NCBI RefSeq assembly: GCF_018977255.1
Contig: NW_024704767.1
Location: 3,782,001-3,846,000, forward strand
From: Callorhinchus milii
Taxonomy: Eukaryota
Reading direction: 5' to 3'
Length of the DNA: 64,000 nucleotides
In this document: positions 1 through 64,000 of the stretch, piece by piece
Layout: each line of letters opens with the position of its first letter
How positions within the stretch are numbered: position 1 is the stretch's first letter
Notes under the pieces: generated by a model
The model's input: only the letters and a program-made list of their open reading frames with translations
Told to the model about the DNA's origin: nothing
Database searches by the model: none
Made by a program: the position numbers and the translations under genes

Positions 1-475
1 CAAAGGGCAACTTCAGGACAAAAATCAGGAAGTATTTATTTACCTAGAGCAATGGTTTTCAAACTTATTTGCGACTCACTCCCCTAAAACGTGAATATCC
101 CAATCATCCCACCATCCTTCTAGAACATACCATTTCACACGGTCCTCGGGAGATACAAGTCCATTTCCCCAGTGGCCTCTTGTCCCCCGGCTGGATAGTG
201 ACCAATATTTCAATTAGTGGCAATAGGGCAAACTGGTCATTTGTTTCTCTCTCTTTCCAAGGCTCAGCCACTCCTCATACTTGGTTGCCCTTAAGCAAGA
301 TGTCAGTAAAATGCTTGTGAGACAAGAAAAAATTCTTACTCAGTAACCTCAGTAACCTGAGGTGTCCCCTCCCAGTTTGAAACTGACCAAGAGGATAAAT
401 AATGATGGGCAAGAGTTTATGCAGGAGGATAGATGGGGCCAGGACACTGGAGTAATTTAAAAGCAGTTTGAAATC
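1..475 (+). mobile_element. CR1 LINE ORF2 C-terminal remnant, split by a hAT MITE (1-49 and 386-475)
   Basis: 1-49 reads KGNFRTKIRKYLFT and 386-475 continues with degenerate R-V-I/N...GARTLE.FKSSL, matching the CR1 ORF2 end F-R-T-x-x-R-K-x-F-F-T-Q-R-V...W-N-x-L-P...F-K-x-x-L-D. Confidence 0.6.
50..385. mobile_element. hAT-Charlie-type non-autonomous DNA transposon (MITE)
   Basis: Left end CAATGGTTTTCAAACT, right end AGTTTGAAACTG (degenerate TIR). 8-bp TSD ACCTAGAG (42-49) / ACCAAGAG (386-393) resembles the Charlie NTCTAGAN target. Confidence 0.65.
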
Positions 476-870
476 AATTGAATCTTTAGATTGCATGTTT
501 TGCAGAGGTGAGAATATAATCCTTCTTGAATAAATTTGTTTTCATTGACATCAAACTCAAAGCTTTAGATTCAGAACTTCTCTGAATCTGGAGGTCAGAA
601 CTGAATTCTCCATTGACTTTATCTAATGCAGGCTGAGGCTTCTGAGGAGATGTACCCATGCTAAAGACATCTCTGGAGGTGCACTGCGCTAGTCATGCCT
701 GCTTTTCGGGAGCTAAACCAGTTCAAACAGGTAAGTTCAAGAACACCTGATATTGGGTCAATTCGGAATATTCGAACACAACCTCTGAGGTCTTTCTTTA
801 TCTGGTGCATAAATTCACTTGATTTTTTTTTGCAATCACAGTTTACTGAAATACATTCTGGTCTCACTAC

Positions 871-1026
871 CTTAAGTGCCCATGAATTAAAGGAGGGGAA
901 ATGGAGATGATTTTGCAACCAGAAAACCTACCACAGAAACTGTGCCTTACCGTAAATGGGAGAGATTCTCTTCCTGCTGCTGTGAGTAAGGGGAAGTAGG
1001 ATCCCCAAACTATTTTATTCTCACAG
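871..1026 (+). repeat. ~157-bp direct repeat, copy 1 (copy 2 at 2173-2329)
   Basis: Manual alignment gives about 8 substitutions and 1 indel between the copies. Confidence 0.95.
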
Positions 1027-1340
1027 AGAATGTTATATTTGAATATCCAGCACTCCAGAAAATGAATGTACATTATAACTATGAGGATGACATTTGTAAT
1101 AATATCTTAACTCAATGCAATAATTAACACAAGGATAAAGTTAGAAACTACCTCAAATGTTCCTCCTGTGTATTGTAAAAATGTTCCTCATCATTAATTT
1201 ATTCTAAAAGAGTCTAACCATAAGTGCACAGTGCATTGTAGTGCTGTGTAATCACACCATTTTTATCAAAACCATCTGATAAACAGAGTTTACAAAGCAA
1301 TGAAATCTATGCGATTGTGGAAGAGTATGCATTTTGCAAG

Positions 1341-1510
1341 ATCACAAAAGTGATTCGGATGAAGAAGGCCCTTTGGCCCATTTGATGTTATCCTTCGAGA
1401 TTACCACTCTACCATCTTGTCATCACAGCATAAAGCAGTTTATGGAAAAACATCCAGTGTCCCAGTCTCTACCATGCTTCCTGTTAACTTGTATATTTTG
1501 TGGGTGAAAG
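1341..1510 (-). mobile_element. Degraded CR1 3' end
   Basis: GAAGAAGGCCCTTTGGCCCAT resembles the reverse-complemented CR1 terminal hairpin, followed by CTCTACCATGCTTCCTG...GTGGGTGAAAG (reverse of FT.RV..W..LPG.V). Confidence 0.45.
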
Positions 1511-2172
1511 ACAGCAGTCAATTATATTTCCACAGCAAGCAACAAATGTAAGCAATCACTTATTGGAAGTTCCTGATTACTCCTTTTCAATCAAAGTTTT
1601 GGTTCCAGGATATATAAAAGATCATTCACATTCCCATTGGGAAACTTCCACTACCAATTCCAAAGGCCACACTGGAACTAGTCATTTGGATCCAAGCAAC
1701 AGCAAGTCCAGCTTGGTTCATTTGCTGACTTGCAGGAGGTTCAACGTCAAACTGATACAATATCTAGCAAGTAAAGACAAGACATAGATGAATCCCCTTG
1801 AACAGGAACACAATCCATCCACCACGATCCATAAGTCTCAACTACACAGATCAGTTTGTTACAGTGGAGAGCATAACATAGGAAACTTCTCTTACAGGAG
1901 CCAATAACATATGGCCTTATCACTCTTTAATTCTGCATTGTTTTTAGACATAAAAACTATTGTGATCCAGAAGTATTAAAGGAGAGGGGATACTCATCCT
2001 CATACCTTCTCGCAGGCCAGTCATCCTATGTTCACAAATTTGTCTTGCTTTTGGAGATTCAGTCTCTGGCTATAACAGACACAGAAGATTTATAGTCCCA
2101 GATTTGAGGAAGATTCTGCCATCCAACCACCATCCATTTTATAACTGACAGCTAGTTATTGATTGGAAGAGG

Positions 2173-2329
2173 CTTAAGTGCTCATGAATTAAAGGAGTGG
2201 GAAATGGAGATGATTTTGCAACCAGAAAACCTACCACAGAAACTGTGCCTTACCGTAATTGGGAGAGATTCTCTTCCTGCTGCTGTGAGCGAGGGGAAGA
2301 AGAATCCCTAAACTATTTCATTCTCACAG
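2173..2329 (+). repeat. ~157-bp direct repeat, copy 2 (DIRS YR N-terminus in its expected position)
   Basis: Aligns to 871-1026. Confidence 0.95.
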
Positions 2330-2363
2330 TTTCCAAGGATCTCTGAGATCTTTAATCAATAAC

Positions 2364-2445
2364 ACAACAATGCCTGTGACATAGTCTTTTTGATGTCAAA
2401 TGTCTCGAAGCGCTTCTCACGGATTTGCTGTAATGTTAAGTGATT
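2364..2445 (-). mobile_element. Degraded SINE/L2-type 3' tail
   Basis: ATGTCTCGAAGCGCTTC..CAC.GA matches the tail of the SINE family. Confidence 0.5.
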
Positions 2446-5400
2446 TTAATGGAACAGCTTGCTGACACTCCATTTGTATACCCTTGTCATAGAAAAGTAG
2501 AAGAGTGAGGGAAAGAAGCTGTTTTCCTCACCATGAATGAGCACCATTGAATGGAAGGTAGAACCAACATGGTAATTTATGTTAGAAGTAAGGAAGCGCG
2601 AAGGAGTAAATCTTTAGCAGGTGTAAGTTTGAGTTCAGCACAAGCCTTGGGTTCTTCGTAACATCTCTGTCCCACCTTTGAAGATCCCAAATAAGTTTAT
2701 GTAGCAGAAAATACCAATCTTTGCCTGTTCAGTTTTGTTTGTTTAATACTGAGCTGGGAATATGGCAATTTACTACGTGTTTGAATAAAACACCAATGAT
2801 CCATTGAACTGGCAGAACCAAAGATCTGCCACTATGGATGTTCAGGTATGTCTTGCTTGGAAAGATAGGCAAGATAGATTGGTGGAATATTATTTAGACA
2901 TCCCTTACTGTCTATAAATAAATGTATATTTTCACATTATTGAAACACAATAATGACTTACAATAATGACATTAGTATTTCTATTGTTAATGTAATAACT
3001 CTGATAATCTATGACCTTTTCATATGGTACAATTTACCTATACTGCTGAATGTGAAAGCAATTTGGTAGTCACTGGATAATTGTTAACCTGCTAATTATT
3101 AATTTTTTTTCTCCTCTGCGGTGGCATTAGCACTATTTCACAGTCACCACTTATCGTAAAATCCTAGAGGATTAATGGATTCACTTATGCCGACTAAAGT
3201 CTTTAAATTGCCTCGATTATCTGTGCAGAATGAAAGAATAATGGTTATTTGTCATTGCATTTAGGAGCAGGATAGATTGTCCACACAAAACAGATTAACC
3301 CTCTGAGGGCTGCATTGGGTATTTCAGTATGTTTTTTGCAGTAAATATTAGCAATGGGTTTAGTCTTTGGCTAGGATATAGCTGGTCACAAGATATGGAT
3401 TGTTTTTTCTTCTGTTAGAATCAGATTTTTTCCTTCTCTTATTGCTGTTGTAAACATTTTAATGTTAAATATAAACTGTTATTTCACTGAAATCACTCAC
3501 CGTTCAGTGGCATACTGTCAGCAGTATTTGCAATTTGGCAGCTAGATTTGTTTTATTAAGTAGGCAATGACATTAAGTGCTAGAATCAGAACACACGTAG
3601 GGCAGAAAATGACCGGCAGAGGAAATACAATTGTAAAGTAATTAAAGAAAACATAAAGAGAAAGAAATGCTCTATTCAGAGGCAAATAGGTCAGAAATGG
3701 AGGGTTGCGGTAATGCAGGTGAGAAGGGATTAAAGCATTAAATTAGAGGTCAGAACTATTCACACACTAATAAATTCATGGGCTTGTTGAAAGTGCATTG
3801 TCTCTAGGGTTTTGGTTATGGAACACAATAACCCCTGACTGTAGCTCTTGCTTTATCTATAGCCTTTTTAAACAGTGCAAATTTGAAGAGTAGAAGTGGT
3901 GATCAGGTAGATAGAAATATAGTACAATAGACAAAGACCATAATAGAGACACTGTTCACTATGACAAGATGTAAGAAGATGTTGAAATGAAAGATTCCTG
4001 CCTCCACTTTGAAGAGTTAAATTGGTGGCCATTAGCAGACTAAAACTGAAAGGTGAATGTTACATCTACCACCAATCCACCTTGTAACCAAGGAAAGCAC
4101 TGACACCGGAGACAAATTGATAGAATCAAAAGACCACAAAATGAAATAAAAAGAAAATGAATGGGGGCGATCAAGAGGCTTAAGTGAAAGCAAATACAGT
4201 ATGTGGTTAATTGATCAGGAGTAAAACTTCACCTAACCTGATGGAAATTGGATGTTAACTAAGGTTGGGCAAGCCATCTCAATTTGGATTTGGAGAGCTT
4301 CAAATCTGATTGCTCTGAATATGAATTTAAAAGGATCTTCATTATAATCTGTCATTGCCACATGTATTGCCTCACTATGTCAACAGGGATCAGATCCATT
4401 CTCCCTTACTAGACCAGCATGGATTTGAATGCTTGGCCACTGAACCATCATGGTAAACCATGTTAATCACTGATCCACAAGAAAAAAAGGACACTAACCA
4501 ATTAACTACTATTCTACTTGCAAAAAACTCTACTGCAGTACTAGTCATTATGCATAAGCACTGATCTTTGCCATAACTGATAACAGAAAATAGCATTGCT
4601 CGTATGACTCCAGCCTATGAGTAGAAATAAATTAATGAATAGTCTGTTTATGGTGCTTTAAAATTCTGTGATAACAATGGATTGTATCAAATAAATGAGA
4701 CGTACATTTATTCAATTATTTCTGCATAATTTTTCAAAGCTATATTGTTCATGGCTCTTTTAACTCCTTTAAGAAAACTGAGAGTTCACCTATTAGCTAC
4801 ACCTAGCCTTGTAATTTAGAATCGCACAGAATTATAGAAAACATTTAAAATCAACCTTAATTTGGAAGCAAGTTGTCTTTTCTTATGCAGGAAACACCTC
4901 CAAATCAAGTCTGGATTTAACAATTTTCCTCAGTTATGGAAGACAAAAACGGTTTTACAGGCTGAGACAGGGTGGTAATTCTGACCTTGAATGGACCATT
5001 ATGTGAATAAGAGTGAAAGCAAGAGATTGCCCACAGGCTTCTGTCAATGAGACCTATTAGACAGATTCCAGAAGTTGCACAAGTGCTGCCTGGGTTGATT
5101 TGTCTCCACACCATGTGGAGAAACATCTGCTTACTGCTCCGTATCTTCACCCCATTGACATGGTTGTGACTGGTAAGTCACTGCAGGGGGGAACCATTGG
5201 TCCAAACCCAGGTCCCACCATTTCCTTAGGATGAAGAGGAGCAACAATCATGGTAAGATTATTCCAAAGTATTTTATTTATGTGGGAAAATAAAACAACA
5301 TTCAATGAATTGATGTGCAGGGCTATGCATAACTTATCTTCTTAAACTCACTCAGCACATCTATAAATTAGACATTTACAGGTAGTCATGATCATGTCCA

Positions 5401-7137
5401 AGATACAGTCATGTGTACATAATCTGTACAGTCAAGGTATCAACAGCACTGCATGGCAAAGTGATGACTCTATAGCGTTAGGTTACCAAATATCACACAG
5501 AGGATCTATAAACAATGATGGTGCTCACTGAGTTTGGCTCTGAATTATATTTTATTGAATCCTGAAAACACTCACTGACACAATACCCTCATCTCTCTGT
5601 GTGTCTGTAACTGAAACTGGTAACACCCACAATATATCACTTATGTGTATAAAACCCACTGAAATGCTAAGCCATCCTAAAAATTAACATGGTATTGACC
5701 TGAAGGCCATTTTTTCAGGAATATATTTAAAAAAGGAATACAATTTGTAGGATCAAAATACTTTATGATACTTTCCTAAGTTTGGACACTTATGTGCACT
5801 GTTAACCCTGCAAGCCAAAACCCTAATGGGTTCGAGCTGAACAAGCAGTGGAAAGCTTGCCAGACTGTCCTCTCAATGCAATACTATGCAACTTTAGATG
5901 GTTAAACGTCAGCAATACCTCAACTCACACCCTATGCTCCATGGTGGCATAAATATGTGGAAGTCTCAGTGTGGTTTGGATGCTCTTAAGCATGCATGAT
6001 GGATTTCTACATGTGTCAGACATCCAGCTAGCCAAATAAAATGATTAAAAACAATGGATACTGCCTGTGCGTTTAAACTGCCAACAGTGTTAAAGGAAGC
6101 CAGGAGCAATAGACTAAAGTGTGATCTTTAGACCAACTTGTTAATAGTGCAATCATGTCATAGGTACCTGTAAATATCTATTTTTATAGATGACATAAAA
6201 TGTGCTGAGTGATATTTAAACCAGTTTACTTGCACTTCAAAAGTTACTTTCTAATCAGTTGTGTATATATATGTAATCTATGCTCCACAAATCAAAGGTG
6301 TCAGATCGCTTCACAACTTACCAGTACTGGGAGCTTCTAAGGTTACAGCTAAGAAACTGCAACCTTGATTGTACTGGGAAGAGAAAGCCCATACCGTAAT
6401 CAATATAAACAGGATTGAAAATTGGCTGTTGTGAAGGGGATATATGTAGGTAGAAGGTAGAGAAAGTGAATTTCCTTTTGTATTTGCTAAAATATCTTCC
6501 TGGCAATTAGCAAAATCAATGTAGAATTTTGTCCCTGCACAGGATACGTTTTTTTCAGCTCTGCTAAGAAAACTCTGTAAGGTGCCCATATCTGCAAGTT
6601 GCGAGTAATATGCAATTGAGAGCTTACTGGATTTTGACACAATGTCAGTGATGGAACATTACTTGATGCAGTCATCTTTGATGTTAACATTGATTCCTGC
6701 ATACGGATATCACAGGGAACACACTATTCCGCAGTGTCATTCAGATAATTCTGAGAACCATACAAATAATATGTAAAAAAAAACTTACCTCTTATATTTT
6801 CACCTGGTTTCAATAGGAGAACTGATATTAGAATAGTCACTTTTTGACTGAAATGTTAATAGCTAATAAGTTAAGCTGGAAGTTGCAGAACTGTTTTCCA
6901 AACCCTTTTAGCTTTAAGTATTGGCTGAAGAGTTCCCTTATGGATCCTATCTTGGCACAGCTCACATGAGTTACATAATAATGCATACGCATACCTAAAG
7001 CAAATTATTTGAGACAGTCTATTTGATTCTTCCATTTATAATTAGGAACTTCAAATGCTTCAGGAATAACTGGCCAAATTGAGCTGCCTTGAGTTAATTG
7101 TTCCCTAAACTTGTCAGTATAATTCACAAAGGGCAGC

Positions 7138-7197
7138 TAGGAAAACACAGGAAAACAGGGACAGGTGGAGGCTATTCAGCCCATCGAGCCTGTATTA
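7138..7197 (-). mobile_element. CR1 3' terminus
   Basis: GGACAGGTGGAGGCTATTCAGCCCATCGAGCCTG is the same motif as at 22173 and 38988. Confidence 0.65.
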
Positions 7198-10100
7198 CCC
7201 ACGCTTGTGATTAATTAAATCATTATTAAATAACACACAACCACTTTTCTTCAATGTTTCTAGACCTGACAGTTCAAGTCAGCCATGACGGTTTATTGAA
7301 GAAATCAAAATAAGAGGGGAATTTGTGTACATTTGACATCACTTTTATTATCATTCCATTGGTCGGTGACCTTCAAAGTGTTTGAAAGGGTTTTCACAAT
7401 ATCTATTAAATCTTACAATAATCGGATTATACAACTAACAGACATAATTGTAAAATCTTAATTCTTGCTGCATTTGAAGTATTATATAGTGCTATGAAGT
7501 ACTATAAAGTATCAATTCTGTATCAAAAAAATCATGTTGTTTCAGTTCTGCCATTCACAGGAGCTGACTTCATTTCACGTTTTCAGTTTAAATGGTGAAT
7601 TTAGCCTCACATTTTTCCGCTAATCGTGCACACCAACGCTGCATATAATTAGTCTCATGAGATAAGAACCCTAAAAACTATAAAAAAGACTTGTTTTTTT
7701 CCTACTTCATGTGATTGATCTGAAAACTGAGTGAAGTTGGAACTGCCTCTTTATCTGTGTCTGCCTGTGTTGTTTTAAAAGTAAGAACTTTCAGTCAACC
7801 AAAAGCAAGTCTAGCCTTTCTCCTTTTTGATGGCATCTCAATTATTGTACTTTTCTAGCTGCGTTACATCCAGATCCTCCTTTTGTATTATTCTCTTAAA
7901 TGAAGGACGTTCAATGTCTTATTCCAGGTCGATTGTCTGGAAACCTCACACATAGCTTTGTCTTTCCTGTCTCTGCTGATGGCAATAGACCACTTAGCGG
8001 AAAAGAGTGCATTACTGTGTTAAAGGCCATAGATCAGGGGTGACCATATTTCTCATTAAGAGTAGGATCCAAAGTATATACATAGCCAGTCTAAAATCAA
8101 TATTTGTTGTGCTCACGTGATCAGAAGTGGTGAAGAAAATTCTGTAATTGGACTCTTATGTCAAACAACCGATGCCTTAAATAGATCTCTTCTATTTGAC
8201 ATTTGTTTGTTTGATCTTGTACAAGCTGCATTAGAGTTATGTTATTTCATTGCCATTTAATGTCAAAGATAACAGGTCACATGTGAATATTCATATCTGA
8301 GACCAAGGTTACTCGAAGTTCAGGACAGTAGCTATGTAACTGTATTGTTTGCTGCTCCACTGTTGACTGGTACTTATTTTAAAGCGTGTAAACCAAAGCC
8401 TTTGAGCAAATTATCTTTAAGTACTGTCACTGAATTACAAACAGGTTTTGAAATGTGACAATTTATATAAACAAGAAGCAAGGTATGTACATATTACTAA
8501 AATATTAAAGATCTTCGTTTTCTATCCATCAGCCCAATTTTTTTTAGTAATTTATCATGTTACGATCTCTCAAACATACAGTATTTCTTGCCACGAGAAA
8601 TAGCATTAACCGTCTGTCTTTCTATGTAATAGCGAACATATATCAGTCTGAGGTGGTACTAATTAATTTTTAATGTTAATTGTAAGATAATTCCAAAGAT
8701 GCTGTGATTTCCATTGGCATGTGCACCTTTTGAAACATAAATTGAGTCTTCTTATCAAGTCCAATGTTTTTAATGACTTGCTTCAAAGAAAATAGCCACT
8801 GAATGAAAAGTTACCACATGTGATAATTGGCCACAGGCTTTGTTGAAGGGATTATATAAAATATGCACAATTTCATTAAGGTCAGAGTATGCCATTTTCC
8901 ATTAAAACATTCTCAAAAAGATTAAAGAAAATAAACTCAGAAGCTGGCACATCATTAGTTAGAACAAGTCCATTTATATTGAGTGTCTAGGTTAGATGCT
9001 TATTGAAATACCTTTGCATACATTTAATCAATAATTAAACAAATGAACGGATTAACCCTTACCGAAAGGAAATAAAACGCTGTTCCAAACGGTGTGGAAA
9101 AATGTTGAGATGTGGCTCATAAGAGTTAAAACTTGGACGTGACTTCTAGAATGCATTAGTAGGTTTCACTATTGCTGAGATGTTTATACTTAAGTGGTTG
9201 TATTTACATACAGGCTATTTCTGCACCGAGGAGGCAGCATGCTTTCACTCTTAACACCAGACATTTATTTTGTTGCCTTCTCTAAACTGTCACTAACTGC
9301 AGTCCATTTTCTGTCGAGAGGAAAGGAATTTCAGTGAATTTTGATATATTTGAAGCAGAATGATCGTTCACTTTGGTAGGGCTAGACCATGTTTCAATAA
9401 GACAAATGACATCTGAGTGCTAAAATGGCAGCCAATGATAACTCATTGTAAGGAGATCGGAAGAGTAAGGATTGAAAGCACTAGCGCAAGAGTAATTGAA
9501 AAGCATGTGTAAGAAAAACATATTTAGCTCTACACAATTACTTATGATATGAATGGTTTGGGAATTTAACCCTTCACAATATCAAGAATGCTTGTTTGAA
9601 GTATCTTTCTGGCAATTTGGAGTGGAGCATTAGTAATTTTGGTTGGTATATTTTTAAGATTCAATTAAGGTAGGTATTCCCAGGACTGACATTGAAATGC
9701 TGGGATCCACATTGCAGCTATTGCAACTGGTTCACTGATGCCACTGACTTATTCAATGGCTGCAGCTACTGGCAATAGTCAACATTAGTTGAGTTATGAT
9801 GGGTGAGTATGTGTGTGTAGATGGGGGGGGTGGGGGGCAGTGGGGTGTCCCATAGATAGCAGCCATTGATCAGGACATTTTCAGGGATGGAATATCCCAC
9901 AATGTGATAATTAGAACTGGTGATAATTGTCACAGTGCATATTACATTTGAACCCCATTAAGGTTCAAAGCAGTTATCATAAAAATCATATACCAAATTA
10001 AATTTTTATTATTATTATTACTGAAATTTATGGCAGCTGCAGGCCCCCAAATGTTTACCTCTGGATTTTAAAAAAGATTAATTAATAATTGATGTTCAGC

Positions 10101-10624
10101 TAAAATGCCCAGTTTGTGAGTATATTACCATGGCAGGTAAAGGAGGATATGTGTCTATGAGGTCTGTTGTCATACTGGATGAAGAGAGTCCTCTATCTTT
10201 TAACATGCTGGTCTAGTGGGGGATATTCCCAATGGCATTTATTTCCCTGACAGCTGAGAGATAGCAGCTGTCATTCACCAGCCTTATGCTTCAACCCTTG
10301 GGTTTCTGAAATATATAGTTGCAATTTATTCCTTTTTATTCTCCTCTCCATTCCCCCACCCCCCATCTTTCCATTTAAAAAATGATCTGGCTCCTCCTTC
10401 GATGTGTCCAATGTCACAAACCATTGTAAATGGTCAAGCAGATGGTACACAGCCAGACATTTGCCAATGGCACTGGCACAGGGTGACTGATCCATGGCTT
10501 CTCCCTCCATTGCTGTGTGGAACCACCTTCGTTTCATAGATAGCCAAAGAGCAAGAGTTCTGCACAGCAGAGTGCAGTCCAATATGCTGCATGCACAACT
10601 GTATAGCCTTTCACTGAATGAAAG

Positions 10625-10825
10625 TGTGCAAATTGGCTGCCGCTTTCGCCTATGCACAAAATACACAAAGTACACATTGCAGTGTATTCTGTGAAACACT
10701 TTCAGACATCTCGAAAACATGATAAGATGCTATATTAAATGCACGGATTATTATTTTTTTCTGTGAAACGCTTTCAGACGTTCTCCTGACGTGAAAGGTG
10801 CTCATATCAACTGTAAGGATTATTA
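10625..10825 (+). mobile_element. Deu-SINE 3' part plus a second tandem tail
   Basis: GTGCAAATTGGCTGCCGC...ATGCACGGATTATTATT, then a second CTGTGAAACGCTTTCAGACGTTCTCCTGACGTGAAAGG...AAGGATTATT. Confidence 0.85.
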
Positions 10826-11437
10826 AAAGGATTACAAGTGTATGTGTGCATGTTTTGATACATTACTACACCTATACTCATTTCTATATACAGGAAACTC
10901 TCATTGGGCTTCATGCCTGGTTGTATTCTGAATGCCCTGATTGAATTGCTTTAGCTTAATATACATTGATGCTAAAAACAAGCGATGAAGAGGTTAAAAC
11001 ATAAAAAGTGTAACATGAGCTCTGATGCAAAGTCGGTCTTTGCAACACATGGCACGCTTTGATAGTGCACTGATAAACAGTGCCCAACGCTTACTCAGCA
11101 ATGTGTTAAAACATTACCAGTGTGCGATTGTAAAAGTTATCATCAAACTTGCCTCCCAACTGTATAACACTACTGATGAGCTGAAACAAATTTATTGATA
11201 TATAAAAAAATACAGCGGGTACATGTATCTTCTATTATCTTACCTTGTCCAGGTGTGTTCTAAGTTGGTATTAATTGCAATATCATTTAATGCAGTTGGA
11301 TCTTGGCTGCTATTTGCTTTTAATTACCCCAGTGCATTCTGTTTCCTTTTTACTGACAACCATTAAATAGGGAGTGACACTAGCTCCACGGTGGTGTCAA
11401 AGAGACAATAGACTTCTCTTTGGATAAAAGAGGCTGC

Positions 11438-11455
11438 AATGCCTCCTAGTGGGGA
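11438..11455 (-). promoter_or_regulatory. Candidate CTCF site
   Basis: Minus strand CCCCACTAGGAGGCA is close to the CCASYAGRKGGCR core. Motif match only. Confidence 0.4.
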
Positions 11456-11826
11456 GCGACTGTATTAGCTACCTTTTTAATGTAAAAAAATATGCCTTGT
11501 GTAGTGTTCAGCAAATTCTTTTCATCTAAGGGGATTAGCACTCAACCCATCTGAAGTAAATGAACCCTGGTTAGTATTCTTAGAGATGTGTAGTGTGCCA
11601 GTATTCGTAAAAGTATTATTTAGCTCCATGGTTTCCCTCTCAGTTTGACGGAGGGGATTTAAATCATTTAAAACAAAATATTTTAAAATAAAATAATTTA
11701 ACTTAAATAAATCAAGCACATGACTGGAAATACTGCACATTCCCACCTTTACTCAATTCTCTGTTGAGCGTTGTTAATTCATGTTGACACTTACGGCAAA
11801 AATAAATACCAAATTATACCTGGAGA

Positions 11827-12087
11827 TAATAATAATAATCCTTGCATTTGATATCGTGTCTTATGTCTTTGAGATGTCTCAAAGTGCTTCACAGAATATA
11901 CTTTACAGAATATTCCATTTAAACTGGAAACACGGAATGAAGTCAGCTCCTGTGAATGGCAGAATTGAAACGATAGTAAAGTGATTTGACTGTATATTTT
12001 GAGGGTGAAACGCAGCAGCCAATTGCTCACAGCAATGGCCCACAAACATTTGTGGATTGAGTGACCAAATAATTATTATGTTTTTGG
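11827..12087 (-). mobile_element. Young-type SINE 3' part with 73-bp internal insertion
   Basis: (AAT)n-CCTTGCATTTGATAT tail. Aligns to the 48286 copy except for an insert at 11903-11975. Confidence 0.85.
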
Positions 12088-15000
12088 ATTCTCTCAGTGA
12101 GGATGTACATTTAGAACAGAGTTTTATTAAGTTTTAAGCTGTGAACCCACATCCAGAAGGAATAGTGTTGAAACTGCACAAACTCATTTCATTTAAGACA
12201 TCTATGGCTGGCAAAATAAGAGCTAACTTTAATCAACCTTTTTAGCACTGGATTTTAAAAAAAGATTCTCACTCACTGCAAGGAAATGCGTGCCCGCATC
12301 AATTGCAGAGTTATCCTAAATTAATGTAAGACTGAATGAAGGAGTGCATTATATTAACATTGCAATAATACAGTAATTTGTGTTCCTGTAGCATTGGATG
12401 CTGGTAGGAACTATCAACTGCAAAGCTCAATGTGTTTGTGTGCTAGAGTGACCTTGGAGGAATGTAAGAGCTGCATGAAATGCAGTGGCACAGTTGCGTG
12501 TGTTAGCTTTATAAAGTGCAGTTAAACGGCAACAATAGCACTGTATCAGATACTTTTTTGTACAAAATTCCTATTCTCTTGCTATTTTTATAGTTCATTA
12601 TGATCCTCTGCTGAATTTAAATCAAACTTGCATCTTGTCAAACTAAAATGAAGAATATATTACTCGGATGAATTCTGCAATAGAACTCCTAGGTTATATT
12701 TATTAACTCTTTTTTCAAGTTCTTAAATTCTAGTACGCTTAACCGCATAGGATAATTTGAAAGAGTAATGTGGATTCAATATAGCAGCTAAAACCTGAGC
12801 AGTTACTTTTATTCCAGTATTAAAACAAAATCAAACCAAAAGGTTGAAGTTGCCAGAGGTAAAAAGAAACACTCCATCTGACTTAAAATGTGAGTCTGCC
12901 ATAGAATTCTGAAGGTTAAATTACACAATAAATAACAGTCCTTTATTGATTTCCTTATTGCACAATTTGTCGCATTTAAAAGACCTTCCATGTAGCTGTG
13001 CAATAAGACATAACTGCAGGCTATTTCTTTTTCTATTTCATACAATACACAGAGCTTTGATGTATAACTGGTTGTGACCTTCTGTTTAAGTACTTCAAGG
13101 AGAAATACAGTGCTTGAAAATCTAACCCAAATTCAGAACTTCACGTCGAAATCAAAAAAAAGTTAATGATTTAATTGTCTTCTGCCTTTGCTTGTAAAAT
13201 TCTTTTTTCTTAACCTCTTAATTTTTTTTAATAAATGAAAGAAAATATAATGAAGGGGAAAAAATTAGCATCTCCAAAGTGATTTCAATATTAGACATGT
13301 TTGTCACAGTAATTAAATCATACATTCTGGTCTTGTGGATAGATAAATTGTGCACCCAAAGCAGATTGTGCTATCCTGTTTACTGTGATAGGCATATAGC
13401 CATATATCATTGTAGAGTACTGTCTGAGCAGGTCTGCAATGAATCTTTATACATGTCTTAACTCCACACATATTCTTCCCCAATTAACTATTAATTAATT
13501 CTGAAACAAAGTGAACTCTGAGAGGTTAGTTAAGAAGTGTCACTTAGCTTGTCTAAGATAGAAAAGATAAAGAACCCAATTCATAGATATTATAGGGATC
13601 AGTAATTCATATTGAATGCTCTGTACATGTTAGGAATTAGTGTAAATTATCTTCTGCTTTCATTCCTATCGGCTGTAGGAATGGAATCTGTGTTCCCACA
13701 ATTCACGTCAAAGCAGGTTATGTGAAGTTCAACATGAGTCAGTTTAAAAAGTCAAAACTTGAAAAATTAATTCCACGTTTAATTTCCTTGTATAACAATG
13801 ACACCTTAATATACAATTATTTGCGTTCGAATACTCCAAGAACCTGCATTAAAATAAGATGAACGTTTATTAAAATAAGCTTTTTTTAAAGTTTCAGAAT
13901 TTATTTAGAATTTAAAACTCTACCCCTAATACTTTTACCAATAATGTTAATTTTATGGTAAGTATATGGATGGTGGATGCAAACAGGACTGGAGTTTAGC
14001 TGTTATGCCACACCATGGTTAAACATCCTTTCCCACTGTGCAGGCTAACATGTGAAAAGTGTTTCCTCAGGACAGTTATCAGAGAGCTACCTGCACTGAC
14101 ACCTGAACATCTGTTGTTGCTTTTAGAAGAGGAGATAAAAATGCACTGTTTATTCAACGATCAGTTATATATGATGATATTGTGTCAAGGTTTTGTACAG
14201 TATGATATCAATGTGACACAAACAGATGAAGATAGGACTGCCTATGCCAAAGCAGTCATACTGGAAATTGAGACCAACCTTTTCATCCACTTCCATTAAT
14301 TCATTTTAATTTACTACTTATTGCTCTTACCTATATCTGAAATCCTTCTCTTAATTTTTTACGATTCTAGACAAAGCATGATCTCACGTAAATGTTTGTC
14401 AAGTGAACATATATTATACAATGTTATTTTTCTAATTTAGTAGGATTTGTTACAAACAATTAACTTAGATGATTATGCATTTGGAACATTGCAGCACTTT
14501 TGTATGACATAATAAAAGGCATTTACTGAACACTATTGTGTCACTGGCTGGATTTTATTGGATGGTATTGCTTTCAGCTTCTAAACTTCCTGACATTAGT
14601 CAGAAAGATTTTTTCTGCCATTATCCGAAAATAAAGATTTGCAGCTCCATCGCAGATTGTTTAGTATAAAGCTTTCACTAACGATATTCTCTGCTGTGTC
14701 AATTCTTTCTGATCTGTGCTTCCTCCCTCTTACAAAAGTCTTCGCCAGGTTACTGTTTCACCATGTGAAGCAAAACTATTTCAGAATATTCAGATCTTGT
14801 TCACGAAACTATTATTTTGGTTCAAAATAAACTGTTGTGCTGACATGATTTGCACTCGCCACAGGTATTTTTTCTTAAAAACGAAAAATGCTGATGAATT
14901 CTTTACTGTTTTGAGCTTGAATTGTTATCCTTTGTGAATGCAGTGTTCCCTCCCTGCTATCTTGAGGTTATAATTCTGTTTTTTGTTCAGGCACGCACAC

Positions 15001-15916
15001 AATGCAGTAGGGTTTTCTGATCATAAAGTGTGCCTTGATTCAGCTTTAGATGCATCGTACAGATGTCTGTGATTACTTTTGTATCAAATGAACATATTTT
15101 CAGGTAGGAGTATTTACATAAAGAAGATACAGCATGTACGTGCATGTGTGACAATTTATCTGTTAATGCTAAAACATATCTGGATATTTCCTCAGATGGA
15201 CGTGCACCAAAGAAAGCGAAAGGAATTCTACAGTGTCTTAAAAGAAGTTTCAACTATTTTTGTGCAAGATTCTCAAAAGTGTAATTTTCAGCAGAATTGT
15301 TAAAGAAACCAATCAAACAGAAAACAAACTTCTTCATTGCGAATAAATGCAACTGTTGCTTTCTCTTAAATGCCGTTGATCTACAGGTTTATTCCACTGT
15401 AATCTATAGGAGCTAAAACTACAGAATAAATTTGCCTAGTAAACTTTAATGGCACATAACTGGTAACAAAACCACATGGGTCAATGTAGTAAAACTGCCA
15501 ACTTAACTCCTACTGAATTACATTAATGAGAATGAAATGTACCTAAATAAATTTGACATTGTGAATAGCTGGAGTTTATGCTGTTTGAGATATTTCCAGC
15601 TGGGTCTAGATTTAATCAATTTTCTTAGTATTTCAGTGCAACCAGAATTTGGCCAGTTCTTGAGTGCAATCTGAATTTCAAAACTGTTTTCCTGTAATTT
15701 TGTTTTAAGAACTCCAAATAAACTAACTTTTTAATTGTCTGAAAAGTAATGATATTTGTTACATGAAGAACAAAATACAAAATGTTTTGAAACTAGGGTT
15801 TGTCTAGAAGGTATCTTTTCCTGCTTTGTCATATAGGGGGAAAGTGGTATTGTCCATTGAGATGTCTATGAGCTACATTTTGTCGGCTGAGACACCACAA
15901 CAGGACTAGACTAATA

Positions 15917-16011
15917 CTGCATTGTCCGAGGTGCCATCCTTCGGATGAGACATTAAACCGTTCAGGTGGATGCTAAAGATGTTACAGCACTGTTTAAAAG
16001 AAAGGGGAGTT
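15917..16011 (+). mobile_element. Deu-domain SINE core fragment (SacSINE1/AmnSINE1-like)
   Basis: CTGCATTGTCCGAGGTGCCATCCTTCGGATGAGACATTAAACCG...CAGGTGGATGCTAAAGAT. Confidence 0.8.
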
Positions 16012-17475
16012 TATCCTATCCAATGGTGTATGCTGAAAAGGATACTGTATCTCCCCAAGAGCTGAATGCATGATCTGTGACTGGCGTTTTGAAAGAGCTA
16101 ATTAATTTAAGAAAATAGCATTACTGTCAAAAGTTTATCAGCATAACTTCAATTCCTCAGTCTTAAGCTCTGAATCATTTTGATGACCCGACACATATGG
16201 TCAATGCAGTTGGCGCAATGTAGCAGCCTTGTCAAAGGATTTGCCCTAATTGGTGTCATTCCACAGTTGGCCTCTTAGATATGGTGTAACTAGGAAAGCT
16301 GTGTCTGATTTATTTTATGTTCTCTTTTTGTCCTCTGTTGAGTTCTACACAGGGCAAACTCCACGGAGTATGAGATCATATTGGCACTCAGGAGCACCTC
16401 AAAAGGTCTCATCTATGGCGGTGACTTTTAAAGATGTTTTGCACTTCACCACCTTTAGCCTGGCACTCGACAGGCTCAATATTACTGTGTTAGAGCTAAC
16501 TGATGTCATTTGGAAAATTATATGATCAAGTTTAATAAATTCTATTTTACCTCAGCAAAAAAAAGTCCTTTTAATTTGTTTCAGTGAGATTAAAAATGAT
16601 AATGAAATCATGCAGTGAGAATTCTATTACTGAGTTGTGGTTCTTTTTCAGTTTGACATTGTAAGTGCTGTCATTAATTACATTTGTGTATTGCTTTGTC
16701 TCCTCTGTGTTTAAAACATAAAAGAGAAGTTTAGACCAGATAGATAATAGGTGTTATAGACACATATGTTATAATTTTGCTATTTTCTTTGACTACAGCA
16801 TATACAAATTGATCCTGTGAGCTCATCCTGGCTAAATTCAGAATATTTTATTTTACTATCTGCTCTTGAAGACACAGTCCATGACAGGTGTGTTCACTCT
16901 CAAATACTTATAAATCTGAATTCATTGTTATCACCTTCACAGGAGGATTTGGGTGAAAAAAGGAAAGATTGTCAGAAAGCAGAGAATGAGACAAGCTAAT
17001 TTAACTCATTCCTTTCACATACCAGAGTGAAAATGATTATCTTTCTCAACAGACTTTTGGTGTGGTACTTAACACATCAAATCTATGAAGAAACATCGTA
17101 ATTTCCATTTAATAAATAAAGACACACCATCACTCATCTATGCCACACATCCATTCCTCTGTCAGGAGAAAAGTAATTTTTCTGAAGGCTTATATATATT
17201 TTACATTTGCCCCTCTTATTCTGTGGTCACATCCCAAGTTAAATAACCTGTTTACATTTGCGCTATCCGATCCTCACAGCTTAATGTAAATTCTAAACAG
17301 TCCATGTCATGCTGTGTGATTGCAGACAGCCACAGAACAAGAAAGCAGATATGCTGCTGTTTACCATTGTAGCATTACACCCTCAATTCAATTTGTTTTC
17401 AGCATATATAAGAGGACTGGAACTGAATGTTTATCTTTATACTGTATATCCAGGCTCTTTAGCTCTACAAATGGG

Positions 17476-17528
17476 ACACACTGGATTTGTAATCACACAA
17501 GTACACACTGGATTTGTAATCACACAAG
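17476..17528. repeat. 27-bp tandem duplication
   Basis: ACACACTGGATTTGTAATCACACAAG occurs twice at period 27. Confidence 0.95.
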
Positions 17529-17793
17529 ACAGAATCTTTTTCCTGCGAAACAGATTGCAACCAGAATCCAGACATTTAAAAATGTTTATGTCTATATGGC
17601 AAAGGGGATGCACAATTCTAAAAAAAAGTACAGGCATCTGTTTGAGATCAAAGTAACAGGTTATCTTTGAGACAGTTACATGGTGCCAGTTACTTTATCT
17701 CTACCTCACAACATGGAATAGTTCTAAATTCTGTTCAGTGAGTTAGTAGGTGGTCTAAAGAGCCTGCATTAGTATGTCCATTATGACAGAGAT

Positions 17794-18100
17794 AACAGTA
17801 ATCCTTGCTTTGGATATAAGGCTTTTCATGTTGGGAGGACGTCTCAAAACACTTCACAGGATATAGTGTACATGTAGTTATTGTGTATTTTGTAGGTGAA
17901 TGTAACATTTGCCGCAGCAAATATGAATAACAAGCAATGTTTTTCAATGTGCAACTAGACCTTCCTGCCATGGACTGAGTTTGGGGGAATGTTGACCAGG
18001 ACACTAGGAGAAATTCCTTCCTTTTTCAATTCGTGCCATGGGATCTATAACTTCCATCTTAACAGGCAGATGGGATCTTGGTATAATATCTATTTGAACG
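17794..18100 (-). mobile_element. Older Deu-SINE, 3' two-thirds
   Basis: Tail AATCCTTGC..GGGAGGACGTCTCAAA, body CCAGGACACTAGGAGAA...GTGCCATGGGATCT...CAGGCAGATGGG. Confidence 0.8.
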
Positions 18101-18152
18101 ATATTAGGGAAGGCTTCACTACGGAAATGTTGTCTGAGGTGCCTAATTAGAC

Positions 18153-18220
18153 GTGAGACACTTTGAGACGTCCCCATAACCTGGAAGGTGTTATATAAAT
18201 GTATAATTGCATTGTATTGA
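18153..18220 (+). mobile_element. L2/SINE 3' tail
   Basis: CACTTTGAGACGTCCCC...GAAGGTGTTATATAAATG..TTGTATTG. Confidence 0.6.
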
Positions 18221-18676
18221 TGATGCTAATAGTTTAGCTTAGTTGAGATAAACACAGTCATAGAAGATGTTGCAGAGAAATTAGATAAAGATTAACATTT
18301 TTACTCTTAGTCAGACCATTGCAGTAAATGCAGAGGCAAAACATTATGTCCAGAACTTCCACCTCAACTAGCAGGTTCACTGACTACAGTGCATTCTGGA
18401 ATTGTCATTTTAAGCCTTATTTAATAAAGATTTTAATTTTATTTTGTCAATTAAGATGCCTGTGGGTTGCAGAAAGGAAAGCTTTAGAAAACATCCCCAC
18501 AATAGTAAAATGAGGTTATTCATCAAACTGAATCAATAAAATAGAACAATTAAATCTAACAAATCTTAGTTTGTTACTACTACTTACTGTAGGTGCCATG
18601 AACTTTAACTTCAAATATGAATAACAAGCAATGGTTTTCAATGTGCAAGTAGACGTTCCTGTCTATGACCATGTTG

Positions 18677-18741
18677 TCAGCGCCTTGGGACGTCCTCCCG
18701 ACATGAAAGGCGCTCGATAAATGTAATTTTGTTGTTGTTGT
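18677..18741 (+). mobile_element. L2 3' tail with (TTG)n
   Basis: GCGCCTTGGGACGTCCTCCCGACATGAAAGGCGCT..TAAATGTAATTTTGTTGTTGTTG. Confidence 0.8.
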
Positions 18742-21700
18742 GGAAAGGTTGTAAACATCCACTCATTCTTGTGCACCTTGTCAGACTTATATAGAAGGAG
18801 ACTGACAAATGGTCCAGGCACTTGAAAGCTTCACCACACAAAGGGTGTACTCAGTGCTCCTGAATGAAACATCTTGCTATATCTATTTTGCATTGGCTTT
18901 TAAGAATTCTTGATAGCAGTCAGTAGATAACAGCACGATAAATGTCCTTTATTCCTCAAGGAATCGTTGGATTCTACATGTAATTTTTTAAGCCAAAACT
19001 CGAATTGTTCAATACAAAAGATTTGTGTCTTGAACATTGATAATTTGCATTGACAAGTTGATCCGTTTTGGGTGCAACATATACTAATTGCACATTAATA
19101 GAGTGAAAGTCCTTACAAGTCATGAATATTGCGAAGAAAGGTGAAACTGAGTGTGTTACAAGGAAATTCAGAACCGCAGTGAAAGTTCACAGCCATGAGA
19201 AAAATAAGTCTTGACCACTGGGACACCTTCAAGCTCTCTGACAGTATACAACAGTTCCTTTACTGTGTCAGCCCCCTTTGACACCAATTCTCAGGAGGGA
19301 CAGTCTGGAGTTGTGGATCCCTTGCTATAGATAAGGTCTCATGTGGAGTCCCTCACTTCTGCTCTTTTAACTCCCTTTACCTGTCATATCCTAATGCAGG
19401 TCTTCTACACATTCTCTGGCAAAGCTCTCTATGAACAGATCAAAAACGTAATCATTCAAACCATGGTCGAAGATACCCAAGTGTGCTAAGGTTGTGAAAT
19501 AATTTAGATTTCCCAACTGCATTCCTTTTCGATATCAATTAAATACCTTCAGTTATGTTTTCAACAATGTCTTTACCAACATGTAGCAATAGAATATGCA
19601 CAAGATCCATGTCAGATATTCACGTATTACATTTTATAAAGAGGAGTGGCATTTCTCCTTTTATGACTTAAAGCTACATTTTATAAAATACCACCGTTCT
19701 GTAGCAATGGCAGATTAGCAGGTTTGCAAAGCTCAAATGACAGCTAAAGTTAACTCGCTGAACAAAAGCAGAGCTCCTGCTATCTGATCCATGCCCAAAG
19801 CTTACTTCTGATCGCCTATGAAATCCTCGGCACTCAGTACCGAGCAACTAAAAAGACAATAATTAGGAAAGAAAGACTATCATCTTGAGCATGACCTACC
19901 CCTCCCCCGTTTCTACCCTCCCATCAGAGTGCCTGCTCCACCTGCCTACTGCAGTCACATTGCAGTGCCATTAGGAGCCATTATCAGCGAGTGTGTTTTC
20001 ACGGTCACAGAGCATTAGAGCAAGGGTCCCTCCAGGCTCAGATCACATAACCATAAATTTACCCTTGAGCGTCTTGTTTCAATGTACTCAGCTACAGCTT
20101 TACCCTTCGTTTTGGCACATGCACCTTGACCCTACCTGACACTGCACATATGTGAGAAGAGGAAGTTCACAGTCAACGGTCAATGGTAAATAAATCTCTA
20201 GTGAACTATTAAGTTACACTATTTTTCTCCCCCTCCCCTCAACCCCCTATGAAATGAATGCTTAGATGACAGTTGGCTGGAAAATGGATAGGTCAAATTT
20301 AAGTGGCAATGAAATATCTTTGACTCAAAAGACGGGAGAACAAAAAAAACTTTGAAATAATTTTCACTGTGTCAGCTTGTCTGCATCAGTCATTCCCAAA
20401 ATACCTGCTGGCTCACATGAATCAAAATGCAAAACAGGTTTCCATCTTCCATTCTGGGTTTCTGGAAAATTTCAAAGATAAAAATTGGTCATTTCATCAC
20501 GTTAAGTAGGTCTGGTCAGAACTGTGGTCAGTTTTTAATGCAGGTTTAAATCATAAAAGGTGGAGGATTTTTATGCTCAATTTATTATTTTAAAGTAAAC
20601 ACTGTTGGATTCGAAGTAATGAATGCAGCTCGATTAGACTGAGGTGAGGCAGTATTACATGGCAGTGAGCTGGGCATGAATAATGTTACTCTGTGACTAG
20701 GAAATATACACTTTAATGTGTGGGTTGTCCTGAGTTCTGACAATTCAGCAAGTCCACTACAAACTGAGGATATCAAAATGCAAGGTGCTGCATAAGCTTT
20801 GCTTCTTGTTTTTCCTGTTAGTAAGTTTGGGTCCGTATGTCCTATAAAAATAAAAGGTTGAATGAATCACAGCCTGTCGTTCGGCACTCTGTTTCTAATG
20901 CTCATGTTATCCGTTTCATTTAAAATCGTTTCATTCAAAATGAAACAAACGCGGAATTCGGAACAATGTTTTATTTACCCTGAGTGCTATCCATTACGAG
21001 TGACTAAATCATCTAATGCCCGAGGAGGGAAATTGGCTTATTACCAATAATTAAGTCAAAGATCAATCTTTGAAATAAAGGGACGGACAAAATACTCATC
21101 GTTAATGGCTGGAATGAATAATTATGATGTAAAAATGATCCTGGATCCATTTCAAAAAGTCTCTCCACTCCACTCTCACCCCCCCACCCCCCCCACCCCC
21201 AGTCAGCCCCGTGTGGTTTTAATGGATATTTCTCTGTGGGTGCAGTTCAGTTTGCATTGTTGGATAAATGTAAGAGGAGCTCATGGCAGCTGCTGACCTG
21301 CACCTATGCCTCCACAGAATTCAGATTAGATGCAGCACCAAAAAAGTTCCAGTCCTAACACTTTTTGTCCTGAACCTTAATGAATGATTCCTGGTAATGT
21401 AAGGCACATATCCCATTATTGCACCTTCCTCGCACAATCACAGTTCAGAAGTTTATCAGTGACAATGTTTTATACGTGATTCATCATTGTCGAAACAACA
21501 GCCACTGGGGAAATAATGATCACAACTGTTTCCGCCTGAGTAATAATTTACTAGGGATTTGAATACTAGTTGATTAAAATGAGAGCTGTGGTAATGGTTG
21601 GAAAGTTGAAGTAAGAAAACGAAACCATTGAAATGAGTGCAATGATTATAAAAATGAGACGTACGGTATTAACCCCATGAGGGTCATATCAGAATTGCAC

Positions 21701-22172
21701 ATTGCACGTTACAGTTCAGGAGATTATTCAGGTGTGATGTAGATTTTTTTTAATTCTCCCGTGCATCGTTCAACATTAGAAATGTACAGGAAATAATAGT
21801 CAATGGAACTGAAAACATATGCATAGCATCTATAATCTCCAGTAGAACTAATTCTGTCACTATGAGCCTCTCTGATTATTATTAACTTACCTTTCTCTCT
21901 CTTCCTGGCTGAAGCTCTTACAGTCAAATCATACCATATGAAATGCTGATAAGATTGAACTCCTTATTCAAATAATTACTTTATTGCTTCTTTATTTTCA
22001 AAGTTGCAAAAATCGGTGTGATGCCCCACTTCTGCCTTTGAATTCCCTTTTCCGGAATAGTTTTGATTAAAACTAATAACTGACAGGAACAAACAGCATC
22101 ATCGACTTAAAAGCTTTCAACACAAAAGCACACAAGCTCTGCGCAACTTCGGTTTAAAGAAAGCATTTCAAG

Positions 22173-22238
22173 CTTATAGGACCATAGGTAAACAGGACCA
22201 GGAGGAGGCCATTCAGCCCATTGAGTCTGCACCACCAC
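22173..22238 (-). mobile_element. CR1 3' terminus
   Basis: CATAGG..ACAGGACCAGGAGGAGGCCATTCAGCCCATTGAGTCTGCACCACCA. Confidence 0.7.
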
Positions 22239-23000
22239 TTATAGAAGTCTGAGACTACTTGGGGGTCCTGTATCAATTCGCCTGGATGTAAGTTAACATA
22301 TAATGGCGTCCAGTGAATAACAACATTCATAAATAGTGTTTAATATTAATAAAGAGCTGGTAGTCTTCTTCCATCCTGAATCTCTTCATTAACATTAAAT
22401 ATTTCAACCTATTCATATCCTAGCAACTTGCATTTGCTGATGCTGTCGCCTTGCACCACTCTGCCGCAGGTATCAGTGTCAGACCTATAACTGGGGCATT
22501 AATCAGACGCTTATCAAACACTGGTCATGATTAATCATAAAACAATGGAAGATCCATTCCTCAATTTTCTGACTCCTGAAAAGAAAAGTCACCATAGGGG
22601 TATGATGTATGTTATCCTGCCTCCTTGTCTTGATAATAATCTCTGCTATCACCAGCTACCTCTATAGTCCAAAGATTTCCTGTAATTCATTCTTGATTCT
22701 TCAATATGGTAGGTTTAATTATGAGAGATAATGGAAATGGTTGTCATTGGTTTCGTGCTGCTGACAAGTTTAATTGTGACAGGAACATCATGGCACATCA
22801 CAACACGATAAAGTTTTCAGCGCAGGGTGGAGATAAATTGGATGGATGGCTTTCTGGTAATTTATGGTACCGTAACACGGTCATTTTTTTTCTCAACAGC
22901 TGCTAATTATTGAGCTTCATGACCATAAAATGTACAGCTTTGCTGAGAGGCATCAAAGCGTTGAGTGTGACTTTCAGTCAAAAGGTGCAGTACTTCTACT

Positions 23001-23117
23001 ATGGGACATTTTTGTGCACAAATTGGCTGCTGTGTTTGCCTACAAAATACAGTCATTGCACTTTATAGTAAATGCTGTGAAGTGCTTTGAGACGTTCCCC
23101 TGGAATGAAAGGTACTT
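23001..23117 (+). mobile_element. Deu-SINE 3' part
   Basis: GTGCACAAATTGGCTGC...GTGAAGTGCTTTGAGACGTTCCC..TGAAAGG. Confidence 0.8.
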
Positions 23118-23241
23118 TAATAATAATAATAATAATCCTTGAATTTGATATTGCGCTTTTCACATCTTCTAGATATCTCAAAGCGCTTCACAGAATATAC
23201 TATATCAATAATGATAATAATAATCCTTGCAAATGATATAG
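23118..23241 (-). mobile_element. Two short young-type SINE tails (23118-23201, 23207-23241)
   Basis: (AAT)nCCTTG(A/C)A..TGATAT occurs twice, tail-to-tail with the upstream plus-strand copy. Confidence 0.85.
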
Positions 23242-25331
23242 CAGTTTAAGTGGCACAGCAGCAAAGAGATTGTTTTCCAGACCTCCCTAAATGATCATGG
23301 ACATTGCTTTATTATGTAAAACAATAGACAGCTCAGTGGGTTTAACAATTCCACAGTCCTTCTGACTTTATGTAAAAAAACACTTCAAGTTTAGTCTCAT
23401 GTTTTACAGCATCATCCGAACATCAATTGTACTGCAACATTTTAATATTTAGTGAATGGTTTACGCCCTAGTTATCTGATGTTAAAGGTAGGTAAGTTGG
23501 TACCCACCTATCAGATGGTGTAATGTGCCATTAAGTGCTACATTTAATTCATTAAACTTTCCAAGAGGAGGCTTGGCTTCTTTTATTCTATGGCCTCCAA
23601 GGACAACCCTTCTTTTCCAATCTGGCGCATTGAATGGCCAGGGCAACACTGATGGCTGAAATTCCTATTACAAATTATTTGAATACTTTATACGAGTCCA
23701 ACCTTCTGAATTTTAGCCATTAAACCATAGAAAGATAACTTCTCAAATGTCTAGCTTAAACAAACTGCTAGAGGCATTGGGAAACTGGAAAAAATTTCAG
23801 CAAATTTGTGTTTTTTCCCCCCATTAAATTTCCCCCAAAAAGCTGAGTAGCATGGCCAATCCTCTGATGGGTATCTGCAAGGAGTATTACTGCAAATTTA
23901 CTGCTTTATAGAAACAGTAGTTTCCATGATCAAATAAAAATGCACCCACCATGTTGGATTTTATTCAGCTAAAGTTATAGATCATACACTGGAACCAGTT
24001 TCAGATTCACGATCCCAGAAACATCAATTGAATGCCAGTAGCTGCTTAGGATGATGCACAAAGCATTCCTAAATTAAATGCATTCCTGAAATTGCGCCAA
24101 ACCATTTAAAGAAACTGTTGGATAGAATTGCAGACCTTGGGATTTCTTTTACAGAATGTGCTTTGAGTCCATTGTCAGCTATCTACAAAACAGTACCTTT
24201 CGATACCTTCAACATTAAGATGGTGGCAGAATAAAGTCTAAATAATCAATGATGTTTCAGCTTTTTTTAAATAGTTGTACCTCATAGCCGTGAAATTAAT
24301 TATTTAGAAGCATTCCTAACGTTTTGTGTGAAGCCTGGAATATGACAAAAAAAATCTGGAACATTAATGACTTTTTAAAATATGGCTCAAATAGAATATT
24401 AAATTGCTTTGGCTAAAGCAAAAAAAAGCAGGAAAAGTACCTTTGAGAGTTTCTGTCATGTGTGCGCACGCTGCCTTGAATTCCTTTCTGCACACCGATT
24501 GAGAAATGAGTATTTCAATAGCCTGTAATAATAATAGTAACAGCTGAATATCTGTAGGCTTCTATTCATTTCAATAACTAATCATTTCAGTGTCAATGAA
24601 TTACAGTACGTAACTTTGCAAGATTTCAGTTTGAATTGGTTTGTAAATTATTGGAAGGAATCATATTATCATATCACACAGCACATTTTTCCAACTAAAT
24701 AACACAGAGAACAACTCATTCTCAGTCTTTTATAATCAACAGCCTGCGTTTCAAAATCAAACAGCCCAGACTGTAGTTTTCCAACGACTAAATTTATTGC
24801 TTAATTAAGCGCCTCATTACGAAGCAATTTTGATTTATATCACCCAAATATCTAAATTTGCATAGTCACTTTGGAAGATTCTACACAAAACATTCAGTGC
24901 CAAACAGAGAATTCAGTCGTGAGCAAGTTAGCTATCCTTACCTAAATGATCTCAATGATACAGCAATTGAGTCAAACATCTTCAAATGAATATAAAGTGA
25001 AAAGGTCTCAACAGTTAAAAAAAATGGACAGGCAAAAAAATGGAAGTGTGAGAAATTGCAGTATTTTTTTGATCTGGCTAACTGTCAAAGGAACTGTGAC
25101 CCAGGTTTCTATAAAAAGAAAAAAAGGCAAATAACAGCTGTTAAATTCTTCTTCTTTACCTTGCATTAAAGCTGACAGCGTTGTCGAAAAGTGAAGATAG
25201 AATGAGCAGGAAGGAAGGAAGGTCAGAAAAATTCAAGGGATTTTATTTTAAAAGACTTACAGTACGCTTCAAACATTGATGCTAGATTTGTAGTCATCTT
25301 CCAACATTTCATTTGAATTACTATTCATTTA

Positions 25332-25380
25332 AAACAACAACAACAAGATTCCATTTATAGAGCGCCTTTCACGTCGGGAG
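25332..25380 (-). mobile_element. L2 3' tail
   Basis: (AAC)n..CATTTATAGAGCGCCTTTCACGTCGGGAG. Confidence 0.75.
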
Positions 25381-25520
25381 CCCTATACTGTCCAGCCCTA
25401 TACTGATTATTTGAAAATGAATCCAATTGTAAACTGTTACATTTTTTAATCAGTTTTATTTTGTTGTGAACAATTTGAACAATGGTTCAAATAAGGTAAG
25501 CTGCAAAGTAAGTCTTAAAA

Positions 25521-25678
25521 TAATAGTAACGATTCTTATATCCTTGATATGGTGCCTATCACATCAGAAGGACGTCTCAAAACATTTCACAGATAGTGAC
25601 TGCATTGTGTAGGTGAACACAGCAGCCAATGGCCCACAAACAGCCATAAATGCAAGGATTATTATATTATTATTATAA
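25521..25678 (-). mobile_element. Deu-SINE 3' part (minus, to ~25645) abutting a plus-strand tail (25646-25678)
   Basis: GGACGTCTCAAAACATTTCACAG...GCAGCCAATGGCCCACAAACAGCC, then ATAAATGCAAGGATTATTAT. Confidence 0.75.
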
Positions 25679-26440
25679 AGTATCCAATTTTAATCCATCT
25701 TCCTTCCTCAGTTCTTATAGAATACTTATTTCTCTTCACTCAGTAGCTGAAGCAAGTGAGTTAGAATGTCAGGCAGCATTGAATTTTGAACTTGCTACCA
25801 TCTGGCTGGGATCAAGATGTGGAACTAAGAATGATAATTGTTTATTCAGTTAATTTCCCTACACAAAGCTTAAGAAAAGATTTGGGGGCACTTGCTATCA
25901 TTGGAAAACTGAAATAACATCTTAGTTTCTAGATTAAATTTGTCAAAATTCCTTATGTCCTTCAGGGAATGCTCGTGATAAGTTTCTTCCAAACTAGGGG
26001 ATTTGCATGATCCAACTGGGAGCAGTGATCAGATTTCACTGGCACTCGCTGTAAATAATTTGTAGGAACCCATACATCCAAAATCCTCTCTTAACTCTTC
26101 AGTGCATCAGATAGGCTTTACAATCAATGCAATGACTATAGCTCCTGAAAAGGTGCCATACTTTCCTCAAGCAGGGACTTTGTCCTATGAAATAGTGGGT
26201 TCTGTGCATGCCTACACTTGTTACAGTTGTTACCTGTGAGATATTTTACCGTGTCACAAAGTTAGGCTTTAACAAATGCAAGGAATATTACTGCAAATCA
26301 ACATCTGTGAAACTGCCAGTACAATTTGCAAAGTCTGTAAAATTTGCTCACACCATGTCTGGTATTTTCCTAGCCTCTCCCTATTTCGTGACCTCACTGA
26401 CATAATCTCTCCCTTATTTTGCACTGTAACCACTTCCCTG

Positions 26441-26478
26441 TCTTTCTTTCTCTCTCTCTCTCTTACTCTCTCTCTCTC
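26441..26478. repeat. (CT)n microsatellite, imperfect
   Basis: Seen directly. Confidence 0.9.
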
Positions 26479-29061
26479 AGCCTTCCACTTTGTTTTATAT
26501 TTCGGATTATAGCTCTGTGGTTAACTAGTTATGCTGTGGCTGCACTGGATTGTTACAACATACATCACAGAAGTCATTATTGCAGTGGGAACTTCTTATG
26601 ACCCCTAGCACAATATTATTGATATGGTATGGAGCCACATACCAAGATTGAGATAATATTCCGAAACCATTTCTTTAAGTGAAAATGCCTTTCACACTCA
26701 ATAACATCTGTGCCTTCACAAGCAGTTGTTTGTGTCTAGTTTGTCCTACAGGCAAAAATGCCAGGACAAATCAGCACAATTAGGGCAAATTTTATATCAC
26801 ACTAGATGAAGCATTTTGTGGGCCTGTTTGACTGATTGTTAACATTAGTCCGCATGATTATGATTAATATGCTTGCTTTTTCAATGACAGTGAGCAAAGA
26901 TATGGGAAAGACCTCCAGTTAATGCTTGATTTTTGTAGGATAATAGATAATTTCTAAAGTCATAGAATGCATTCCTTCTTTTACTTGAAGCTGCGACTAA
27001 AACTCAAGGGTTAACATAAAGTGGAGTCGGTTTAGCAAATATTCAGAGAACGATATCCTTATATAATCCGTTACTTGATGCGCAAAAACAATATTTTACC
27101 ATTTTCAAAAACCTGTTCAAATTTCAAGCTGTTTTCTTTCAAGGAATACTTTGCTCTGCTGAAAATATTAGACTAAATATGCAAAACTAAAAGCTAATTT
27201 ATCATTCATCATTACAAAGCTCTTCAGTTTGCCATCTGCTTTGATACCGATTCATTTAGTAGTCTGGGAGGGGCAATGGGTTACAAAGTACCACACATAT
27301 ATGAGTGGAATGTAAAATGTTATATTAGCCATCCTCAACTCCAGCTATCTCTCATTTAGTAGCTTCTTCTTATGCCTCCATTTATACTGCACACCTATCA
27401 TTGATCGTACGCAATTTCTGCATCAAAATCAATGGTGAAAATTTTGTGCAAATCTGGTTTCAGGGCAACAATTTGACACTGAGTTTTACTTATTAAGAAA
27501 GGAATTGATTCTCTGATGCTATCCGTTCCAGTGTAAGTCAGGGTTTTACTGCAAGCAAAGTTTTAGGCTTTATTTGAAAAACGTTCACCTCCCTTAAGAT
27601 TTCAAAACATGCTGCCAGTTCAGAACATTACACTGAACACTAAACTAAATTAACTAGTTTTCGGAGGTGGTTTGTTGAACTCAGCACATGTACTGGGTAC
27701 CTAGTTGCACAAGTTTGCACCAGTGTTAATACTAGTTGCGCAGGTGCAGAGAGCTCTCCTTGCCTCCTGCTAGGAAGAGGTAAGAATTAAACAGGCCTGT
27801 AATTACACCATGTTTTAGCCTGCAAATCTATTTTGTCTAGATGCTATCCTGAGTGAATAACCCATATCAATGCACTTGGTTGTTGAATGTATGAACATTT
27901 AAGACTGCTCAGAATTGTGACAAAGTCTTAATTTGGAAGCTGGTACTTTTTTTTTCCTGCGCAATCTAGAATTTTAAAGCAAGAAGTCTTCTAGGCTAAT
28001 ACTAGGTGGAAGTCCAGGCCTCAAGCTTCCTGCTGAGTTGCTAAACTACTGCAAGCAGTAATGCCAAATGATTTCAGCAACATAGAGCATTAGAATAAAT
28101 TTAAGTTATTTCCCCACATGCAAACAGCTAAAGATAGAATTTATTGGGGTCATTTTAATGGTCCATTAGATATTTAGTACTTTGAAGTAGACATGGACCT
28201 GTGTATCACAGATGCCCAGCACGCAATGCACTTTCAATGACCAAGTCTGTGAAGCCAGAACACTGGCATTGGGCTTCCACAAAACAGATCAAGTGTCAGA
28301 AGATAGGTATCCCATGAACCAGGTATCCCACAAACCTGCAGTCAAAGCCTGAGATCTCATGTCGCAGACCTAACTTCACAGACACTGCCACTGAGAACGG
28401 GAGTAAAATTGAGGGGAAGGGGTTACATTGTTTACATCTGTGTCAATTTGACCCACAAGGTATCAAACGGACCACAACACTGACCCCATTTTCACTACTT
28501 CACTTTTTCAACTTTACCCCTAACTACATTTGTGTGCCCTGAGTTTTTTTTTCCCATTTTAGGTAAAACTTTGCTTTTGTTGATCAAAGACTCAGAGAAC
28601 TCCCAGTCCTGTGTCCCAATTTGCTTCACCTCATAGAGTTCAATTTCTAAGTGAAAAGGATGAATGGCTTGTAGAAATGAAATCATTATGTTAAGCATTC
28701 AGTGGAACAAAAATACAGCAATTACAGTAATGAAGGTGCTGTATTTTGTCGGAATTTTTTTTTAAAGTTTGAAACAGTCAAAATAGAATAATGAACACAA
28801 TCATTTAGGCCTAGGGAATCCATTTCCTTTTTGCCAAATTAGATGACTAATGCTGCTGTTATGCTGCACTTGCCAGTGCTATATCACTTTATATTGAGGA
28901 GTTATGAAAAAGAGAGAGAGAGAGCTACTGTCCAGTTGCTCCCATCTATCGTAGGTTTACTCAACTGCGCTCTACGTGCGTTGCGAAAAAAACACTGAGG
29001 TCCAGTCAACTCTTGCCAGTTCCTAGACATGGCATAACAGTACATCATTTAAAGGTAAATT

Positions 29062-29302
29062 TTAAAGATTTTGCAGCATTATTCAATAACAGAATGGAGT
29101 TTCTCCCAGTGTCCTAGCCACCATTCCTTCAGATTAAATTGGTCATTCAATGCATGACTGTTAAAAGGAAATAGCTGTGCATGAATTGAGTGTCGCATTC
29201 ACCTAAAAAAATGCACTGTCACTAGAGTTTACAGCAAATCCTGTGAAACTCCTTGAGACGCGCTCCCGCCATTTGGCGTGATATCAAGTGCAAGGATTAT
29301 TG
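29062..29302 (+). mobile_element. Older Deu-SINE 3' half
   Basis: GGAGTTTCTCCCAGTGTCCTAGCCA...TGGTCATT...CTGTGAAACTCCTTGAGACG...GTGCAAGGATTATT. Confidence 0.75.
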
Positions 29303-32300
29303 TCCAGAACTTTTGCAGATGCACTGATTTCATAAAGAGGTTTGTGAAATGTGTTAATTTGGGGGAAGTCCCACACGGAGAAGACGCAGTGTTAGTCACC
29401 TGCATTGGAACATGATCAAGTACTGATTACAGTGAAAGGAGAGTAGCTTCTGTATTATAAAATACTTATCCGAAGTAACTTGCCGCACAGTCAAAGTAAC
29501 TTGCTGTCAACAAGAGCATGTTGCAACCTTCAGTATATTTAGTCATTTACATTTTTAAGATGCAGCTGGCCTCGACACTCCCTTTTTTTGTCATTATAAG
29601 TAAAGCTGCCAAGATGAGAAATGGACGTGAGGTAGCTGATTATTAGGATTAATTGTCTTCCAACTGTGCAGTGAAGCTGCTAGGCTAAAGAGATTAAGCT
29701 GAAGATAATAAAGGGCAATATAATCATTGTTTTCTTTCAAATCTGCTTGCACACGTGAACTATTCGCCATGCTGGTACATCTGTTAATAGGCCAAATGAT
29801 TGCTGCTGTTTGTCATGAAGGAAAGGTACTGGCGCACTTTGTGAGAATGTCTTGATTTTCGTGATACTTGTTTAAAGGTAGATCGGCTCAAGTATAATAA
29901 AGAAAAATTAATTACATAACGCTCTTTATCTGCTTGCACCTGTGATCCCCAAATTTAAATTCAACTTCACTCAGTCCTCACTCCTCAATGCCCTTTGTAA
30001 AGTGATATTCAATAAATGTGAGAGAGAACAAACGCATTCGAAATCTTGAACCAAATTTTGACGTCTTGGATTTTAAATGTAATAATAATCATAACACTTT
30101 TGTGCATCAGCCATTATAAAGAGATGAAGAATAAAACTGATGTAGTGGAATTGTATGTGGTACTTTTGTGCATTAACATAGCATAAAGGTTATGGCAAAT
30201 TACATTTTGATCAACCAACCAATTGATTATTGAATGACAAATTAAACAGTTGAAGCTGCTATTTATTCAGTGCGATGTTAGCATCAAACACACAGAGAAA
30301 AGTAAATGAAAATGTCCGCAAAATTCAAATTGTTCAGAATATGTTTTTAGCCATTATAATTGTAGTTGATGCCAACTATAAAGTATGTAGTTGACTCGTA
30401 CAGTAGCTTTCCCGTACTATTTGGTTCAATGACGAGATTTCTACAGCTCATATTCCATCAATTCAAATACAAAGCCAAGGTCCAATATACCGGACTTTCA
30501 CCTGATCCAAATCAAAGTATTTTACTATGGGTTTAGAGGCAGAATAATATGCAAACAAATTTATCTAATCTATTTAACAAACATCTCTTTTTCACACTGC
30601 TTTAATCCACTTCCTGCCTACTCACACCTCTTGTTGTTTGGGCTCCCAGTCCGTCTCTGAAAAACAAATCTGTCTCCTAATTGAAAGGTGCTTTATAAGT
30701 TCAATCAAGAAAGTACTGTGGACGCACCCTAGGAAAACCACCAAAGCCACAAAAGTGCTTGAGTGTTTTGGTACTTTGCTTGAATTGCCCAAATCCTAAA
30801 TCTATTTTGGGATCAGGGCTGAAGGCAAGAGGAGAGCGAGGTAGCAGAACATAATCCCTTTGGCCAGTTAAACATTTGAGGTTGAATTGCCCTGTCTGTG
30901 GTAGTTTTATTGCCTATTTGCTCTTTTAACGGAATATGTTTTGGCATGAAATGTACGTGTGGTGTTTTGACTGCTAAAGCACATTGGTACGTTTTAAATT
31001 AGTTACAGGTATAATGCATTTGTGCACAAACAGTAAGTGACCAATTAAATCAATTATTATAGGGCAGACCTGACTAATATTAGATAACTATTGATGCTGT
31101 ACCTCGCATACCACCATTATTCACTCGGTTTAGAATCCATAAGTAGGGTTAAATTGCTCTTGTACACTCCAATTGTTTTAGCCAAGCTGCAGCAATGCTA
31201 GTGAAATCCTAATTTTGGCAGCAGTTGCCTTGCAGAGAGATAAGGATAACAGAAGGGGAATATGAAGGACGAAGCATTCTGTTTTTCAAAGTATTCATGG
31301 GCAAAGAACCAACCATTTGGCTTTAACCAAGTAACATTGTCTGTGCTGCTTCAAGCTCAATAAAGCTGTTGGGCCCTATTTTCAGACTATAGCCGCATCC
31401 TCTACTTGGTGAAGATGCCAACTATAAAGTGTGTAATCCATTGACTGAAAACCAAATAAGGAACATTAGCCCTTCCAATGCCAAATACTAGGAGAACAAG
31501 TGACAAGCTTGCTCTTCCTGGTTTGATAATTTCAAACTATCAGGGAAATTTTCACATGTAGGTGATATGCACACATCGAACTCCCAACCTGGTTTGGATA
31601 TTCTTAAGGATGGTTATGGGTTTCCGTATGTGTCCCAGTTAACTAAAAACATTTAATGCTGGAATATATCCCTTACAACCACTTGTGTTTGCGTCCGTGC
31701 ATGTATGGGTATGTGCGTGGGGAATTCTTCCTCCATTATGACTATGATGGATTCCTAATTGCTACTGTTGGATATTAGAATAGAAACTCATCCAACATAT
31801 ACCATGTGAAATTTCCATCTATCCACTCTTTTTTAAAAAAATGTGTAATGGAAAACTCTAAGAGAACTAAAACTGTATATAGTAAAAAAAAACAAGTTGC
31901 TTGAAATAATCTTCTGAAAAAGTAAGATTGTGAAAAATACAAAAGTATACATACCACTCGACTCGGCCCTTAGCAAACTGCTGGAAAAATATTAACAAAA
32001 TAAATAAAAACGCATTTGTAGACCAGGCAACAACTTCTCAGAGTAGTCTATCCTTTGAAAATGTATGCATGGTGTGCCATTGTCATAGAAACTGTCCGTT
32101 TCATCTCTGGATGCTGTGGTTAGTAATTGATTGATCCTGTTTGTAATGTGCATTAGATTTTGACCCTTTACAGGCTGTTACACTGTTGCTTCCATTCTGA
32201 AATATTTCAAACAATTCTCAAAGTGAATTCATCGAATACTTGACACTTTTTAACACCGTTGAATTATCTGAAAGCCATGCATGCAGGATCCCGCTGCTAG

Positions 32301-32848
32301 ACATCCCCTCCTGCTTTGCTTGCACAACTTGCCAGTGTTACCTGCCAGCTTAGTTGAATAGGCAGCCACTAAAGATGCAGTCTCTATCAGATAACCTTGA
32401 CAGATAACTGCGTGCTTATTTTCCTTATTAGCACCCAGGTGTTCCCAATCAAAGTGCCTTGCCAAATTTCACCGTATTATACAAAATCTTTGACCTGCAT
32501 CATTGTCAATGTCAGATGCTGACACGCTGAATTTTTTCCTGCAAATAAGACGGATGCCAAGAAGACGCCATCCATGTATTTCTTCTGTGTGGGCTGTTAA
32601 TTTTGTTTTTGGCATGCCAACTTGTAATATTTGTGCCTTGATTGTCTTACTCGTGATGCAAAATTGCCAGCTTTGTAGTTCATTTACTCTAAAATCAATG
32701 ATGGATTGAAGAGGTAGAACCTTGTGTCACTTGCTTAATAGGTACACTTATCCATATACCTCATGTATGCACACAAGGAAATCCTTTCTGCAAGCTAAAG
32801 TTACATTCAGTTTACTTTGATGATAACATTACAGCTACAGGCAACCAC

Positions 32849-32996
32849 AACAATAACCATGACCTGCATTTATACAGCACCTTTTACGCAGGATAGCATC
32901 TCGTAGTGCTTGTTCAGAGGCATGGTCGGACACCAACCAAAGGAGGAAGAGGAGGTGACCATAGATGTGGTCGAAGAGGTAGGTTTTCAGATGGGA
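32849..32996 (-). mobile_element. L2 LINE 3' end
   Basis: TGCATTTATACAGCACCTTT...GGACACCAACCAAAGGAGG..GGTGACCA..TGGTCGAAGAGGTAGGTTTT (reverse of LKT.LFD). Confidence 0.7.
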
Positions 32997-34094
32997 ATTA
33001 ACAACCTTTAAATAAGTTAACAGGTAACAACCTCTGAAGTACCTAACTTAGCAAGTTTATTCCTATGATCTTCTTAATTTTTAAAAAAACCAAATATCAC
33101 TGCCTTCCAGAACAGAACTTTTTGTTTCAGTGAAGCGCCTGCTCTCTGTAAGATTAGTGCCAAAGATGAATTTCCCTGCGATATGGGTGTGCTTCTGTCT
33201 GACCTTTCTAGATTGCAAATGCAGCTGGTTTCCATCTTTGATCTGGCGAGAAAACTGTTGTTCCCTTTTACAATGACAGTGAGTGGAACTAAACTGGATT
33301 TTCTCAAAATTAGGAAATCTTAGAAGCTGAAAATACTTTCTAGCCAAGCATTGAGTTAATAGGTTGTACTAAGTTTAAGGCAGATTGTGAGCTTCACAAA
33401 TGCAGAAACATAGGCTCTCCAGTGTCGTTTTTATGTATTATAAAGGTCAAACAGGTATATATATAAAAATCAAAGATAATTTCTTGATAGTTTTGTTTTC
33501 TGAGTTTGTTTTGGTAAGGAGTTGGACTGTGGCCTATCTATTGGTCAAAAGTTCTATAGTGAAAGTAATTCAGTTCATCCATTGTAGGATTGCCTCTTAA
33601 CAGCTTAATAAGTGGCAGAATGGATCACAGCAATGTGATTCAGCAGCTCTGTGTTTTTCTGGTTTTGCATTGTATGCAAAAAACATCCTTCTCAAAAAAC
33701 ACTCAAAAAGATATCAAGTTCACAGCAATATTATCAGTGGTGAACATTGAACTTACCCTCTGCTTTGTTGGAAGGTGATCATCACACTCTGTGGATGATG
33801 AAACACATGAATAAATTACCATGCAGAATGATTAATTCCATCTTAAAGCACCTCCTTCCATCTTATCAATCATTTCATTAGTGGAAAAAAAGTTCATTGT
33901 AAAGGAGGCCGAACCCTCCGCTATGAATAACTACCCTACCTCTCGACATGTTTACACATTGAAACGCAAGGTAATACTTCACGTATTTATCCTGTACTCA
34001 AGTAAGCCTGGACTGTTTCAAACTGTTCACTTTCCTAATTTGGATCATTTAATTTTATACTGAGCAAATAATTTTGATGAAGTCAAAGGACATC

Positions 34095-34255
34095 TCTACC
34101 TCTTCTGCCTGTTCCTCTGTCCCCTGCACTCCCACTTGCAGTGACTTGTCTTTCCCAGGCTCTGCCCTCTCTGGTCCATTGCAATCCGATGCATCTTCCC
34201 AGCATGCAACTGCTGTCCGAGCCAGCTGGTACCACTACATCTTCAGAGGCAGGTA
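34095..34255 (+). mobile_element. Possible Penelope-like (GIY-YIG C-terminus) remnant
   Basis: C-rich island CACTCCCAC..GACTTGTCTTTCCCAGGC..CACTACATCTTCAG resembles the SHS.SDLS..GL...HLIFRL end. Weak. Confidence 0.3.
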
Positions 34256-34823
34256 TTAATCATATTTTTCAATGGGACATTCTGCTATTTATCTCCCTGA
34301 CACTTCTAGCATTTGGGAGGCCAGTACAGACCACAGACCATTGAGTAATAAGATTACTCATTACCGTGCTTCATTGCTTCTCCCTGCCTTCTCCATTGAG
34401 TGGCTGTTCAACGGTGGATTTGTGTTCGTTGATCAGAAATAATTTATGCTTTTAAAAAAAAACACAGCTAAGGGAGCAAATGGTGTATAACCTACCTTTA
34501 TATCTAGCACATATGTGTATCGCAACACAGCCATTTTGCGAGTTCATTAAGTGACCTTGGAACACCTGGGTGGTGAAAAAATAAAAATACAACATCATGC
34601 ACAAAGTGACTCACATAAAATGCAAAGCATCACAATCTGCTGGTAGTTTACTGGCGTGAAAATTCTCATATTTGAATCCCGTCCCTACAAAATACAGTCG
34701 TTCATTGTAGGTAGCTTGTTCTAGGGCCAATTATTTCATTTGGTTACCCCATCATCAATAGAAGAATTTTAAATGGAATTGAGAAAGTATACTGAAAACA
34801 ATACTGTTTGATGTATCAAGGGA

Positions 34824-34880
34824 GCAGAACAAGAGGCTTGAGGTTACAAGGGCAATTTCAGGACAGAACATAAAAATGCC
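34824..34880 (+). mobile_element. CR1 ORF2 fragment
   Basis: AGAACAAGAGG..CAAGGGCAATTTCAGGACAGA (RTRG..KGNFRT) is similar to positions 1-30. Confidence 0.5.
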
Positions 34881-35019
34881 ATTTGAAAAATAGCCTTTGA
34901 CGCCATTTCTGATCATGATTATTTTTCTTTTTTTAGTGCAAATGTGACCAAAATGTGCTGTTAAAGGTGTGAATCAGAAATTGCAATTAGCACCATGAAA
35001 ACTCCAATACATTTACAAT

Positions 35020-35455
35020 GTCATATATAATTCTTACATTTGAAACAGCGCCTTTCAAGTCAGGAGGAGGACATCTCAAAGCACTTCACAAGATATTTTG
35101 TAAAGTTGAGTTACTGTATCTTGTAGGTGAATGTGGTGGTAAATTTGTTCATAACAATGTCCCACAAACGGTCATAATTTTATTTGGGGGATTGTTAGTC
35201 TGGATACTAGGAGAAATTCTATTCTCTCTTTGAATAGGTCCATGAGGTCTTAAACATCCACCTGAACAGGCAGACGATAACTTGGTTTAACGTTTCATCC
35301 AAAGGACAGCACCTCTTGAAACACAGCACAACCCCAGCACTGCATTGTAGTGTTAGCCTCAGCTGTATGAATTTAAAGTCACAAAGTAGGGCTTGAAATA
35401 ACAATCTTCTGACTTGGATGTGAGGCAAGGTGAGACACATTCTTAACTTCTCGTT
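35020..35455 (-). mobile_element. Near full-length older Deu-SINE (SacSINE1-like)
   Basis: Tail, Deu core (CATCCACCTGAACAGGCAGAC..GGTTTAACGTTTCATCCAAAGGACAGCACCTC) and degenerate tRNA head (CTTGAA..ACAATCTTCTGACT). Confidence 0.85.
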
Positions 35456-36762
35456 ACAGAGACTCATTTTGGCACTTTCTGGGGGAAAAAAATATGATAG
35501 CCAACACAATGTATGTGTTCACAAGCTAAGGACTATTTCAGACAATTATTCTACTCTGCATAAGTGTTTGAAGTTGGCTATCCAAGGCTCATTGTCAAAT
35601 ATCTATCCCAGTTTATTTCAGCAATACAGTAGAATGACGAATGTCAAGGGGTTCCCTAAAATGGCCACACTTCTAAACTTCACAGAAATCAGAAATGAAT
35701 TGGAGTAAACCTCAGGGTATCATGTTATTAGAAGAGTTAAGTGATTTATTACTGTCTGGAGCTATTTCGAAGGTCCATTTGACAGAAGAGCTATGAGCCT
35801 TCTATTACAAATACTTAATTATCTCAAAAAGTTTCAGGGCTTTCATGAAGTCATTAACGTTCATGACCTTAACAATTTATTGAAGTAGTCATTATTCTTA
35901 GTCATTATTCAAACCCTAATGAGATGTGCTATGTTCAGTGTACCTCAAGGATGCATACGTCCACATTCTGAAGGGAGGACTTTGGGAAATATTAGATATG
36001 CAAATGTAAGGATACAATAAAAGAAAAAGGACCTTCCTCTTTTCCTAGGCTGTTTAGCTGGTTAAATAGGCAATAGTATCCCAATAGGCACTCGGAGGTC
36101 CTTAAGTGTTGGCTCATGATAACTTGTGCCTTAACTGCTTAGGAGAAGGTAAGTAAGAGAAGTCCTTCTGAGGAAATGGTACACATTGCATACCAGACAA
36201 ACAGAAACCATAAAAATATAGAATTTTCTGTGCCTTAGTTTGGAGCCACTTAAGCATTGTGATGGGTTTGAACATGTGTCAGATACATAGCTGAACAAAA
36301 GTGTTTTGACAAGTTTCAGTCCCATATTTGTCCAGTACTAACAGTTGTTGGAACCCATCATAGGGTCCCGAGTAAGATGTGTATTTTTGTACACTTCCAT
36401 ACATTGAAATCGTGGGGCAGATGTCAACAAGATCCAATCATTCCAGGTAACTCAGTGGTTCATTTGAATCTCAGTGAATCCAAGTTGCCTTTTACCCTTT
36501 CAAGGTCAATAACACGCATTTATATGTCTTACAAAGACCTCCTGAAAGGTTAAAGGGATAACCGCATTTCTCCCAAGCACGACTGCAATAATTCAAGACA
36601 TCGATGGTCTAAGCTTTTGGTGAAATTTGGAAGTGGAAAGTGCAAGCCCAAATCCTAATTAGTGGAGGTCCTATGTGATTAGTATGAATTCCAATCTTCT
36701 GACAGTTCAAGAGAAGTCTAAGGCATTCACCCTACCATTTATTGTGACCAAATTCAGATGGG

Positions 36763-36882
36763 ATAATAATATAATAATAATAATCCTTGCATTTGATATA
36801 GCGCTTTTCACATCTTCTCGACGTCTTAAAGCGCTTCACAGAATAGACTGTAAAGTGAATTGACCGTATATTTGTGGGCGAA
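36763..36882 (-). mobile_element. Young-type SINE 3' ~120 bp
   Basis: High identity to 48286-48400. Confidence 0.9.
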
Positions 36883-37860
36883 ATATATATTTGTAGATAT
36901 CTTTGCCAAGCTATGGACAAAATCCATTTAGTTAAGATTTAGCGAGCTAAGATAAATGCTAAATATTAATTGATATTATCAAGTGTAATTGACTGTTCTG
37001 TACTGTGGCACTACTGGGTTTCATCCTCACCTTCTTCTGCATGCCAGAGCAATTAGCAGTGAAATCATATTCTTCCCAGTGGAAGTAAGTACAACACTTA
37101 AGGGTTTGGTAGCTGTTCTGAATTGAACTAGTTAAAGGTCCAAAACCATTTATCAAAATGCCATAACGGAACCCTTAAATACTGAAATGCCTTTCTTTTA
37201 ACCTCACGCCTGCTATAACCTTTTCACCATCTTCAATTCTGGGATCAAGGCTGAGATTTGTAGACTTCCTAGAGTTTAACCATTTATCTCTTGTTAGATG
37301 TGAAGAGTTCTTGGCCAGACTCAAATGATGCTTCAGGGTTCCCTGGTGGCCATCTGCACTTTCTTTGGGATGATGGTCTATGATTTCCCTTTACAGACAC
37401 TTTTAAGCTTCCCTGATAGACGTTGAAACTTTCCATGACAGATGCTTTAAGTTCTGTCATTATCATTAAGCTTCAGTCAATGCTGCAGGCTTCCCTCACG
37501 TGAGAGTAATATTTTGGGCATCATACAGTGTATGAAGATGTAAGATGAAGCATGTGGACGAAGCATTAGCTAAAATCCTTGTGGATTTTTATTATGCATT
37601 CATCTTATTTTTCAAAGTTACTATGAGAGTGTACGTTATATTCATTACACAAAATCTAATGTGATTTTATTTCAAAATGGTTAGTTTTAAATCACTTGTC
37701 GATAACTTTTTTTTTAAAAATTGCCTTTGCCAGTTACATCGTCATTCAGAACAGAAAGGATTGGAAAGCATAAACCAAAGCATTTACTGTTGATTGACTA
37801 AACTACGTGGACACACAGTAATACACTTCTTTGTAGATGAAGTTTTATCGACTGGGCATA

Positions 37861-37980
37861 TGGTCACCTACCCTTTCTGCTCTTCCTTATCCCTTGCTTG
37901 GTGTCCAAACTCAGCGCTGTTCAGCGCTCTGTGATGCTATCAGACATGAAGGGTCCTATATAAATGCAAGCTGTTGTTGT
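37861..37980 (+). mobile_element. L2 LINE 3' end
   Basis: TGGTCACC..GCTTGGTGTCC..CAGCGCTCTG..TGAAGGG..TATATAAATGCAAGCTGTTGTTG. Confidence 0.7.
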
Positions 37981-38813
37981 TTTCCCTTCAATTTGAGAAA
38001 AATCTAGTCTTATACAAAGATATTATTACCCTGTTCTTCGACACTATCATTTCCACAAATATTACAAATTCAATAAAGATGCAGTGAAGTCAAGGACTTT
38101 ATTTAAGCTTTGTTGCTTATACCCCACATACCTCAATTTTTAAGCCACTTTGAATTTTGGAAGATCAGTCGAGTCCTAGAAAGAACAAAAGCACACAGGC
38201 AACATTAAACTTACCCGTCTCACCGAAAATCCTTTATTCCTAAACACACTAATATATAATGCAGGATCCAGTTTATAGAATAAATATCTTTCCTTTTCTA
38301 TCCATTGAACACACAATAATGCACTGTTAAGGAAGTGAAAGAAATACAAGGCCTTTAGCTTCAAACATTCTTTTTGCGCTCGTTCATTTTATTGCAATGA
38401 TACAAATCATACAATTAATATTTCATGAATTATGTCTCAGTCATAAAGATTGCCTGAAAACATCTAGCTAAAGCCAGTAGTTGGCAGGTAGCCATGACTG
38501 CTGTATTTCAAAAGGAACTGGAGTGTCAAGAAATTGGATGCATCAGCATTAACTGGGGAACATAGCTCAGGAAGGCGTCTGTTGGCTGTAGTCAAAGATT
38601 CAGCTGTGTTTCAGGTCATCGATGGGTAGAGCTGTCTTCAGCTGCCAAAAATTCATGATGTGGAGTTAGCATTTTAATGTGCATAAAATAAAAATATTAT
38701 TTCACTAAAACTATAGTTTCAATTGAAAACAAACAGGCCTTTAACATGCCACATTATAGATGAAATAGTGGAATAAGTTAAAACGTTTAATACTAATTTA
38801 TTTAAATCAACAT

Positions 38814-38967
38814 TTTGGGGAGGACAAGTTTGCAGGGCTATGGGGAGAGAGAGAGCGGGGGAGTGGGATTGATTTGGATAGCTCTTTTTAAAGAGCCGGC
38901 ACAGACATGATGGGCTGAATGGCCTCCTTCCCGGCTGTATAATTCCCTGATTCTCTGATATGATTCT
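38814..38967 (+). mobile_element. CR1 3' end with ATTCTRTG-like tail
   Basis: TTGCAGGGCTATGGGGAGAGAG..GAGCCGGCACAGACATGATGGGCTGAATGGCCTCCTTC..ATTCCCTGATTCTCTG. Confidence 0.85.
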
Positions 38968-38987
38968 TCATTTTGCCATTCAGTTTC

Positions 38988-39098
38988 TTACATAGGAACA
39001 GGAGTAGGCCATTCAGCATCTTGAGCCTGTTATTAATCTATTAGATCATGGCTCATCTGTACCTCAACTACAATTATCCACCTTTGCCCCATATCCTT
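38988..39098 (-). mobile_element. CR1 3' end, tail-to-tail with the previous copy
   Basis: CATAGGAACAGGAGTAGGCCATTCAGC..GAGCCTG..AGATCATGGCT..ACCTCAACT. Confidence 0.8.
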
Positions 39099-41336
39099 GC
39101 ACACATTACATTGTTCATATTGCACAATCACTATATTAAAGCAAAAGTATGAGGGTTCACACCAATTTACTTCTGCAAATAAGCTATCCATGTTACTGTA
39201 CTTGATCAAGCCGTGTAGTCCACAGGCAAGGAGATGTAGGCCATAGACATAGATAAACTTGTTATTGCGTTACCTAAAATCTATTTTAGTCATTTACATT
39301 TAAGCAATCTCTGAAGAGGCAGAACGATAAAGCACAGAGACAGACCATTCGGCCCAACTATATACAGTTATAGGAGTTAAAAATATAGTTTTCCATCAAT
39401 CTGCAATACAAAAAAACAGTTGATACTTGTTAAAACAGCTGTAAACTTTTTGTGATATTCACCTTGTCAGTTTCATAAATGTGGAATAGGACAACCAAAT
39501 AAAATTAGTGTGCACGTATGACTATAAAGTAGGAGCATTAATCAAAATGTATTATTGTTGCTTTCAAAAGTAAAAGAAGCAGATTAAGTATTACTGAATT
39601 TCAAACGTGCTACTAAGCCTTCAGTCTAATGGAAAACAGAAGGGTGGTTAGGCAAAGGATGGATGGGAGAAGAGAACTCATTGTCCTCACATGGAAAGAA
39701 GTCAATTTGGCCACCGCATTTGGAAGAGCAAATTCAAGCTGATTATCAATCTAACTGGACATTTCGATACAGCCTCTTGAATAGGCTCAAACTTTAAATG
39801 AGCTATCCTGCCTGTACAGACAATTACTGATCACTGGCATTCTGCTGTCCACAAGACTAGAAGAGAAAAGCAAAATAAAGCTGAGTTTTACAATGAATTT
39901 CTAAACTTGTTTGTGTTTCAATAGTGTGAGTCTGAAAACTCTATAATTGCCTAACGCACAAAGTCTCCTCCACTACACAGGGCTCTAGAGATAGTGCTCC
40001 ATGGCATTCAGGGTGATGGTAGCTATCCATCTCTACAGTGTTTTGCTAGGCTATTAATGCTATTTTTTTGGCTAAGACTAGCAAATCCTTCCCTGCATAT
40101 TTGCAGTGTTATGGACATAAGTTTCATTTGGATTCTGCTGAAAAGAAGGGTGAAACACAGCTGCGATTGCCAGGTTTCAGTTTAATGAAAATGGCTAAAT
40201 GTACTGTAATAAGCGTTTACATCATTTCCACTTCTGGACAAATGGACAAATTAATGTACTATAATTGAGAAAGGGGTGGTTGAAAAGAGAAACTTTCATT
40301 ACTGACAGAAGAGAGAGCAGCTGCTCCTTTTTAAAGAGAAGACCTTGAAAGTGACATGTTTCAACAGCAAATAATATATCATTGAAAATTTTAGGTCTTT
40401 GTACTGTAATTGATGTCAAAGGTAAGGGAAATATAGGGAAATGTTAAGAGCTTATTGCTGTTTCTTATCAGAACAGTAGTGTGGATTGCATTATTTTGGT
40501 AATGATCCTTCTCATAAAGTAACATTTTCTACAATTAAACTACTATTGTAGTCAAAGAGCAGAAACCCTTGACATGAAGGAATCCCTGTTGCAGAAAACA
40601 GTAGATCTGAACAACATTAATGCATCTTGAAGCGATTTTATTTATCTACCTTTTCCATCAGGGGAAGTCAGGTTCAAATTAAAAAGGTGCTCAGAAAATG
40701 TATATATAGGGGACGTGGAATCATTATCAGCTTTTAAAAGGGATCAAAGATATTCAGTGATGACAATCCTGCAGCTGCCTGAATTCACAATGTCTGAAAG
40801 TGAAAGTGTTCCTCTGGCAAATCTAAAGAATAGAATGCGGAATGTAACGGAGTGCACAAGTCCTCCTTATGCATTTGTTGCTTTAAATTACTCCTATAGT
40901 ACAGCCAACCTGCTCATATTTACTGGGACACGCGAATGCCTTACTCAGTGATATGCCTAATACTGGGAAAACACAGACATTGGAAAAGTTCTGCTACCTG
41001 CCAGCAATGCAGAAAAGTTTCCTGAGTGCATAAAATTCTGCAAAAGTACTGAAGCAAAACATGCAACAATTGGACGCTGTACAATGAGAAATGACTTTCC
41101 TTGAGGATGACAGGAAATGTTCACAAGAAACAATTCAAGCACTGAGCAACTATCTCACCATCACATGCGTGTGTGAAGAGCAGAACAATTTGCAGCACAT
41201 CCAAAAGACCTACATTCAGCAACTATTTCAAAGCAATAGTGGCAACAAAAAGCAGTCCAACAGATACATGTGAACCAAGCATCGGATTGTAGCATCTAGC
41301 TGCAATGGCATCACATGGGAACACCAAATCTTTCAA

Positions 41337-41415
41337 AACAACAACAATTTGCATTTATGTAGCGCCCTTCACGTGGGGTAGCATCCCGGAGACCTTAACA
41401 ATGTCTGATGTCCAA
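41337..41415 (-). mobile_element. L2 3' tail
   Basis: (AAC)nTTTGCATTTATGTAGCGCCCTTCACGT. Confidence 0.7.
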
Positions 41416-42718
41416 TCCTTACATGCATGGAACACAGAGCAGGACTTAATAATACAGTCAAAAATATGCCTTTGTCACTTGTAATTTCAGGAAATGAAAA
41501 TCTCTGTGTTTCCTGTGTTGCAGATAGTTTGCTTGGCACAAAGAATCTTTCAATGCCAATTTGCAAAAGTTGTAAAATATGCCTCGTGCATATCATGCTG
41601 AGCAGCAGACAATTCTGCAGACAAGAAGAGCAGGCACATTTGTAGACAATTGTACATAACTAGATTACAAAATGTGTTTGAGATAATTGTATATGATTTA
41701 CCCCAGCACACTTTTTTGTTGATCTGTCCAATTAGTTTCAATGCATTTCAGTTCCCTTTGCACTGAATGGTATTTAGTTGAATGAGTGAAGTATAACATA
41801 TTGTGAAAGATAAAGTATTTTGAGATTTGAAAAGCAGCCTTAGTTCTATTATACCATATTTAATGACTAAATCTTGCAATATGAAAATATATTCTGAACC
41901 AAGCAAGTATGCATGAAATTTTCATGATTAATTTGTGAATCATTTAGCATTTCATATTGTTTAGAAGTGTATAATCTTCACAGTATGGTACTGAACTTTA
42001 TAAATTGTAAGGTGCTTTTGATCAGCCCGATGTCCGACAAATGCCAAAATCTACCACAATGCATAGGTGTCTCCAAACCAAACTAATGAGCATACCACTT
42101 CCATTTATGTACTATCATGAGCGCACTCTCTACCCAAGAGGATATCACTTTGCTTGGTTAACCTCGGAGAATTTAGGTACTGTTTAACTCTCTGCACATG
42201 TAAGGCACTCACCTGATACATCTGCAAGAGTTCACAAATCCATGCCCATTTCACAATTATCTCATGCATTTCTCCACCTAAGCACATTAGATCCTTCTGT
42301 TGTTTTATCCTTTACGTTATCACTGCATTCGATTCATCATACAGTTTCCTGATCTTTATGTACTTCTGAGGGTATCTATCAGGGTCAACTTTAGCCATGT
42401 GCAACCATACCTCAGTTATCAAAAACCTTTCCAAAAATCAAGGATGTCAATCTTTGTTTGGCGCTTTCTCTATGATATTGGGAGGTACACGCAATCCTCT
42501 GGGTTTCAAAACCCCAGCCTGTTCTTACTAATCCTGTTCAGCAGCATGATGCTAAATAACGTTCAGTTCCTAGAAAGGTATTTAACATCATGCCGTTGAA
42601 TTAGATTAGTAAAGCTGCAGTCAAGAGAATGAGTGAAGAATATACTACGTTTAGAAATGAGAGATCATATGCAATGATTGAACCTATGGCACTGCCACAT
42701 CATAGAGATAACTGAGGT

Positions 42719-43095
42719 CAAACAACAACAATGATTACATTTGTATAGTGCCTTTCACGTCGGGAGGACGTCTCAAGGCACTGGACAGAGTATAGCATTT
42801 CAGACCCGAGCTGGGGTCAGGGTGGAAAGAAGGGAGGGGAGGGGAAAGGGGTGGCTGATGACATGATCGAAGTGGAGGGTCTTGAGACGGGACGTGAAGG
42901 AGGATAAGGAGGAGGTGAGGCAGAGTGACTGGGGGATGGAATTCCAGAGGTTGGGGGCAGAGTGGCTGAAGGCTCTCCCTCCAATGGTGAGGAGGGTGGG
43001 TCGGAGGACGTGGAGCAGGCCAGAGCCGGCTGAGCAGAAGGAACAAGCGGGTTGGTAGGGGGTTAGGAGGTCACAGAGGTAGGGTGGGGCGAGGC
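42719..43095 (-). mobile_element. L2 LINE 3' end: ORF2 C-terminus, 3' UTR and (TTG)n tail
   Basis: ORF 42800..43153 contains LAPPYLCDLL..Y.P...GGRAFSHSAPNLWNSIP...SLSSFTSRLKTLHFD, the typical L2-clade ORF2 end. GC-rich, with tail GACGTCCTCCCGACGTGAAAGG. Confidence 0.9.
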
Positions 43096-43203
43096 AAAGA
43101 CAGAAGACAGCTTCACAGTTAACTTTTAAAATACATTGACCAAAAAAAATCATTATACATTTTCATTATGCAAAATTAATTTGGACAACGCAACCTTATT
43201 TGA

Positions 43204-43319
43204 CGCGTTTCGCCCACAAAAATACAGTCAATTCACTTTACAGTATATTCTGTGAAGCGCTTTGAGACTTCTCGAAGACGTGATAAGGGGCTATATCAAA
43301 TGCAAGGATTATTATTATT
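43204..43319 (+). mobile_element. Young-type SINE 3' ~116 bp
   Basis: CGCGTTTCGCCCACAAAAATACAGTC...ATCAAATGCAAGGATTATTATTATT. Confidence 0.9.
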
Positions 43320-43332
43320 CATTAACCAATGA

Positions 43333-43409
43333 AGGAAGTTTCTCCCGGTGCCCTGGCCAGCAATCTTCCAGGTTAAATTGTTCATTCTTCATGGCTGTTG
43401 TGGGACATG
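43333..43409 (+). mobile_element. Older Deu-SINE internal fragment
   Basis: GTTTCTCCCGGTGCCCTGGCCA..ATGGCTGTTGTGGGACAT. Confidence 0.65.
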
Positions 43410-43770
43410 TTTAAGTGAAGTGAAAATATATCTGGAATCTAAATGTACTGAACGCTCTATTAAGTTGTGCAGCTAAGTTATTACACAAGGGATCCTAAAC
43501 TGTCCCCAAGAAATGATCATGATTATAGTGACTTTGGGAGTGATTTTCTGTCTGGCAGTCAATGTTTACAGAGACAGAGATATTGTCAAGGAATTATCCA
43601 TAATCCTTTTCATTGGTTATTAATTATATAATTAACGATTGAAAATCCCTCTACACGCACGTTTACCCATGGTTAACACAACCCGCATATTAGACCCCAA
43701 TTAAGGATATTAAGCTCTCCAGATGCCTTCCGGTTAAAGGACACTTCGTATTACTTATTACTTAGCTCTA

Positions 43771-43925
43771 AGCCACGCTACCAGAAGATTGCAGGTTCAA
43801 ATACTGTACTGAGTAAGCTGATCACAGCCAGGGCACAAATTAGGGCACTGAGCCATGAGCTCCAAGAAGGAGGAAAAAAAAATCAGCCTGCTTCTAATAA
43901 CTAGCCAGTGACCACTGCTGGAAGG
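43771..43925 (+). mobile_element. LF-SINE-like fragment
   Basis: GGTTCAA..TGTACTGAGTAAGCTGATCACAGCCAGGGC..AAAAATCAGCC..CCAGTGACCACTGCTGGAA matches the recalled LF-SINE consensus order. Confidence 0.65.
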
Positions 43926-44236
43926 CAGCAGAATTGTGCAATGCTCCACAAGATGGAATAGCTTGTTCCCTTTTAGAATTATTCAGAGTCCAGGTTTTCA
44001 CAGAAGATGTATGTCACGGATGATTTTGGTCAGAGTAATGTATATATGGGAAGATTATGAGCACCACAAAACCATCTTCGGATGGGGCAGGGGGGAAATT
44101 AACTTGAAAGAGAATAGTTGATGAAGCAGATGTCAATTTTTTTCTTTTTTTTAAGAGGTAAGGGAGCCTGCATAATTAATTAAAACAACCTCTTCAATAA
44201 AAAAACTGGAGAAATCTTCTCATCACTAAACAAGTG

Positions 44237-44348
44237 AATAATAATCCATACATTTGATACAGCGTCTTTCACATCGGGAGGAGCCAGTCTCAAAGCGCTT
44301 CACAGGTTTTACTGTAAAGTGTAGTGACTCATATTTTGTAGGCCAACA
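44237..44348 (-). mobile_element. SINE 3' ~110 bp
   Basis: CATTTGATACAGCGTCTTTCACATCGGGAGG..AAAGCGCTTCACAGG. Confidence 0.8.
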
Positions 44349-45677
44349 TTTCTCCCAAGATGTTTACCTTCAGTCCCATTTAGTATTTTTTTTTCGCAAA
44401 GCAATCCTAGTGCCTAGTATCAGTTGAGGAAGATGTAATTGTACCTCTTTTATTTGTAACTTTTCAGTTTAAACATAGCCCACATTACTCCAGTATTCTT
44501 AGAGAGAGAGAGAAAACAGTCATAAAACTCAGTATGGGTTCAGACAGTTTGTTTAAAACTCCCTTGGATTCCTGAAAAACCAAAAGATACAGCATGAATT
44601 TGTCAGCTAGAATATCGTCAATTTGTTCCCTCAGTATGCAACTTCTGGACAGTAATTCTCAATGGCACTTGATTGAAAGCATTTGCAGTAATTTCCCTCC
44701 TGCTTGTCCACTAAATCCAAAGGAATGAGCGAAGGCTGATATGTGGCTATTAACCCATTGCAGTCAGCGGTGGAGGGCTTTCAAAATGTTTGTACCTGAT
44801 TCAGAGAGCGTGAACGATTTTAGAGATTTGGAATCAGCATGTGGTTGTACATATCACTTTGCAATCATAACTGTTTTCTTTGGCGTTACAAAGTAAATGT
44901 GACCCAGAGAGGCAGTTACAGTAGGAAACCCTGTCCATGAACCCCCCCCCCCCACTAATCCCAAGATGCCCTTATGCCATATGGTATGCATTTAATGTGT
45001 GAATTAGGCCTATACACCAATTATCATATTATATAAACACAGGTGAGATAGATTTTAGCTCAAGATCAGTTGGTTTTGTAAGAAAAAAACCCTTCCTAAA
45101 GCTTTATGGTGCATAAAATGTCACATTTGTTGCATTTTCAGGCCTTCACTTTCAGGCAATTTATGGTAAAAAAAAAGGCACATCTGGTCTTAAAACCTAT
45201 CATCTTGGGCTTGCTGTGCTAATATCAGACAGGAAATAGCAATCTAAAGGCTGAGGGGGTAAATGGCTGCCTCTGTGGTCTGTAATTGGTTCTTTCTGGC
45301 TTGTGAAGAATGGCAAAAGGGGCAAAAGGTGGGAGACAGTTTAATAAAAACCACATGGCCATCAGCAAGCTCGTGACAGGCTATAAATGTGCTCCACTTA
45401 CCATTCAGCAAAATAGGGATCTTGAGTTTTAATAGACTGTACAAAGGAAATTCTTCATTTAAGAGGCGGTATTAATTTTGAATGCTATTTTGCATTGTTG
45501 AGCTATTATGGGAAAGAAAAAAATCACTATTCTGGAGATTTGATTTGTAAAGAAAAGAACCACAATAAACTTAATTGCTGCCATTTACACAAAATCCTTT
45601 AAAATCATGTGTTATTTACATTTTGTAAACCACAGATGCTTTGTGGTATACATATACTGGAAATGTCCCTGCATCGG

Positions 45678-45943
45678 GACTTTGAACCATTGTTCACTCT
45701 GACACTCAGTGTCCTGCTGGAGGCATTTGGAAGAGATGTTAAACTGAGGGCTGGCCTGCTCAGGTGGACGTTTAAGAACCTGTGGCACTATTCAAAAAGT
45801 GAAAGGGGTTTCTGATAATCTTCTGACCAACAATCCCCCAAATAAAATTGATTGTTCACTTCATGGCTGTTTGTTGGACATTGCTGCGCGCAAATCGACA
45901 GCCACATTTGCACACAAATGCAGAGTCACAATACTTCACAGTA
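45678..45943 (+). mobile_element. Older Deu-SINE body
   Basis: GAGATGTTAAACTGAGG..CTCAGGTGGACGT..TGGCACTATT..GGCTGTTTGTTGGACATTGCTGCGCGCAAAT. Confidence 0.8.
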
Positions 45944-45969
45944 ACAAAAATGTAGTGATTCACTTTGAG

Positions 45970-46075
45970 ATGGTTAAAGAGAAACTGGTTGGAGCAAAAA
46001 GCTTCAATGTATTTAAGAGAAAACTTGATATGGACATTACGGAAAGGGAATAGAGGGGTTTAAGAGAGGGCATTA
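45970..46075 (+). mobile_element. CR1 ORF2 C-terminal fragment
   Basis: EKLVGAKSFNVFKRKLDM matches the CR1 VVEA.S...FK..LD motif. Confidence 0.65.
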
Positions 46076-47118
46076 ATAGGGTGTGGAGTACAAATACCAG
46101 CAAACTGAATGTTCTGATTCCATATCGTATCACTGTACATAACCAGATTATTTTAGATTGTTTGAGCAACAGTGCCATTGATTTTCAATTTCTCATCAAA
46201 GTAAGCATCAATCTGCCTGCTGACTTTCTCATGCGGTTTTATACCAAGAAAATACATGCAGTGTTCAGACACAGCAGAATAAGAAACAGAATCGGGGCAA
46301 TTTTCCACTCATAGGGGTTAATGTGCAGACCATGGTAGGTAAGATTTCCCTATAAACTGCCCTGCTAAGGTTTGTAAACTTAGGGACCAGTCAAAAATAA
46401 TAATTCTCACCTAATCAATAACTTGCAATTCACCTCTCCAGCCTGTGCCAAGACGTTCACTATAATTCATGCTTCCAAGGGCCATATATATACATAACTC
46501 TAAGCCCTCCATTTGGAGGAAACTTTTTTCTTTCACATCAAACACATCTTGCATGACAGTGGTCAATATTATGGATTAAACACTTCTCTCAGTGCGCTAT
46601 TGAAAGTCCCAAACAAAGGTGATTATATTTATTTTATACCCATGCAGCATATTTATTGCAAATAATTCTTATTATCACAGAGTACTGTACATGAGTTCAT
46701 ATCCTTCAAGGGTCAAAGCTCAAGACACAGAATTATTTAGCTGTACATTGCTGTGCTCAATATCTTAGCAAGACATTGACCCATCATGTTGACAGCACTG
46801 AACCACCCTTGCTAAATCAATATTGAAGTGTTAATAGGTAATGAGTAATGACTGTTTTCAATGAGAAATAGAGTAATTATGTTATAGCTTGTTTCTCTCT
46901 TTCTTTCTAATATTGGTGAAACTGGATTAACATCAGGAAATTCTGCCCATAGCATTACAAAACAGAGATTGATTCGAAGGCAGGCTCTATAATATTCAAA
47001 ATCTTAACCGACACAAAACTATTTTATCAACCGAAATCATACAATATCAAATTATTGAATACATAGAAGTGCAGTGTACAGTGTACAATGAGATGATACT
47101 CTGGAGCTGTATGGACAT

Positions 47119-47180
47119 ACAATAACAAAATTACATGTGTATAGTGCCTTTCATGTCGAGAGGATGTCCCAAGGTGCTGG
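47119..47180 (-). mobile_element. L2 3' tail
   Basis: TTACATGTGTATAGTGCCTTTCATGTCGAGAGGATGTCCCAAGGTGCT. Confidence 0.7.
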
Positions 47181-47329
47181 GAACCCAAGACATGGGTTCA
47201 ACTCCCATGGCATTAAGTCCCTGATCTGTTATGTACATATGCTGAGCAGAAGCTAACTGATATTTCTTCACATTGAGGAATATAGATGAAGGAGAAGGAG
47301 ATGGGGAAAGATTGAATCATCTCAAGGTC

Positions 47330-47545
47330 ATTCTCATGTTCCTCTTACTATTTGCTTCAGGACTCGATTGATGCTCCTTTTGTAGCTTCTTTGCTATCTA
47401 TCCAGTCAACCATTTTTGTCCTTTGACTTTCATCTTCTACTGCTGTCACCATGATTTATCATTTGAGTAGTGTTGAAAGTTTTCTTCTCTTTCAGAGTCA
47501 CATGATCACAAGACCTAGCCAATTCCTCTGGACCTCTGCCCTTCT
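47330..47545 (-). mobile_element. Possible RTE-clade LINE C-terminal remnant
   Basis: Frameshifted QRNWLGLV....I.GDSSRR..KWLTG resembles the RTE/BovB end (WLGHV..GK.EG.RRRGR..WLDGI). Confidence 0.35.
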
Positions 47546-48285
47546 CATCCTGTGATTATGGTACAAGGGAGTTTTTTTTGCATCACTGAAGCTATTTATA
47601 TCAAGCCCGTTGTACAGTAAACTGAGTTTCATAAGTTATTGATACCTTTGCAAACAGAAGCAACCACTTTTGGTGACATTTCCTGTCCACTGGTTTATTT
47701 ACTGACTTTCATGAATAAAAAGTTAATTTATCCCAACTTTCAGACCACAGTGAATTAATATTTAGTGAATGATCAGCCTAAGTCCTCAAATATTTTTTTT
47801 GCAGATTCATTTATTAGAAATCAAGAATCTAGCCGATGTTAAATTGGTTACTTTACAACAAGTTTACTTAAACTCATTCCAGGTATAAGACAGTACTGAG
47901 GGTACAATTGACAAATATTGACAAATGTATCAATGGCAAGTTATATACTTGGTGAACATTAATTCCTAGAAATAAATACATTTTACTTTAATTCCCACAG
48001 ATAAATCTTGTTCTTGTCTTGACATTAACTAATATACTTCTTTGTGCACTCTCATTATGACTCAAAAAATACTGTTTCATTCTGCAAGAACACATTTTAC
48101 TGATATCATTTACAACAGATTTGATCTTACAAACATGCAAACTGTGAAAAAAAAGGTTTGAACTCTGGGATGAGATTACATTTGACATCTTAAAGCTAAT
48201 TCTCGTCATAATTGTCCTTCTCTGTTGGGTTCTTTGCAATAACACACAATTTCATGATAAAGAAACTGAGAAGTAGACTAACTCT

Positions 48286-48609
48286 ATAATAATAATAATA
48301 ATCCTTGCATTTGATATAGCGCTTTTCACGTCAGGAGGACGTCCCAAAGCGCTTCACAGAACACACTGTAAAGTGAATTGACTGTATATTTGTGGGCGAA
48401 CGCGGCAGCCAATTGCGCACAGCAATGTCCCACAAACAGTCGCAGATTGAAAATGACCAATGTATTATTGTTTTGGGTTTTTGGAGGGATTATTATTAGG
48501 CTCTGTGTGGAGTAAGGAAACTTGCCCAAGGTTTCGCCCTCTGCCTGGAATTGAACTCAGGTCTCTCGCTTGCAAAGCGAGTGCTCTAACCACTGAGCTA
48601 CAGGACTCT
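48286..48609 (-). mobile_element. Near full-length young tRNA-Ala-derived SINE (probably the elephant-shark SINE2-1_CM-like family)
   Basis: A box TAGCTCAGTGG, anticodon arm CTCGC-TTTGCAA-GCGAG, B box GTTCAATTCC, Deu-SINE 3' body, L2-type stem-loop and (ATT)n tail. CpGs are retained. Confidence 0.9.
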
Positions 48610-48644
48610 TTAAACTGGATGGAGATAATCAAACACTCCATGGG

Positions 48645-48712
48645 ATAATAATAATAATAATAAAATAATAATAATAATCCTTGCATTTGATATAGCGCCT
48701 TATCACATCTTT
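48645..48712 (-). mobile_element. Young SINE tail only
   Basis: (AAT)nCCTTGCATTTGATATAGCGCCTTATCACATCTT. Confidence 0.85.
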
Positions 48713-49194
48713 GATAAGATGAGATGGATGAGATGGTCCTGACACACCAGGGGAAAGCCATCTATGCAACACAAATCAGGTTGGAATAACAGTAAAATGA
48801 GGGCCAGTTGTATACAACTCAGGTATGTACATAGCCAGTTGCTTGCAAAGACTTTGGTATCATTGCCTTGTGTTTCTAGGTCACTGCATTAATTTGTGCA
48901 TGTCTCATTCCTTACTTGTGTCCGTCCCTCTCACCTGACCTCCTACTAGCGATGTATTCATACATTACACAAAAAGACACCAGTATTCACTCATCTCCTA
49001 AACACAGTTACAGGATTACTAGAATCTTGGAAAGAGACACATAATCAGGGAACCAGTGACATGGAATATGGGCATAGATGCACATTATCTTTGTATAAAA
49101 TAAAAAAAGTCAATGACTGAACATGTAAATGCCAGCTGTGTATTTTGGGGGGGAAATTATATATACATTACAAATAACTCACCTTCATTTTATA

Positions 49195-49298
49195 TCTCCC
49201 CCTCTCTCTCCCCCTGGCTCGGGGTCAGACTCCATCACTATTAAGTGCTCCAGGACATTACACGTGAAGGGCGCTATATAAATGCAAGTTGTTGTTGT
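49195..49298 (+). mobile_element. L2 3' end
   Basis: Pyrimidine tract, GGCTCGGGGTC, ACGTGAAGGGCGCTATATAAATGCAAGTTGTTGTTG. Confidence 0.75.
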
Positions 49299-49344
49299 AT
49301 ATCCATCAAGTCTGCTGAATATAAAATCAATAGATATGATACTT

Positions 49345-49630
49345 CACTGTAGTGATGGAGGAGAACTGCATTGTCGGAGAACGGATGAGACATTAAACCA
49401 AGGTCCCATCTATATTCAAGTTAGATTTAAAAGATGTAATGAAACTATTGAGAAAAAGAGAAGTGGTGTCTTGGCCAACAAAAAAAAATAAAAATTAAAA
49501 GTAATTGTTAATTCAGTGTAGGATATTGACATGTACAAAATGGCTGCCAAATTTGTCTGCAAATAAAGTTACTACAGCAAATCTCTCTCATGAATAATTT
49601 CAACATTATAGGCACTGTATCAAATGTTAG
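49345..49630 (+). mobile_element. Older Deu-SINE
   Basis: CTGCATTGTCGGAG..GGATGAGACATTAAACCAAGGTCCCATCT..GGTGTCTTGGCCAACA..AAATGGCTGCC. Confidence 0.75.
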
Positions 49631-50655
49631 TATATAAAATTGCAAGGTTCATCAAACGCTTAACTGTGAGTTTCACAAGAATCAGATATTGTATTTTTTT
49701 CAAGGATTGTGTCCTTCAGATCAGATAATATCTCTATGCACTTTCCAAAGACGGGGTCAGACAAATGAAGAGATGGTGCGAGAGTGATGGAGAATTAGTC
49801 AATGGCTTTGTGTTTTAAACAAATAAACAAATCCTTGATGTTGACGCACTTTAAACAAAGAGTTCCAAGAGGATGAAAGAGTTGTTTTTTGCCATGTCCT
49901 TCACATTGTTTGATAAACAGTTTTTGCAAACAGGTTAAGCTTAACATAAAAGCTTTTCCTGTTCTCTGGTTCAGTAATGGAGTTGAATTAGCTCAAAAAC
50001 ATGTGTAATAATAGAGGTTTGGTATCAAAAGAGGTAAAGGGACTTCAAACAGCAGCAAAAGTTTCATGTCAGAGCAGTACTCAAGGACTGCAGCTCAGCT
50101 TTTAGTCCAGTCACTTTGAAGGGCTGAATGGGAACAAACAAGCATCATCACAGATGAACTCTGTAGCCAAAGTTACATGCAGCTAAGATAAAAAGAAACC
50201 TGCTTTGACTCTGGTAAGATATAAAAAGGGAATGGTACCTCAGTACTCATTACCCATGCCCACAAGGTGCTTCAGAGATCGATGTTATTAATGGCAACAC
50301 AGACTTCAAGACCACAAGAGAAACCTCTTTATAAACATATCCTGAGTAAGTGTACTTCAGAGAGTGCTATGTACCCTTGTATCCTTAGAGTGCAGGTCTC
50401 AAGGTAGCAGGCTGGAGATGCATGGTAAAAGTTGTTAATTGGTTCAAAGGTCAAGTGATGAAGCTAATTTATTTTTGATCCACGGCTGTTATCCAGAATG
50501 AAAGAGTACTAGAGGTACCGGAGTTGGGAACCAAACGCAAGATACATGAACTTTGCTCACAGCCTTATTTTGTCATCGGCAGAACAATTGAAAAATAATG
50601 TTTCAACAAAAGAAATAATTGATATTCTGAAGTACAATGAATCAGTCTGTCTAGC

Positions 50656-50760
50656 ATGCTAGCTGATCCCCTGGCTCATCCTGTTTCCACAGCTCCTGTC
50701 AACTGCTTCATCTCTTCTGAGTGGAAACCAGCAAATATTGTACCTCTCCACCAAAAGGCA
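50656..50760 (+). mobile_element. LINE reverse-transcriptase N-terminal fragment (CR1/L2 group)
   Basis: LADPLAH...SEWKPANIVPLHQK matches L-A-x-P-L...W-K-x-A-N-I-V-P-L-H-K-K. Confidence 0.7.
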
Positions 50761-52724
50761 TCACCGTCAGACTCAATCGCTGCAGATCCTGTCAAAGTTT
50801 ACAGAAGTTGTAGAGAAATATGGAGTGAATTTACATTTTCATAGTGACTTAGCACGTCAAAATATTTACGGTCATTAAGGTCAAGTTTAGCGATTATTTT
50901 TACAGGCAAACGTGGCAGGACTTTACACACAAGGTACCAAATGTGTATTTATTCCTACAAATCAGCATTGTGTATGTGTGTGGGATGGGGGCAGTGTGGG
51001 GGCGCAGGGGTGGGGTGGTGCTGGTGAAAAGAGTAGCTTTAGAATATTTGACTATGATATAATCTACATTATTTTGAACAATGTTACAATATCTATTGTA
51101 ACATGGAATGAAGACAGGAAACAGAATTTATGCACTCTCCAGCTGATTACATTTTAAAGGTACAAAATAATATAGAAGTACTTTATTAACCTTCAGCAAT
51201 AATCTCTTTTCCTTTAATATCCAGTTGCTAGGACACCAAAGTAGTATTCCGTGATTTAACCTCCAGGAGCATCATGTGCTCTACTTTTGCTGAAACATTT
51301 AAGCAGCTGAAACAGGTCAGGATGAGGAGATAACTTCATGAATTACAAGAGTTATTGTTTAATGTGGCTTACAAAGCCATGCCAGTGTTAATTGTGGTTC
51401 ATTTATAAATGTACAATGGAGTAAAGCTTAGGCACATACTCTTTTAAAATCTCTGTGGACGTTCTGCTCTGTTTGCTCAATGTATCAAATTAGCTGAGGT
51501 GTATGGGGCTACTCTGATCCATTTGCTAACTTCAGCAAAATTGTCACTCTTTGATTATAATGTAGTTTTTACCTATAACTTAAATTTATTCATTGCAGTT
51601 ATTTATAAATCCACAATGGCAAGTCACAACGTTAGCAAATAGAACAGAATAGTCCAGCTTATACGAACACCAAAAGTTACATTCTATGAACATAACTCCC
51701 TATATTCTCTGCTTACCACAGTTTGTGGCCAAATGATCTTTTCAAGTTGTTTTTATCAGATAGAGATGTGCATTGTCTCTTACAGTAAGTGAAAGGGCCA
51801 TTATATATCTTTTCATTGGCAACAACCAATTGTTTCTAAATTGGTATCAATTTAGAAATACAACAATGTGATACAGTTCATCTACTCTCTGCCTTGTTAC
51901 ACAGGTGTTAATCGATAAGGTAGCTGAAGGTGCTATTTCCCTTTCTGATATGCAACAACAGCCATGTAGTCATACCATGAAAACAGAGTGGACATTTCAC
52001 CTTCAGACTGGTCCAAATTTACCCATGTAAAATGAGTCCACATTGCTGTAGCACAATATGAATTCCACGTATAAGCATATACTCTATCTAGTTTTCTGCA
52101 GGGTTGAAGAGAATATCTTTTGTGGCCCACATGTCCTGTAGATATTTAAGTGTGAAATTTGTGCTGTGAAGTGCAATGTAGCAACGTTGATGATATGCAT
52201 TTAATGATGGGAAATGTCACTCCCTTAAAAATCTCGATAACATGTTTAACTGATATTTACACGTTTTAGATTTTTGAGCGAAATTGGGAGTTCTTTAACT
52301 GGACCGCAACCTTGATTTCTAAAGAATTAATGTGACAGAAAGTTTTGCATCCCTTAAAATACTTATCTTGGCTTTATCTAGTTGACTACAGCTGAAGATT
52401 TTCTCTGAAGTAGTAGCAAGGGCTGCACATCCTTCTGATTTCCCTGGCATCCTCATGCAGTGCTGTTCAGAATTGAAACTCGTGATATGGGGAAGTAAAA
52501 CACTTCAGCCCTTTTGTGCAGACTCTGGCTGGGTCAGATCCAAATTGATGTGGAATCAAAATAACCTTGAAATTAAAAAGTAGGAAACTGGGCACGAAGG
52601 GAGCATAATGAAATAAATGTAACCTGCCAAGAAATATTGTATATAAAGAATGTCAACATTTATGAACAGTTTTCTGTTGGATTTTTTTGGTGTGTTCAAG
52701 AAGGAAACATGAATCTAAAAAAAA

Positions 52725-52869
52725 ATTCTGGCATTTCATAAAGTGCCTTTCATGTCAGGAGGGCATCTCAAAGCACATCACAGGGAATTACTATAATGTG
52801 TAGTGACTGTATTTTGTAGGAGAACAAGGCAGCCAATTTGCCTAAAGCAATGTCCCACAAACAGCCAAT
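52725..52869 (-). mobile_element. Deu-SINE 3' part
   Basis: TTTCATGTCAGGAGGGCATCTCAAAGCA..GGCAGCCAATTTGC..AGCAATGTCCCACAAACAGCC. Confidence 0.85.
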
Positions 52870-53736
52870 TCAAATAAACACAGTGCATTGCTGGCATTTT
52901 GAATAGCTTTCTTTGGAGAATCTGAGCTATCTTATCACTCAGTTGTGTTTTGCAGCTGAATATTTTCTATTTCTGGAATATCTTTGCCCTTTCTATTTAA
53001 AAAACTTTTTTTTCCTTTCCTTATCTTCCAAATGATTTACATTGCACTTAAACTTATTCCGATACTGGCTTATTGCAATAGTACAAACTTTAAAGGCAAA
53101 CTATTTTTTTCTGAAAAGCTAGGTCATTATGTATGCATTAATCCTTTATCCTAAATTTCTTTCACACTGTGTCAAACCAACATTTCCATCACCTAATATC
53201 TATTAAGAACAGTTTTCTATAATAGCACAGTGGTACGGATTGCAAGATGGAAGGGTGAGAGAGTCTCAATGGTAAAAACATTTATGTACTCATTCAAGCA
53301 GATTGAGATTTTACATTGAGATGCGAATGAATGGAGATCTCAAATTTTACATCCTGAAATGGTTTGAACTCTCCATTCATTTCTTTTTAATCCCCATTCT
53401 AAGAGATGTTCAAGTTTCTCTTCTATACAGACTGCATTCACACAGAACACATAAAGGCACTCCATTTAAACAGACAGGCAAGATTTTCCAGTATTGGAAA
53501 CATTCATTGGCCACTGGAAAATCCTTCACACCTCACATATCTGTTGGAGCCAATTCCAAATCTGGTTCAATTTGTGTACATATATGCATGAATCAATTGG
53601 CATTCACGTCCAAACAAAGGTTCCACGAGCCCAGTCTTTTGTATTGCCTGCCTAGTCAAGATTGGTGAGCTCTGTTGAATATTAACAAAGTAATTTGGTG
53701 GAAAGTGATGGAAACAGGTCACTGATATCTTCCAGC

Positions 53737-53859
53737 TAATAATAATAATAATAATAATCCTTGCATTTGATTTGGCGCTTTTCACGTCGGGAGGACGTCG
53801 CAAAGCGCTTCACAGAACACACTGTAAAGTGAATTGACTGTATATTTGTGGGCGAACGC
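53737..53859 (-). mobile_element. Young-type SINE 3' ~120 bp
   Basis: Nearly identical to 48286-48403. Confidence 0.9.
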
Positions 53860-54960
53860 CTTTAGATTTAGATCACACCTTCTGTGTGTAAATGAAGGAA
53901 CAGTGTAGACCATAGTTCTGGAGAATCAATAGCTCATACAATTTGAAGTCAACCTACATGCTGGCTGTAGAAGGTTGCACGTCAAGCAATTTGCAAAGTG
54001 AACAAGGGAAGAGGAAGATTTCTTTTTAAATCTATCATTTTTTTCCCATATTTCACTGTGGTGGAGATAGATGTATTATTTGTTGGAAAACATTTGGTTG
54101 AGTGCAGCTCAATTCAAATTTGCCCCTTTTTATGACTACTTGCAAAAATTGTCAGAAACTCCATCGAACGAATGTTGCACAATTATAGCATGTGAAAGAC
54201 AAAGTTCATATGGCGAAGGCCCATTAGCAAAACATTATGGACCTTTTAATGTGCAGCTGTAACAACAAAATATGAAACTAAATCACAAGTAGAGAGGAAC
54301 CATTTCCCCTGCGTTGATTTGGACAATATTGATTGCAAAAATGAGCAACTTTTATTACAGATTTTAACACAGAGTGTTTTTGATATGAAAGAATTCTGTT
54401 ATTTTAGAACAGAATTGCAGATACATCTTTTTAGTTAGTTCTCTGCATTGGTATGTATAGATTGTTTCTGTGATTGTTTCATAAAAAAGTCTGAAGTACA
54501 TCATAGATGCAAAACCCACCCCCCTCCCACCCAGTTCCCTTGTGTCATTTTAATGCTTCAAGGTTGAATATTTATAATTCAAGAGATTTGATCTAAGATT
54601 TTCTTTCTTCTATTTGGGGACACATGTCTTTCAGTCCCAGGGCTATGGGCCAGAAATTAATAACTAGCTCTCAAAGATGGATCTGGTCCTGTGGAGTCTA
54701 ACATGAGAAGCAAAACTGTACGCTGCTTCATCAGAATGACGTGGTGATGTGAACTAATCTGATACACGCAAGATGAAGGAAATCCATATTTCATATGCAC
54801 TTTAAAAGAAACAATGCAAAAGGATATTGGAAAGAGTGAGGAACTGGAATTATACATTGCTGCAGTGGAGGAATTAATATCACAGTGGATTAAATGAACA
54901 AAATGCCTCATTCTTGGCTCTAGTTGTCTATGATTTTGTTATCTACTTGGAAATCAAGTC

Positions 54961-54995
54961 AGCCTGGCTCAGTTGGTAGGATTGGTGGCACTCTC
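54961..54995 (+). mobile_element. tRNA-type SINE head fragment
   Basis: TGGCTCAGTTGGTAG..GCACTCT A-box with no following body. Confidence 0.4.
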
Positions 54996-55797
54996 TGCTG
55001 CTATTTGTTATAGGAACCACAAGTGATTTAATTCTAATCTAAACTTTAATTCTAAACTTCCCTTGTCTTTGTAATAGAAACAAAGGAGCAATGCGTTGAT
55101 ATGTACTTTTAAAAAACATTGGAAGGAAACAGAACAAAACAAGTGATTTTTTTTCATATTTAATTTTTTTGCCACCCATTAGAATACCAGGATTTTTTAA
55201 AAAAATCACAATTTGCATTTGTAAATGATTTATAGCCAACAACCCACAGAAAGACAGAAAGTAATTACCATTAGGGTTATTCTGGCTAAATGCAAGTCTA
55301 TGTGTTAAAAATGACCAGTGATCAGAGATAATCCCATTGTTAAATAGTTCTAATTATTATTTGCTATGCGAGAAATTGTTTCGAACACTGAACAATATGG
55401 CCAGGCCTTTGAAACAAAGAAAAAAAATGTTGATTCCAGGTAGGAAATGTACTCCCTGCTGTGCCATATTTTCAGAGAACTCAACAAACCTTCAGAGAAT
55501 GACACGCCAGTGCAGCTTGAGGGAGTACAGAGAACCTCCCAATGCTCCCGTGTATTCTCCAGTTTACTTGAGGATTCTGTTTGATGTAGCATTGACATCT
55601 GTTCAGTCTTTTTTACTGCATTGGTAAGTTGGGATCAGTCCATCCTCGCTTGCTGTTCAGAACCAGAGTCACAAATTCTTGACTTTTCTCCAGCTAATTT
55701 GAAACACTGACATGAAACAGCACCCACCCTCCCCAGCACAATTTTGTTGTCTCCAGACCCTCCAACTTCCATCCCTACTCTGTCAGGGATTGGAGTT

Positions 55798-55834
55798 GGG
55801 GGGCGCTATACAAATGTAATTTTGTATTGTATTG
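55798..55834 (+). mobile_element. L2 3' tail with (TTGTA)n
   Basis: GGGCGCTATACAAATGTAATTTTGTATTGTATTG. Confidence 0.6.
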
Positions 55835-56465
55835 TTTGTTCAACCACACAGAGGTCACTAAAGGATTTCAATCTTTTTTTATTATTATCCAGCTCAAGTC
55901 GAAAAATGTTTAGGCACAGAAACAGGAAGAAAAAAGCAGGTAGAAGATATATTAGATGCCTAGAGATCTTTGGAATCCAAATACAGTCCTTTTGATATCC
56001 AATGTTTAGATATTATAGATATCATCTAAAAAAAGTTTGCTTAAGCTTTCCTTCATTTTGCCATGTCCATCTTTTTAGCACTTTTCTTTACTACAAAACT
56101 GATAGCTGACTGCTATCAGGAGATGGTAGAAGTGCAATTGCCTGTATTATTTATTTTAATATATTCATTTAGTTCATGACGGTTTTATTGATCAGCGCAC
56201 GGACCCATTATTGTGTTCTACAAAACATAAGACCAATCTTTGTCTTACAGGATCAGTGTAACTCATCTGCCTGTGGAGTGATACTATATAATGTGGCAAG
56301 TAGGGAGGATTGAAAGCTAAACAGGTGAAATTGTAAACTGTCGACATTGGAATTGATCTTAAGGTCCCTTGCAGTCAGTCCCTGTCTGGTCATCACCAGA
56401 GATAAGCGATTATTTTGCTATCGTGTGCCAAACCCAAACAAAAAGATTGCAAAATAGCATGTGTT

Positions 56466-56512
56466 GATTTTCCATTTGATATAGTGGCTTTCACATTGGG
56501 AGGACATCTCAG
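56466..56512 (-). mobile_element. SINE/L2 tail
   Basis: CATTTGATATAGTGGCTTTCACATTGGGAGGACATCTCA. Confidence 0.7.
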
Positions 56513-58256
56513 ATGATTTGTATTTGTTTCAAATGGTATACACAGTAGTTCTCAGAATCTTTTTTCCTTAACAAAGAATCATTGTAGAATCTCTAGTAAT
56601 CTGTGGAAACTCATCCTTATAAGTATACTGAGTCAGAGTTGAGTTCCTTGTGGGTTAGTGTGATATAGTCGAGGTTACTGGCTTGCATTCTTATCAAGAA
56701 ATCCCATTAAGAAATTTAGGGTTTTAAAGTAAACTTAATTTTGGAGTTCTTTTTTAAATTAATTATCCAGGTGTCCTATCTGATGATTATGTCTATTTTG
56801 TAGAAAAACAGCTCTTCAAAGAGACTTATTGTGGAATGTCTTTGTTGTAGTTCCACAAGGCTTGATGGGTAGAACTTACAAAAATAACTGTGTTATGCTT
56901 TCAATACTCAGGAGCTCACAGCATTGCTTTTCATGCTACATTCATGCTGTTTGTTTCTACCAGGTAAAAATTAATTCTTCTCATTTTTGGTTTGAAAGTA
57001 ATGATTGACCTCTCTTCTCAGTGCTCCAGTTCTTGGCTCCAAGTCACAAAAAAAAGTGGGGGACAGGACAGAGTAGGGGGGATGGGGGGTGGGGTACACA
57101 CAATACCATTAGGCAAGTTAGGAAATCCATATCTCTCTGGCAGTGGGAATGAGACTTTCATTAATGTTTCAATAATAATGATACATGCATCTAAGCCATA
57201 TTGATAATCGTTGGCTGCTTTCTGGGGATTGAGCCAAGTGATTAAAAGACTTAATACTTAATCGCTTTTTCATCTGGAGAAATATTTTCGCAGTACTTAC
57301 CCCTTCCAGTAACTAGTTCATTTAATTTTTTGCCATACTGTTAATACAGTGACATTTATTTTTACTGTAACATAAGTGTGATTCAGGTTCAACAGGCTAA
57401 GTTGAGGCAGAGTTAATGGGAGGCTGGATGTATGGTTACATTCACAAACACCGTTTTAGTTTCTAATAATAAAATTCTACTCTGTTAATCCCAAAACAAT
57501 GGAGTATGTGGTTCCTAGACCTGTTAGTTTCTTTTGAAGATGAAGCCAAACATTGGTATTTCATTTCAACCTTTGCCAATATAAATGGGTCCATAATAGG
57601 CATGAAACAAAAATAAACATTTAACCTTAGCTGCATCTTGTTTAGTTGAAATGACCCTGGCACTTTCTTCAAAACAAATTTATCTCTCACTAGTTGCAGA
57701 ATTAAGTTTGATTTCCTTATGTTGATCCAGCAGGATTTGGTGTGGGTTCTCCCTTGAGGTTTAGGGTATTTTTATAAAGTATTTCCAAATGCTGCTCTGG
57801 AATTAACCTTGGTTGAAAAATGCTTGGTGTTCCAACAGGTGGAAACACTTAAGCTGAGCCTCTCTCTTTCATGAGTCAAGGAAAGAACATTCCACGACTG
57901 GTAAAGCACCATTGCAATCCAGCATAGAGACTGTATCGACTTTCTTTAGGAGGCAAAGGTGCATTAAGATGTGCAAAATGCATACCATCCAACTTTCTTT
58001 ATTATTGAAGCAAACAGGCAATGTCGATGGCTGGGAGTGAATTAGAAGATGGGAACTCAATCAATCCGTTAATTGCCTGAAGCAAAGCTCAAATACACCA
58101 TTTAAAACTTTTGGTCGTGTTTTAACTTTGTAAATCACACCCAGGTGTTAGAATTTACGGGAAGTGTTATAGCATTTTCTATTTCATCAGAGCAATGTTT
58201 TACCATGTTAAAAGATACCGACCAACAAAAATATAACCTGGAACAGAATATGTCCT

Positions 58257-58270
58257 GTTTCTATGGCAAC
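58257..58270. promoter_or_regulatory. Candidate RFX X-box
   Basis: GTTTCTATGGCAAC fits the 14-bp X-box consensus GTTNCYATGGCAAC. Motif match only. Confidence 0.4.
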
Positions 58271-58930
58271 TCATGCCCAAGTGTTCAGTGACAGACTCCA
58301 GTTCTGTAGAGAATTTCTGCATAGAGTGAAAGACTTATTGTACTGTGCACTTCCAAAGAGGCAATATGCTTTATAAATTCATTCAGTTCTCTTCATGCAT
58401 TAAATGCTGGATCCGGTGATTTTTAAAAATTGTGTGGAAGCATTTCTCAATTAAATTGCAATATACAGAGCAACTTGCTTCCGTGTGTTAAGAGTGCTTT
58501 TCTTCAACTCTCCTCCCAGCCACTGAAACTGGCTCATGGCTGGCAATGGGAGAGGGCTTCAAGAAAATATTTGCAACAACCTAAAAAATGTATCCTAAAA
58601 AATACTCTATATTTTGCACTAATATACATGCTTTGTACCCTGGGGATTCTACTCTCAAATTGCAAATCACAACAACTCATGGGTTATTACGTGCAGTCAC
58701 AAATAAAATGGCAATTTCTTCATCGTTGCTCGCATAGCATTTTGGGTGTCTTTTATTCCCAAGATATTTTGCTACACGTTTACATGTTATGTATTTTAAA
58801 GTACTTTTAAGAACAGAAGTTTATTACCATAAACTTTGCACCTATTATCCATATGAATTGGTATGCATTTCCTAACTGATCTGTTACAATTTTCATGTTG
58901 TAATAGAACAAATTCATTTGAGCTACAGTG

Positions 58931-58983
58931 AGAACAACAACAAATTGCATTTATGTAGCACCTTTCACATTGGGAGGACGTCC
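58931..58983 (-). mobile_element. L2 3' tail
   Basis: (AAC)nATTGCATTTATGTAGCACCTTTCACATTGGGAGGACGTCC. Confidence 0.75.
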
Positions 58984-59208
58984 AGTATTTGTTTGCTGCT
59001 TTGCGGTGCTGGGAGACAGATCTTCCTGTGGAACTGGAGTTCAAGTTAATAGCCTTAAGAAACATACCTCAAGCATATACCAATGTATTCTTTGCGCTCT
59101 TGTTAACTGTGACTTCACACAGTCCAAACCACAAAATAGTCAGCAAGGGATGTTTTTAATTGATGGGTGTGGTTTGCAGGATGTCATAAGGCCACCTCCA
59201 CTCTCAAA

Positions 59209-59717
59209 TTGATCCTAGCAAGTCTCTAAAGGTTGGCACGGAGGAACGGAAAAGAAACTCTTAAATTCAGCAAATGCCGATAATGAGCTATCATTACTCA
59301 AATTACTCAGAACACTGATTAGGTTTTAAGTAATGAAGAGGCCAACATGATCAATCATAATCTAGCCTTAGCTTGTCAATATACATTGAAAGGTTAGGCG
59401 GTGCATACATGTCTAAGCAACGTCAGCAAAAATAAATCTTTCTGTCTGTTTGCAGGGGCACTGTGAAGCTCTGTATACTCCAGGATTGATCCTATAAGGT
59501 CCCTAAAGGTTGACTAGTAGGAGAGCATAAAAAAAACTCTTAAACTTGGCAAATGCCGATAATGAGCTTTCATTACTTAAATTGCTCTGAACACTGATTA
59601 GGTTTTATCAGGCGAAGACGGCGACATGATCAATCATAATGCAGCCTCAGGTTGTCGATGTACATCCAAAGGTTAGCCAATTCTAACAGCCTCTGCCAGT
59701 GTCAGCAAAAATTAGTC
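59209..59717. repeat. Diverged tandem duplication: two ~230-bp copies (59209-59438, 59486-59717), period 279
   Basis: Core 74 bp match at 67/74, and 184 bp align without indels. Confidence 0.95.
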
Positions 59718-61092
59718 ATACTGATCATAAGTTGGCATTCGTCCCCCCGAGAAAATTAGTGAACGATTGAAATACTAGGTCTAAGAAACGTTACTTCAAT
59801 TTTTAAAAAATCAGCTGATCACATAGGTGCAAGGACCACAACTTTGTGCCTTGAAAATAATAAATTCAGGATGCTTGTTATATGCCAACAAGCATGTCAG
59901 TTCTCCAGCGAATGGGTCGTCTGAAAATAAAGCAACGAGATGCGAGCCAAAATGATTCCAGAGTTTGTAATTGCTTATTCCGCTACGTCTGATTTTTTAA
60001 AAAAATAACCTTTCCTCTTTGTAAACGGATAACCATTTAAATTAAAATTGGATTGTTTTATGCCCCTCTTGTCCTTGAGCGATGAAAATGTAAACTTTCT
60101 TCTCATTTAAAAGCTGCAGATTCAATCTTCTTTTTGTCCACTGCCCATTTGAATAAGTCGACAGAGCCATAGCACTCTCCGGTTTTATTGTTTGACTTGA
60201 CAGTAATAATACTCGAGCTGAAATTGTACATGCATTCACTAATTTAGTGATTATTTACATGGCAGCAGGCCGAAATGTTAGCAAACAGATGCTCCCATAA
60301 AAGAGAAATGGAATAAAGGCATTCACTGCATTGTTGAATATTATTTTATACCTTTTTTGTGTCATAAGTGGGCCATTGCACCCTTCCATTTCCCTGCACA
60401 TTTATAATTCATGCTCTGTAATAGCTCCAAATATTTTTTTGGGCGAAACTCAATGTTTGCCAGTTCGAGCTGACAAAACGCTGAGCACGAAATGCACACA
60501 TGGTGAGGTGACAGGGAGCTGACCCCAGGCTTCTATGCAGCAGCAGTGACACACTTTTCTGTTATTCTTGTACAATACAAATTCATATCTGTGCAAAAAT
60601 CCTGTAAACCTGCTTTCTTGACTGTGGATTTAGCAAGCAATACAACTCTTATAATAATTTCATTGCTAGGATTAATTAAAACACCCAGCTGCACAGGTCC
60701 CCCCCAACCATTACTTTTTGACAGTCGCACTGTCCCACTTGCTGCCTCGACCGGCTCTGGGGATCTCCAGTCTTCTCATGCACGTTTAACAGTACTCACA
60801 GCTAAACTGCAAATAAATAATTTTTATGCCCAGGAAGTCAAATGAATGCATTTTCCCCGTGATGAAATAATAAAGTGCGACAATAAATAGAATTTCAAAT
60901 AATACTCCTAAATAATAAAAGACGCAGGTGTTCATCAGCTGTTAACCACTTCTGCCATGACTTCTGTTTCCCCTCCTCAACCATTTTTGTGTCTATTTGT
61001 TATTTGGCTGTTCTGGACTGAAAGCCTTCAAATCAATTCTCATCAGGGTCTGTATTTTTTAAGCTGCTGTATCTTACAGAATATGTCCTATC

Positions 61093-61210
61093 CTATTCAC
61101 CCATAGAAATACATCGCATCACTTTACAATTAATCCTTCAAGTGCTTTGAGACATCCTCCTGACATGAAAGGTGTTACAGCATATGTAAAGATTATTGTT
61201 ATTATTATTA
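61093..61210 (+). mobile_element. SINE 3' ~115 bp, degraded
   Basis: AAGTGCTTTGAGACATCCTCCTGACATGAAAGGTG..AAAGATTATTGTTATTATTATTA. Confidence 0.75.
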
Positions 61211-63392
61211 CCACTGCTTCAATTAAATTAATAGACACAAGGTGAAGGTGATGAAATTCACCCGTTTCTATAGGTCAGGATCAGAAGCCAAATCTGATTC
61301 AGTGGAAGTATTGAAGTTATACCATAGTTAGTTTGATATGTAAGTAGCACTGCTCTATGTAGCAAACATTCTTTAAAAAATGCAGTAGCTTTATAAGCAA
61401 ATACAAAACTACAATAACAATTAAAAATGAAGTTTCACCAGGCTACAATTTCATCTGTTCCATTGTAATGAGGGTAACAGATTCTGATTTTGAAATCTAA
61501 AGTATGATGAAAAATCCACTCCCTAACTTAAAGATGAAATAAACTTTAAGCAGATTGAGCCCTATTTAAATGGGAAGGAATCAAAAGCAATTTCTATTGT
61601 ATGAGCCAAATGTGTATTGCCCATTTCATTCAGATCCTGAGTGTTTGCAGGTTTTCTTGTTACTTGTGTTTTATATGTGGTTTCTGAATAATTACTGCTC
61701 GGTGCAATCAGCTTTTGGAGTTTGCCTTCAGACTTCGCCACTGAAGTAATGCCAGGAGAAACTGACATTACTGCTTACTGGCACGTTCAGTATCCTCTCC
61801 AGGAATAAAGCAAACTTCACCCTAATGGGCTAGCTAAAGCTTTGTTTGGCTTTATTCAGTGGCCTGATATACGAATCGTGTAGTAATTCGAACTGGCTTT
61901 ATTCCAGACACACTGGCCAGCAGTCAGGAAAATAAATTGATAAAGGGTGTTCTGGAGATCTTTCTTTCAACAATCAATGCATCATCTTGTGAAAGAATGA
62001 ATTTAACGAGAACAAAGCATGATGCATGATGGTTCCTTATCTCTTATGGTCATTGGTAAGTTTCTCTTGATGCCAATTATGCCTGAGCAATTTTTCAGAG
62101 GTGCAATCATACATTATGAGCAGACACATCCCTAAGAGTCTATGCAGACTATGCTTAGAGAGAAAAAAAATCACATTCCACTTAAACTGCTCTTTGGTGA
62201 GGAATCCAACAATTCAGATCTTCCACTGATGAGCAATTTCAAATTGTGTAATTTCTTAATGAGGACTCTTCACAAATGAGAATCCTTTCCTATAATCCAA
62301 AAGGCATTATGCAGATGCTTAGGAATATGTTCTAACTCAAGTCAATTTTCAGAGCTGAAGTAGATAGGTTAATGCAATGTTCCTTGTTAGGTATTCTCCA
62401 TTTGAAATCACCTTATTTTAGGCTCAATTATTCACAGACTATTTAGACTTAGACGAATTCATGTTGTTTTGGAAGCATTAGATAGATCTTAAGTTACCTC
62501 AGCTGGGACTATTTTCTCAAATAGCAATGCCATTTAGAATTCATCATAAACTGGCTGCAAACTAACTTGAACCGTGAAATTTGATCAGACTCTGTCCCAT
62601 CAACAATAAAATTGATGCACCAAAAAAGCCTTTGAAATTCACCATAAAAAATGTAGGATTTGTCCACAGAGCTGAATCTCACTGGAATCACTGTTTATGA
62701 TTCATAGAAAAGAGGATTGTTCCTGAGTTTTGGCCAACTACATTGGATTGACATCTCTTAGATATTCACTCGGAGCATGAACATTGGGTTCTAAGTCTGA
62801 CCCAGCTTGTACAGATCGAATGCTGTCCTAATGCAACATGGTCTTAGAGGAGTGGAGACTATCCAGGAACCCTTGGTATTTGCCTAAAAGGTGAATATCT
62901 CACACATTTCTATTGTTTTCTTAAAAGCATAATGGCAACAGGATTATAAACGTACTCTATAATTTAGGTGCAGGATTGAATTTTATCATAACTTCTCAAT
63001 GGAGAGAATGGAAAATATTGCCTCTTTAGAACATCTGTCTGCCTTCTAGATGTCTGATCTGTTGATACACAGAGATTCCCCATTTACTATCAACCTAGTT
63101 AGAATAAATAGGCACTTTATCAAGTTCCATCTAAATGGTCTCAATTGTGTGTAAACTGGGCAATACCATTTACATTTAACAATCTGTTAAATAAATTGTA
63201 CTATTCCTCCTCTTGATTATCCTCTGCTTCCTGGTTTCTCTTTCAGCAACATCTGCAGCTCAATTCCTTGGCCACTCCTACAAATGTGTCAATGTGAAAG
63301 GACTCAATCCCTGTAAACTGGCCACATTTTCGCAATGCTAGCCACTTTTTCAGTGATCCTTGAGTAATAGATTTCATAACACATGGAATCAT

Positions 63393-63438
63393 ATTGAGAC
63401 GTCTCCCCGATATGAAGGGCACAATATGATTATTATCA
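63393..63438 (+). mobile_element. SINE/L2 tail
   Basis: TTGAGACGTCTCCCCGATATGAAGGGCAC..GATTATTAT. Confidence 0.55.
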
Positions 63439-63754
63439 TTCGGTTAGCTTCAAAATCAGCCAATTCTCAATTGATTTTAAGATTGCACAAGTTGTATCAA
63501 CAGCAAAGTAAACCACTTATTTTGATGATATATACCAGATCATTGAAAGCAAGAAAGAACCCCTACCACAGATGCTGTAAAAAAGATTATTGCCTATTTA
63601 TCATAGTGTTTTTCCACTGTACATATGGATGGTAACAGCTTACCAGATATATTAGAGCAGAAAAGCTTGGCATGTGATCTAGATCCTGCAATGTATAAAA
63701 ATGCACTAATAAATGCTGAGAGAACATAAACACAGCGCAAATTAAATATCTGAA

Positions 63755-63843
63755 ATAAACAAAACAGAAATATGTGGAACTCGACAAGGTCAATCAGGAT
63801 AGAAAGAGTAAAATAGGTTAACAAGGCCCTTCATCAGAACTGG
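63755..63843 (+). mobile_element. Fragment of a common shark repeat terminus (Penelope-like)
   Basis: AAAACAGAAATATGTGGAACTC..AGGTCA..GTTAAC..CCCTTCATCAGAACTGG resembles a recalled chondrichthyan repeat end. Family uncertain. Confidence 0.4.
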
Positions 63844-64000
63844 CTGTTACAGATGTTAATGGCTGCCTCTTTGACTTCATTCTTAGCGTCAGGAGATTTC
63901 CTCCACTAGTAGACCATGATATCAAGAGCATCACGTGTTGAACACTTTGTTACAAAGTCAAACTGGCAACCTGACAGCAATTGAAATCATGAATTGCCTT

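What the first reader, a model, noticed from the sequence alone, without database searches (positions are those of the whole stretch)
59209..59717. Ancient indel-free tandem duplicate with motif-shaped conservation: candidate twin enhancer
Seen: two copies at period 279. 184 bp align with no indel, but conservation is patchy. Invariant or near-invariant blocks include GCAAATGCCGATAATGAGCT-TCATTACT, GAACACTGATTAGGTTTTA, ACATGATCAATCATAAT, AAAGGTTAG and GTCAGCAAAAAT, separated by heavily substituted spacers of identical length. Known motifs: ATCAATCA is the reverse of the PBX-type TGATTGAT, ATTTTTGCTGAC is an AT-flanked Maf half-site, and TAATGA..TCATTA is an inverted homeodomain pair. Inference: both copies are under selection for motif content and spacing, as a duplicated cis-regulatory module or possibly a structured ncRNA. 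Neutral decay to this spacer divergence would normally add indels.
Basis: partly seen in the sequence, partly recalled or inferred. Interest (0 to 1): 0.7.

Follow-up and report, generated by a model that had tools for sequence, protein, structure and literature searches.

The report
Tandem twin of an NR2F2 enhancer
In the elephant shark, a short non-coding DNA element that humans and zebrafish also carry near the developmental gene NR2F2 sits head-to-tail with an old second copy, and both copies are preserved in distant relatives (likely sharks or rays), so the pair is likely a duplicated gene switch, although its activity is untested.

Summary
The duplicate is real: 184 bp align without gaps at period 279 (143/184 identical), and the genome search finds only these two copies. 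It lies in the gene desert 286 kb 3' of NR2F2 and 109 kb beyond MCTP2 of Callorhinchus milii. Copy 1 is the orthologue of a catalogued human-fugu-zebrafish conserved element, CONDOR CRCNE00008495 (95/117 identical to human, ungapped, by eye), whose human sequence carries a PBX-HOX motif. All five other-species runs laid hold both copies. Three of them, likely sharks or rays, are 89-91% identical, and in the two laid with flanks the next 450 bp fail to align. So both copies are under long-term selection. No support was found for an exon, structured RNA or transposon. Copy 2 was not found in the human-fugu catalogue; whether it is shark-lineage-specific is open. Enhancer activity and target gene are inferred, not shown. 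Verdict: a known conserved element with a tandem twin that my searches did not find described.

The parts
59208..59444 (+). Copy 1 of the tandem unit (weak homology extends upstream to about 59173)
   Evidence: BLAST 239 columns, 75.7% to copy 2; offsets
59485..59723 (+). Copy 2 of the tandem unit (weak homology extends upstream to about 59449)
59248..59364 (+). Part of copy 1 orthologous to CONDOR element CRCNE00008495 (human, fugu, zebrafish)
   Evidence: 95 of 117 identical to the human record, ungapped; 69 of 79 to the zebrafish record over 59280-59358; compared by eye
59099..59728 (.). Whole block (both copies) conserved on single contigs of distant relatives
   Evidence: X18 59099-59728, 73 substitutions and 17 gap letters; X20 59150-59728, 66 and 12
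59281..59296 (.). Inverted TAATGA..TCATTA pair, homeodomain-type (label recalled); copy 2 at 59560-59575
   Evidence: both half-sites kept in human and zebrafish records
59329..59336 (+). Copy-1-specific third TAATGA site; replaced by TCAGGCGA in copy 2 (59608-59615)
   Evidence: identical in human and zebrafish; no difference listed in X18-X20
59348..59357 (.). TGATNNAT PBX-HOX consensus on both strands; copy 2 at 59627-59636
   Evidence: the human element is listed among TGATNNATKR hits (files 4 and 5)
59422..59433 (-). AT-flanked TGCTGAC, Maf half-site-like (label recalled); copy 2 at 59701-59712; a third TGCTGAC at 59139-59145
   Evidence: conservation outside this genome not shown

Best explanation
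This is a head-to-tail tandem duplicate of an ancient vertebrate conserved non-coding element in the gene desert 3' of NR2F2; both copies are conserved across distant species and likely act as long-range enhancer modules, most likely for NR2F2. Shown: duplication, conservation of both copies, orthology of copy 1 to CRCNE00008495, position between NR2F2 and MCTP2. Inferred: the unit was copied once by local slippage or unequal exchange before the chimaera line split from the larger-genome relatives (about 410-420 Myr if these are sharks and rays; date recalled); most differences between the copies were fixed before that split and then kept; PBX-HOX and other homeodomain factors would bind the TGATNNAT and TAATGA sites and drive neural or pharyngeal NR2F2 expression (about 0.4 for that tissue call); copy 2, lacking the third TAATGA site, would have a partly different output.
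For: Both copies on single collinear contigs in 5 of 5 other-species runs laid (X6 in three overlapping contigs, X10, X18, X19, X20). Identity 88.9% (X18), 91.4% over the aligned pieces (X19), 88.6% (X20), while 59729-60181 does not align at 80% in X18 or X19 although about 445 letters lie there. In X6, 11 of 447 substitutions in the element against 52 of 601 in three upstream flank pieces, Fisher p=2e-5. Copy 1 matches CRCNE00008495; motifs from neighbouring records 8494 and 8500 are found in the same order and strand (motifs from 8499 and 8496 were not found). Flanking genes: NR2F2 (96% to Narcine COUP-TF2) and MCTP2 (100% to C. milii MCTP2). The desert shares a collinear chain of duplicated conserved elements with the NR2F1 region. 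NR2F2 elements are enriched for PBX-HOX motifs and two tested ones drive hindbrain or pharyngeal-arch expression in zebrafish (PMC3261376; PMC4489388).
Against: No activity, chromatin or contact data for this element. The strict hindbrain syntax is not met in this genome: no TGATNNATKR and no CTGTCA in either copy, and PBX-HOX motifs alone predicted hindbrain activity in only 7 of 29 tests (PMC4489388). Motif-shaped constraint is modest: post-split changes are only weakly drawn to old differences (p=0.06-0.42), and relatives delete most of the GCAAAT part of the longest 'invariant' block in copy 1. MCTP2 is nearer than NR2F2. The relatives' names are coded, so their identity and the age are inferred from run size and divergence. 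One search showed 40 of 87 difference rows, so per-site counts are incomplete.
Confidence: 0.8

Rival explanations
1. Same duplicated regulatory element, but it serves MCTP2 or acts as a silencer or structural element rather than an NR2F2 enhancer.
For: MCTP2 coding ends 109 kb away, NR2F2 286 kb. Paralogous conserved elements are reported for MCTP1/MCTP2 too (PMC3595034).
Against: It lies 3' of both genes in a desert whose duplicated elements track NR2F1/NR2F2; NR2F2 is the developmental regulator of the block (PMC7530604).
Confidence: 0.09
2. The copies are exons or domains of a conserved non-coding or structured RNA.
For: Each copy is preceded by TTTGCAG and contains AAAG/GTTAG, which resemble splice sites; run X20 is guessed to be RNA and covers the element.
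Against: Folding z-scores -0.98, -0.25, -1.25, +0.15 and no structure shared by the copies. No Rfam match at the element. The X20 contig is 3379 nt, unspliced and nearly the same extent as the DNA contig of X18, so it looks genomic.
Confidence: 0.05
3. The copies are a pair of mutually exclusive coding exons or a remnant of the lost FAM172A/KIAA0825-like bystander gene.
For: Period 279 is a multiple of 3; short open frames exist on both strands; a FAM172A 3'UTR remnant is reported downstream of human NR2F2 (PMC7530604).
Against: Mismatches by position mod 3 are 15/15/11 and all six frames hold stops within the unit. A 1-nt insertion at 59625 in X18 and X19 breaks the best plus-strand frame. 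No Pfam match; no tblastx or nhmmer match in 600 kb of the NR2F1 region; no host gene found across the desert.
Confidence: 0.02
4. The duplicate is neutral and decaying, or is a transposon repeat.
For: Near-by local duplicates are common in this region. Absence of indels alone is weak: probability 0.002-0.24 under assumed indel ratios.
Against: Cross-species conservation of both copies. Two matches in the genome and single-copy contig depth over the element against hundreds to hundreds of thousands on the repeat at 58925-58990. Dfam could not be searched, so an ancient exapted origin is not excluded.
Confidence: 0.02

Closest known systems
CONDOR conserved non-coding element CRCNE00008495 (Parker et al. 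2011, PMC3261376, additional files 7, 9, 12, 13)
   Same: Copy 1 is its orthologue: 95/117 to human, ungapped; at 19 columns where the copies differ, human matches copy 1 at 13, copy 2 at 2, neither at 4 (by eye).
   Different: The catalogue lists a single 117-nt element. No copy-2-like record among records 8494-8619 read, and four copy-2 or Maf-block words gave no related hit in file 7. Not found in the VISTA, cneBrowser, lamprey or tested sets of that paper by word search.
Duplicated conserved non-coding elements (dCNEs) from vertebrate genome duplications (described in PMC2781166, PMC3595034, PMC7530604)
   Same: Two old copies, about 76% identical, both conserved; the same identity range as the NR2F1/NR2F2 pairs found here (64-83%).
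   Different: The copies are adjacent, head-to-tail, beside one gene; no copy was found at NR2F1.
PBX-HOX plus MEIS/PREP hindbrain enhancers, e.g. nr2f2.8394 (Grice et al. 2015, PMC4489388)
   Same: Same locus, conserved TGATNNAT.
   Different: No CTGTCA in either copy; copy 1 has TTGTCA at 59373-59378, copy 2 TTGTCG; the KR extension is absent in C. milii but present in human and, through 59349 G>A, in X18-X20.

Membership tests
Vertebrate conserved non-coding element (CONDOR type) | Conserved between human and fish | tested here: met
   Copy 1 only: human and zebrafish records of CRCNE00008495. Copy 2 not found in that set.
Vertebrate conserved non-coding element (CONDOR type) | Non-coding, single-copy, not a known RNA family | tested here: met
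   two local copies only.
Vertebrate conserved non-coding element (CONDOR type) | Clustered around a developmental regulator | tested here: met
   NR2F2 desert.
Genome-duplication dCNE | Copies lie beside paralogous genes at different loci | tested here: not met
   Copies are adjacent; nhmmer best E=1 and no BLAST hit in 600 kb 3' of NR2F1.
Genome-duplication dCNE | Both copies deeply conserved | tested here: met
   (within the coded relatives).
PBX-HOX/MEIS hindbrain enhancer | Conserved TGATNNAT motif | tested here: met
   Both copies, both strands; human and zebrafish.
PBX-HOX/MEIS hindbrain enhancer | Conserved CTGTCA within 100 bp | tested here: not met
   None in 59100-59760; CTGCCA at 59693 is changed in X18-X20.
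PBX-HOX/MEIS hindbrain enhancer | Drives reporter expression in hindbrain | not testable with these tools
   No assay found for this element.
Structured non-coding RNA | Stable shared fold | tested here: not met
   Covariation was not tested: relatives' sequences were available only as difference tables.
Ancient repeat (UCON, Eulor, MER) | Match to a Dfam family or dispersed copies | tested here: inconclusive
   No dispersed copies (two other short-pattern hits, not followed up); Dfam is not available.

The most novel reading that the evidence does not exclude
Copy 2 is a cartilaginous-fish invention: a pan-vertebrate NR2F2 enhancer was duplicated in place on the shark-and-chimaera stem, the new copy quickly rewrote part of its motif set (up to 13 of 15 polarised differences fall on it, including loss of a homeodomain site) and was then frozen for some 400 million years, giving sharks, rays and chimaeras an NR2F2 expression domain that bony vertebrates lack.
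Probability: 0.3. Interest if true: 0.6.

Novelty: new variant of a known kind. Interest (0 to 1): 0.38.

Why it matters
Most described duplicated conserved elements come from whole-genome duplication and sit by different genes. An in-place pair beside one gene, with a single-type orthologue known in human and zebrafish, is a compact natural experiment: about 20 fixed differences in 120 bp can be swapped one by one in a reporter assay to see how an enhancer copy diverges and why both are kept. It also adds a testable element to the regulatory desert of NR2F2. A conserved element next to NR2F2 is by itself expected.

Tried and rejected
Coding exon readings on both strands: rejected. snoRNA or other Rfam family: only a tRNA-like hit at 48541-48603. 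RNA folds: not significant. Paralogue at NR2F1: none in 600 kb. Further copies just up- or downstream: scores within the null. Pfam Arb2-like PF09757 in the genome: no match and the control was silent, so uninformative; a FAM172A exon was later found directly. Two exact-pattern scans of metagenome contigs: 0 hits. No RNA holder was listed and nothing was laid from RNA run X21: no evidence either way. Full-text search for six element words: 0 papers. Literature searches for a described tandem CNE duplicate or an enhancer at this place: none found in the listings. McEwen et al. 2006 (PMC1457030) is not held and may discuss cis-duplicated elements. Four .doc supplements of PMC3261376 could not be read. 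GATC insertions in X6 (59348, 59487) are taken as ligation artefacts. Earlier findings near this place, by sequence and by words: none.

Full report
Observation. At offset 279, window 59250-59433 matches 59529-59712 without a gap at 143 of 184 positions. BLAST extends the pair to 59208-59444 and 59485-59723 (239 columns, 75.7%, 2 gap columns, E 2e-46). Upstream the offset changes to 277 and 276, so the unit is about 280 bp, head-to-tail, and not indel-free as a whole. The genome search with copy 1 returns 2 matches, the two copies. Mismatches cluster: runs test p=2e-4 on the 184 bp, p=0.015-0.036 for runs and window variance on two trimmed cores, with the long-run statistic at p=0.17 and 0.03. 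Lack of indels alone has probability 0.002-0.24 under assumed indel-to-substitution ratios of 0.05-0.125, so it is not strong evidence by itself.

Setting. The window is C26:3782001-3846000 of a 991-Mb genome. No host exon was found among 116 open frames chosen from 2008 in the 264 kb around it (one reverse-transcriptase hit). Wider fetches found a nuclear receptor at C26:3551177-3554725 (+), 96% identical to Narcine COUP transcription factor 2 and 74-75% to C. milii NR2F1 records, and a gene 100% identical to C. milii MCTP2 at 4056877-3950829 (-). The element is therefore intergenic, 286 kb 3' of NR2F2 and 109 kb 3' of MCTP2, in the elephant shark. Mctp2 is a reported neighbour of Nr2f2 (PMC8608329, passages). 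The desert shares a collinear chain of duplicated elements with the NR2F1/FAM172A region on C1, but neither BLAST, nhmmer with a two-copy profile (best E=1) nor tblastx finds the element in 600 kb there. PMC7530604 (passages and supplement passages) describes this desert as holding a FAM172A remnant.

Conservation in relatives. The run index listed 20 holders in 11 studies; I laid 5 of the other-species holders and one same-species RNA run. X10 covers 58956-60700 on one contig (84 substitutions). X6 has 11 substitutions in 447 bp of the element against 52 in 601 bp of three upstream flank pieces (p=2e-5); its downstream piece, which includes a second conserved element, has 48 in 1004 and was left out of that test. 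X18, X19 and X20 carry both copies in order on one contig each, at 88.9%, 91.4% (aligned pieces only; 59399-59476 falls below 80%) and 88.6%. In X18 and X19 the next 450 bp are present but do not align at 80%; X20 also stops at 59728. Names are coded; that B and D are other chimaeras and F, G, H sharks or rays is my inference from run sizes (about 1 Gb against 2.0-3.6 Gb; H is a small run that shares derived changes with F) and divergence. Both copies are thus older than that split and under selection.

Bony vertebrates. Word searches in the supplements of PMC3261376 found record CRCNE00008495 in the human file (6693 human-fugu elements) and the zebrafish file. By eye it aligns without gaps to 59248-59364 at 95 of 117 positions; zebrafish matches 69 of 79 over 59280-59358. 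At the 19 columns in 59254-59363 where the copies differ, human agrees with copy 1 at 13, copy 2 at 2, neither at 4 (sign test p=0.007, or p=0.11 if the 6-nt block is one event). Motifs of neighbouring records 8494 and 8500 flank it in the same order; 2 of 4 neighbour motifs tried were found. No copy-2-like record was seen. That is weak evidence of absence, since the set needs conservation in fugu and teleosts lose many such elements (PMC11034925, search listing only). So either copy 2 arose on the cartilaginous-fish stem and diverged fast, or it is older and was lost or diverged in bony fish.

What the pattern of change says. One search shows 40 of 87 difference rows (24 of 29 places for X19). 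In those rows copy 1 has no difference over 59279-59342 in any of the three runs, and 15 of the 20 columns that separate the copies in 59250-59369 are unchanged in X18 (copy 1) and X19 (copy 2). The most visible 'spacer', AGTAAT at 59329-59334, is identical in human and zebrafish and forms a third TAATGA; copy 2 has TCAGGC there. The differences are thus mostly old and copy-specific, not ongoing decay. Against strict spacing: X18 and X20 lack 6 bases at 59269-59276 (X19 has 6 gap letters in the same piece), all three lack one base at 59529, and X18 and X19 have one extra base at 59625. Post-split changes in the two copies fall near each other more than chance (p=0.02-0.07) but are only weakly drawn to old differences (p=0.06-0.42); motif-shaped constraint is plausible but modest.

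Motifs. TGATNNAT occurs on both strands of both copies; the stricter TGATNNATKR and the MEIS word CTGTCA do not occur. The human element is listed among the KR hits, and 59349 G>A gives KR in X18-X20. In shuffles the AT-flanked TGCTGAC appears with probability 0.005, TGATTGAT 0.02, the inverted TAATGA pair in 0 of 3000, but these motifs were picked after seeing the sequence; the Maf and homeodomain labels are recalled. NR2F2 elements are enriched for KR motifs (PMC3261376, passages), and nr2f2.8394 drives hindbrain expression (PMC4489388, passages and supplement rows); in that paper the PBX-HOX motif alone gave hindbrain activity in 7 of 29 tests. This element was not found among the VISTA, cneBrowser, lamprey or tested sequences supplied with PMC3261376 or in the tested list of PMC4489388.

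Rivals. Coding: no codon bias (15/15/11), stops in all frames, a frame-breaking insertion in relatives, no Pfam match. RNA: z between -1.25 and +0.15, no shared fold, no Rfam match, and the one guessed-RNA contig is unspliced and genome-like. Transposon: single-copy depth over the element; Dfam untested. Neutral: excluded by conservation.

Mechanism and verdict. Most likely (0.8) a local duplication of an ancestral NR2F2 long-range enhancer whose two copies diverged early and were then both kept; binding by PBX-HOX and other homeodomain factors, the target gene and the tissue are inferred. Copy 1 is a member of the vertebrate CNE class and already catalogued. The pair works like a duplicated CNE but is not a genome-duplication dCNE as described in PMC2781166 (passages) and PMC3595034 (passages). 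Nine literature searches listed no description of this tandem pair; McEwen 2006 could not be read. Earlier notes on this genome describe other old local duplicates (unchecked), so such pairs may not be rare. Interest 0.38; novelty: new variant of a known kind.

Noticed in passing
window 60182-60563: A second conserved element 450 bp downstream: X18 38 substitutions over 382 bp, X19 28 over 331 bp. Two words from it were not found in the human CONDOR file.
   Followed up: partly
window 34394-34413: Motif of CONDOR record CRCNE00008494 with 2 mismatches; a motif of record 8500 lies at L008 2575-2594.
   Followed up: partly
L061 4054-4329, L019 4515-4730, L053 3628-3725, L060 8807-8895: Collinear duplicated conserved elements shared with the NR2F1/FAM172A region on C1 (276 bp 73%, 216 bp 65%, 99 bp 81%, 89 bp 76%); the two longest have stops in all frames.
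   Followed up: partly
G000 C26 3551177-4056877: NR2F2 and MCTP2 face each other tail-to-tail, as NR2F1 and its MCTP neighbour do on C1. From recall, human MCTP2 lies 5' of NR2F2, which would imply an inversion of NR2F2 with its deserts in one lineage.
   Followed up: no
L038 7985-8257 and L040 5958-6212: An ELL-family first exon and an FKBP-like exon lie just beyond the MCTP2 5' end; which paralogues they are was not tested.
   Followed up: no
L013 3333-3521 (-): 63-aa open frame that resembles a Myb/SANT-like domain by recall; no Pfam match.
   Followed up: partly
window 58925-58990 and 48541-48603: A high-copy repeat fragment shared with all four runs, and a tRNA-like, probably SINE-derived Rfam hit.
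   Followed up: no
L022 2424-3227, L025 2244-2543, L062 7559-8084, window 871-2329: Other close local duplicates in the region (94%, 99%, 75%, 94%); some may be repeat copies.
   Followed up: no
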